Shown here: piece after piece, positions 1-12,071 of the stretch | Layout of the letters: each line of letters opens with the position of its first letter | Numbering within the stretch: position 1 is the first letter of the stretch | Source of the DNA: Escherichia coli | GTDB taxonomy: Bacteria > Pseudomonadota > Gammaproteobacteria > Enterobacterales > Enterobacteriaceae | DNA: 12,071 bases | Assembly: GCF_003334335.1 (NCBI RefSeq) | Contig: NZ_QOWQ01000062.1 | Strand: one strand, 5' to 3' | Notes under the pieces: generated by a model | What the model was told of the DNA's origin: nothing | What the model saw: the letters and a program-made list of their open reading frames with translations, nothing else | Databases searched by the model: none | Position numbers and translations under genes: made by a program

Positions 1-500
1 GCAAATCCGAAGGCCAGACGGGCACACTGAATCATGGCTTTATGCCGTAACATCCGTTTGGGATGCGACTGCCACGGTCCGGTGATTTCTCTGCCTTCGC
101 GGGTTTTGAATGGTTCGCGGCGGCATTCATCCATCCATTCGGTAACGCAGATCGGATGATTACGGTCCTTGCGGTAAATCCGGCATGTACAGGATTCATT
201 GTCCTGCTCAAAGTCCATGCCATCAAACTGCTGGTTTTCATTGATGATGCGGGACCAGCCATCAACGCCCACCACCGGAACGATGCCGTTCTGCTTATCA
301 GGGAAGGCGTAAATTTCTTTCGTCCACGGATTAAGGCCGTACTGGTTGGCGACGATCAACAATGCGATGAACTGCGCATCGCTGGCATCGCCTTTAAATG
401 CCGTCTGGCGAAGAGTGGTGATCAGTTCCTGTGGGTCGACAGAATCCATGCCGACACGTTCAGCCAGCTTCCCTGCCAGCGTTGCGAGTGCTGTACTCAT
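1..500 (-). CDS. bet: Bet (Red-beta) single-strand annealing recombinase, N-terminal ~166 aa; the 3' end runs off the left edge of the window
   Basis: Reverse-strand translation from the ATG at 498-500 gives MSTALATLAGKLAERVGMDSVDPQELITTLRQTAFKGDASDAQFIALLIVANQYGLNPWTKEIYAFPDKQNGIVPVVGVDGW..., which I recognise as lambda Bet. Not listed in the ORF track because it is truncated by the window edge. Confidence 0.9.
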   Translation of the reverse strand, partial: MSTALATLAGKLAERVGMDSVDPQELITTLRQTAFKGDASDAQFIALLIVANQYGLNPWTKEIYAFPDKQNGIVPVVGVDGWSRIINENQQFDGMDFEQDNESCTCRIYRKDRNHPICVTEWMDECRREPFKTREGREITGPWQSHPKRMLRHKAMIQCARLAFGF

Positions 501-505
501 CCGTT

Positions 506-802
506 TTATACCTCTGAATCAATATCAACCTGATGGTGAGCAATGGTTTCAACCATGTACCGGATGTGTTCTGCCATGCGCTCCTGAAACTCAACATCGT
601 CATCAAACGCACGGATAATGGCTTTTTTGCTGGCCCCGTGGCGTTGCAAATGATCGATGCATAGCGATTCAAACAGGTGCTGGGGCAGGCCTTTTTCCAT
701 GTCGTCTGCCAGTTCTGCCTCTTTCTCTTCACGGGCGATCTGCTGGTAGTGACGCGCCCAGCTCTGAGCCTCAAGACGATCCTGAATGTAATAAGCGTTC
801 AT
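506..802 (-). CDS. gam: Gam, host RecBCD nuclease inhibitor (98-aa short form)
   Basis: ORF track protein [60 protein letters not shown]... matches lambda Gam. The upstream in-frame extension seen in lambda is closed here by a TGA, so only the short form is encoded. Confidence 0.9.
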
Positions 803-875
803 GGCTGAACTCCTGAAATAGCTGTGAAAATATCGCCCGCGAAATGCCGGGCTGATTAGGAAAACAGGAAAGGGG

Positions 876-1082
876 TTAGTGATTCAGGCCGTTACCGCGT
901 CCGTCGAGAAAAACTTCCACGAGCAAATCACGGGTATAAGTGCGCTCGATGCCGCGATGCAGATAAAGCCGTCCGCGTAAATTAGCTGATGCAGTCCAGG
1001 TACCATCTTTGTGTTTGACCAGCATTCCTGGCATGACCGCGCCGCGATTAACGGTCTGCGTTCCGTAATGTTGATGAACCAT
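876..1082 (-). CDS. Small protein in the position of lambda kil (possible Kil-like host division inhibitor); alternative start at 1166
   Basis: ORF 876..1166 in the track. The internal ATG at 1080-1082 is preceded by AGGAG with a 5-nt spacer, giving a 68-aa product [29 protein letters not shown].... It lies between gam and the PL region. The functional call is positional only. Confidence 0.4.
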
Positions 1083-1355
1083 AAAAACTCCTGCCCGTAA
1101 GCTGGGCTGCTGAACATATAGAGACTTCTGCGCGTATTCAGGCGGTGGATGGCCGCCGGTTGTCATAACTAAGCCGCCTCGTTGAAGCGACTAAGGTATG
1201 AAATGTTGAGTTGATTTCAGCTGGTCACACCGACGTTCACGCGTCCGTTTCACCCCTCGCACTCCCCGAAGCCTGCTGAAATTCAAACTGCGGATCTAAG
1301 CGGTCATCGCAACGGTGAATCAGGTGGTTGCCGTATCGTTGTGTTGTTGCGATGA

Positions 1356-1410
1356 ACCTATTTAAAACTATAGTTGTTTTACCGTCAACAACAAAAGTTG
1401 TTTTATTGGT
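1356..1410 (-). promoter_or_regulatory. OL/PL-like leftward early promoter with overlapping operators
   Basis: On the - strand: TTGACG (rc of 1383-1388), a 17-nt spacer, then TTAAAT (rc of 1360-1365). Operator-like palindromes with AACAAC/GTTGTT half-sites include AAAACTATAGTTGTTTT (about 1364-1380) and AACAACAAAAGTTGTT (1388-1403). A near-identical 17-mer also sits in the OR region (4032-4048). Confidence 0.55.
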
Positions 1411-1524
1411 TGTTTTAGATATAACTGGTTGTATTTAGGATGGATTTATTTTGTGACTTGAATCGCATAGCGATAACTGAAGCGAGGTTATGGTGGTTTT
1501 TTGAGCGGTTTGTGTGATGAGGGG

Positions 1525-1557
1525 AGGCAAAAGAAAACCCGGCACGGTGGCCGGGTT
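1525..1557 (-). terminator. Rho-independent terminator ending the cI-led operon (equivalent of lambda tImm)
   Basis: Stem CCCGGC (1538-1543) / GCCGGG (1550-1555) with a 6-nt loop. On the - strand the hairpin is followed by TTTTCTTTTG. It lies 35 nt downstream of the stop of the 1591..2418 gene. Confidence 0.7.
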
Positions 1558-1590
1558 ATTAATAAGGAATATCACATACAAAAATAAATT

Positions 1591-2418
1591 TTAAACTTGG
1601 GGAAGTATTTTTTTTGCAAAATCAATAGTTTCTTTGTGGTTGGATGCAGGTATATGATTTATTTTCTTAGCATCCATAGTTCTCTTTATGATGTCAATAA
1701 CTTTGCTTTGGCCTGAGTTTGGTGATTCAGGAGTTTCAATTGTGAATAAAATGTCATCAAGTGAAAGCAGGTTTTCTTCTGCTGCTCGAGTTATTCTCAT
1801 CACCCAAGTATCACTATGCTCCATCATTTTTCCTGGTTCAGCTTGAGTGAATGCCAGAGGTTTGATGGCACATTGGATCCTGTCATGCTTCTTGGCGACC
1901 AATGGCATTGAGAACTTTGCGAAATACCCATCAATGGTTGCTTGTTTGAAGACGTTCTTCAATCCATCTATTCTATCTATACTTCGTTTTAGCTCTCTGG
2001 CTAGAACATCTTCACGGCGCTCTTTTGTGTAGTCAGAGTGGTTTACATATTTATTGTAAATGCGGGCCAGCTCTTCTTTTGGGTTTTCGCTGAGAATCAC
2101 TCTCGTAGAACTGAACTGAAAAATTGATTCTTTTTTGTTTGTAAAATATCTGAAGAATTGTGCAAGTTGTTGATGTCCAACAATCTGGGTCGCATGCATT
2201 TTTGCGAACTGTAGTTCTCTTTGTATTGAGTCTTTTGCTACAGGGAAAATACAATCATCATGGAAAAAATTCTTTACACGAGAGTCATTTCGCTTTGTGA
2301 GCTGGAAATCAAAGTAATTTTCTTTTGGCGCGCACAGAAGTACGCCTATGTTTGCGAACTCTTCAGTCTCCGCATAAGGCGCATAGCGAACGATGCTATA
2401 TAGGCATGGAGTTGTCAT
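1591..2418 (-). CDS. DUF3037-like protein of unknown function, second gene of the rex-position cassette
   Basis: ORF track 1591..2433 begins at a TTG. The first ATG (2416-2418) overlaps the upstream gene's TGA (ATGA overlap) and is preceded by GGAG. The N-terminal motif CLYSIVRYAPYAETEEFANIGVLL resembles the DUF3037 signature as I remember it. Visibly AT-rich compared with flanking phage core genes. Confidence 0.5.
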   Translation of the reverse strand: MTTPCLYSIVRYAPYAETEEFANIGVLLCAPKENYFDFQLTKRNDSRVKNFFHDDCIFPVAKDSIQRELQFAKMHATQIVGHQQLAQFFRYFTNKKESIFQFSSTRVILSENPKEELARIYNKYVNHSDYTKERREDVLARELKRSIDRIDGLKNVFKQATIDGYFAKFSMPLVAKKHDRIQCAIKPLAFTQAEPGKMMEHSDTWVMRITRAAEENLLSLDDILFTIETPESPNSGQSKVIDIIKRTMDAKKINHIPASNHKETIDFAKKILPQV

Positions 2419-3164
2419 TCTATTGCGCTCCAAAATTCATCACAATCACCTTTGTCTAGCGTAGTGCAGACAAAAGGTAAAAACTCCTCATCTACTATCC
2501 ACTCTTCTGGAATTTCGTCAAGGATAGCAGGAAGCTTGTGTAAACTGTTAACGACCCTCTGGCGGTACTCTACGCGATCCACTAAATCATATTGCCATTT
2601 GCGGTTACCAGGGCCGTACACGTGCACAGAAAAATCTTCAGGTCCAGCATTCTGATCAAATGAGAGATTATGGTCAATCAGATAATACTTATCGTTACTG
2701 ATGTCATAAAGGATGTTAACGTTTCCACCTTTGTCAGTAAGCGTTCTGTCTGCATTTAATATCCATTTATCAAAAACATAGATTAATTTTTGCTGTTCGA
2801 CTGGGATGATCGTTTCGTTTCTTGACTGCGTAAACGTTAACGCTATTGCACCGTCAATGAACAATGAAGCAAAGGCATATCCTGTACAAATTTGTTGCTG
2901 CAGATCAGGTGAGTACTCTATAAGTTCCTCTGGCACAAATACGATTTTAAAGTCAGGTAAAGGAAGGCCGATATCATTAGCCAAACACGCCGAAATGAAC
3001 TCAGCTAAGAGATTTTTCGGGGGCATTGATGGTTTTGACTTCAAAACATACAACTGCCCATCATCACATTTGCAAAGAAATGGCTGAGTGGAACCTTCAT
3101 TGATGCGACGTATTACTTCAACGACATTAGGTATTGCACTATTGCTGCTCGCTACGCACTCCAT
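2415..3164 (-). CDS. HipA-like kinase-fold protein (putative Ser/Thr kinase), first gene of the rex-position cassette
   Basis: ORF track 2415..3167 begins at a GTG; the adjacent ATG at 3162-3164 has an AAGGGT Shine-Dalgarno. The motif FDKWILNADRTLTDKGGNVNIL resembles the HipA-family catalytic loop (h-h-N-x-D-x-H/R ... N), and LIDHNLSF could be the DFG-equivalent metal-binding motif. The family call is from memory, not a search. Confidence 0.45.
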   Translation of the reverse strand: MECVASSNSAIPNVVEVIRRINEGSTQPFLCKCDDGQLYVLKSKPSMPPKNLLAEFISACLANDIGLPLPDFKIVFVPEELIEYSPDLQQQICTGYAFASLFIDGAIALTFTQSRNETIIPVEQQKLIYVFDKWILNADRTLTDKGGNVNILYDISNDKYYLIDHNLSFDQNAGPEDFSVHVYGPGNRKWQYDLVDRVEYRQRVVNSLHKLPAILDEIPEEWIVDEEFLPFVCTTLDKGDCDEFWSAIE

Positions 3165-3286
3165 CACTAACCCTTATGTGATTCAAGTCTTCCATCTCAT
3201 TACTCCGCATCTCAAAGAGCGGTTTAACACTGCGTGTTTAAAGAAAAACAACAGGCCTATTGCTGTAACTGTTTTTTAGCCTCACT

Positions 3287-3976
3287 TTAACCATGCTTCC
3301 TATATGTCTGCGGCATGCTCCCAATAACCTTACCGAAGATGAACACCCGGTTCATCTCGTCTTTCTCGATCGGGTCCCACGGTGAGTAGCTTTTGTTATC
3401 AGAGATGACCAGCAGCTTATCCTTCATCATTTGCAGGCGCTTTACATGGGCTGTGTCGTCGTACAGAAACGCATAGATACCATCACCGTCGAAAGATTTA
3501 ACTGTGATATCAACGAACAGCAGATCACCTGGTTCGATCGTTCCTGACATGCTGTCACCACGCACGTTAATGATGCGGATATTTTCCGCCTTCCTACCAT
3601 CGAACATGTGACGAGCATCGTCAAACGAGTACTCAACCGAGCGTAGAACTTCTACAAACTCACGGTTGATGACTCCCGGCCCAGCACTGACTTCTATATC
3701 AAGAACGTCAATCTTGAAGTATTTGGAATGGCTGACAGTTGATTGTATTGGTTGCACTGTACTGTCTGACATATTTCCAACGCCAGAAGATAACCATTCT
3801 GCGCGCACACCCAAAGCGTTCGCGATCTCCACGATTTTAGTTGTTTGATTAGCTTTCCCTGTTTCGATTTTCTGAATAGCAGCTTGGCTAACCCCGACCA
3901 AATCCCCAAGCGCCTTTTGTGTAAGGCCTCGCGCTAATCTGGCTTCTTTAAGTCTTTCTGAGAGTGTTGTTTTCAT
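3287..3976 (-). CDS. cI: CI-type prophage repressor: N-terminal HTH (XRE family) plus C-terminal S24 LexA-like autopeptidase domain
   Basis: Translation from the internal ATG: MKTTLSERLKEARLARGLTQKALGDLVGVSQAAIQKIETGK (HTH), then GDSMSGT (Ser nucleophile motif) and AHVKRL (catalytic Lys). The ORF track's 22-codon upstream extension is unlikely. No Shine-Dalgarno precedes the ATG, which fits a leaderless PRM transcript as in lambda. Confidence 0.85.
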   Translation of the reverse strand: MKTTLSERLKEARLARGLTQKALGDLVGVSQAAIQKIETGKANQTTKIVEIANALGVRAEWLSSGVGNMSDSTVQPIQSTVSHSKYFKIDVLDIEVSAGPGVINREFVEVLRSVEYSFDDARHMFDGRKAENIRIINVRGDSMSGTIEPGDLLFVDITVKSFDGDGIYAFLYDDTAHVKRLQMMKDKLLVISDNKSYSPWDPIEKDEMNRVFIFGKVIGSMPQTYRKHG

Positions 3977-4080
3977 AGTCCAAATGTACAACCAAGGTTT
4001 TATTCCATCAAACGAAAATGGTTGTTGACTAAAAACAACCATAGTTTTAATCTTGATTCAAATTAACCACGGAGGTTGTT
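3977..4080. promoter_or_regulatory. OR region with divergent PRM (leftward, cI) and PR (rightward, cro) promoters and operators
   Basis: PR candidate on +: TTGACT (4025-4030), 17-nt spacer, TAATCT (4048-4053). PRM candidate on -: TTGATG, 17 nt, TACATT ending about 6 nt before the cI ATG. Operator-like repeats: 17-mer AAAACAACCATAGTTTT (4032-4048) and inverted repeat GGTTGTT...AACAACC (4020-4040). Confidence 0.6.
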
Positions 4081-4311
4081 ATGAACCCAGCTATCAAAAC
4101 AGCGATCAATATCGTTGGTTCACAAAAGAAACTGGGCGCTGCTTGCGAAGTTTCACAGCAGGCCGTCTATAAGTGGCTTCACAACAAAGCAAAGGTATCC
4201 CCTGAACATGTCGGCAGCATTGTTACGGCTACTGGTGGAGTAGTGAAGGCATACCAGATTCGCCCGGATCTTCCGAAGTTGTTTCCACACACCGAAAAGA
4301 ACGCAGCTTAA
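4081..4311 (+). CDS. cro: Cro-like small HTH regulator (YdaS/Cro family)
   Basis: 76-aa ORF immediately rightward of the OR region, with GGAGG Shine-Dalgarno. Sequence MNPAIKTAINIVGSQKKLGAACEVSQQAVYKWLHNKAKVSPEHV has a Cro/YdaS-type HTH. Divergent from cI. Confidence 0.75.
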   Translation: MNPAIKTAINIVGSQKKLGAACEVSQQAVYKWLHNKAKVSPEHVGSIVTATGGVVKAYQIRPDLPKLFPHTEKNAA

Positions 4312-4380
4312 ATTTCCATTTCACGCTCTTTAACAATAAGCAATCAACTTAACAGTCAATTCAAACTAAAGGAGTCAATT

Positions 4381-4920
4381 ATGCAACCACTTACATACCA
4401 ACAGACTAGCGGATTTAGCCCGACTGCGGTGATAAATCGTTCTCAAACAAAACAGGTGCCAGGCCACGAAAAAATCCGTGATGCCGTCCGCGCTTGGTCG
4501 GCTGAAGATAATCAGGATGTCGTTGCCACACTCATTGTGAATGAGTATCGGGAGCAGGGCGGCGGCACCATCGATTTCCCTGATGATGTCAGCCGTGCAC
4601 GCCAGAAGCTGTTCCGCTTCCTCGATAACAAATTCGATTCTGAAAAATACCGAAATAACGTGCGTGAACTGACCCCGGCAATTCTGGCGGTACTACCGCT
4701 GGAATATCGCGGTTACCTGGTTGAGCAGGATAGCTTCATGGCTAGGTTGGCTGAAATGGAAAAGGAACTCAGTGAGGCAAAACAGGCTGTCATTCTCAAC
4801 GCACCACGCCACCAGAAACTGAAGGAAATTAGTGAAGGTATTGTGTCGATGTTTCGTGTGGACCCAGATCTGGCTGGTCCATTGATGGCGATGGTTACTA
4901 CCATGCTGGGGGCGATATGA
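4381..4920 (+). CDS. CII-like regulatory protein (YdaT/CII functional-equivalent family), inferred mainly from position
   Basis: 179-aa ORF directly after cro with AAGGAG Shine-Dalgarno. Its 3' end overlaps the next ORF. Position and pairing with a YdaS-like cro suggest the YdaT-type CII equivalent; the sequence itself was not matched to a remembered reference. Confidence 0.45.
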   Translation: MQPLTYQQTSGFSPTAVINRSQTKQVPGHEKIRDAVRAWSAEDNQDVVATLIVNEYREQGGGTIDFPDDVSRARQKLFRFLDNKFDSEKYRNNVRELTPAILAVLPLEYRGYLVEQDSFMARLAEMEKELSEAKQAVILNAPRHQKLKEISEGIVSMFRVDPDLAGPLMAMVTTMLGAI

Positions 4921-5006
4921 CAGGTTCAGAAATGGCGAAAGCCGGTCTGCTGGAACAGAACCGACTTTCAGGTGCAAATCGTAACACACTCATTGCGGGA
5001 GGAATT

Positions 5007-5936
5007 ATGGCAAACACTGCTGAGATATTCAATTTTCCAGTGCCGGATGCGGCACAAAAGGAGCCGCGCGTGGCAGATCTCGATGATGGTTATACGCGCA
5101 TTGCAAATGAGTTGCTGGAAGCTGTGATGCTGGCCGGATTAACACAGCACCAGCTTCTGGTCTTCCTGGCTGTCATGCGCAAAACATATGGCTTTAATAA
5201 AAAACTGGATTGGGTGAGCAACGAGCAACTTTCCGAGTTAACCGGGATATTGCCGCACAAGTGTTCTGCTGCAAAAAGCGTTCTGGTAAAGCGTGGGATT
5301 TTTATTCAGAGTGGGCGGAATATCGGCATTAATAATGTGGTCAGTGAATGGTCAACATTACCCGAATCAGGTAAGAAAAATAAAGTTTACCTGAAAGAGG
5401 TAAATTTACCTGAATCAGGTAAGAAAAGTTTACCCAAATCAGGTAAAGGCGTTTACCCGAATCAGGTAAACACAAAAGACAAACTAACAAAAGACAATAT
5501 AAAACCTTTTTCGTCCGAGAATTCTGGCGAATCCTCTGACCAGCCAGAAAACGACTTTCCTTTGGAGAAACTGGATGCTGCAATTCAGAGCGGCAGCAAG
5601 TGGGGGACAGCAGAAGACCTGACCGCCGCAGAGTGGATGTTTGACATGGTGAAGACCATCGCGCCCTCAGCCAGAAAACCGAATTTTGCAGGGTGGGCTA
5701 ACGATATCCGCCTGATGCGTGAACGTGACGGACGTAACCACCGCGACATGTGCGTGCTGTTCCGCTGGGCATGCCAGGACAACTTCTGGTCCGGTAACGT
5801 GCTGAGCCCGGCTAAACTTCGCGACAAGTGGACCCAGCTCGAAATCAATCGTAACAAACAACAGGCTGGCGTGACAGCCGGAAAACCAAAACTCGACCTG
5901 ACAAACACTGACTGGATTTACGGGGTGGATTTATGA
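5007..5936 (+). CDS. O: Replication initiator O (mosaic: divergent N-terminal iteron-binding domain, lambda-type C-terminus)
   Basis: From the internal ATG at 5007 (GGGAGG Shine-Dalgarno): MANTAEIFNFPVP...VADLDDGYTRIANELLEA...RKTYGFNKKLDWVSNEQLSELTG aligns with lambda O. The C-terminus ...DNFWSGNVLSPAKLRDKWTQLEINRNKQQAGVTAGKPKLDLTNTDWIYGVDL is near-identical to lambda O. The track's upstream start at 4917 is probably an artefact. Confidence 0.9.
   Translation: MANTAEIFNFPVPDAAQKEPRVADLDDGYTRIANELLEAVMLAGLTQHQLLVFLAVMRKTYGFNKKLDWVSNEQLSELTGILPHKCSAAKSVLVKRGIFIQSGRNIGINNVVSEWSTLPESGKKNKVYLKEVNLPESGKKSLPKSGKGVYPNQVNTKDKLTKDNIKPFSSENSGESSDQPENDFPLEKLDAAIQSGSKWGTAEDLTAAEWMFDMVKTIAPSARKPNFAGWANDIRLMRERDGRNHRDMCVLFRWACQDNFWSGNVLSPAKLRDKWTQLEINRNKQQAGVTAGKPKLDLTNTDWIYGVDL
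5356..5510. repeat. Replication origin inside O: about five palindromic iterons followed by an AT-rich stretch
   Basis: Repeats of TTTACC-N6-AGGTAA at about 5359-5375, 5386-5403 (degenerate), 5405-5423, 5428-5446 and 5452-5470, each with internal dyad symmetry (TTACC/GGTAA), then AT-rich 5471-5510. This is the lambda-type ori architecture. Confidence 0.85.
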
Positions 5937-6634
5937 AAAACATCGCCGCACAGATGGTTAACTTTGACCGTGAGCAGATGCGCCGGATCGCCAACAACAT
6001 GCCGGAACAGTACGACGAAAAGCCGCAGGTACAGCAGGTAGCGCAGATCATCAATGGTGTGTTCAGCCAGTTACTGGCAACTTTCCCGGCGAGCCTGGCT
6101 AACCGGGACCAGAACGAACTGAACGAAATCCGCCGCCAGTGGGTTCTGGCTTTCCGGGAAAACGGGATCACCACAATGGAACAGGTTAACGCAGGAATGC
6201 GCGTAGCCCGTCGGCAGAATCGACCATTCCTGCCATCACCCGGGCAGTTTGTAGCCTGGTGCCGGGAAGAAGCATCCGTTATTGCCGGACTACCAAACAC
6301 CAGCGAGCTGGTTGATATGGTTTACGAGTATTGCCGGAAGCGTGGCCTGTATCCAGATGCAGAGTCTTATCCATGGAAATCAAACGCGCACTACTGGTTG
6401 GTTACCAACCTGTACCAGAATATGCGGGCCAATGCGTTGACTGACGCGGAATTACGGCGCAAGGCTGCCGATGAACTGTCCTGTATGAACGCGCGAATTA
6501 ACCGTGGTGAGGCTATACCTGAACCAGTAAAACAACTTCCTGTCATGGGCGGTAGACCTCTAAATCGTGCACAGGCTTTGGCGAAGATCGCAGAAATCAA
6601 AGCTAAGTTCGGACTGAAAGGAGCAAGTGTATGA
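5933..6634 (+). CDS. P: Replication protein P (DnaB helicase loader)
   Basis: MKNIAAQMVNFDREQMRRIANNMPEQYDEKPQVQQVAQIINGVFSQLLATFPASLANRDQNE... is near-identical to lambda P. ATGA overlap with the O stop. Confidence 0.95.
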   Translation: MKNIAAQMVNFDREQMRRIANNMPEQYDEKPQVQQVAQIINGVFSQLLATFPASLANRDQNELNEIRRQWVLAFRENGITTMEQVNAGMRVARRQNRPFLPSPGQFVAWCREEASVIAGLPNTSELVDMVYEYCRKRGLYPDAESYPWKSNAHYWLVTNLYQNMRANALTDAELRRKAADELSCMNARINRGEAIPEPVKQLPVMGGRPLNRAQALAKIAEIKAKFGLKGASV

Positions 6635-6924
6635 CGGGCAAAGAGGCAATTATTTATTACCTGGGGACGCATAAGAGCTTCTGTGCGCAGGACGTTACCG
6701 CGGTAACAGGCGCAACAGTAACCAGCATAAATCAGGCTGCGGCTAAAATGGCGCGGGCAGGAATCCTGGTCATTGATGGTAAGGTCTGGCGAACGGTGTA
6801 TTACCGGTTCGCTACCAGAGAAGAACGGGAAGGAAAGGTGAGCACGAATCTGATTTTTAAGGAGTGTCGCCAGAGTGCCGCGATGAAGCGGGTGTTGGCG
6901 ATATATGGGAGGACTACAGCATAA
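6631..6924 (+). CDS. ren: Ren
   Basis: MTGKEAIIYYLGTHKSFCAQDVTAVTGATVTSINQAAAKMARAGILVIDGKVWRTVYYRFATREEREGK... matches lambda Ren. Confidence 0.9.
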   Translation: MTGKEAIIYYLGTHKSFCAQDVTAVTGATVTSINQAAAKMARAGILVIDGKVWRTVYYRFATREEREGKVSTNLIFKECRQSAAMKRVLAIYGRTTA

Positions 6925-7003
6925 GCATAACTTATGGATTATATGGAAAACTGGTAATTATGCTCTTTTCTTATGAAAATAAAGAGAAGTTTTCGCTGGC
7001 GTT

Positions 7004-7402
7004 TTATTTGTTCTGTTTTTTCTTGCGGGTTATTCTGATTTGTTTTGATTTGATTTTTTCTGACAAAAGTAGGGAAAAAATATGTCGCAAGTACTTTCTG
7101 TCTTTACCTCCTAAATTACATTCTCTATCAAATGTTGCCATAGTTATGACCCCAGTTTTATATAGTGTTTCAGCAATTTTTCTGTAGTTTTTTTCTCGCA
7201 AAATTGAAGAGTTTTTCTTTGCTGTATTTTCAAGGCTATCTCCTTGTGGTTTAAGACTATTTGGGCCAAAAAACGTTGTGGATACTGCTGCACTTGTTGT
7301 CCGTTTTTTTTGGCCCATTTGGATAGTACTTGGGAGAGGCATGATTTTAATACGCATATAAATAACTCCTCTATCAATTGGATTTTGGGAAAATGTTAAC
7401 AT
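7004..7402 (-). CDS. Hypothetical lysine-rich protein, translationally coupled to the upstream RHH gene; alternative internal start at 7357
   Basis: 132-codon ORF in a strongly AT-rich segment, which is unlikely by chance. Its ATG (7400-7402) overlaps the TAA of the upstream RHH gene (TAATG). Basic C-terminus IKSKQIRITRKKKQNK. No family recognised. Confidence 0.55.
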   Translation of the reverse strand: MLTFSQNPIDRGVIYMRIKIMPLPSTIQMGQKKRTTSAAVSTTFFGPNSLKPQGDSLENTAKKNSSILREKNYRKIAETLYKTGVITMATFDRECNLGGKDRKYLRHIFSLLLSEKIKSKQIRITRKKKQNK

Positions 7403-7719
7403 TAATCATGATTAAGGAGTAATTTTAAATCTTCCAATAAAATTTGTTTAAACTCTTGTGTTCTATGATCGATATACAACGCAAGTTTGCTTGCATTATC
7501 TTCCAGGTCACGTATCTCTCTGTCACCTCGAATAAACCCAACTAAATTTAAACGTTTAGATAGTTCAGAACTTCCTTCTATGGCATCTTGGAGTATTTGA
7601 ATGATTTCTGAATTCATTGAGCGCCCGTTTCGTTTGGCTCGTTCAGCTATAGCTTCACGCATCCCATCGGGGAAACGGAGGTTAAACTTATCGTAGTCTT
7701 TTACTTGTTTGTCAGCCAT
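7402..7719 (-). CDS. Mnt-like ribbon-helix-helix (Arc/MetJ fold) repressor with C-terminal extension
   Basis: From the ATG at 7717-7719: MADKQVKDYDKFNLRFPDGMREAIAERAKRNGRSMNSEIIQILQDAIEG resembles the P22 Arc/Mnt N-terminal domain (FNxRxP...NGRSMNSE). The track's longer start at 7749 lacks a Shine-Dalgarno. Confidence 0.7.
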   Translation of the reverse strand: MADKQVKDYDKFNLRFPDGMREAIAERAKRNGRSMNSEIIQILQDAIEGSSELSKRLNLVGFIRGDREIRDLEDNASKLALYIDHRTQEFKQILLEDLKLLLNHD

Positions 7720-7740
7720 TGGAACCCCCAAAAAAATGAA

Positions 7741-7810
7741 TGGTGCCATATTGCCACATCAATTCAATGGTGGCATTATGGCCTCATGGTGTCATTGTGG
7801 CCTCATGAGG
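7741..7810. promoter_or_regulatory. Divergent promoter/operator region with three ~19-bp tandem repeats between the two RHH genes
   Basis: TGGTGCCATATTGCCACA (7741-7758), TGGTGGCATTATGGCCTCA (7768-7786) and TGGTGTCATTGTGGCCTCA (7787-7805), plus palindrome CCTCATGAGG (7801-7810). These are likely RHH operator sites. Confidence 0.5.
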
Positions 7811-7818
7811 TTATGTCA

Positions 7819-7977
7819 ATGGAAAAGAAAGAGGTAAAAATTACCCTTCGCTATCCGCAAAAAGTGAAGGATGAATTCAAGCGAATTGCTCAGGAGGAAG
7901 GGATGTCTGAGAACGCAGCTATTGTTCAGGCGCTTGTATGGGCATTGAAATTTAGAGCACGGATACATGCTCGCTAG
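7819..7977 (+). CDS. Arc-like ribbon-helix-helix small repressor
   Basis: From the ATG at 7819 (GAGG 8 nt upstream): MEKKEVKITLRYPQKVKDEFKRIAQEEGMSENAAIVQALVWALK has the beta-strand then two helices typical of Arc/CopG. 52 aa, against 53 for P22 Arc. Directly upstream of the antirepressor. Confidence 0.6.
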   Translation: MEKKEVKITLRYPQKVKDEFKRIAQEEGMSENAAIVQALVWALKFRARIHAR

Positions 7978-8047
7978 AAACAGCGAAGCCCCACTGGCGG
8001 CAACCTTAGGGGCTTCTATCGAAAATAACCGCGAAGGAAATATCGAC

Positions 8048-8716
8048 ATGAGTATTGTAGCAACATCAGATCTGAACTTCCAAGGTGAAGCACTAGTGCC
8101 AGTGGCAAATATTGCCGGAATATGGCTAACTTCATCCAACCTAGCAAGAGCACTGAAGTATTCGAATAGTCGCGCAGTCACGATGATTTACAACAAATAT
8201 GCTGACGAATTTTCCAGTAGTATGACTAGAGTGCTTGAAGTCAGTACCTCAGAGAATGATGTCGAGGTACTTGATCTGAGTACCTCGAAAAGTACTCGAA
8301 ACTTGAAGAAGAAAGTACGTGTTTTCTCTCTCCGCGGAGCCCATTTGATCGCCATGTTCGCCCGCACTCCTGTAGCCAAAGAGTTCCGCCGTTGGGTTCT
8401 GGATATTCTCGATCGAGAAGTTCAACAATCCCCAATCATAAAACAATTCACTGATAACGAACTTTGCACACTTGCTTGGTTATGGCGAGCAGGGGATGTG
8501 ATGTTAACCGCCTGCCAGAATGTTACTCCACTTCTTCAGGTTGCGGAGCACCGCGAAGCTGGTCGCTTTACTTCTATCGGGCAAGAATATCCCCAGATAC
8601 TACATAAGGCGCGCGAAATCCTTGCCAGAGAAACGGCACATGTAAAACTCCAGCCTTGGCAGGATAATAAGTGGAGCAGGGTGTTGCCATATTTCCGTCA
8701 GAATCTGTTGCAATAA
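8048..8716 (+). CDS. ant: Phage antirepressor (Ant; AntA/Bro-N-like N-terminal domain)
   Basis: From the internal ATG at 8048 (GAAGGAAA Shine-Dalgarno): MSIVATSDLNFQGEALVPVANIAGIWLTSSNLARALKY...KKVRVFSLRGAHLIAMFARTPVAKEFRRWVLDIL has Bro-N/AntA-like motifs. It follows the Arc-like gene as in P22 immI. Confidence 0.65.
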   Translation: MSIVATSDLNFQGEALVPVANIAGIWLTSSNLARALKYSNSRAVTMIYNKYADEFSSSMTRVLEVSTSENDVEVLDLSTSKSTRNLKKKVRVFSLRGAHLIAMFARTPVAKEFRRWVLDILDREVQQSPIIKQFTDNELCTLAWLWRAGDVMLTACQNVTPLLQVAEHREAGRFTSIGQEYPQILHKAREILARETAHVKLQPWQDNKWSRVLPYFRQNLLQ

Positions 8717-8735
8717 AGTCACTAGTTAGAAATAC

Positions 8736-8776
8736 TGCCAGCATTCTACGATAACGGAAGTGCTGGCATTTTTTGG
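8736..8776 (+). terminator. Rho-independent terminator downstream of ant
   Basis: Stem TGCCAGCA (8736-8743) / TGCTGGCA (8761-8768), followed by TTTTTT (8769-8775). Confidence 0.6.
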
Positions 8777-8954
8777 GGTAATGTGCGAGTCCATTTCATA
8801 AAATACGGGTGCTGTAAACTGGACGAAATAATCTAAAAGATACCATTACCAGTAGCATTTAAATCGCTATGTGCCGATACGGATAAAATTATATTGATTG
8901 TTCACATACCTTATTGGATATTACTGAGGGGTATTTATATAAGGTGTAACGATA

Positions 8955-9461
8955 ATGTGGAACTTTGACAGTGCCGACTTAAGTGCAATAGCAGCAGGCA
9001 TTTCTGCGTTTGGCACATTAGCCGCAGCGGGGTCGGCGCTTGCAAGTTGGTACACGTCAAAACAAGCGCTGCAGCTACAAAATAGAGTTTACCTTTATGA
9101 GTCTTTAAAGGCTTGCGCTGAGAGAGCCAATACATCAGCTAAAGATAAGCGCGGATCTGAATGGAGCGTTAATGATGCAGCGGATATCATCAGGTGCCTG
9201 GTACGGGCGATGGAGATCATCAAGCAGGATAGCCAGCAGAAAGAAGGTAATCAGGCATTAATGTTGAAACAGTACTTTGTTAATCTGCTAATAATGGAAC
9301 TGTACGAGGAAGTTCATAACGGTGATGCGGCTGTTTCTGTTTTTAAAAGTACGGAACCTACACAAGTACTTGATAACTTATGGAACAAATGGCAGGAGGC
9401 TATAGCTTTTTTTGATATTTGGAATTACCCAGTTGTGACTGAGGAAGACTTGGCAGACTAA
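8955..9461 (+). CDS. Hypothetical protein with a predicted N-terminal transmembrane helix (moron-like)
   Basis: 168-aa ORF with AAGGTG Shine-Dalgarno. The N-terminus LSAIAAGISAFGTLAAAGSALASWY is hydrophobic; the remainder is hydrophilic. Preceded by about 180 bp of AT-rich non-coding DNA after a terminator. No family recognised. Confidence 0.6.
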   Translation: MWNFDSADLSAIAAGISAFGTLAAAGSALASWYTSKQALQLQNRVYLYESLKACAERANTSAKDKRGSEWSVNDAADIIRCLVRAMEIIKQDSQQKEGNQALMLKQYFVNLLIMELYEEVHNGDAAVSVFKSTEPTQVLDNLWNKWQEAIAFFDIWNYPVVTEEDLAD

Positions 9462-9655
9462 TTTTCAGCACATTTGATTTCCCATAATCAACCAGCCATA
9501 ATCATGCCATTGGAGCTTGAACAACTCCGGTGACTTCTGCGCTAAACGGGGACGTTTATGCGCACATACAATCTAAACTCTCTTCTCCCTTCACAGATGC
9601 AGAAATGCATCTGCGATTCTCTGCATCCAACGTTTGACCTCTGCGGAGGTGAAGC

Positions 9656-10111
9656 GTGAACCTCCCACAAGACGGCATCAAATTACATCGCGGCAACTTC
9701 ACCGCTATCGGCCAGCAGATCCAGCCTTATCTGGAGGACGGAAAATGCTTTCGCATGGTGCTTAAACCGTGGCGTGAGAAACGCAGTCTTTCCCAGAATG
9801 CACTCAGCCACATGTGGTACAGCGAAATCAGTGAATACCTCATCAGCAGGGGGAAATCGTTCGCTACCGCAGCATGGGTAAAAGATGCTCTCAAACACAC
9901 ATACCTCGGTTATGAAACCAAGGACCTGGTTGATGTCGTAACCGGCGAAATCACTACTATCCAATCGTTACGCCATACCTCCGATCTTGATACCGGAGAG
10001 ATGTATGTCTTCCTGTGTAAGGTTGAAGCCTGGGCGATGAATATTGGCTGCCACCTGACTATTCCGCAGAGCTGCGAGTTCCAGCTGCTGCGCGACAAGC
10101 AGGAGGCGTAA
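9656..10111 (+). CDS. ybcN: NinB/YbcN-family protein (DLP12 YbcN-like, recombination or DNA-binding)
   Basis: GTG start at 9656 with a strong GGAGG Shine-Dalgarno. The protein [58 protein letters not shown]... is what I recall as DLP12 YbcN, and it carries a NinB-like RSLSQN motif. Confidence 0.7.
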
Positions 10112-10281
10112 TGGCTACACCGCTTATTCGTGTCATGAACGGACACATCTACAGAGTACCAAATAGTCGTAAGCGTAAGCCTGAGCTGAAACCATCCGAA
10201 ATACCAACACTGCTCGGATATACCGCCAGCCTGGTTGATAAAAAATGGTTGCGACTGGCAGCAAGGAGGAATCATGGCTGA
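10111..10281 (+). CDS. ninE: NinE-like small protein
   Basis: Not in the ORF track (56 aa). ATG at 10111 overlaps the ybcN stop. Translation [56 protein letters not shown] resembles lambda/DLP12 NinE. Confidence 0.65.
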   Translation: MATPLIRVMNGHIYRVPNSRKRKPELKPSEIPTLLGYTASLVDKKWLRLAARRNHG

Positions 10282-10564
10282 TTTGAGAAAAGCAGCGCGT
10301 GGTCGGGAATGCCAGGTAAGAATCCCTGGCGTATGTAATGGCAATCCTGAAACGTCAGTACTGGCACATATCCGGCTGGCTGGATTGTGCGGTACCGGTA
10401 TCAAACCGCCAGACCTGATTGCCACCATTGCATGTTCTGCCTGTCACGACGAAATCGACCGCCGCACACATTTTGTCGATGCTGAGTATGCAAAAGAATG
10501 CGCGCTGGAAGGTATGGCGAGAACACAGGTTATCTGGCTGAAAGGGGGGGTTATTAAGGCGTGA
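10274..10564 (+). CDS. ybcO: YbcO-like DUF1364 protein (Cys-rich, putative zinc-binding nuclease-like)
   Basis: From the ATG at 10274 (AGGAGGA Shine-Dalgarno): [64 protein letters not shown]; 96 aa. Sits between ninE and rusA as in DLP12. Confidence 0.7.
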
Positions 10565-10923
10565 ATACCTACAGCATCACATTACCCTGGCCTCCGAGCA
10601 ATAATCGCTATTACCGCCATAATCGCGGGCGCACGCACATCAGCGCAGAGGGGCAGGCATACCGCGATAACGTCGCCCGAATCATTAAAAACGCAATGCT
10701 GGATATCGGCCTGGCTATTCCTGTGAAAATCCGCATTGAGTGCCACATGCCGGATCGCCGTCGCCGTGACCTGGATAATCTGCAAAAAGCCGCTTTTGAC
10801 GCACTCACTAAAGCAGGTTTCTGGCTGGATGATGCTCAGGTCGTTGATTACCGCGTTGTGAAGATGCCTGTTACCAAAGGTGGGAGGCTGGAACTGACCA
10901 TCACCGAAATGGGGAATGAATGA
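10561..10923 (+). CDS. rusA: RusA Holliday junction resolvase
   Basis: [100 protein letters not shown]... matches E. coli RusA. GTG start overlapping the ybcO stop. Confidence 0.9.
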
Positions 10924-11060
10924 TGTTTGAGTTTAATATGGCAGAACTTCTTCGCCACCGCTGGGGGCGTCTGCGCTTATATCGTTTCCCCGGTTCTGTT
11001 TTGACCGATTACCGAATACTGAAGAATTACGCCAAAACACTGACAGGAGCAGGAGTATGA
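10923..11060 (+). CDS. ylcG: YlcG-like small protein (45 aa)
   Basis: Not in the ORF track. ATG at 10923 overlaps the rusA TGA. Translation [45 protein letters not shown]. Same position (rusA to Q) as ylcG in DLP12. Confidence 0.55.
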   Translation: MFEFNMAELLRHRWGRLRLYRFPGSVLTDYRILKNYAKTLTGAGV

Positions 11061-11145
11061 AGTCAGAGATAACAATCAACTAATACTGTTTTGTTGATTT
11101 TTGCTTGTAATTGGCGTTCTGGTCTGAGTTTTGTGGAGTAAGTTG

Positions 11146-11526
11146 ATGCGTGATATTCAGATGGTTCTTGAGCGTTGGGGAGCGTGGGCTGCAAGTGGTA
11201 ACACCGGGGTGGACTATTCTCCGATCGCTGCCGGATTCAAAGGACTTTTACCATCTGCCACTAAACCACGTCCGGCCTGCTGCGATGATGACGGACTTAT
11301 CATTGAAAACTGTCTTGCTCGTCTGAAGCAGAAAAAACCTGAGGAGTATTCGCTTCTCATTGCTCATTATTTGTTGCGAATATCAAAAAGACAGATAGCC
11401 AGGACGAGAAAGAAAAGCGAAAAAGCAATACGAATTGAGATGCAGATAGCCGAAGGGTTTATTGACGGATGTTTGTCTGTGCTGGGGGTAAGACTGGAGA
11501 TGGACGACTGGCTGCTAAAAAAGTAA
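11146..11526 (+). CDS. Q: Late antiterminator Q (QuuD/phage 82-type)
   Basis: From the ATG at 11146 (GGAG Shine-Dalgarno): MRDIQMVLERWGAWAASGNTGVDYSPIAAGFKGLLPSATKPRPACCDDDGLIIENC... resembles DLP12 QuuD. Followed by a tR'-type terminator. Confidence 0.8.
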   Translation: MRDIQMVLERWGAWAASGNTGVDYSPIAAGFKGLLPSATKPRPACCDDDGLIIENCLARLKQKKPEEYSLLIAHYLLRISKRQIARTRKKSEKAIRIEMQIAEGFIDGCLSVLGVRLEMDDWLLKK

Positions 11527-11593
11527 AAAATGATTAGTGCGGTCCGCAAAAAGTATGTCAGTATGTTAAGAGTGGTTACTTCGCCACACAGCT

Positions 11594-11620
11594 TAAACCC
11601 GCCGCGAGCGGGTTTTTTTA
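11594..11620 (+). terminator. Strong rho-independent terminator (tR'-like), probable end of the short PR' transcript that Q reads through
   Basis: AAACCCGC-CGCG-AGCGGGTTTTTTT at about 11594-11620: GC-rich stem followed by a 7-T run, about 70 nt downstream of the Q stop. Confidence 0.8.
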
Positions 11621-11741
11621 TGGCTGAAATCGGTCCAGTACAGTAAACGTGCTGGTGGCGGTGAATACCTGTCTTTCAGCTTGCTGGCTTTTTCGACAAG
11701 AGTTATTGGTGTGTCACGTTAACCGGAAAAGGGAAAAAGAC

Positions 11742-11939
11742 ATGCTAAAACAGCAGGATATGACAGAAACCGCCAGAGTGGTGTTTAATGAATTAAGTGC
11801 CACCGAACCGGCGACAGTCGGGGAGATTGCGCAGAATACTTACCTTTCACGCGAACGCTGCCAGTTAATACTGACCCAGCTGGTTATGGCGGGTCTGGCA
11901 GACTATCAGTTCGGTTGTTACAGACGCCTTCCGCAGTGA
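11742..11939 (+). CDS. Hypothetical small protein (65 aa) in the post-Q late-region moron position
   Basis: ATG at 11742 within track ORF 11649..11939. Translation MLKQQDMTETARVVFNELSATEPATVGEIAQNTYLSRERCQLILTQLVMAGLADYQFGCYRRLPQ. An intrinsic terminator overlaps its stop codon. Confidence 0.45.
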   Translation: MLKQQDMTETARVVFNELSATEPATVGEIAQNTYLSRERCQLILTQLVMAGLADYQFGCYRRLPQ

Positions 11940-11951
11940 AGGCTTTTTTAT
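11926..11951 (+). terminator. Rho-independent terminator overlapping the stop of the small ORF
   Basis: Stem GCCTTC (11926-11931) / GAAGGC (11938-11943) with a 6-nt loop, followed by TTTTTTAT. Confidence 0.55.
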
Positions 11952-12071
11952 TTGTGGTAAATGGGCGGCTGGTGGGTGTGGTGGTTGTTGCTTTCCCGTT
12001 GCTGAAAAAGAAAGCATCAGGCGATTAGCAGGGTATCAGTTACCCGTTGAAATTTTTAAATACCTCACAAT

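Follow-up and report, generated by a model that had tools for sequence, protein, structure and literature searches.

Short form of gam beside a KilR-type division inhibitor gene in Escherichia coli: a long frame probably closed by mosaicism

Two isoforms of the Gam protein, GamL and GamS, have been described, and the structure of GamS bound to RecBCD has been solved (Wilkinson et al. 2016, PMC5218532). Either isoform potentiates quinolones when expressed from a plasmid, and GamS alone is active in vivo (PMC5218532). The lambda record annotates GamL as a frame of 138 codons that starts inside the neighboring gene kil, which overlaps both gam and cIII (PMC3961180). The overlap with kil covers about 15 first codons of the 138-codon frame and holds the GamL ATG. 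This start lacks a Shine-Dalgarno sequence (GCTTATAAAAA-ATG) comparable to that of gamS, where AGGAG is found at a distance of 7 nt. The kil genes of lambda and of the Rac prophage share no similarity (PMC3961180), and the Rac protein, KilR, is described by the models NF008465 and PRK11354.

KilR-type prophages of E. coli (RefSeq proteins WP_000995467.1 beside WP_000233576.1; phages PhiR26_1, Turner and Perceval) have the gene order KilR-type inhibitor, gam of 98 aa, bet and exo, and their gam is annotated as 297 nt. We analyzed a stretch of 12,071 nt of E. coli DNA, referred to below as the window, that has the same gene order and is 97-99% identical to these prophages at the nucleotide level. 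Most of them carry another allele of the leader between the two genes (TCCCC, GCCTGG, CAGCCATTTTC), in which the first in-frame stop upstream of gam is a TAA at 18 codons, whereas the window combines the KilR-type gene with a lambda-type leader and a run of four cytosines (C4), which places the in-frame stop at 27 codons. From lambda the window differs in the state of the long frame, which is shut by the stop at 886..884 and lacks a start codon, but the two share the Shine-Dalgarno and start context of gam, a leader of 73 nt and the position of gam 5' of bet-exo.

The gam gene of the window occupies positions 506..802 on the minus strand in the list of open reading frames, encodes 98 aa and ends with TAA at 508..506. 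Its ATG (802..800), at which the longest mechanical ORF of this frame begins, is preceded at 7 nt by a strong Shine-Dalgarno sequence, AGGAG at 810..814, also on the minus strand (GCTATTTCAGGAGTTCAGCC-ATG). The 5' part of bet (Red beta; 1..500, minus strand) begins 5 nt past the gam stop and leaves the window. The ORF of gam is intact, has a start and a ribosome-binding site of its own and lies in the operon context kil-gam-bet-exo. Its product belongs to the Gam family of host-nuclease inhibitors (PF06064 / phrog_259), residues 1-98 matching the whole 98-position profile of phrog_259, 'gam-like host nuclease inhibitor' (E 3.4e-60). It equals lambda Gam residues 41-138 at 95 of 98 positions (97% identity). 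When lambda Gam itself was searched against Pfam, PF06064 (98 positions) covered residues 41-138 only; since PF06064 and PHROG 259 both have 98 positions, the curated families equal GamS. The gene is likewise annotated as 297 nt or 98 aa in RefSeq and in phage records, including PhiR5_1 (PV340545.1), which is 100% identical to the window and lists gam as 297 nt. From the identity of 97% to lambda GamS we infer that the 98-residue product forms a dimer that mimics DNA and thereby binds and inhibits RecBCD, and the sequence context points to ATG 802 as the actual translation start. A separate observation concerns the lambda reference Gam, which carries minority residues at two positions. Of 31 open-frame relatives, 29 have I in place of L62 and 30 have A in place of S101, and at both codons the window agrees with the majority.

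Translation of the minus strand of positions 506-1000 showed that the gam frame continues 5' of ATG 802 for 27 sense codons and then meets a TGA at 886..884. The initial annotation held that this reading closely resembles the lambda long-form N-terminus, and direct alignment bore this out: lambda GamL residues 17-40 account for 24 of the 27 residues, and the window is identical to lambda base for base over 760..875, which means homology and not chance. The frame had been set correctly. None of the 27 in-frame codons between the TGA and 802 is ATG, GTG or TTG, and the window has no in-frame ATG about 40 codons 5' of the GamS ATG with an uninterrupted frame between them, as GamL would need. The claim that only the 98-aa form of Gam can be encoded is upheld by this stop, by the lack of a start codon and by the C-run simulations given below. 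Non-canonical initiation inside the 27-codon stretch, for example at ATC 883..881, which has no preceding Shine-Dalgarno sequence, may be conceived. The initial annotation had further described the long extension as closed by an in-frame stop near 880. The stop is indeed there, at 886..884, but the comparison with lambda and with relatives does not suggest the implied point event by which a once open frame was shut. On the minus strand the TGA (884..886) lies out of frame within two codons, CTG-AAT (Leu-Asn), of the KilR-type gene, and by our own arithmetic a stop is expected by chance in about 85% of random 40-codon stretches, 1-(61/64)^40, so its presence in a non-coding leader agrees with chance expectation.

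We considered whether the C-run length or the TGA could have been miscalled during sequencing or assembly, so that the true long frame would be open. Homopolymer lengths are error-prone, and in the collections searched the C4 allele occurs elsewhere only in PhiR5_1, which is 100% identical. However, in simulations with run lengths from C3 to C7 the gam frame was always closed within 24-30 codons and always lacked a canonical start; therefore a homopolymer miscall cannot alter the conclusion. All three frames 5' of the C-run close within 10 codons. The TGA itself falls in the conserved codons GLNH* at the end of a gene whose 68-aa protein is identical to a RefSeq entry (WP_000233576.1), and its readthrough would join Gam to an out-of-frame reading of this KilR-type gene. 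An artefact thus appears very improbable.

The gene in the kil position ends with TAA at 878..876, i.e. inside the region 506-930, where the initial annotation had located the 3' end of a kil-position ORF. The longest ORF here is 876..1166 on the minus strand (96 aa, from ATG 1166), and it is annotated in this form in PhiR5_1. We favor a shorter gene of 68 aa at 876..1082 (minus strand), because the RefSeq CDS, the NCBIfam alignment, which begins at residue 29 of the longer reading, and the Shine-Dalgarno sequence AGGAG before ATG 1082 agree on this start. The 68-aa product is identical to WP_000233576.1, a 'phage encoded cell division inhibitor protein'. The match to NF008465 ('FtsZ inhibitor protein') covers profile positions 1-70 of 73 with 61.9 bits (E 4.4e-17), below the curated cutoff of 92, so that the protein, which sits in the same kil slot of the lambdoid early-left operon as Rac KilR, appears to be a relative and not a member of the subfamily. 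We refer to it as a KilR-type FtsZ or cell-division inhibitor. The kil-position protein also matches phrog_294 (E 1.2e-38). It gave no BLASTP alignment to lambda Kil at E<=100 and no PHROG match to the lambda Kil families phrog_3924 and phrog_2461. Pfam gave no match for the 96-aa ORF, and the identity of the gene comes from NCBIfam and PHROGs. The C-terminal codons GLNH* are conserved in most aligned leader variants of the KilR type, a few having CTC for CTG. Annotation of the start is inconsistent among records, with 96 aa in PhiR5_1 and 93-139 aa elsewhere, some under the names 'hypothetical protein' or 'membrane carboxypeptidase'.

Direct alignment shows no difference between the window and lambda from a point within gam to position 875. 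Here the C-run at 872..875 (minus strand), just past the stop of the kil-position gene, has four cytosines in the window, five in lambda and C4-C7 or TC4 in relatives. If this difference of 1 nt is allowed, the identity runs on through TCACTAA to about 882, so that the shared tail comprises the last two codons and the stop of the kil-position gene; 5' of about 882 the sequences are unrelated. The same boundary is seen in the megablast matches of phages with lambda-type kil, which begin at query position 419, i.e. window position 882. We suggest that this junction arose by recombination. The C-run, whose length varies among phages that are otherwise nearly identical, adjoins the boundary of the lambda-kil and KilR modules, which share just the last codons ..CAC TAA, and recombination may have joined the modules here, across a short conserved linker.

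To see how relatives compare, the IMG/VR collection was scanned with the conserved gamS start region. Among the at least 120 loci listed, the 138-codon frame is open in 32 and closed in 88, the initial annotation having proposed a check of related prophages for a shared stop. Among these listed matches, all 32 open-frame loci have a lambda-type kil, and the 88 closed ones divide into 59 with a KilR-type neighbor, which is every KilR-type locus found, and 29 with a lambda-type kil. From a second scan, anchored on the GamL ATG in lambda-type kil, 113 loci could be used: 59 have an open frame, and 52 have a frame broken by an indel of ±1 nt with gamS intact (98 codons). Using a probe of 221 nt that spans the junction, we obtained matches at about 3900 places in 3146 of 5426 complete E. 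coli genomes, and at least 2166 of the 5426 cover at least 80% of the probe and thus carry the KilR-type/gam junction. In RefSeq the two E. coli genes are annotated as a division inhibitor of 68 aa and a Gam of 98 aa. For the exact C4 junction next to the KilR-type end there was no match in IMG/VR and no 100% match in the 5426 genomes, where the best one (99.5%) has TCCCC. The C4 allele is therefore rare, while the KilR-type junction class is the commonest. These counts support the view that the closed long frame is the majority state among relatives and the annotated norm, and no peculiarity of this phage. A short-form-only gam next to a KilR-type gene is ordinary, and public annotation and family models already take account of it.

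The same data bear on the possibility that an ancestor made GamL and that a recent nonsense mutation or a frameshift (C5 to C4) destroyed the long form. Such pseudogenization would fit the C4 of the window against the C5 of lambda, and also the rarity of the C4 allele with the KilR-type end (0 in IMG/VR, no 100% match among the E. coli genomes). Against it, restoring C5, or choosing any length from C3 to C7, leaves the frame closed and without a start codon; the lambda-type kil sequence that holds the GamL ATG is wholly absent here; and the long frame is missing in all 59 KilR-type loci sampled. We regard this scenario as highly unlikely. What the window lacks is the lambda-type kil module with the GamL start; the absence of GamL follows from this and not from a new stop in a functioning gene, and on sequence evidence mosaicism, not decay, is the supported reading of the closed frame.

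We thus consider it very probable that gam exists here in the short form only as a consequence of a mosaic junction with the KilR-type gene, and that the leader is non-coding. The window carries a lambdoid early-left (pL) recombination module composed of the KilR-type division inhibitor, gam and bet. According to this explanation, a transcript that includes the KilR-type gene, presumably the early-left one from a pL promoter placed by eye, would continue into gam, and ribosomes would initiate at the Shine-Dalgarno sequence and ATG (814..800) to make the 98-residue Gam, the RecBCD inhibitor. The leader of 73 nt would stay untranslated and would have a common ancestry with that of lambda; its translation would give lambda-like residues because it was inherited from the same ancestor. 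The 138-codon frame of lambda would exist only through the in-frame ATG from the overlapping kil and the right leader length, whereas in the window the leader meets the unrelated KilR-type gene at the mosaic junction at about 882, and no long frame exists.

The leader (803..875, minus strand) extends from the kil-position stop to the gamS ATG, is identical to that of lambda and translates as pseudo GamL residues 17-40. It might have been kept as a functional RNA or DNA element, for example an intrinsic terminator of the lambda tL2 cluster or a translational control of gam, and this would complement the mosaic explanation. The tL2 terminator cluster of lambda maps between bet and ral. A terminator scan found a terminator-like hairpin at 835..852 on the minus strand (GCCCGGCATTTCGCGGGC followed by GATATTTT), a match to the consensus only, with five GC pairs, a loop of 8 nt and then a T-run. 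Over 23 leader variants, 93.9% of the stem cells are paired, compared with 36-50% in slid controls. However, no pair is changed on both sides in these 23 variants, and the covariation score is no different from the mean of the shuffles. The fold of the leader is unremarkable (z -1.4), and its 0.12 variable sites per nt are similar to the 0.09 of gamS, so recent common ancestry suffices to account for how well the leader is conserved. With a consensus pattern at 852..835 and a stem without compensatory change, the hairpin is a predicted element only, and a literature search on tL2 terminators returned nothing usable. A retained function of the leader is thus conceivable but doubtful. Nucleotide alignment shows that the leader alleles of relatives differ by an indel of 1 nt (CAGCTA-TTTC vs CAGCCATTTTC) and by the length of the C-run.

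Upstream of the KilR-type gene, we noted two overlapping genes at 1591..2433 and 2415..3167 (both minus strand; 280 and 250 aa) between cI (3287..4042, minus strand) and the early-left leader, i.e. at the position of rexAB in lambda. They match the PADLOC candidate defense system PDC-M66B/PDC-M66A (E 4e-16 and 6e-15), and the PhiR5_1 record names them HipD antitoxin and HipA toxin. They are a candidate defense or toxin pair carried by the prophage at the classic moron position. Directly 3' of the PDC-M66B-like gene is a strong terminator-like hairpin (1536..1557, minus strand; eight pairs, six of them GC, then TTCTTTTG), which probably ends the cI/defense transcript. The interval 1167..1590, from the immunity region to the first early-left gene, contains no N-like ORF and no ORF longer than 48 aa. 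Early-left antitermination in this phage may be N-independent, put-RNA-like or of another kind. A possible pL promoter was recognized by eye on the minus strand (TTGACG at 1388..1383, a spacer of 17 nt, TTAAAT at 1365..1360), which would give a leader of about 260 nt. This putative leader (1083-1345) folds no better than shuffled sequences (z -0.5), and Rfam revealed nothing relevant in the whole window at gathering thresholds or in 780-1650 at E<=1.

Finally, we asked whether GamL is coding where its frame is open, using 41 unique open-frame haplotypes. GamL codons 16-40 contain 6 synonymous and 5 non-synonymous variable sites, where 32% synonymous is expected given the transition bias (P about 0.1); the corresponding counts are 1/10 and 2/9 in two control frames, and 19/21 in gamS (P 0.014). 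Synonymous/non-synonymous and codon-position tests on the open extension gave no clear signal for or against coding in either sample of loci. The synonymous excess is not significant, but it leaves room for purifying selection on GamL and for some role of the extension in lambda-type phages, which this phage would lack. We lean slightly toward the view that GamL arose by accident at the lambda kil-gam junction in a restricted lineage and is not a conserved product, with GamS as the sole Gam maintained in evolution, because the long frame is absent in every KilR-type phage sampled and in about half of those that retain lambda-type kil together with the GamL ATG, and because its start has no Shine-Dalgarno sequence. 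The opposite reading, which draws on the mild synonymous excess, would make GamL a young extension specific to the lambda lineage with some function.

For annotation, our results mean that gam should be given as 98 aa and its neighbor as a KilR-type division inhibitor of 68 aa, not as lambda Kil or as a 96-aa protein. The missing long form is no defect: judging from its sequence, gam appears normal and functional, and the closed frame carries little biological weight. The comparative counts lend some support to the view that the functional unit conserved in Gam is GamS, a point of interest for recombineering and for cell-free systems, where GamS is already in use.

Follow-up and report, generated by a model that had tools for sequence, protein, structure and literature searches.

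The DNA that we have analyzed, a stretch of 12,071 nucleotides referred to in what follows as the window, contains the immunity and early region of a lambda-like phage and matches Escherichia phage PhiR5_1 at 100% identity over the part that was compared. On the minus strand, and in order of transcription, cI is followed by genes for a HipA-like kinase and a DUF3037 protein, a terminator, OL/PL, a leader of ∼190-270 nt, kil (1082-876), gam and bet, while the plus strand carries cro, a long cII-like gene, O, P, ren, the nin genes and Q. The stretch between PL and kil is the non-coding 5′ leader with which the early-left (PL) mRNA of this N-less lambda-like phage begins. The features to which we refer are as follows.

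3287-4042, minus strand: cI, first in transcription order
1591-3167, minus strand: HipA-like kinase and DUF3037 genes, in the rexAB position between cI and OL
1557-1536, minus strand: terminator of these cargo genes
1360-1406, minus strand: OL operators and PL promoter, the operators being inverted copies of those of OR
1388-1383 and 1365-1360, minus strand: PL −35 (TTGACG) and −10 (TTAAAT) elements, spacer 17 nt
1305-1353, minus strand: hairpin 1, AUCGCAAC/GUUGCGAU, 8-9 bp, closing a C-rich 32-nt loop
1204-1319, minus strand: central cassette (∼100-115 nt), the conserved core of the leader, its 5′ part overlapping the 3′ arm of hairpin 1
1286-1191, minus strand: arginine-rich pseudo-ORF with a TTG start, ...VKRTRERRCDQL..., in frame with kil and judged non-coding
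1215-1281, minus strand: domain 2, outer helix UUUCAGC/GCUGAAA around a G-rich interior
1232-1245, minus strand: apical hairpin of domain 2, GACG-CGUGAA-CGUC
1163-1201, minus strand: hairpin 3 (extended), UCAUA.CU.AGUCGCUUC-AAC-GAGGCGGCU.AG.UAUGA
1135-1166, minus strand: start of the leader ORF, MTTGGHPPP..., with a GGCGG/CCGCC hairpin at 1157-1141 that coincides with the GGHPPP codons
876-1082, minus strand: kil, which encodes an FtsZ inhibitor of 68 aa, has a GGAG of its own (1091-1088) and is the left operon's first real gene

The HipA-family kinase/DUF3037 pair is annotated HipA/HipD in PhiR5_1. The same position is taken by a SIR2 gene in O157 strain Z570 and by an ASCH-domain gene and others in the phages 4A7 and Perceval, so that the slot looks like a swappable cargo site for defence or toxin genes. 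The ∼95 nt between the cargo terminator and OL (1441-1535, minus strand) are kept in the hetero-immune relatives 4A7, Perceval and strain 800 and are not conserved in the O157 type. At the other end of the window the gene for the Q antiterminator is followed ∼70 nt on by a strong intrinsic terminator at 11595-11615 (gene and terminator at 11131-11615, plus strand), with a second at 11926-11943, which is the usual PR′/tR′ layout for late-gene control.

The PL promoter and an untranslated leader in an N-less phage

The assignment of PL holds. The OL segment 1362-1406 is an inverted copy of OR 4007-4050, the −35 and −10 elements are in place, and an identical layout is found in two phages that carry put RNA antiterminators, UPF_BP1 and L168 (numbers of this type denote loci from our surveys). 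A generic promoter scan missed PL because the second position of its −10 element is a T. Alignments establish that the operator segment has been exchanged among hetero-immune relatives with retention of the flanks and of the leader. The predicted transcript start, A1353, falls within the first arm of hairpin 1. A preliminary description of this DNA, prepared from the letters alone, had placed PL here, with an untranslated leader directly downstream, a transcript beginning almost at a 9-bp inverted repeat and no N gene, and all four of these statements hold, the third for the predicted start.

With respect to the last of these, N and Nun are annotated nowhere in the 51-kb PhiR5_1 genome, and tblastn searches with lambda N, P22 gp24, phi21 N, phi80 N and HK022 Nun returned no matches, the first three query sequences being possibly inexact. 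The only ORF inside the leader (1286-1191) does contain KRTRERR, an arginine-rich string that recalls the motif of lambda N, and it forms an open frame of 139 codons through to kil in 4A7 and Perceval, the product being annotated as 'Kil' in the latter; in addition, its three commonest polymorphisms are synonymous in this frame. We nevertheless give almost no credence to the notion that the leader encodes a short arginine-rich N-like peptide (1286-1191, or the 139-aa 'Kil' of Perceval) as the missing antiterminator. Substitutions are distributed 8/5/5 over codon positions 1/2/3, a TAG stop (1193-1191) is present in 19 of 72 variants, this plaque-forming phage included, and there are three frameshifting indels. 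No Shine-Dalgarno sequence precedes the TTG start, no PHROG or NCBIfam family matches the first 68 residues, PGAP does not call the frame, and the leader offers neither a boxB-like hairpin nor an upstream boxA. Failing these conservation tests, the ORF leaves the leader untranslated, and the codon-position pattern, the stop frequency, the frameshifts and the lack of a family match together lead us to reject a hidden N gene. Equally, we consider it very unlikely that the leader acts as a nut-like site for the recruitment of host Nus factors, paired with a boxA downstream of cro. What suggests such a pairing is an exact match to the 13-nt boxA consensus, CGCTCTTTAACAA, at 4324-4336 (plus strand) just after cro, the only exact match in the window, followed 5 nt later by AATCAACTTAACA (4342-4354), which resembles leader positions 1216-1204 and shares with them the 13-mer AAUCAACUyAACA. 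Against it, the leader strand has no boxA within 3 mismatches and its predicted folds contain no GC-stem pentaloop hairpin of the boxB kind. The boxA module, always at the cro-cII junction, accompanies the leader at no more than 30 of 71 loci, and 4A7, with the same leader, lacks it; on this ground we reject a nutL/nutR pairing via boxA and the 13-mer. The 13-mer itself looks like a module junction, because a similar AAUCAAAC-type junction also lies 3′ of putL in put-type phages.

The leader is common. It is present in 2231 of 5426 complete E. coli genomes (∼41%) at 95-100% identity, O157:H7 included, with no PGAP annotation at the leader in E. coli genomes, and it is found as well in 16 isolated phages, all from E. 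coli. Literature searches on the phage group, on O157 prophage small RNAs and on N-independent leaders turned up no mention of the element. A search of Rfam with the leader gave no matches at gathering thresholds and only chance-level ones at E values up to 10; this result is uninformative with regard to put RNAs, since a scan of the put region of HK022 was also empty, that is, Rfam holds no put family.

Two end hairpins in a mosaic leader

The leader is a genuine composite regulatory leader, and the data establish its anatomy and the boundaries of its modules: it is a mosaic of three parts, namely hairpin 1, a cassette confined to E. coli and the 5′ half of hairpin 3. Folding stability in excess of chance is weak, with z scores of −0.63 for the whole leader, −1.3 for hairpin 1 alone and +0.94 for the core (1319-1204), the strongly structured piece being 1203-1135 (z = −4.78). 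The proposal in the preliminary description that the leader is structured is only partly borne out, the TTCAGC domain giving z = −2.05 in the window allele, and the lower limit of 1167 that had been chosen bisects the strongly structured element at 1203-1135, which had gone undescribed. Both end hairpins are well supported, and covariation is established for each.

The 9-bp inverted repeat noted earlier was recovered exactly, with CATCGCAAC at 1305-1313 and GTTGCGATG at 1346-1354 enclosing 32 nt. A helix that starts at +1 and closes a 5′ domain is predicted in five types of leader, those of the window, S9-5, L168, the O157 type and L118. In S9-5 the equivalent helix is AUCGAAAC/GUUUCGGU (z = −4.2), related to that of the window by a compensatory change of C-G to A-U, and in L168 it is AUCGAA/UUCGAU; PL leaders of put-carrying phages thus retain the helix. 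Of the positions that vary within E. coli, three still allow pairing and three, all of them rare, do not. On these comparisons we regard the helix as real. With the predicted +1, it would start 0-2 nt from the 5′ end of the mRNA in the window and in the four other types. In bacterial mRNAs of the ompA type 5′-terminal stem-loops stabilize the message, and by analogy with these hairpin 1 would provide 5′-end protection or folding insulation. Most likely the helix at the first transcribed base would shield the 5′ end from 5′-end-dependent decay and would also close off the 5′ domain so that downstream RNA folds independently.

Hairpin 3 is widely conserved. It buries both an SD-like GAGG (1180-1177) and an AUG (1166-1164); at its base UCAUA pairs with UAUGA, and the 3′ arm always starts with GAG, ∼10 nt before the invariant AUG at 1166. 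The same architecture recurs in 14 divergent variants with at least six wholly different apical stems, and within E. coli seven paired positions vary: at six of them all variants retain a standard pair, while at the last (1175 G>A) the pair is lost in one of 72. It is therefore a conserved, covarying helix that contains SD and AUG, as expected for an operator that sequesters a start codon. The absence of a U tract rules it out as a terminator. Since hairpin 3 is common to leaders of the N type, the put type and the window type, being found in phi80, HK225, Enterobacter and Citrobacter, its module is unrelated to the absence of N.

The AUG within hairpin 3 opens a leader ORF whose first nine codons are near-invariant and whose remainder diverges, although seven of those codons were fixed by the search seed so that only the following PP constitutes independent evidence. 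Elsewhere the ORF encodes peptides of 21 and 16 aa; here it continues in frame into kil (96 aa), and in some variants it is frameshifted. Alignments with the families PHROG 294 and NCBIfam NF008465 cover just the final 68-77 residues, and PGAP annotates kil as a gene of 207 nt. Neither hairpin 3 nor the leader ORF has a match in Rfam, PHROG or NCBIfam. A hairpin and MTTGGHPPP ORF placed ahead of a toxic gene look like a translational gate with a leader peptide, in which the hairpin that holds GAGG and AUG would gate translation of the leader ORF and, through it, of toxic kil. The module is well supported, appears to be undescribed and is spread over prophages of several enterobacterial genera, where a strong intrinsic terminator usually precedes it immediately. 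Another set of phages (L139, L143, L149, L158, L163, L179, L190-L192) has, ahead of the terminator and ∼60-110 nt upstream of hairpin 3, a GC-rich conserved element, CACGCGCCGGGCGUGGCUAAACAUCCCGGCAC, which may be a structured RNA.

The central cassette and the putL slot

The homology of the O157-type leader to the window begins only at ∼1319, the upper limit of the cassette. In order to estimate constraint we compared 71 distinct leader variants from IMG/VR. The cassette has a diversity π of 0.028 with 0.19 segregating sites per site, as compared with 0.048 and 0.29 at third codon positions of kil, 0.003-0.007 and ∼0.11 at first and second codon positions of kil, and 0.024 and 0.34 in the kil-gam spacer. 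Because the variants were gathered with a 16-nt seed that itself lies in the cassette, diversity is somewhat underestimated; in an independent scan seeded on the downstream hairpin, every locus with this type of leader except L153 has the exact 16-mer. Constraint on the cassette is thus moderate, stronger than at synonymous sites and short of the near-invariance of put.

The second pairing of the preliminary description is present and in fact extends to 7 bp (TTTCAGC at 1215-1221 with GCTGAAA at 1275-1281), as is the internal GACG/CGTC pairing at 1232-1245, but it finds no backing from covariation and common polymorphisms disrupt the inner helices. The outer helix of domain 2 shows one change that is compatible with pairing, from A to G, which leaves a G-U pair. 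A C or A in place of U1269 (U/C/A in 35/32/5 variants) disrupts the inner CUUCG/CGAGG helix in 37 of 72 variants, and G1253>A disrupts the other inner helix in 6. Outside the window allele, with its z of −2.05, the other common alleles of domain 2 give −0.9 to −1.5, with refolding of the inner helix P2. Among leader variants within E. coli no covariation was detected in the cassette, and indels of 1 and 5 nt occur. No diverged homologues of the cassette emerged from 50,697 phage records at E values up to 10, and a scan of species-representative genomes seeded on the downstream hairpin yielded 13 loci, none with the cassette.

The preliminary description had suggested that the leader might be a put element or another RNA regulator of early leftward transcription. 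In HK022, HK639 and related phages, put RNAs are cis-acting antiterminators that bind the zinc-binding domain of the RNA polymerase β′ subunit (PMC9378689). We assembled by blastn a set comprising HK022 putL and putR and the put RNAs of UPF_BP1, phiEt88, CobraSix, S9-5, HK639 and PdC23, whose alignment shows covariation in 7 of 18 pairs, and built from these 8 RNAs a covariance model (R1) that was searched with filters off. Neither the leader of the window nor those of 4A7 and Perceval gave a match to the model, whose best hit overall had E = 0.65; the put RNAs of L152, L155 and L168, positive controls outside the training set, were recovered at E = 1e-23 to 4e-23. In blastn searches with putL none of the relatives of this phage matched. 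Nor does the leader contain the put consensus, which consists of two adjacent stem-loops with GAACGGC...GUCGG...GGCGGG...AGG..GA...GGCAAU. Covariance model and blastn together reject homology of the cassette to put and, with it, the idea that the leader is a put element, and the absence of put is thereby established along with that of N and Nun. The analogy with paired putL and putR elements fails also, as a profile search (nhmmer) revealed no second copy of the cassette in the whole phage genome, the PR side included. A second copy is not universal among put phages, in that the HK639 record annotates one put only, putL on the left; in its right operon, after a cII-like gene, the same record has an 'M3-like RNA' (L211 5411-5470; HK639 37910-37969), to which the window leader bears no resemblance.

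It is the position of the cassette that connects it with put. To survey this slot we searched IMG/VR with a seed taken from the module that directly precedes kil. At most of the loci an upstream gene is followed by a strong intrinsic terminator, the U tract of which continues into UUUCAUACC, and then by hairpin 3. In L152, L155 and L168 the order is PL, a closed 5′ domain of ∼60 nt, putL and hairpin 3, with no terminator. The operators and promoter of L168 are the same as those of the window, and the two sequences are identical through PL and approximately the first 20 transcribed nt, unrelated for ∼150 nt, and identical again from UUCAUACC onward. Because the flanks are identical in this alignment, the window cassette and the put cassette are natural alternatives, and because L168, L152 and L155 have putL in the slot the analogy with HK022 and HK639 rests on data. 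The sharing of the putL slot is the main positive evidence for the put-like idea, evidence of position only. The ∼100-115-nt cassette would have replaced the putL cassette of sister phages between the same flanks. A purely passive spacer fails to explain it, given a constraint in excess of that on synonymous sites and its placement exactly in the put slot. We consider the cassette to be a constrained element and the sole visible candidate for a substitute of N or put.

Function of the leader and relation to known systems

Our scan located no intrinsic terminator within the leader (1083-1355), and the window lacks the true terminator that phi80, HK225 and the majority of the other loci have directly 5′ of hairpin 3. 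Two terminator-like sites lie further down the left operon. One, a weak hairpin, separates kil from gam (835-852, minus strand); the other, a strong one, falls between the orf61-like gene and the TraR/orf73-like gene (L001 773-791, minus strand), in a segment that 179 phage records share at 95-99% identity, N-encoding Stx phages and lambda-type phages among them. Expression of orf73 in lambda is driven by PL (PMC9239242). That a strong left-operon terminator is common to N-encoding phages suggests that some read-through device would be useful here. In the right operon we find no strong intrinsic terminator before Q and, as described above, no copy of the cassette, so that the phage appears able to run this essential operon without a dedicated early antiterminator.

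How, then, might the leader work? We hold, with confidence that is about evenly balanced, that it is built of three independently inherited RNA modules and acts mainly post-transcriptionally, through stability of the message and translational gating of the leader ORF and kil. It is possible, if rather doubtful, that the cassette (∼1319-1204) is a new cis-acting processive antiterminator RNA, analogous to putL and unrelated to it in sequence, that would attach to RNA polymerase during transcription and take it past the left-operon terminators. In favor of this possibility are the location between the same PL and hairpin that flank putL in L168, L152 and L155, the presence in phi80 of an N gene and terminator right upstream of the same hairpin, the 16 phage isolates that are N-less yet plaque-forming, the downstream terminators held in common with N-dependent phages, the moderate constraint, and a precedent for action in the left operon only, provided by the HK639 record with putL alone and an unrelated 'M3-like RNA' on the right. 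It must be set against the lack of any resemblance to put, the lack of covariation, inner helices that common polymorphisms break, a stability that is within chance both for the core (z = +0.94) and for the other alleles of domain 2, the tolerance of 1- and 5-nt indels, and the lack of diverged homologues for a structure test and of a second copy. An untranslated RNA of this length ahead of a toxic gene, with a hairpin 1 loop that reads as C-rich and G-poor, could also attenuate transcription by way of Rho, or give rise to a processed small RNA, and so limit or time the expression of kil. The C-rich loop is not conserved in the O157-type leader, the leader has no terminator-like 3′ end and Rfam offers no match, and we regard such a role as unlikely.

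N-less lambdoid phages are common, and the put slot is filled here by a different, single-copy and moderately constrained RNA; for another N-less phage a 2025 survey ventured a mere guess of 'put-like' (PMC12315714). Were the cassette an antiterminator, it would represent a second, structurally unrelated class of cis-acting antiterminator RNA in phages, replacing putL by cassette exchange, and it would drive N-free expression of the early-left genes (kil, Red, xis/int) in one of the commonest prophage families of E. coli. The natural swap of cassettes between the window and L168, with identical flanks, is a ready-made experiment.

Comparison with known systems places each module in context. 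Like nutL-N of lambda, the leader stands at the start of the PL operon, and in phi80 the N gene and its terminator are immediately upstream of the same conserved hairpin 3; unlike nutL-N, it has no N homologue and no boxA or boxB, and its arginine-rich ORF is unconserved. Hairpin 1 resembles the ompA-type stabilizers in starting at the predicted first nucleotide and in being kept across leader types with unrelated loops, and differs from them in that the same helix may serve in put phages to insulate the folding of put. Hairpin 3 has the properties of translational-operator hairpins with leader peptides, a class to which polyproline stalling peptides also belong, with SD and start codon buried and a short ORF of conserved start and variable tail upstream of kil, except that the leader ORF has no stop here and reads into kil. 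Finally, the cassette is unlike put in having no sequence or structure similarity to it, none of the invariant put motifs, no supported two-stem architecture and a far higher polymorphism. It is like put in belonging to an N-less lambdoid phage and in lying just downstream of PL after a 5′-terminal helix and, as with the put of HK639 as annotated, it is present in a single copy in the left operon only.

Follow-up and report, generated by a model that had tools for sequence, protein, structure and literature searches.

A mosaic lambdoid O gene in Escherichia coli joins a non-lambda origin-binding domain and its iterons to a lambda-type C-terminal domain and P

How does a replication initiator gene that contains its own origin come to resemble phage lambda in one half and not in the other? 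This question is raised by the O gene in a 12,071-nt stretch of Escherichia coli DNA, referred to here as the window, which represents the immunity–replication–nin region of a lambdoid phage. Its gene order is a module in the rex slot, cI, cro, a CII-like gene, O, P, ren, an insert of unrelated genes, ninB, ninE, rusA and Q. Phage PhiR5_1 (PV340545.1) is 100% identical to the window across O–P (4917–6634), and the annotation of that record matches the gene layout; a literature search on PhiR5_1 returned nothing relevant. The following neighbors of O are needed for the analysis.

1591–3167, minus strand: two-gene module in the rex slot
4381–4920: CII-like gene encoding a 179-aa protein with a YdaT domain
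5933–6634, plus strand: P gene, encoding a lambda-type DnaB helicase loader (227 of 233 residues as in lambda P; phrog_109, 9e-98)
6631–6924, plus strand: ren, in which the lambda-like block ends at ~6896

The O gene and the segments encoding its two domains are located as follows.

5007–5936, plus strand: O gene, replication initiator of 309 aa (ATG at 5007, TGA at 5934–5936, from the list of open reading frames)
5067–5351, plus strand: N-terminal origin-binding domain, aa 21–115 (Pfam PF04492, TIGR01610), of non-lambda sequence
5576–5936, plus strand: lambda-type C-terminal domain of O, predicted to interact with P (95.6% nucleotide identity to lambda; dS 0.21, dN 0.009)

The product was related to lambda O by BLASTP (6e-145) and to phrog_277 (3.7e-162). 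Its start at 5007 corresponds by homology to that of lambda O, with the Shine–Dalgarno sequence plus ATG, GGAGGAATTATG, aligning with lambda GGAGTCATTATG. Database records place the O start at an upstream ATG, at 4917. Rfam, applied to the entire window at gathering thresholds, yielded no match, so no known RNA accounts for the region 4917–5006. Within the protein, Phage_rep_O (PF04492) covers aa 21–115 (E = 1.2e-33), and the NCBIfam model TIGR01610 scored 82.5 bits, above its cut-off of 45.5; with this N-terminal domain and an in-gene array of palindromic iterons followed by an AT-rich region, O is an initiator of the Phage_rep_O type. At its other end, O terminates in YGVDL, identical to the last five residues of lambda O, which are essential in that protein (PMC6022878). 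P begins at 5933 and overlaps the O stop codon in ATGA, as in lambda. The lambda-type O C-terminus with YGVDL and the adjacent loader of the lambda P type together constitute a lambda-type O–P module.

The origin elements nested in the gene are of a different kind and were mapped as listed below.

5358–5374: iteron 1, TTACCCGAATCAGGTAA, the additional, distal copy, at 29 bp from iteron 2
5387–5403: iteron 2, TTACCTGAAAGAGGTAA
5406–5422: iteron 3, TTACCTGAATCAGGTAA
5430–5446: iteron 4, TTACCCAAATCAGGTAA
5453–5469: iteron 5, TTACCCGAATCAGGTAA
5470–5481: 12-mer ACACAAAAGACA, directly abutting the last iteron
5470–5512: AT-rich, A-biased stretch (74% A+T, 56% A) at the same position as the AT-rich unwinding region of lambda, the role of which has been described (PMC6022878, PMC7466680)

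Within the window, the motif TTACC-N7-GGTAA is confined to five positions (5358, 5387, 5406, 5430 and 5453); shuffled sequences predicted 0.23 chance occurrences, and five were reached in 0 of 200 shuffles. Each iteron is a palindrome of 17–19 bp with arms TTTACC and GGTAAA. An initial annotation of this DNA had described the repeats as TTTACC-N6-AGGTAA, which fits copies 2–5 but not copy 1, beginning ATTACC. Its view that the iterons differ from those of lambda was borne out: lambda has four iterons of the ATCCCTCAAAACGAGGGA type (ATCCCTC-N4-GAGGGA), compared to five TTACC-N7-GGTAA copies here. The comparison it proposed with other lambdoid origins likewise yielded no counterpart, as phi80 iterons are of the TTCCCGAAAACGGGAA type, unlike those of the window, and phage 21, considered as a source, was rejected because its O and iterons are lambda-type. 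We found no paper discussing the TTACC-N7-GGTAA iteron type in a literature search. The arrangement of the sites is nevertheless familiar. Successive iterons are 29, 19, 24 and 23 bp apart in the window and 20, 24 and 23 bp apart in lambda, so that the proximal four have spacings of 19/24/23 bp versus 20/24/23 bp. The array can thus be read as four core iterons arranged much as in lambda, with a further, distal one added, and a 10-aa insertion in the window O corresponds to the extra iteron. With these iterons and an N-terminal domain 49% identical to that of lambda, compared to 88% for phage ES18, the locus falls outside the rep-lambda specificity group.

Global alignment with lambda located where the resemblance changes. 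DNA identity is 53% across the N-domain coding region (5007–5357) and 40% across the iteron array, rises to 77% in the AT-rich segment 5470–5516 and to 91.5% at 5517–5575, and then remains high in the segment encoding the O C-terminus (95.6%), in P (94.2%) and in ren up to 6896 (92.5%), beyond which it drops to 61%. Overall, the O protein is 66% identical to lambda O, while aa 189–309 differ at a single residue (G288 for S). A two-rate model placed the change point at window position 5510, equivalent to lambda 39159, with a log-likelihood ratio (LLR) of 194.5 and a 2-lnL support interval of 5470–5517; the maximum LLR among 500 column shuffles, used as the null, was 9.2. The junction inside O proposed in the initial annotation is thus recovered as a sharp break in the alignment to lambda, and uniform divergence along O, which that annotation had named as incompatible with its proposal, is not what the identity profile shows. 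The junction lies in the AT-rich region to the right of the iterons, at approximately aa 165–170, rather than loosely in the middle of the gene. The lambda records NC_001416 and J02459 carry two misc_recomb features with blank notes, 39157^39158 and 39165^39166, which practically coincide with the change point. These features may mark crossovers of hybrid phages.

An identity break of this kind might also arise in the absence of recombination, if a single lambda-like ancestor had diverged unevenly, with diversifying selection on the N-domain and iterons and purifying selection on the C-domain and P. Diversification would be expected of specificity-determining regions, and dN relative to lambda, at 0.51 in the N-domain, indeed far exceeds the 0.009 of the C-domain. 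However, silent sites show the contrast as well. By the Nei–Gojobori method, synonymous divergence from lambda is saturated for aa 1–115 (pS 0.78), whereas dS is 0.21 for aa 189–309 and 0.22 for P. Saturated silent sites on one side and values around 0.2 on the other indicate that the two halves differ in age and not merely in constraint. The break at the DNA level is also abrupt, and N- and C-terminal similarities to other phages are incongruent (below; for example, 83% and 27% with Klebsiella phage GZ7 versus 49% and 95% with lambda). We therefore rejected uneven divergence without recombination on the synonymous contrast and the incongruent similarity matrix, and consider it highly improbable. 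The same data sharpen the two statements made earlier about the halves of the gene. The N-terminal half is unlike lambda (53% DNA identity, 49% amino acid identity, saturated synonymous sites). Near-identity of the O C-terminus and P to lambda is true of the proteins, but their DNA is ~5% diverged, with a dS of about 0.2, and the right-hand block is about equally distant in DNA, ~5%, from lambda, 434, SfI and Stx1a phages.

We compared amino acid identities pairwise for the N-domain (aa 1–115) and the C-part of O.

Window versus lambda: N-domain 49%, C-part 95%
Window versus GZ7: N-domain 83%, C-part 27%
Window versus P22 (gp18): N-domain 60%, C-part 30%
Lambda versus ES18: N-domain 88%, C-part 25%
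Lambda versus PhiR12_1: N-domain 54%, C-part 100%

The N-domain and the C-part assort independently across these phages, as judged from their sequences. The type of iteron goes with the N-domain: the five iterons of the window recur in GZ7 and those of lambda in ES18, and PhiR12_1 has its own, a third type (GTCAC-N7-GGTGAC, four copies) that is combined with a lambda C-part. The C-part, in turn, follows the neighboring gene, which is lambda P in the window and PhiR12_1, a DnaC-like loader (phrog_50) in GZ7, a T7 gp4-like primase-helicase in ES18 and the gp12 helicase in P22. These patterns of co-inheritance support the earlier suggestion that origin-binding specificity has been kept matched to the iterons and that the lambda O–P interface has been retained, as far as comparative sequence data can speak to function. 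An abrupt break, unequal synonymous divergence and incongruent relatives were found together at this locus, as in a natural intragenic mosaic.

The window can be placed more precisely among these systems. Lambda itself has the same O, P, ren order, the same ATGA overlap, an iterons-then-AT-rich origin inside O and the same 12-mer, and its right-hand module is closely similar (95% identity in the O C-part and 97% in P; 92.5% at the nucleotide level in ren). GZ7 shares the other side: its N-domain is 83% identical, its five iterons occupy identical gene positions, and both its 12-mer and the left half of its AT-rich region are as in the window, whereas its C-part is unrelated (27%) and its neighboring gene encodes a DnaC-like helicase loader. 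Among experimentally studied proteins, gp18 of Salmonella phage P22 has the nearest N-domain (60% over aa 1–115), lambda reaching only 49%. P22 gene 18 contains related TTACC...GGTAA-like in-gene repeats and the same 12-mer, but its repeats depart from TTACC-N7-GGTAA in that their spacers are shorter or irregular. The literature describes four repeats of ~20 bp in P22, unlike those of lambda, and different iterons in gene 18 of P22 and of phage L (PMC8022706). The P22 C-part is unrelated to that of the window (30%) and its partner is the DnaB-type helicase gp12, while the gene downstream of O in the window is lambda P; by both C-terminus and downstream gene, the locus is distinct from the P22 gene 18/gene 12 module. 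Salmonella phages ES18 and epsilon34, with their origin-binding proteins gp59 and gp50, provide the reciprocal natural mosaic, in which a lambda-type N-domain with lambda-type iterons is joined to a non-lambda C-part. Their partner gene encodes a T7 gp4-like primase-helicase where the window has P, and their junction sits just past ACACAAAAGACA, the same place as in the window. That the lambda-like N-domain of these two phages belongs to a different replication module has been noted before (PMC2629481).

The short sequence that follows the iterons, ACACAAAAGACA, is shared without change by the window, lambda, 434, SfI, Stx1a_PV728, GZ7, P22 and ES18; PhiR12_1 has one different base, and phi80 has diverged. 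Change-point analysis of the window against GZ7 gave gene position 493, equivalent to window 5499, and that of lambda against ES18 gave lambda gene position 450. Three independent junctions (window/GZ7, window/lambda and lambda/ES18) hence fall within ~45 bp after the 12-mer. For the window, the two comparisons delimit the following interval.

5499–5517: most likely crossover interval, with sequence of the GZ7/P22 type to the left of 5499 and of the lambda/SfI type to the right of ~5510

Being common to otherwise unrelated origin types, ACACAAAAGACA probably provides the short stretch of homology at which such exchanges occur. A more tentative proposal, for which we see somewhat less than an even chance, is that the 12-mer and the AT-rich stretch form a preferred exchange point, the 'linker' of Susskind and Botstein, with the extra distal iteron at 29 bp tuning initiation as in Stx phages. 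At such an exchange point, at least four origin-specificity modules (the lambda, window/GZ7, PhiR12_1 and P22 iteron types) and at least four helicase-recruitment modules (P, the DnaC-like loader, the primase-helicase and the DnaB-like helicase) may have been reshuffled. The Stx phages 933W and P27 have six iterons, of which the extra distal ones are weakly bound yet needed for efficient replication (PMC7466680). They share with the window the organization of a core of four plus distal extras, one at 29 bp in the case of the window, but their iterons are lambda-type and their O is lambda-like throughout, unlike the gene studied here.

The junction had been called a clean one, and this holds for the sharp change point but less so at fine scale. 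The boundary is graded, with identity to lambda climbing from 40% to 77%, 91.5% and 95.6% within ~100 bp. Bases 5500–5509 fit neither the GZ7/P22 type nor the lambda/SfI type, and five clustered substitutions at 5556–5572, which change LSVVKP to FPLEKL, are absent from lambda, 434, SfI, Stx1a_PV728 and PhiR12_1. The graded boundary and this private cluster allow for more than one event or for fast evolution of the linker. In the former case, the boundary would stem from two or more exchanges or from gene-conversion patches, for example a first at the 12-mer and a second around 5556–5572; the stepwise climb across 5470–5575, the bases that fit neither type and the absence of the cluster from the phages named above would all fit. 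On the other hand, no donor with the 5556–5572 variant was present among the sequences compared, and local fast divergence of a weakly constrained linker gives the same pattern. In the linker, dN relative to lambda (0.18) is close to dS (0.13), indicating weak protein constraint. We regard multiple exchanges as a minority explanation, unlikely though possible.

What the exchange meant for the protein was addressed by structure prediction. Lambda O is described as a DNA-binding N-terminal part and a P-binding C-terminal part connected by a flexible linker (PMC6022878); origin binding has been assigned to the N-terminal 162 aa (PMC2629481), and the O protein stays functional when the AT-rich region carries in-frame deletions (PMC6022878). 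An AlphaFold2 model of the window O, built from six sequences and with a low mean pLDDT of 54.8, is consistent with this architecture, as it predicts two folded blocks flanking a low-confidence segment at aa 119–197. Average pLDDT per 10-residue block was 58–86 across aa 31–120 and 62–78 across aa 201–280; a first low-confidence segment ends at aa 31, and low confidence resumes at aa 119. The iterons encode aa 117–155 and the AT-rich region aa 155–169, which places both the origin and the junction inside the predicted linker. A search of PDB sequences with O returned no match and hence no solved relative. Foldseek comparison of the model to the PDB gave weak matches to winged-helix proteins of the CRP/FNR, MarR and IclR families that were not significant (best E = 0.015), though consistent with a winged helix.

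A mosaic seen in one assembly could also be an artifact, namely a chimera formed from two co-resident phages during assembly or in the laboratory, and database matches contain one case of this appearance. Phage D2 (OM475427) joins a window-type O 5′ part out of frame to a lambda-type O and resembles a chimera or laboratory recombinant. The allele of the window behaves differently: O is read in an uninterrupted frame, the overlap of P with the O stop codon is exactly that of lambda, and the in-frame allele recurs at 95–99% identity both in phages isolated independently and in 2,368 complete E. coli genomes. This recurrence in independent complete assemblies refutes the chimera reading, to which we assign a negligible likelihood. 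The count comes from a megablast search with the O gene, taking copies of at least 80% coverage, and corresponds to 2,368 of 5,426 complete E. coli genomes (~44%), nearly all copies being 95–99% identical; in addition, the allele is annotated in at least 15 sequenced phage genomes. Partial O matches in E. coli were examined as candidate alternative junctions and rejected, as they represent degraded prophages rather than functional mosaics, with truncation by IS1, a deletion beside a SIR2 gene or an iteron deletion with a frameshift.

Taken together, and with no observation speaking against a mosaic, we estimate a probability of about 90% that the O gene is a natural recombinant of two functional modules. 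The sequence mosaic, the position of the junction and the patterns of co-inheritance are direct observations. The left module (~5007–5500) would provide an origin-binding domain, putatively of winged-helix type, with a non-lambda specificity class, and would nest its own sites within the gene in the form of five TTTACC-N7-GGTAAA iterons; it would also contain the leftward portion of the AT-rich unwinding region. The right module (~5510–6900) would comprise the lambda-type O C-terminal domain, lambda-type P and ren. By analogy to lambda, N-domain dimers would assemble on the iterons into an O-some, which would stress and destabilize the adjacent AT-rich DNA, and the O C-domain would then recruit P–DnaB. 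DNA binding, unwinding and P recruitment by the window O are expected on the basis of this analogy, and its C-domain–P interaction and DnaB loading are predicted from sequence similarity. As the iterons and the domain that would read them are nested in one gene, both should be inherited as one unit, and the O C-domain would travel together with its partner P. A crossover in AT-rich DNA encoding a predicted unstructured linker would therefore break neither fold and mismatch neither interaction.

In principle, a mosaic O adds nothing new, as swaps of O domains were already known from hybrid studies of 1978. The two-domain model of O rests on lambda/phi80 and lambda/82 hybrids (Furth and Yates 1978, as cited in PMC6022878). 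In these hybrid O proteins, N-terminal origin specificity and C-terminal P specificity come from different phages, as in the window; the hybrids are products of laboratory construction or selection, while the window allele is natural and widespread. It offers a natural illustration of how phage modules can be swapped without breaking them: a site and the domain that reads it move as a unit, a partner-binding domain stays with the partner gene, and the exchange occurs in DNA encoding a flexible linker. For annotation, the window allele, and not that of lambda itself, is the common 'O–P' origin type in E. coli prophages. Because it is common and non-lambda, lambda origin specificity should not be assumed for such loci, and cross-reaction with this allele is not expected for ori-lambda-based plasmids or in incompatibility or replication-inhibition assays.

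The point at which the window and lambda change from divergent to matching sequence within O lies at window position 5510 (lambda 39159), and the GenBank and RefSeq records of lambda (L001) list two misc_recomb features, their notes left empty, at 39157^39158 and 39165^39166, within a few bases of it. These features may mark crossovers of classical hybrid phages. Shortly downstream, five substitutions are clustered in 17 bp (window 5556-5572) and change LSVVKP to FPLEKL. The cluster is private to the window lineage, being missing from every lambda-type O compared, and may have arisen through gene conversion of a small patch or through fast evolution of the linker.

Other phages carry O junctions of their own. 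Phage PhiR12_1 (L015 575-740) has a third origin type, with four GTCAC-N7-GGTGAC iterons, joined to the lambda C-terminal part, which is 100% identical; the junction is again at ACACAAAAGA. In phage D2 (OM475427; L017 100-1122), O is of the window type to about window 5252 and then of the lambda type with lambda iterons. The switch is out of frame, and the record splits the gene into two CDSs; this O has the look of a recombinant made in the laboratory, or of two phages joined into a chimera during assembly.

The start of O is placed at ATG 4917 both in the record of PhiR5_1, a phage identical to the window over O-P, and by RefSeq in a homologous prophage of E. coli. This start gives a protein of 339 aa and makes O overlap the end of the YdaT-like gene before it. 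By homology, the probable start is rather ATG 5007, with a predicted product of 309 aa. Window 4998-5035 aligns with the lambda Shine-Dalgarno sequence plus ATG, and O of the Klebsiella phage GZ7, which has the same N-domain class, is separated from the preceding gene by a gap and begins at the corresponding Met. The additional 30 aa encoded from 4917 (window 4917-5006) matched no PHROG family.

Around the start of O lies a minus-strand element (4939-5032) of two parts:

5032 to 5004, minus strand: sigma-70-like promoter, TTGAAT-17-CATAAT, with TG upstream
about 4939-4970, minus strand: strong hairpin following the promoter

In lambda this position is taken by pO and the antisense RNA oop, and the element may be an oop analogue. 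A simple scan detected no terminator, and a search of Rfam gave no match.

Left of O, three features were considered:

1591-3167, minus strand: two-gene module adjoining cI
3287-4042, minus strand: cI ORF, 251 aa including a 22-aa leader (MVVFSQQ...), according to the ORF listing and the PhiR5_1 annotation
4381-4920: gene at the cII position for a 179-aa YdaT-domain protein, matching phrog_163 'CII-like transcriptional activator' (1.4e-67)

The two-gene module lies where lambda has rexAB. In PADLOC it matched PDC-M66, a candidate defence system (A, 5.8e-15; B, 4e-16), and in NCBIfam it had no match. The PhiR5_1 record names the pair HipA toxin and HipD antitoxin. The product of 4381-4920, named 'toxin YdaT domain-containing protein' in RefSeq, is not a lambda-type CII, which has 97 aa. 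For cI, the annotation of E. coli SRY157 has at the equivalent position a gene of 690 nt for an S24 family peptidase, which suggests that translation in the window may really begin at an internal Met, at 3976 (MKTTLSERL...).

Decayed copies of the window O allele occur in E. coli. In the degraded prophage of SRY157 (L006 3440-5610), a window-type O breaks off after iteron 3-4, with a gene of the SIR2 family directly downstream. In E. coli CRE287 (L016 447-547) the same allele carries four iterons. It has lost 23 bp between iterons 4 and 5, which causes a frameshift, and its annotation is that of a pseudogene. This copy illustrates iteron slippage during the decay of a prophage.

Follow-up and report, generated by a model that had tools for sequence, protein, structure and literature searches.

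Salmonella phage P22 carries an immunity I (immI) region made up of mnt, the Pmnt/Pant promoters, arc, sar and ant, which in P22-like phages goes by the name 'ant moron' (Sauer et al. 1983; Villafane et al. 2008, PMC2629481). In P22 the region belongs to the late operon and is flanked by genes 16 and 9; a leftward maintenance-repressor gene (mnt) diverges from the arc-ant operon, and the overlapping promoters Pmnt and Pant carry operators. The antirepressors of the Gifsy phages, N15 (AntC) and 186 (Tum) are under LexA control. The locus described here resembles them in its proposed end effect, the non-covalent inactivation of a prophage repressor, and differs from them in its predicted control by Arc/Mnt-type repressors and an antisense RNA.

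The DNA analysed (hereafter the window) is a stretch of 12,071 nucleotides from Escherichia coli (assembly GCF_003334335.1, contig NZ_QOWQ01000062.1). Based on comparisons with P22, positions 7402-8775 are probably a complete immI-type antirepressor cassette, homologous to mnt-arc-sar-ant, in a lambda-like coliphage. The features of the cassette and its surroundings are listed in Table 1.

Table 1 Features of the cassette and its surroundings, in window positions.
Feature	Position	Strand	Description
cI	3287-4042		Main repressor, HTH/S24
orf117	7004..7357	-	Hypothetical, 117 aa; open frame downstream of the mnt-like gene (NCBI annotation pipeline)
mnt-like gene	7402..7719	-	105 aa; Arc/Mnt-family ribbon-helix-helix protein
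Divergent control region	7720..7818	.	99 bp; repeats and predicted promoters
R1	7740..7758	.	Repeat element, best as inverted copy of R2
Pant-like promoter candidate	7751..7779	+	Sigma-70 type, TTGCCA-17 nt-CATTAT, TG before -10; -35 at 7751, -10 at 7774
R2 and R3	7767-7785, 7786-7804	+	Tandem 19-bp elements, 17/19 positions matching
arc-like gene	7819..7977	+	52 aa; GAGG Shine-Dalgarno at 7807-7810
sar-like antisense RNA	7982..8046	-	~65 nt; Rfam RF00262 sar
ant	8048..8716	+	Putative antirepressor gene, 222 aa, Bro-N and P22AR_C; start most likely
Psar-like promoter candidate	8054..8083	-	TTGGAA-18 nt-TACAAT, TG; within first 12 codons of ant
Intrinsic-terminator-like hairpin	8736..8774	+	10-bp stem and U6; 19 nt past ant stop codon

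Genome setting

The window is 100% identical to the lambdoid Escherichia phage PhiR5_1, whose record is a complete phage genome with E. coli C given as the host. No experimental work on PhiR5_1 was found in the literature; the matches were irrelevant. The initial annotation had placed the cassette at the ren/nin junction of a lambda-like backbone, and this position is borne out, ren ending at 6924 and ninB/ybcN starting at 9656. The two genes are 2731 bp apart in the window and 73 bp apart in lambda. Similarity to lambda and PhiR26_1 ends at 6908; further breakpoints of similarity to other phages are found at 8330 and 9461-9470. Besides the mnt-like, arc-like and ant genes the inserted segment contains two further ORFs, and all ORFs of the cassette are intact, with their proteins present on hundreds of Escherichia contigs. 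The segment had also been described as AT-rich, which is true of 6900-7650 (32–35% GC), a stretch taken up by an additional ORF and the distal half of the mnt-like gene; across 7650-8700 GC is 42–47% as against 50–57% in the flanks.

The S24 domain of cI is of the LexA/UmuD type, and Ant would therefore be a second route to derepression. A search for the LexA box CTGT-N8-ACAG gave no match with one mismatch or fewer between 6363 and 12071, thus none in or near the cassette, and SOS-boxed control of the antirepressor was therefore rejected.

The extra ORF at the left, orf117, has an AGGAG Shine-Dalgarno sequence 8 nt ahead of its ATG at 7357. Its protein cluster has 33 members, all named from Escherichia, and the protein itself gave no match in PHROG, NCBIfam or PADLOC. 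No convincing terminator hairpin was seen 3' of the gene. A small ORF is located downstream of mnt in both PhiR5_1 and P22 (orf59a), and by analogy orf117 may be co-transcribed with the mnt-like gene; it may be part of the cassette.

Regulatory genes and control region

The divergent pair of ribbon-helix-helix genes seen in the initial annotation was recovered by Pfam, with Arc (PF03869) matching the Mnt-like protein at E 8.1e-20 and the Arc-like protein at E 1.4e-4. In the Mnt-like protein an N-terminal ribbon-helix-helix DNA-binding domain (approximately residues 7–51) is followed by a tail of some 55 aa. It shares 47% identity over 49 aa with P22 Mnt (BLASTP, E 1e-14), its top Protein Data Bank match is 1MNT (P22 Mnt, 1.7e-8), and PHROG Arc-like regulators also match it. 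In P22 Mnt the C-terminal part is a helical tetramerisation domain. The tail aligns only weakly to P22 Mnt; the single-sequence AlphaFold model has a pLDDT of 50, and its helices at residues 68–102 (pLDDT ~45) are unreliable. The Arc-like protein, at 52 aa close to the approximately 53 aa of Arc, shares 36% of residues with P22 Arc in an alignment of 45 aa (BLASTP, E 2e-9), finds P22 Arc variants as its best solved matches (9e-7 to 5e-4) and matches the PHROG Arc-like repressor at 4.4e-9.

The intergenic region between the two genes had been described as carrying three tandem repeats of about 19 bp. Three related elements are indeed present, two of which (R2 and R3) are in tandem. Tandem Repeats Finder reported only 2.2 copies of a 19-mer (7767-7807, 90% matching), and in 2000 shuffles of the intergenic region that preserved dinucleotides the agreement between R2 and R3 was never reached. 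R1 matches R2 directly at 12/19 positions (manual count); a better direct match, 81% identical over 16 nt, is offset toward the 5' side of R1. In the inverted orientation, 7740-7757 is complementary to 7770-7787 at 15/18 positions (83%), a level reached by 4 of the 2000 shuffles. As R1 fits better inverted than direct, the region holds three related elements and not three tandem copies. The heptamer RTGKCMW occurs five times in the 99 bp against about 0.17 expected, but it was chosen post hoc from the same data and the excess is therefore descriptive only.

The elements are arranged over the predicted rightward promoter (Pant) such that R1 overlaps the -35 hexamer, R2 covers the -10 hexamer and R3 covers approximately +1 to +19, where P22 has its Mnt operator. 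The promoter candidates agree with the consensus at only 9/12 positions, a level of agreement no commoner here than in shuffled sequence. For the leftward promoter (Pmnt) there are three candidates with 7–8/12 consensus matches, none exceeding 8/12. Among relatives, the two elements R1 and R2 and the proximal part of R3 go together with the Mnt DNA-binding domain. Relatives with a different Arc-like protein also have a different spacer (7758-7765) and a different second half of R3. The comparison is no more than suggestive as to which elements would be operators of the Mnt-like and which of the Arc-like protein.

Antirepressor gene and sar-like RNA

That a gene of the antirepressor family follows the arc-like gene, as first proposed, is confirmed by the domains of its product. 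Pfam identified Bro-N in the N-terminal part (1.2e-8) and P22_AR_C (PF10548) at 9.5e-15, covering model positions 5–73 of 73, and the PHROG 'anti-repressor Ant' families match the protein at 2.9e-48. These matches suggest that Ant has antirepressor activity. BLASTP aligned it to P22 Ant in the C-terminal domain alone (22% identity over 99 aa, E 9e-6). The presumed P22-type N-terminal domain was not recovered; P22_AR_N is absent from the Pfam result, which gives Bro-N in its place, and the BLASTP comparison with the N-terminus of P22 Ant was not significant. With Bro-N as the N-terminal domain, target binding may therefore differ from that of P22 Ant. Phage_pRha is likewise absent from the Pfam scan, which listed P22_AR_C, Bro-N and a weak PH_9. 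A search of solved structures with Ant returned a single chance match to a ribosomal protein.

An alternative start at 7967, giving 249 aa, had been taken for ant, but the start at 8048 is most likely. The short form aligns with distant homologues from its first residue onward, the context of Shine-Dalgarno sequence and ATG at 8048 is conserved, and this ATG is homologous to the annotated start of P22 ant.

The region between arc and ant matches the Rfam family sar on the opposite strand with 34.0 bits (E 2.3e-4), which is below the gathering score of 43. The predicted RNA is antisense to the leader of ant, its AAGGA Shine-Dalgarno sequence at 8034-8038 included, and has a terminator hairpin at its 3' end (7985-8016). 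Its DNA aligns with the sar region of P22, it folds into two hairpins (z -2.45), and the terminator stem has four compensatory pairs. Of nine related loci, six have the sar match in the corresponding position, two of them above the gathering score (51.4 and 44.6 bits). A further Rfam match, to BSnc120 (E 4.7), is noise. The sar-like RNA is a part of the cassette that the initial annotation had overlooked.

Comparison with P22 immI

The correspondence to mnt, arc and ant of P22 that the initial annotation drew is upheld by the homology of all three proteins to their P22 counterparts, by the sar-like RNA and by near-identical spacing. The genes follow one another in the order and orientation seen in P22, the two regulators are of the Arc/Mnt family, and a leftward gene for the putative maintenance repressor again diverges from an arc-ant operon. 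The -35 hexamer of the Pant-like candidate, like that of Pant in P22 (14793 to 14861), is 68 nt upstream of the arc ATG. The arc gene is 159 nt long here and 162 nt in P22, and the gap between arc and ant is 70 nt and 68 nt, respectively. The candidate sar homologue is, like sar of P22, antisense to the ant ribosome-binding site, with its 5' end abutting the ant ATG and a promoter candidate inside ant; the Psar-like site lies 6–35 nt into ant here, and Psar is at 15097-15125 in P22, where the ant ATG is at 15091. A terminator-like hairpin follows approximately 19 nt past ant, at the distance of the annotated terminator in P22.

The two loci differ in several respects. The cassette is part of the early-right operon, where ren and ninB flank it, and thus not between gene 16 and the tailspike gene of the late operon, the location by which an 'ant moron' is recognised. 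The N-terminal domain of Ant is Bro-N as opposed to P22_AR_N. The repeated ATGGTGNCAT..GGCC elements are unrelated in sequence to the Arc/Mnt operators of P22. The Mnt-like protein has 105 aa compared with 83 aa for P22 Mnt, the C-terminal parts aligning weakly, and sieA, present in P22, is absent here.

Relatives of the cassette

Cassettes with mnt, arc and ant in this order are found at 45 IMG/VR loci (viral contigs), and their genome contexts number at least three; besides ren-ninB these include the 16/9 position of P22 and the lambda tail gene region. P22-type and Bro-N-type Ant alternate in the same slot of related cassettes.

Stx-converting phages of the genus Pankowvirus (for example Stx2a_WGPS6, phage 2851 and YYZ-2008) have their own mnt-like/arc-like/ant cassette in the tail cluster, between two annotated minor tail protein genes and a C40 peptidase gene. 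The layout is divergent as in the window, and there is a weak sar match (29.5 bits). Nucleotide identity is approximately 85% over window positions 7582-7801, which encompass the Mnt DNA-binding domain, R1, R2 and part of R3; the N-terminal 47 residues of the Mnt-like protein are ~89% identical and its beta-strand is identical (manual count from the alignment). Positions 7740-7795 are nearly invariant in those Stx-phage cassettes that have the same Mnt DNA-binding domain. By contrast, Mnt is unrelated in its C-terminal half, identity of the Arc-like protein is only 27%, and Ant is of the P22 type, with 54% identity to P22 Ant.

At the same ren-ninB junction, approximately 2970 complete E. coli genomes and PhiR26_1 have an orphan gene for a Bro-N/P22AR_C protein labelled 'Rha'. 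From 8330 on, the 3' half of ant and the next ORF (168 aa) are ~95% identical, whereas the N-terminal half of Ant has diverged (68% identity overall) and no mnt-like or arc-like gene is found upstream; its place is taken by, for example, a PD-lambda-1 or DUF6864 protein. A small ORF upstream of ant in PhiR26_1 was considered as an Arc-like gene and rejected, its product being 15% identical and starting like a ylcH-like ORF.

Discussion

The circuit proposed for the cassette is derived from P22 by homology and identical geometry, from which the binding sites, repression, and the activity and target of Ant are predicted. In a lysogen the Mnt-like repressor would bind the repeats over the rightward promoter and keep arc and ant silent. 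Upon infection of a cell without Mnt-like protein the promoter would fire, and the accumulating Arc-like protein would shut it again. The ~65-nt sar-like RNA, started inside ant, would pair with the ant ribosome-binding site and limit translation of Ant, including that from PR read-through transcripts. Ant would then bind cI of its own or another lambdoid phage and inactivate it without cleavage.

The same circuit might serve mainly between phages, with Ant acting mostly in trans on other resident lambdoid prophages or permitting growth on heteroimmune lysogens instead of governing induction of its own phage, which we regard as possible but somewhat doubtful. The cassette is also found in a DLP12-like defective prophage by intD/argU in whose vicinity no repressor gene is annotated, cI can already draw on a self-cleavage domain of the S24 type, and the unit of Mnt DNA-binding domain and operators is common to Stx phages, which suggests cross-regulation between co-resident prophages. 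Heterologous repressors were reportedly also found to be targets of P22 Ant, in work of Susskind and Botstein in 1975, and antirepressors acting in trans are said to have been described by Lemire et al. in 2011. The data fit targets in cis and in trans alike, and the two roles are compatible. If, on the other hand, the third protein were a Bro-N DNA-binding regulator under Arc/Mnt-type control and no antirepressor, this would accord with its N-terminal domain being Bro-N instead of P22_AR_N, with the failure of the solved-structure search to find a relative, with the GenBank label 'Rha protein' and with the exchange, among relatives, of several unrelated C-terminal domains while Bro-N stays constant. 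We consider this improbable, as P22AR_C matches at 9.5e-15, the top PHROG matches are Ant families and the Pfam scan found no Rha domain; moreover, the gene occupies the exact slot of ant, in which P22-type and Bro-N-type proteins interchange, and its ribosome-binding site is overlapped by the sar-like RNA.

It is very unlikely that the cassette is an inactive remnant of mosaic recombination. The region is a recombination hot spot, as its three breakpoints attest, the many E. coli genomes with just the 3' half of ant and the next ORF could be counted in favour of decay, and degraded ant morons are known in P22-like phages (PMC2629481). Nevertheless, the three ORFs with their Shine-Dalgarno sequences are intact, as are the sar hairpins and the terminator, identical proteins are found on hundreds of contigs, and the operators are conserved with those of Stx phages despite diverged flanks. 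Database names such as 'plasmid stability protein' and 'partition protein ATPase', together with weak FitA and HicB Pfam matches, would assign the ribbon-helix-helix genes to a toxin-antitoxin, partition or defence system. Such an assignment is scarcely credible given the gene content, which includes no toxin, ParA or nuclease partner; PADLOC gave 0 matches and NCBIfam made no such assignment for the cassette proteins. The names stem from generic ribbon-helix-helix similarity, and the P22 mnt record is mislabelled alike.

The reading of the locus as an immI-type antirepressor cassette corrects the source record, in which two 'hypothetical' genes become Mnt-like and Arc-like repressors and the 'Rha protein' an Ant-type antirepressor, and adds an unannotated sar-like RNA. 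The P22 immI circuit, including its antisense RNA, appears to move intact among operons of lambdoid phages as different as the early-right operon, the tail cluster and the late operon of P22. Within the cassette there is reshuffling, the Mnt DNA-binding domain travelling with its operators and the N- and C-terminal domains of Ant being exchanged separately.

More speculatively, and with limited confidence, these observations can be read jointly to mean that the ~220-bp unit at 7582-7801 is exchanged as a self-contained determinant of immI specificity, with cross-silencing between phages and a feed-forward role for Ant. Since PhiR5_1-type and Pankowvirus phages share the unit, a prophage of either should silence the antirepressor of the other in trans and, if this is true, induction of a commensal lambdoid prophage would be coupled to that of Shiga-toxin prophages. 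The cassette is co-oriented with the N-antiterminated PR operon in which it lies, and Ant could on that account act as a feed-forward factor for commitment, with sar as the only brake on its translation.

The locus is a further, unremarkable instance of a well-known module, and only its position between ren and ninB is unusual. It offers nothing new in principle, but the second layer of immunity could affect induction, immunity to superinfection and the cross-talk with Stx prophages.

The cassette lies at a ren-ninB insertion site

The stretch queried, window 6900-9650, matches Escherichia phage PhiR5_1 (PV340545.1) with 100% identity; the host given for this phage is E. coli C. The annotated gene order of PhiR5_1 and the ORF list of the window agree on a lambdoid layout: exo-bet-gam-kil, a HipA-like/DUF3037 pair, cI-cro-cII-O-P-ren, the cassette segment and ninB(ybcN)-ninE-ybcO-rusA-ylcG-Q. 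Both lambda and the related phage PhiR26_1 cease to be homologous at 6908, in the last ren codons, and ren and ninB are separated by 2731 bp compared with 73 bp in lambda; the insertion proposed in the initial annotation is therefore real. The AT-richness also ascribed to it is strong over 6900-7650, but only there. The ren-ninB position is not described for an immI-type cassette in the papers that were found.

The junction is a hot spot for cargo, since relatives carry different genes there: PhiR26_1 (L006, 1190-2692) has a PD-lambda-1 defence gene, and E. coli EF7-18-58 (L005, 2506-3199) has DUF6864 and a hypothetical gene. In PhiR26_1 about 90 bp of the ylcH-like ORF is duplicated (L006, 3001-3089); the copies lie in the variable region ahead of ant and immediately before ninB, an arrangement that looks like a recombination linker bounding exchangeable cargo. 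The uncharacterized 168-aa ORF downstream of ant (phrog_1779 match, 6.5e-99) is preceded by an AT-rich region of its own. Some cassettes that are identical in other respects lack it, and in these homology picks up again at 9461-9470. Elsewhere in the window, the HipA-like and DUF3037-like genes, named HipA and HipD in the GenBank record, occupy a rexAB-like position and match the PADLOC candidate defence pair PDC-M66A/B (6e-15 and 4e-16), and the repeats inside O are the expected lambda-type origin iterons.

Features of the cassette and its surroundings (window coordinates)
Feature	Position	Strand	Description
HipA-like/DUF3037-like genes	1591-3167	-	overlapping; between kil region and cI
Repeats in O	5358-5470		tandem; periods 19-23 bp
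orf117	7004-7357	-	~32% GC; strong AGGAG Shine-Dalgarno
mnt-like gene	best start ATG at 7719	-	105 aa; G-run Shine-Dalgarno-like sequence 5 nt upstream
R1	7740-7758
R2	7767-7785
R3	7786-7804
arc-like gene	best start 7819	+	52 aa; GAGG at 7807-7810
sar match	7982-8046	-	Rfam RF00262
Psar-like promoter candidate	8083-8054	-	TTGGAA-18-TACAAT with TG
Third gene (ant)	ends 8716	+	large ORF
Duplication in ant	8279-8301		11 bp, tandem
Terminator	8736-8774		hairpin + U6
168-aa ORF	8955-9461	+
ylcH-resembling ORF	9558-9659	+	33 aa; cysteine-rich; overlaps ninB GTG start

Mnt- and Arc-like proteins and putative operators

The ORF list places the three cassette genes where the initial annotation had them, and its assignment of the first two as Mnt-like and Arc-like is upheld by homology. 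The leftward protein matches Pfam Arc (8e-20), shares 47% identity with P22 Mnt over the DNA-binding domain (E 1e-14) and has 1MNT as its best solved relative. The rightward protein matches Pfam Arc at 1.4e-4 and P22 Arc with 36% identity over 45 aa (E 2e-9), its best solved relatives being Arc variants. Both exact proteins are already named 'Arc family DNA-binding protein' in public databases, in hundreds of Escherichia contigs. Directly downstream of the mnt-like gene, orf117 has no family match, and only Escherichia is named in its cluster; in the source record two short ORFs in other frames are annotated there instead.

Tandem Repeats Finder reports a 19-mer in 2.2 copies at 7767-7807. The tandem copies R2 and R3 share 17 of 19 positions (0/2000 shuffles as good), while R1 fits R2 better as an inverted copy (15/18 complementary, reached by 4/2000 shuffles) than as a direct one (12/19 by our own count), so that of the three tandem repeats originally described all are real but only two are tandem. 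R3 and the promoter spacer (~7756-7776) correspond in position to the Mnt and Arc operators of P22, respectively, whereas their sequences are unrelated to these. Stx-converting Pankowvirus phages share ~85% nucleotide identity with the window over 7582-7801 only, which spans the Mnt DNA-binding domain, R1, R2 and part of R3, but differ in Ant, in the Mnt C-terminus and in the Arc-like protein, which is 27% identical. The putative operators thus move together with the Mnt DNA-binding domain, the best evidence that they are the sites it binds.

A candidate sar-like RNA and a domain-shuffled Ant

A match to Rfam sar (34 bits, E 2.3e-4; below the gathering score of 43), unreported in the initial annotation, falls precisely within the spacer between arc and ant. 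Its 5' end abuts the ATG at 8048, and the Shine-Dalgarno AAGGA (8034-8038) lies in the sequence to which it is complementary. The match is supported by the Psar-like promoter candidate within the start of ant and by an alignment of the region with the arc-ant spacer and first ant codons of P22, in which both the ATG context and the terminator stem GAAGCCC...GGGCTTC are kept. The predicted fold (z -2.45) has a 5' hairpin with the anti-Shine-Dalgarno in its loop region, followed by a terminator hairpin at the 3' end. A sar match at the equivalent place occurs in six of nine related cassettes, two above the gathering score (51.4 and 44.6 bits), and the terminator stem has four compensatory pairs across eight sequences.

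The spacing is also nearly that of P22: 68 nt from the start of the candidate Pant -35 hexamer to the arc ATG in both (7751 to 7819; 14793 to 14861 in P22), an arc of 159 nt (162 nt in P22), an arc-ant gap of 70 nt (68 nt), a candidate Psar 6-35 nt into ant (annotated at 6-34 nt) and a terminator ~19 nt after the ant stop (19 nt). A small ORF follows mnt in each, orf117 here and orf59a in P22.

The third protein contains Bro-N (1.2e-8) and P22AR_C (9.5e-15) and matches the PHROG 'anti-repressor Ant' (2.9e-48), in keeping with the antirepressor proposed, but its alignment with P22 Ant is limited to the C-terminal ~100 aa (22% identity, E 9e-6); it is therefore a domain-shuffled Ant. In public databases it is called 'P22AR C-terminal domain-containing protein / prophage antirepressor-like protein' (hundreds of Escherichia contigs). 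The GenBank label 'Rha protein' was rejected as no Phage_pRha match was returned. The 11-bp duplication coincides with a ~15-aa segment (ENDVEVLDLSTSKSTRNLKK) missing from most Ant homologues.

The evidence favours an ant start at 8048: this ATG has a good Shine-Dalgarno upstream and is homologous to the annotated P22 start, alignments with distant Ant homologues begin at residue 1 of the short form, and in P22 the frame upstream is closed. In most relatives, however, that frame is open (7967-8047 here, + strand), with an ATG or GTG at the arc stop codon, and the NCBI pipeline calls a 249-aa form, so a translationally coupled long isoform may exist; alternatively, the open frame may follow from conservation of the sar sequence.

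Distribution and mosaicism

Searching IMG/VR with the Mnt-like protein gave 45 loci. Most of them also have an Arc-like gene in divergent orientation and/or an Ant homologue. By flanking genes, there are at least three contexts: ren/ninB, a lambda-type tail gene cluster (as in Stx phages) and P22 genes 16/9. The N-terminal domain in the ant slot is of the Bro-N or the P22 type, and Bro-N-type homologues have several types of C-terminal domain. Among 5426 complete E. coli genomes the full regulator set occurs at >=99% identity in five and the DNA-binding-domain and operator unit in 292, while ~2970 have only the ant 3' half and the next ORF at the ren-ninB junction and carry other cargo upstream of these.

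E. coli 2017.02.03CC (L001) also has the entire cassette, 97-99% identical and next to argU/intD. It sits there in a defective DLP12-like prophage whose cI-cro-O-P genes are gone, leaving an antirepressor module without a cognate repressor nearby. A related viral contig (L021, 5037-6411) has an unusual cluster of several extra Arc/Mnt-like frames in a row beside a second Ant-like gene.

Proposed mechanism

The immI circuit of P22 (PMC2629481, PMC8022706, PMC12922286) serves as the model. By analogy, the Mnt-like protein would repress Pant in the prophage, and after infection the Arc-like protein would autoregulate the arc-ant operon. The ant ribosome-binding site would be blocked by sar. Ant, once made, would inactivate the HTH/S24 repressor cI non-covalently. 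The model also draws on the work of Susskind and Sauer on P22. No LexA box was found in a search of the cassette, so control does not follow the pattern of Gifsy, N15 or Tum. Unlike in P22, the cassette lies in the PR operon in the same orientation; antiterminated transcripts would thus run on through arc-ant, and sar would be the brake that is left.

The initial reading of a P22 immI-type module in a lambda-like backbone was right in substance. Judged by its sequence, the cassette is a well-preserved new example of the known immI module that occupies the ren-ninB position, carries a chimeric Ant and has a putative operator specificity in common with Stx phages.

Follow-up and report, generated by a model that had tools for sequence, protein, structure and literature searches.

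Background

Does the short hairpin that lies between the arc-like gene and the antirepressor gene ant of this locus have a function, and if so, in the RNA of which strand? In phage P22, ant is under the joint control of sar, mnt, and arc within immI, a mobile 'ant moron' (PMC2629481), and the sar RNA base-pairs with the ant mRNA and stops ant translation (PMC13397905). An earlier note on the stretch of DNA analyzed here (12,071 nt, hereafter the window) had described an 8-bp inverted repeat between the two genes, and suggested that it could be the terminator of an antisense transcript analogous to sar, or else a processing or attenuation site. It named as possible checks an alignment to the P22 sar region, a promoter on the minus strand just downstream of the ant start codon, and the conservation of the hairpin in related modules. 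These suggestions were followed up with covariance models, RNA folding, promoter scans, and a comparison of related arc-ant junctions.

Sequence sets and alignments

Eleven loci were considered, namely the window and ten annotated phage loci obtained by BLAST (2851, GF-2, KP12, P22, ST899-OXA48phi17.1, TL-2011b, Oslo, Edno5, SPN3UB, and JEP4). Further junctions were taken from IMG/VR contigs: those containing AAACAGCGAAGCCYC, which comprises the tail and one stem arm of the hairpin, gave 43 unique junctions that are unbiased for the other arm, the 5′ stem-loop (SL1), and the promoter, and those containing ATTGTAGCNANATCAGA, which lies in ant codons, are unbiased for the entire RNA. A MAFFT alignment (A2) of 34 sar-like RNAs over their whole length placed the 5′ terminator arm out of register between subfamilies; A2 was therefore not used for pair counts, and instead the hairpin alone was aligned (A3, 32 distinct sequences) and a different set was re-aligned (A4). 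A covariance model (R1) was built from 26 sar-like sequences, with the window and the KP12-type copies left out.

When column variability was tested by codon position in junctions of the same length, every column was found to vary, the sequences being too diverged and mosaic, and single-linkage clustering at 80% identity likewise gave two giant clusters of mosaic sequences. Substitutions per codon position were counted along the edges of minimum spanning trees instead of in columns.

The arc-like/ant module and its inverted repeat

The window shows 100% identity to the lambda-like Escherichia phage PhiR5_1 (PV340545.1). In the annotation of this phage, the mnt-like, arc-like, and ant genes follow each other in this order and are flanked by ren and ninB. 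Near-identical copies were present in only 6 of the 5,426 complete E. coli genomes. The mnt-like gene (7402..7719, minus strand; a CDS in PhiR5_1) is divergent from arc and encodes a repressor of the Arc family (ribbon-helix-helix), and a prophage gene identical to it is named 'Arc family DNA-binding protein' in RefSeq. A divergent control region (7734..7810) carries operator-like repeats (ATGGTGGCATTATGGCCTC and variants; repeat families D1, D2, and I2), and the promoter scan placed a Pant-like promoter on the plus strand at 7751-7779 (TTGCCA-17-CATTAT with TG). The arc-like repressor gene (7819..7977, plus strand; Arc family in RefSeq) was taken from the ORF list, encodes 52 amino acids between the ATG at 7819 and the TAG stop at 7975-7977, and has homologues in GF-2 and other phages. 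From the start that aligns with that of P22 ant, the antirepressor gene spans 8048..8716 on the plus strand (222 amino acids), with the Shine-Dalgarno sequence GAAGGAA (8033..8039, plus strand) 8 nt before the ATG at 8048. Its product contains a Bro-N domain (PF02498, 9e-9) as well as the P22_AR_C domain (PF10548, 7.6e-15), so that divergent mnt-like and arc-like ribbon-helix-helix genes occur here together with an antirepressor bearing the C-terminal domain of P22 Ant, as is characteristic of an immI module.

Between the arc-like TAG stop on one side and the P22-equivalent ant ATG (8048-8050) on the other lies a perfect 8-bp inverted repeat, GAAGCCCC at 7985-7992 and GGGGCTTC at 8009-8016, with 16 nt between the arms. 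The repeat described in the earlier note is thus present, about 2 nt away from the coordinates given there, and its placement between arc and ant was also right; the term 'intercistronic' needs correcting, as the ant frame extends upstream without a stop as far as an ATG at 7967-7969 and the region is annotated as coding in both GenBank and RefSeq. Taken by itself, the 8-bp repeat is weak evidence for function. Perfect inverted repeats of 8 bp or more with loops of 3–20 nt occur 13 times in the window, compared with 3.0 ± 1.6 times in dinucleotide shuffles.

A full-length match to sar on the minus strand

The sar model of Rfam (RF00262) matched the minus strand at 8046..7982 over its whole length (model positions 1–68 of 68; 34.0 bits, E = 9.6e-4), with a geometry equal to that of the P22 record, and the suggested alignment to P22 sar therefore points to a sar-like RNA. 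At 34.0 bits the window copy misses the gathering cut-off of the family (43 bits), an operational threshold of a model that centers on P22. P22 itself (97.8 bits), SPN3UB (48), and TL-2011b (44.8) scored above this value, while KP12 (34.8), GF-2 (32.1), Edno5 (30.2), 2851 (29.5), and ST899 (27.1) scored under it, and the search of the Oslo and JEP4 arc-ant loci with RF00262 gave no match. The score of the window falls between those of KP12 and GF-2, and the related loci form a continuum across the cut-off, with 8 of the 11 loci scored, the window included, below it.

Model R1 matched the window at 8047..7973 on the minus strand with 64.7 bits (E ~1.8e-13), which was its sole strong match; the runner-up in the window reached 18.3 bits and the hairpin on the plus strand 13.9 bits. 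This match is antisense to the region from the arc TAG to the ant ATG, and covers the Shine-Dalgarno sequence at 8033-8039. With RF00262 and R1 combined, the putative antisense RNA gene was delimited as 7973..8047 (minus strand), with a predicted transcript of ~70–72 nt reaching from G8047 to ~7976. The minimum-free-energy fold of the minus-strand RNA (75 nt) consists of two hairpins (−25.7 kcal/mol, z = −2.93).

The Rfam scan of the window gave no match to P1/P7 c4. A match to rliD at 5359-5472 (16 bits, E = 0.74) was rejected as noise over iteron-like repeats within the O gene.

The probable terminator stem-loop

On the minus strand, the inverted repeat forms the lower stem of a stem-loop (SL2, 7985..8016) composed of this 8-bp stem, a 3×3 internal loop, a 3-bp upper stem, and a UGCC loop. 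Downstream of the stem on this strand the sequence reads GCUGUUUCUA, and a U-rich tail (GCUGUUUCU, 7976..7984, minus strand) is predicted to hold the 3′ end of the antisense RNA. The arc TAG stop (7975-7977) falls within this tail. Most relatives have GCUGUUUUUA as their tail, with a UUUUU run where the window has an interrupted UUUCU. Their typical tail after the stem is NNNNUUUUUA, the UUA of which is the complement of the arc TAA stop; the U-run of the window carries a C (UUUCUA) because its arc stop is TAG. On the plus strand, the hairpin is followed by GGGGCTTCTATCGAAAA, and the absence of a T-run on that strand, as noticed before, was thereby confirmed. From its sequence and its relatives, SL2 is most likely the rho-independent terminator stem-loop of a sar-like RNA transcribed from the minus strand. 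A generic terminator scan of the window did not flag the hairpin at 7985-8016, since it limits loops to 8 nt and requires 5 T in 8; this silence is not evidence against a terminator, as the U-run of the P22 sar terminator is even shorter.

More than 60 unique arc-ant junctions, drawn from phages of E. coli, Salmonella, Klebsiella, and Edwardsiella, carry the hairpin in the corresponding position. In A3, 97.1% of the pair cells of SL2 are standard pairs, and 5 of the 11 pairs show changes on both sides among the 32 sequences, with compensatory examples such as GAAGCCCC/GGGGCUUC vs. GAGACCCC/GGGGUCUC, or CCC/GGG vs. CCUC/GAGG. None of 500 shuffles did as well, and slid partners left 30–56% of the cells paired. 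The same cells also tell the strands apart: the minus strand has 60 G-U cells and no A-C cell (an A-C here would be a G-U on the plus strand), at least one wobble pair that exists only on the minus strand occurs in each of the 32 sequences, and the proportion of paired cells is 97.1% on the minus strand vs. 80.0% on the plus strand. Given the 60 G-U vs. 0 A-C cells, SL2 is under selection on the minus strand. Folding energies agree in direction, with the minus-strand hairpin the more stable one in 39 of 41 sequences and the plus-strand hairpin weaker by up to ~10 kcal/mol. For the window itself the difference is smaller (−17.6 kcal/mol on the minus vs. −16.3 kcal/mol on the plus strand), and since G-U pairs are absent from its lower stem, it is the relatives, along with a single U-G pair of the upper stem, that assign this copy to a strand. 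The hairpin is therefore kept in related modules, through covariation and through G-U pairs found on the minus strand only.

The 5′ stem-loop and the predicted promoter

The fold of the minus-strand RNA begins with a second stem-loop, SL1 (8018..8047), which is complementary to the ant ribosome-binding site and displays the anti-Shine-Dalgarno sequence UUCCUUC in the loop on top of a GUCGA/UCGAU stem. Among the variants, the loop carries either UUCCUU or CUCC as anti-Shine-Dalgarno sequence, and the stems replace one another in a compensatory manner (GUCGA/UCGAU, GUUAG/CUGAC, AUCAG/CUGGU, AGUUC/GGACU, and GCUAG/CUAGU), although these stems come from per-sequence folds and are biased to pairing. 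The asymmetry between strands is free of this bias: SL1 was steadier on the minus strand in 54 of 54 unique variants, with means of −7.2 vs. −3.0 kcal/mol and z values of −2.2 vs. −0.5. Both stem-loops expected of a sar RNA, an anti-Shine-Dalgarno hairpin at the 5′ end and a terminator hairpin with a U-rich tail at the 3′ end, were accordingly found in the fold.

The promoter scan predicted a Psar-like sigma-70 promoter on the minus strand (8083-8054), inside ant codons 3–12 and at the position of Psar in P22, where the earlier note would have had it. It consists of the −35 hexamer TTGGAA (8083-8078), a spacer of 18 nt, and the extended −10 element TGcTACAAT (8062-8054), with G8047 as predicted start. 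The −10 hexamer lies within ant codons 3–4, at +6 to +11 of ant. The −35 hexamer agrees with the consensus at only 4 of 6 positions; over both hexamers the match is 9 of 12 plus the TG, which is closer than that of the P22 promoter (GTGTTA-17-TATACT). In 35 of 35 unique promoter regions, gathered without reference to the −10, TAnnnT precedes the sequence complementary to the ant ATG by exactly 3 nt, and in 23 of them it is extended by TG. Such a positionally fixed −10 TAnnnT forces NTA at ant codon 4, and this codon is NTA in 29 of 30 unique gene heads, compared with a background of 17.8% of the Val/Ile/Leu codons elsewhere in ant.

Alternative explanations

That the inverted repeat arose by chance and is functionless has practically no probability left. 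About three perfect 8-bp inverted repeats with short loops are expected for the size and composition of the window, but conservation at the same place, compensatory changes, and full-length matches to covariance models all weigh against chance, and the comparative data refute this reading: conservation with covariation across dozens of related arc-ant modules puts the hairpin beyond it. We also regard as very improbable that the hairpin acts in the arc-ant mRNA, be it as a partial terminator or attenuator or as an RNase or stability element. The earlier proposal of an attenuation or processing site on the plus strand lost ground on several counts, as there is no T-run past 8016 and the terminator scan is silent, the stem cells are paired to 80.0% on this strand vs. 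97.1% on the other, each of the 60 wobble cells forms a valid pair only in the minus-strand RNA, the plus-strand hairpin is the weaker one in 39 of 41 sequences, and the family model gives it only 13.9 bits. This is so even though the hairpin can form in the plus-strand RNA of the window too (−16.3 kcal/mol), at a site between two genes whose ratio likely matters, and although the region, once paired with an antisense RNA, would probably be a substrate of RNase III.

A further alternative, to which we give very little credence, is that the hairpin is mere ant coding sequence read from the ATG at 7967, with no role at the RNA level. Both GenBank and PGAP start ant at this codon, and the coding view can also draw on the junctions, as the ant frame is open across the spacer in 60 of 69 unique ones, a start at the 3′ end of arc is joined in frame to ant in 58 of 69 (19.9 ± 3.7 in spacer shuffles), and the upstream start codon is conserved, with a Shine-Dalgarno-like 4-mer ahead of it in 23 of 34 contexts vs. 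15% in the background. What decides against it is the kind of change that the spacer has undergone. Its substitutions show no bias in codon position (52/42/51 at positions 1/2/3), in contrast to the biased flanks (88/33/310 in ant codons 6–55 and 54/22/256 at the 3′ end of arc), and they are compensatory for the stem while being radical in terms of amino acids (P to S paired with G to E). In addition, the G-U asymmetry shows that it is the opposite strand which is under selection, P22 and about 9 other junctions have a closed frame, and the internal ATG keeps a purine-rich Shine-Dalgarno motif (GAG/GGA/AGG) in 37 of 37 unique contexts. Translation of the spacer is compatible with an antisense RNA and the two may well co-exist, yet it offers no explanation for the hairpin.

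An open frame across the putative antisense target

The upstream ATG (7967..7969, plus strand) overlaps the last arc codons, is in frame with ant, and was found in the ORF list as well as in GenBank and RefSeq as the ant start. Since all annotators, PGAP included, start ant at 7967, the 'intercistronic' spacer and the hairpin are annotated as coding. Several properties of this frame were recorded in the unique junctions, by statistics that ignore shared ancestry and treat sequences that are not independent. No stop interrupts the ant frame in the spacers of 60 of the 69 junctions, compared with 8 and 21 junctions for the other two frames, and the spacers contain 11, 126, and 58 stop trinucleotides in the three frames. 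Five more junctions have a short ORF that begins at the end of arc and stops at most 12 nt from the ant ATG; P22 is one of the five, and its ORF starts with TTG and terminates 5 nt beyond the ant ATG. The fused and short-ORF classes together account for 63 of the 69 junctions vs. 27.9 ± 3.9 in spacer shuffles. Of 52 unique arc tails, 21 have ATG and 5 have GTG at the position equivalent to 7967. The start takes its 'AT' from an arc codon that was AAT or CAT in 25 cases and AAC or CAC in none, the counts elsewhere in arc being 60 for AAT, 42 for AAC, 11 for CAT, and 2 for CAC, and variants that change this arc codon from N to S or from N to G retain GTG. The Shine-Dalgarno motif before the upstream ATG is weak in the window and in its arc family.

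It is plausible, although less likely than not, that the arc-ant spacer is translated in most modules, either as an arc-coupled leader or from a second ant start. The lack of codon-position bias among the substitutions and of any constraint at the amino-acid level speaks against it, as do the in-frame stops of about nine junctions and the absence of the fusion in P22, and the sequences share ancestry. If true, the same 70 bp would be used twice, for a structured antisense RNA on one strand and for a leader or N-terminal extension on the other. The sar-like RNA would then lie between two in-frame ant starts, and might either act as a gate on translation coupled to arc or adjust how much long Ant is made relative to short Ant, in the way that sas of P22 does for sieB/esc. 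A frame that stays open over the antisense target and begins at a conserved start codon would in that case add something new to a classic system.

Proposed function

The hairpin is very probably the terminator SL2 of a cis-antisense RNA of ~70 nt that is homologous to P22 sar and masks the ribosome-binding site of ant. The computational analyses established that the element is homologous to sar, that the geometry of its promoter is conserved, that two stem-loops are conserved and covary, and that selection acts on the minus strand, and the proposal of a sar-like terminator in the earlier note is backed by the Rfam match, the promoter position, the covariation, and the G-U pairs unique to the minus strand. 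By analogy with P22, we infer that the RNA is made, terminated at its tail, and represses ant translation. Transcription would proceed leftward from the extended −10 promoter embedded in ant codons 3–12, and the 5′ end of the RNA would be ~G8047, one base before the ant ATG. The transcript is predicted to fold into the 5′ stem-loop with its anti-Shine-Dalgarno loop, followed by the hairpin at 7985-8016, and to terminate within the U-rich stretch opposite the arc stop codon. As it is perfectly complementary to the translation-initiation region of ant (7976-8047), it should pair with the ant mRNA, probably beginning with a loop-loop contact at the Shine-Dalgarno sequence, and this pairing would block ribosome binding and keep the synthesis of the antirepressor low. 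The block may also act on transcripts that Arc and Mnt are unable to stop at Pant, for example read-through from PR, which is relevant here because the cassette sits between ren and ninB, in the PR operon.

The window element has every structural and syntenic trait of sar that was tested and misses only the Rfam score cut-off, which further clear members of the family miss as well. Judged from sequence comparison, it is a divergent, unannotated member of the sar family, and hence a known kind of regulator, so that the overall weight of the finding is modest. The mechanism of P22 sar would not be peculiar to P22, but a conserved mobile part of the arc-ant 'immI' cassettes that are carried by lambdoid and other temperate phages of E. 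coli, Salmonella, Klebsiella, and Edwardsiella, Stx phages included. The sar family appears to be much broader than the present Rfam model, which misses most of the copies compared here, and annotation pipelines systematically overwrite the sar-like RNA with an extended ant CDS. For PhiR5_1 and many temperate phages, a third, post-transcriptional lock on the antirepressor is predicted, which would bear on prophage induction and on anti-immunity between co-resident prophages. The comparative set is also a clean example of how the asymmetry between G-U and A-C pairs assigns a conserved hairpin to a strand.

Comparison with known systems

Short, structured cis-antisense RNAs with a terminal intrinsic terminator and loop-first pairing include lambda OOP and plasmid countertranscripts (CopA, ctRNA), and the window element resembles them in these respects. 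They have other targets and contexts and share no homology with it; OOP is directed against the 3′ end of cII, and its effect is to promote decay of the mRNA. In the homologous region of phage 2851, a match to ctRNA_pGA1 reached 27.8 bits, which is under the cut-off of that family. The c4 RNA of P1 and P7 (immI of P1, where it controls icd-ant) is a small RNA that silences an antirepressor gene by masking a ribosome-binding site, and both systems would keep an antirepressor silent in this way. They differ in that c4 is processed from the transcript of its own target and uses short complementary boxes, whereas the RNA proposed here is convergent and fully complementary. The sas RNA of P22, reportedly described by Ranade and Poteete in 1993 as antisense to sieB/esc with two in-frame translation starts, is likewise a small cis-antisense RNA of a temperate phage over two in-frame starts, and according to reviews it 'regulates alternative translation'. 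It has no sequence relationship to the window element and another target gene, and is relevant only to the idea of two in-frame ant starts.

The closest counterpart is sar of P22, an RNA of 68–69 nt. In the annotated P22 record, arc occupies 14861-15022, sar 15021-15090 (minus strand) with its terminator at 15021-15058, ant begins at 15091, and Psar lies at 15097-15125 (minus strand). The two loci differ in several respects. The window copy scores 34 bits, under the 43-bit cut-off; the sequence of its SL1 is unrelated to that of P22 (GUCGAUAUUUCC... vs. GUUGGUUUUUCUCC...), and its upper terminator stem is broken by the 3×3 internal loop. The arc-ant spacer measures 70 nt in the window vs. 68 nt in P22, and is in frame with ant from the upstream ATG, whereas P22 has an in-frame TAA. 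The module of the window resides in the nin region of a lambda-like E. coli phage, and that of P22 in the late-region 'ant moron'. Against these differences stand a module of the same genes (mnt-like, arc-like, and ant with a P22_AR_C domain), RNAs of ~70 nt, that of the window being predicted, which start one base before the ant ATG and end at the arc stop, and a −10 element at +6 to +11 of ant in both. The two RNAs also share the plan of two stem-loops, with an anti-Shine-Dalgarno sequence in the first loop and a GAAGCCC.../...GGGCUUC terminator stem. Phage SPN3UB bridges the window and P22, since the first 17 nt of its SL1 are identical to those of the window and its SL2 is near-identical to that of P22.

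The sar unit in homologous phage loci

In several sets of phages, the left edge of the BLAST homology blocks in the region of the antisense unit related to P22 sar fell at window position 7967 (window 7967-8059; annotated loci L002, L004, and L006-L011); the right edge lay at 8018 in Stx phages and at 8059 in several Klebsiella phages. The arc or ant sequences flanking these blocks in the Stx and several Klebsiella phages were unrelated. Judging by these block edges together with the unrelated flanks, the sar unit, with the -10 hexamer at one end and the terminator and some 9 nt more at the other, behaves as a mosaic block of its own or as a recombination joint between different arc/ant alleles.

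The gathering score of the Rfam sar model (RF00262) was reached by 3 of the 11 loci scored, the window included (P22, SPN3UB, and TL-2011b). A search with RF00262 returned no match in Oslo and JEP4, though the promoter and both stem-loops are present in both phages. For a family of this breadth, the curated model is too restrictive.

The arc-ant spacer and the mnt-arc control region

The arc-ant spacer (window 7967-8047) reads without a stop into ant, in a frame whose first codon is an ATG overlapping the arc stop. The ant start is placed at this ATG (7967) by both GenBank and PGAP, giving a protein of 249 aa, as opposed to the 222 aa obtained from the P22-equivalent ATG at 8048. In the sequences of 69 unique junctions, both the spacer frame and the codon that opens it seem to be conserved, but the substitutions in the spacer had no codon-position bias.

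In window 7975-7980, the arc stop is TAG in PhiR5_1; it is TAA in most relatives, e.g., the close relative L152. The TAG breaks the run of U residues in the antisense terminator with a C (UUUCU, not UUUUU), and this interruption might permit read-through into arc.

The stretch that separates the divergent mnt-like and arc-like genes (window 7734-7810) holds three direct copies of a motif some 19 nt long (ATGGTGGCATTATGGCCTC and its variants) as well as an 18-nt imperfect inverted repeat. These repeats probably represent operators of the Arc/Mnt type, and they overlap a Pant-like promoter (TTGCCA-17-CATTAT).

Other repeats and genes of the phage

A perfect 8-bp inverted repeat (CCACTGGC / GCCAGTGG, window 7991-7998 and 8098-8105, arms 99 nt apart) connects the terminator hairpin, on its loop side, with ant codons 17-20, and could reflect either chance or long-range mRNA pairing. 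Two further perfect 8-bp inverted repeats, AGTACCTC...GAGGTACT and TCGAGGTA...TACCTCGA, overlap within ant (window 8243-8288), and the AGTACCTC motif is repeated in the Bro-N / P22_AR_C interdomain linker.

Iteron-like repeats (TCAGGTAA / TTACCTGA and similar) occur within the O replication gene (window 5359-5472), a region that is probably the replication origin; they gave rise to a weak, spurious Rfam hit for rliD of Listeria (16 bits, E = 0.74). On the minus strand, two genes between kil and cI (window 1591-3167), which the PhiR5_1 annotation calls HipA toxin and 'HipD antitoxin', form a toxin-antitoxin or kinase pair in the site where lambda has N and rexAB; no N gene is annotated.

Placement of the cassette in known phages

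In PhiR5_1, the mnt/arc/sar/ant cassette (window 7402-8716) lies in the nin region, with ren and ninB on either side. In Stx phage 2851 the same cassette is surrounded by tail genes, and in P22 it has gene 16/sieA on one side and the tailspike on the other. The cassette is thus a mobile 'moron', inserted in different operons.

Follow-up and report, generated by a model that had tools for sequence, protein, structure and literature searches.

A conserved prophage gene upstream of ninB encodes a predicted membrane-anchored protein of the PHROG 1779 family, possibly a phage-exclusion factor

What does the 168-residue protein encoded in the last accessory position before ninB do for a lambdoid prophage or for its host, and is its gene expressed as a unit of its own? 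These questions are raised by the 12,071-nt stretch of Escherichia coli DNA analyzed here, which as a whole is called the window. The window derives from a lambdoid temperate phage and covers its immunity and early-right region, with genes for a cI-like repressor, cro, a YdaT-like cII, O, P, ren, ninB, ninE, ybcO, rusA and Q, and the isolated Escherichia phage PhiR5_1 is essentially identical to it. The distance between ren and ninB is 73 bp in lambda; in the window, 2.7 kb lie between the end of ren (6924) and the start of ninB (9656), a block that is absent from lambda. The features of this block are collected in Table 1. No convincing ORF was found in the AT-rich stretch that follows ren (a 132-codon ORF on the minus strand was without a PHROG match), and in the annotation of PhiR5_1 the equivalent stretch carries only two tiny hypothetical genes. 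Behind it come a P22 immI-like module, which ends with ant and its terminator, and then the gene under study. In another part of the window, two co-oriented genes on the minus strand (1591-3167, products of 250 and 280 aa) adjoin the cI repressor gene in a rexAB-like position. They match components A and B of the PADLOC candidate defence system PDC-M66 (E = 6e-15 and 3.9e-16, respectively), and the first of them is annotated as HipA in PhiR5_1.

Table 1. Features of the region between ren and ninB (positions are those of the window).
Feature	Position	Strand	Remarks
AT-rich stretch	6925-7401		33% GC; separates ren from the Mnt-like gene
P22 immI-like module	7402-8775		in the nin region here, in the late region in P22
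Arc/Mnt-like repressor gene	7402-7749	-	part of the immI-like module
Palindrome-rich divergent control region	7720-7818		part of the immI-like module
Small arc-like ORF			part of the immI-like module, besides the repressor gene and ant
ant	7967-8716		part of the immI-like module; 46.7% GC
Intrinsic terminator of ant	8736-8775	+	stem ~8736-8768, T6 at 8769-8774
Spacer	8777-8954		178 bp, 34.3% GC
Distal spacer	8777-8893	+	AT-rich; no similarity to relatives beyond the E. coli lineage
Sigma-70-like promoter candidate	8894-8922	+	-35 TTGATT 8894-8899, 17-bp spacer, -10 GATATT 8917-8922
Imperfect inverted repeat bracketing the -10	8906-8911, 8929-8934		ATACCT and GGGTAT
Shine-Dalgarno sequence AAGGTG	8941-8946	+	8 nt 5′ of the ATG; direct reading of the sequence
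Gene of the 168-aa protein	8955-9461	+	ATG start; PHROG 1779 member
Predicted N-out/C-in transmembrane helix	8979-9047	+	codons 9-31
Acidic C-terminal tail	9438-9458	+	codons 162-168, T-E-E-D-L-A-D
ninB leader	9462-9655	+	conserved, structured; starts directly after the ORF stop, also in distant relatives
ylcH-like 33-codon ORF	9558-9659	+	overlaps the ninB start

The ORF is a genuine, conserved gene of lambda-like prophages in E. coli and related bacteria. It was complete in 37 of the 40 close loci compared, cut by the locus end in one and disrupted in two, and the earlier note on this DNA had envisaged that it might prove not conserved or disrupted in close relatives, which is not what was found. 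The product of the PhiR5_1 copy is 100% identical. In comparisons with relatives at 47-76% protein identity, synonymous sites were saturated (pS 0.66-0.96), pN was 0.15-0.36, and dN/dS, where it could be estimated, was about 0.08-0.27, which indicates purifying selection. The gene is present at 95% identity or more in 180 of 5,426 complete E. coli genomes (~3%), including the O104:H4 outbreak lineage and ETEC B7A, and the same left junction was found in 178 genomes carrying it. A tblastn search of a phage collection gave matches in PhiR5_1 and PhiR26_1 only. Furthermore, the ORF is intact in DLP12-like defective prophages (e.g., in strain 1409 and in HUSEC2011 (O104:H4)), in which its neighbors are truncated, frameshifted or carry internal stops. 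Since it has remained intact in otherwise decaying prophages, the gene probably does something for the cell or for the phage.

Two statements on the surroundings of the gene, that a terminator precedes it and that about 180 bp of AT-rich DNA follow this terminator, were confirmed. The hairpin has a stem of 10-11 bp with one bulge, its arms (inverted repeat I1) are 86% complementary over 14 nt, its energy is -15.9 kcal/mol, and it is followed by a run of six T residues. It lies 20 nt 3′ of the ant stop codon, and because it is placed like the annotated ant terminator of P22 it is assigned to ant. A simple terminator scanner, with a loop limit of 8 nt, missed it because its loop exceeds this limit. 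In the window lineage this terminator insulates the ORF from transcription of ant, and it is outside the mobile cassette. The AT-rich character, which had been claimed for the gene as well, applies to the spacer and does not extend to the ORF: with 44.2% GC (GC3 43%) the ORF is only mildly AT-rich when compared with the whole window (46.1%) and with ant, the values for ninB and ren being 51.3% (GC3 63%) and 51.7%. Within the distal spacer, positions ~8845-8875 align with the 3′ ends of DUF551 genes (in loci L003, L004 and L048 the DUF551 stop codon is at the equivalent place), and this segment looks like the decayed 3′ end of such a gene, which suggests that the ant module replaced a DUF551 gene through recombination. 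A DUF551 gene is the usual upstream neighbor of the cassette in relatives, and there no terminator follows it.

Similarity among relatives starts abruptly about 62 bp 5′ of the ATG. An element of the form TTG(A/C)T(T/A)-17 bp-GATATT was present in all six relatives compared, with an invariant spacing and an invariant GATATTA core. The upstream identity to relatives was 55-78% in the proximal part vs 35-62% in the distal flank, and this at a distance at which the synonymous sites of the ORF are saturated. The candidate matches the sigma-70 consensus at 8 of 12 positions, an ordinary value that lies below the threshold of the simple scanner, which is why the latter did not report it. Since the consensus match by itself is ordinary, the argument for a promoter rests on conservation. 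The inverted repeat ATACC(C)/(G)GGTAT around the -10 was kept in four of the six relatives and broken in the other two (L004 and L042); it is a possible operator. Its interpretation as an RNA hairpin was rejected, given that no compensatory changes were seen on reading the alignment.

On the other side of the gene, no terminator-like site was detected in positions 9462-9720 with the simple scanner and by hairpin energy, and because there is no terminator downstream in the window, the ORF would be transcriptionally continuous with ninB. In five relatives (L006, L044, L048, L058 and L059) an intrinsic terminator lies 25-60 nt 3′ of the stop codon, and in two of them, L044 and L048, promoter, ORF and intrinsic terminator make up the classical moron layout. 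The window lineage has lost the 3′ terminator element, the conserved ninB leader beginning directly behind the stop codon. According to the definition of Juhala and Hendrix, as restated in PMC3594210, a moron is extra DNA between genes that adjoin each other in related phages, with a promoter and a terminator of its own, a deviating GC content and expression from the repressed prophage. The cassette (~8894-9461) is extra DNA in this sense, a separable unit that is found behind differing upstream genes; a terminator of its own was not found in the window. Hence, the description of the gene as a stand-alone moron is partly supported: the extra DNA is there, with a candidate promoter, but the upstream terminator belongs to ant and there is none downstream. 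In the window lineage the cassette would thus consist of its own candidate promoter and the ORF, placed in the final accessory slot ahead of the ninB leader. Independent expression would be specific to this lineage, because the distant members of the family are embedded in early operons.

The genomic contexts of the family bear this out. In at least 10 independent lambdoid contexts, members occupy the last accessory position before a NinB or a DUF1367 gene in the early-right operon, and those in that slot share as little as ~23% identity with the window protein. Other members were found in the early-left accessory region, between the recombination genes and int/xis. The upstream neighbors are ant, DUF551, Ead/Ea22-like genes, a DNA polymerase III theta-like gene and unknowns, and because they vary in this way the cassette is regarded as a single-gene unit. 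Several distant members (including L058, L059 and L069/L070) lie 0-13 nt behind their upstream neighbor or overlap it; being tightly packed or translationally coupled, such members are taken to be part of the early operon. With regard to the neighbors, a DNA polymerase III theta-like (HOT-like) gene lies directly 5′ of the family member in two prophage contexts (L058, 5756-6519, and L069/L070, 5730-6483), with a 4-nt overlap and a 13-nt gap, respectively, and nearby in L061; the two genes may form a two-gene cassette. A further variant is seen in locus L055 (E. coli G1/2), which carries a ~40% identical member in the same slot. Here a perfect TATAAT is followed by a GC-rich hairpin and a T5 run that ends at the ATG, with the RBS inside (4800-4856), an upstream control arrangement that differs from that of the window.

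The protein had also been said to match nothing. It does not belong to any characterized family, but over its full length it matches the profile of PHROG 1779 (E = 6.5e-99, residues 1-168 on profile positions 2-169 of 169), of which it is a member. This family is annotated as of unknown function, and all 10 distant relatives tested match the same profile. The family is small: clustering at 90% identity leaves 14 clusters out of 5.8 billion sequences, and at 50% identity it has 34 representatives in a set of 1.84 billion proteins. Its complete members are nearly all 153-182 aa long, their mean identity across the family is 25%, all named sources are Enterobacterales (Escherichia, Citrobacter, Enterobacter, Klebsiella, Hafnia, Pantoea and Dryocola), and the only name given to members is "hypothetical protein". 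No chromosomal homologues outside prophages were seen in the homologue searches or in any of the context look-ups. Pfam gave no match for the window protein, none for 31 members at E ≤ 0.1, and no precomputed hit in either homologue search; NCBIfam gave no match for the window protein, and in PADLOC-DB 2.0 no family matched at E values up to 10. The family profile found nothing below E = 4.7 among PDB sequences. Foldseek returned uncharacterized family members only from AFDB50, and from the PDB a best E value of 0.32, the fold matches being family members or generic helical repeats. Weak Foldseek matches to HepT/HEPN-like proteins were rejected, because the family has neither the R-x4-6-H motif nor a conserved His. 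The label DUF4760 (PF15956) is attached in UniProt to two family members (A0A6N6K568 and A0A3N4P9D7), and a DUF4760-labelled protein that is not clearly a family member was a weak Foldseek match (E = 0.43, TM-score 0.38). The likeness lies in size and architecture, an N-terminal helix followed by a helical domain; however, PF15956 matches neither the window protein nor any of the 31 members, and DUF4760 is itself uncharacterized. A literature search for accessions, the phage names and DUF4760 gave nothing relevant.

AlphaFold2, supplied with the 31-sequence alignment, gave a confident all-alpha model (pLDDT 84.8, pTM 0.71), in which a continuous 57-residue helix (residues 6-62) is followed by five to six shorter helices, and the N-terminal ~25 residues of the long helix protrude without partners in the bundle. 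Residues 9-35 of the window protein form a 27-residue stretch free of charge, and an uncharged run of 18-30 residues is found in 27 of the 31 members. A single N-terminal hydrophobic helix and a soluble domain, as proposed in the earlier note, are thus recovered. The hydrophobicity of this helix is marginal: the Kyte-Doolittle maximum over 19 residues is 1.59 (1.25-2.49 in the family), and the sum on the Hessa scale is +2.7 kcal/mol (about -1 to +7 kcal/mol in the family, and positive in most members). The helix carries the family motif W-x7-S-A-phi-s-s-phi-s-s-s-phi-s-s-phi-x-S, in which s denotes a small residue (Ala, Gly, Ser or Thr) and phi one of the large hydrophobic residues Ile, Val, Leu, Phe, Tyr and Trp. 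In more detail, its second part reads S17-A18-phi-s-s-phi-A-s-A-phi-A-A-phi-x-S31. Ser31 is invariant across the family, an interfacial Trp is found at position 9 in 19 of 27 sequences, charged residues are absent from positions 19-25, 27 and 28 in all 31, and small residues are strictly kept on about three quarters of the helix surface. The conservation of the helix is tighter than passive anchoring alone would demand, which points to specific helix-helix packing.

The flanks of the helix differ in charge. The N-terminal tail is short, acidic and nearly devoid of basic residues (the N flank has a mean of 0.32 K+R and 1.23 D+E), and the 15 residues after the helix have a mean of 3.52 K+R, with Lys or Arg at positions 32-33 and 36-37. 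Because these charges obey the positive-inside rule, an N-out/C-in topology is predicted, and the helix is very probably an inner-membrane anchor of this orientation that holds the soluble domain in the cytoplasm. In one 288-aa member, P0041, the family domain is preceded by additional, strongly hydrophobic helices, which by a reading of its sequence would keep the family helix N-out/C-in. A signal peptide was considered and rejected, given that the N-region is acidic rather than basic and that Leu, Phe or Gln often occupies the -1 position before Ser31. The soluble domain has an acidic median pI of 5.1, and in the family alignment it shows neither a conserved Cys or His nor conserved residues of a catalytic type; its most conserved positions are Q42, L51, A55, N59, W70, A85, I89, F108, L112 and W146. 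At the C-terminus most members end in T-D/E-E-D-L-A/S-D (family consensus T-D-E-D-L-A-D); the tail T-E-E-D-L-A-D of the window protein is invariant in the close subfamily, and D165, L166 and D168 are found in 21-22 of the 24-25 members with a tail. The tail behaves as a short linear motif, since it is conserved in most members and absent altogether in several, and it is likely to be an interaction motif with a docking or autoinhibitory role. Taken together, alignment and model support the view of a putative binding protein that is anchored in the inner membrane, faces the cytoplasm and is non-enzymatic.

The small membrane proteins of known function that are encoded in accessory slots of lambdoid phages are mostly exclusion factors (HK97 gp15, P22 SieA, SieB and RexB). 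Cumby and colleagues reportedly described HK97 gp15, in 2012, as a moron product that confers superinfection exclusion. The window protein resembles gp15 in being a small (predicted) inner-membrane protein encoded by an add-on cassette of a lambdoid prophage; it differs in that gp15, a YebO-family protein of 62 residues, is encoded in the tail operon, and in that the window cassette has no downstream terminator. No profile similarity to gp15/YebO was detected (hhalign probability 0.27%). P22 SieA and SieB are likewise membrane proteins encoded by a prophage, with 164 and 192 aa they are comparable in length, and sieA adjoins the mnt-arc-ant immI module, a comparable module being located just 5′ of the window ORF. 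SieA, however, has several strongly hydrophobic helices, whereas in the window protein a single, weakly hydrophobic helix at the N-terminus precedes a large soluble domain, and hhalign gave no profile similarity to either protein (probability 0.09% for SieA and 0.52% for SieB). The coat protein of phage Pf3 spans the membrane once in the N-out/C-in orientation, its uncharged helix being flanked by a short acidic tail on the N side and by basic residues on the C side; the window protein shares with it the charge layout and topology, without homology. In composition only, being weakly hydrophobic and rich in Ala, Gly, Ser and Thr, the helix is also reminiscent of the SAR helices of phage endolysins and pinholins, whose orientation is N-in, the opposite of the N-out predicted here.

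Accessory-slot membrane proteins of lambdoid phages usually serve phage exclusion, as exemplified by HK97 gp15 (PMC3594210). The reading that we prefer, tentatively and in the knowledge that it may well be wrong, is that the window protein is expressed from the prophage and keeps other phages out, by superinfection exclusion or abortive infection, at the cytoplasmic face of the inner membrane. Four features point to a function in the lysogen: the gene is restricted to prophages, it is mobile in the way of a cassette, its candidate promoter is conserved, and dead prophages have retained it. The protein would cross the inner membrane once, with a short acidic periplasmic N-tail and an Ala/Ser/Gly-rich transmembrane helix, and its cytoplasmic part would be an all-helical acidic domain of ~135 residues with the DEDLAD tail at its C-terminus. 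The small-residue face of the helix would allow tight helix-helix packing, either for self-assembly or for docking onto a host or phage membrane protein, and the cytoplasmic domain and the acidic tail would bind a partner. Membrane insertion, topology and expression in the lysogen, as well as any anti-phage activity, are what we infer from the analysis. Against exclusion stand the failure of sequence and profile comparisons to link the protein to a known exclusion or defence factor, the modest promoter match, the missing downstream terminator in the window and the marginal hydrophobicity of the helix; in addition, the operon-embedded distant relatives would suit a function in the lytic cycle as well as one expressed in the lysogen. 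Indeed, these relatives and the missing 3′ terminator would fit an early lytic role nearly as well as exclusion. The gene might then encode a delayed-early accessory factor, made from the pR transcript after infection or induction, that is anchored in the inner membrane and, without protecting the lysogen, favors phage development by binding or inhibiting a membrane-associated host protein, much as lambda cIII or Kil do; a protease, a transporter or the division machinery could be its target. We consider this possible but doubtful. The gene is always co-oriented with the early operon, between replication/accessory genes and ninB or between recombination genes and int; the upstream gaps of 0-13 nt in L058, L059 and L069/L070 leave no room for a promoter; the window ORF is continuous with ninB, and the conserved C-terminal peptide suggests docking onto a conserved host partner. 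Such a role is at odds, however, with the promoter-like element conserved in the subfamily of the window, with the ant terminator, which would cut read-through unless it is antiterminated, and with an ORF that is intact in defective prophages incapable of lytic growth.

The same intact ORF in decayed prophages, together with the candidate promoter and with the use of the ren-ninB junction as a cargo slot in DLP12-type prophages (emrE, ybcK and similar genes), would also agree with a lysogenic-conversion factor unrelated to defence, which alters envelope physiology (stress tolerance, transport, or susceptibility to colicins or antibiotics). This is improbable in our estimation, as the family is confined to prophage contexts, with no chromosomal homologues outside them, and shows no transporter or enzyme features in Pfam and NCBIfam. 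A different objection concerns the membrane itself: the protein could be soluble and cytoplasmic, its Ala-rich N-terminal helix being an Alacoil-type oligomerization helix. Kyte-Doolittle values of 1.25-1.7 in several members, the positive Hessa sums and the large hydrophobic residues on one face at an i, i+3, i+7, i+10 spacing speak for this, but a soluble coiled coil would be expected to have polar or charged surface positions, and here ~20 positions are entirely without charge across 31 divergent sequences. Moreover, a Trp/Asp N-boundary and a Lys/Arg C-boundary lie 22 residues apart, and one member has the extra strongly hydrophobic upstream helices; we therefore give a soluble protein very little credence. 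Returning to exclusion, a bolder proposal, which we regard as unlikely, is that PHROG 1779 constitutes a new single-gene phage-exclusion family in which the SAR-like N-out helix is itself functional. It would sense or obstruct DNA entry at the inner membrane, or sense depolarization, and then assemble or release the cytoplasmic domain, with the DEDLAD tail as an autoinhibitory or docking element.

If it is true that the protein blocks phages, it would add a compact single-gene family of membrane-level exclusion in Enterobacterales, of relevance to host range in phage therapy and to competition among lambdoid prophages. At present the gene is one among many uncharacterized prophage accessory genes, for which the analysis yields a defined cassette, a topology model and unusually clear conserved motifs.

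The DNA that forms the right boundary of the gene has features of its own. From its distribution, the ninB leader is placed outside the cassette; it is found in ~2,900 E. coli genomes, most of them without the ORF. It occupies the position of lambda tR2, and a homology to tR2 was rejected, as the ren-ninB spacer of lambda fails to align with the leader; a search of Rfam gave no match for the leader. A conserved promoter-like sequence, TTGATT-17-CATAAT, lies within it at 9474-9502. The leader RNA has a fold z-score of -4.1, and two hairpins in it keep their loops (CCUGAACAA and GGGA) and have stems that covary, with nine compensatory pairs among six sequences.
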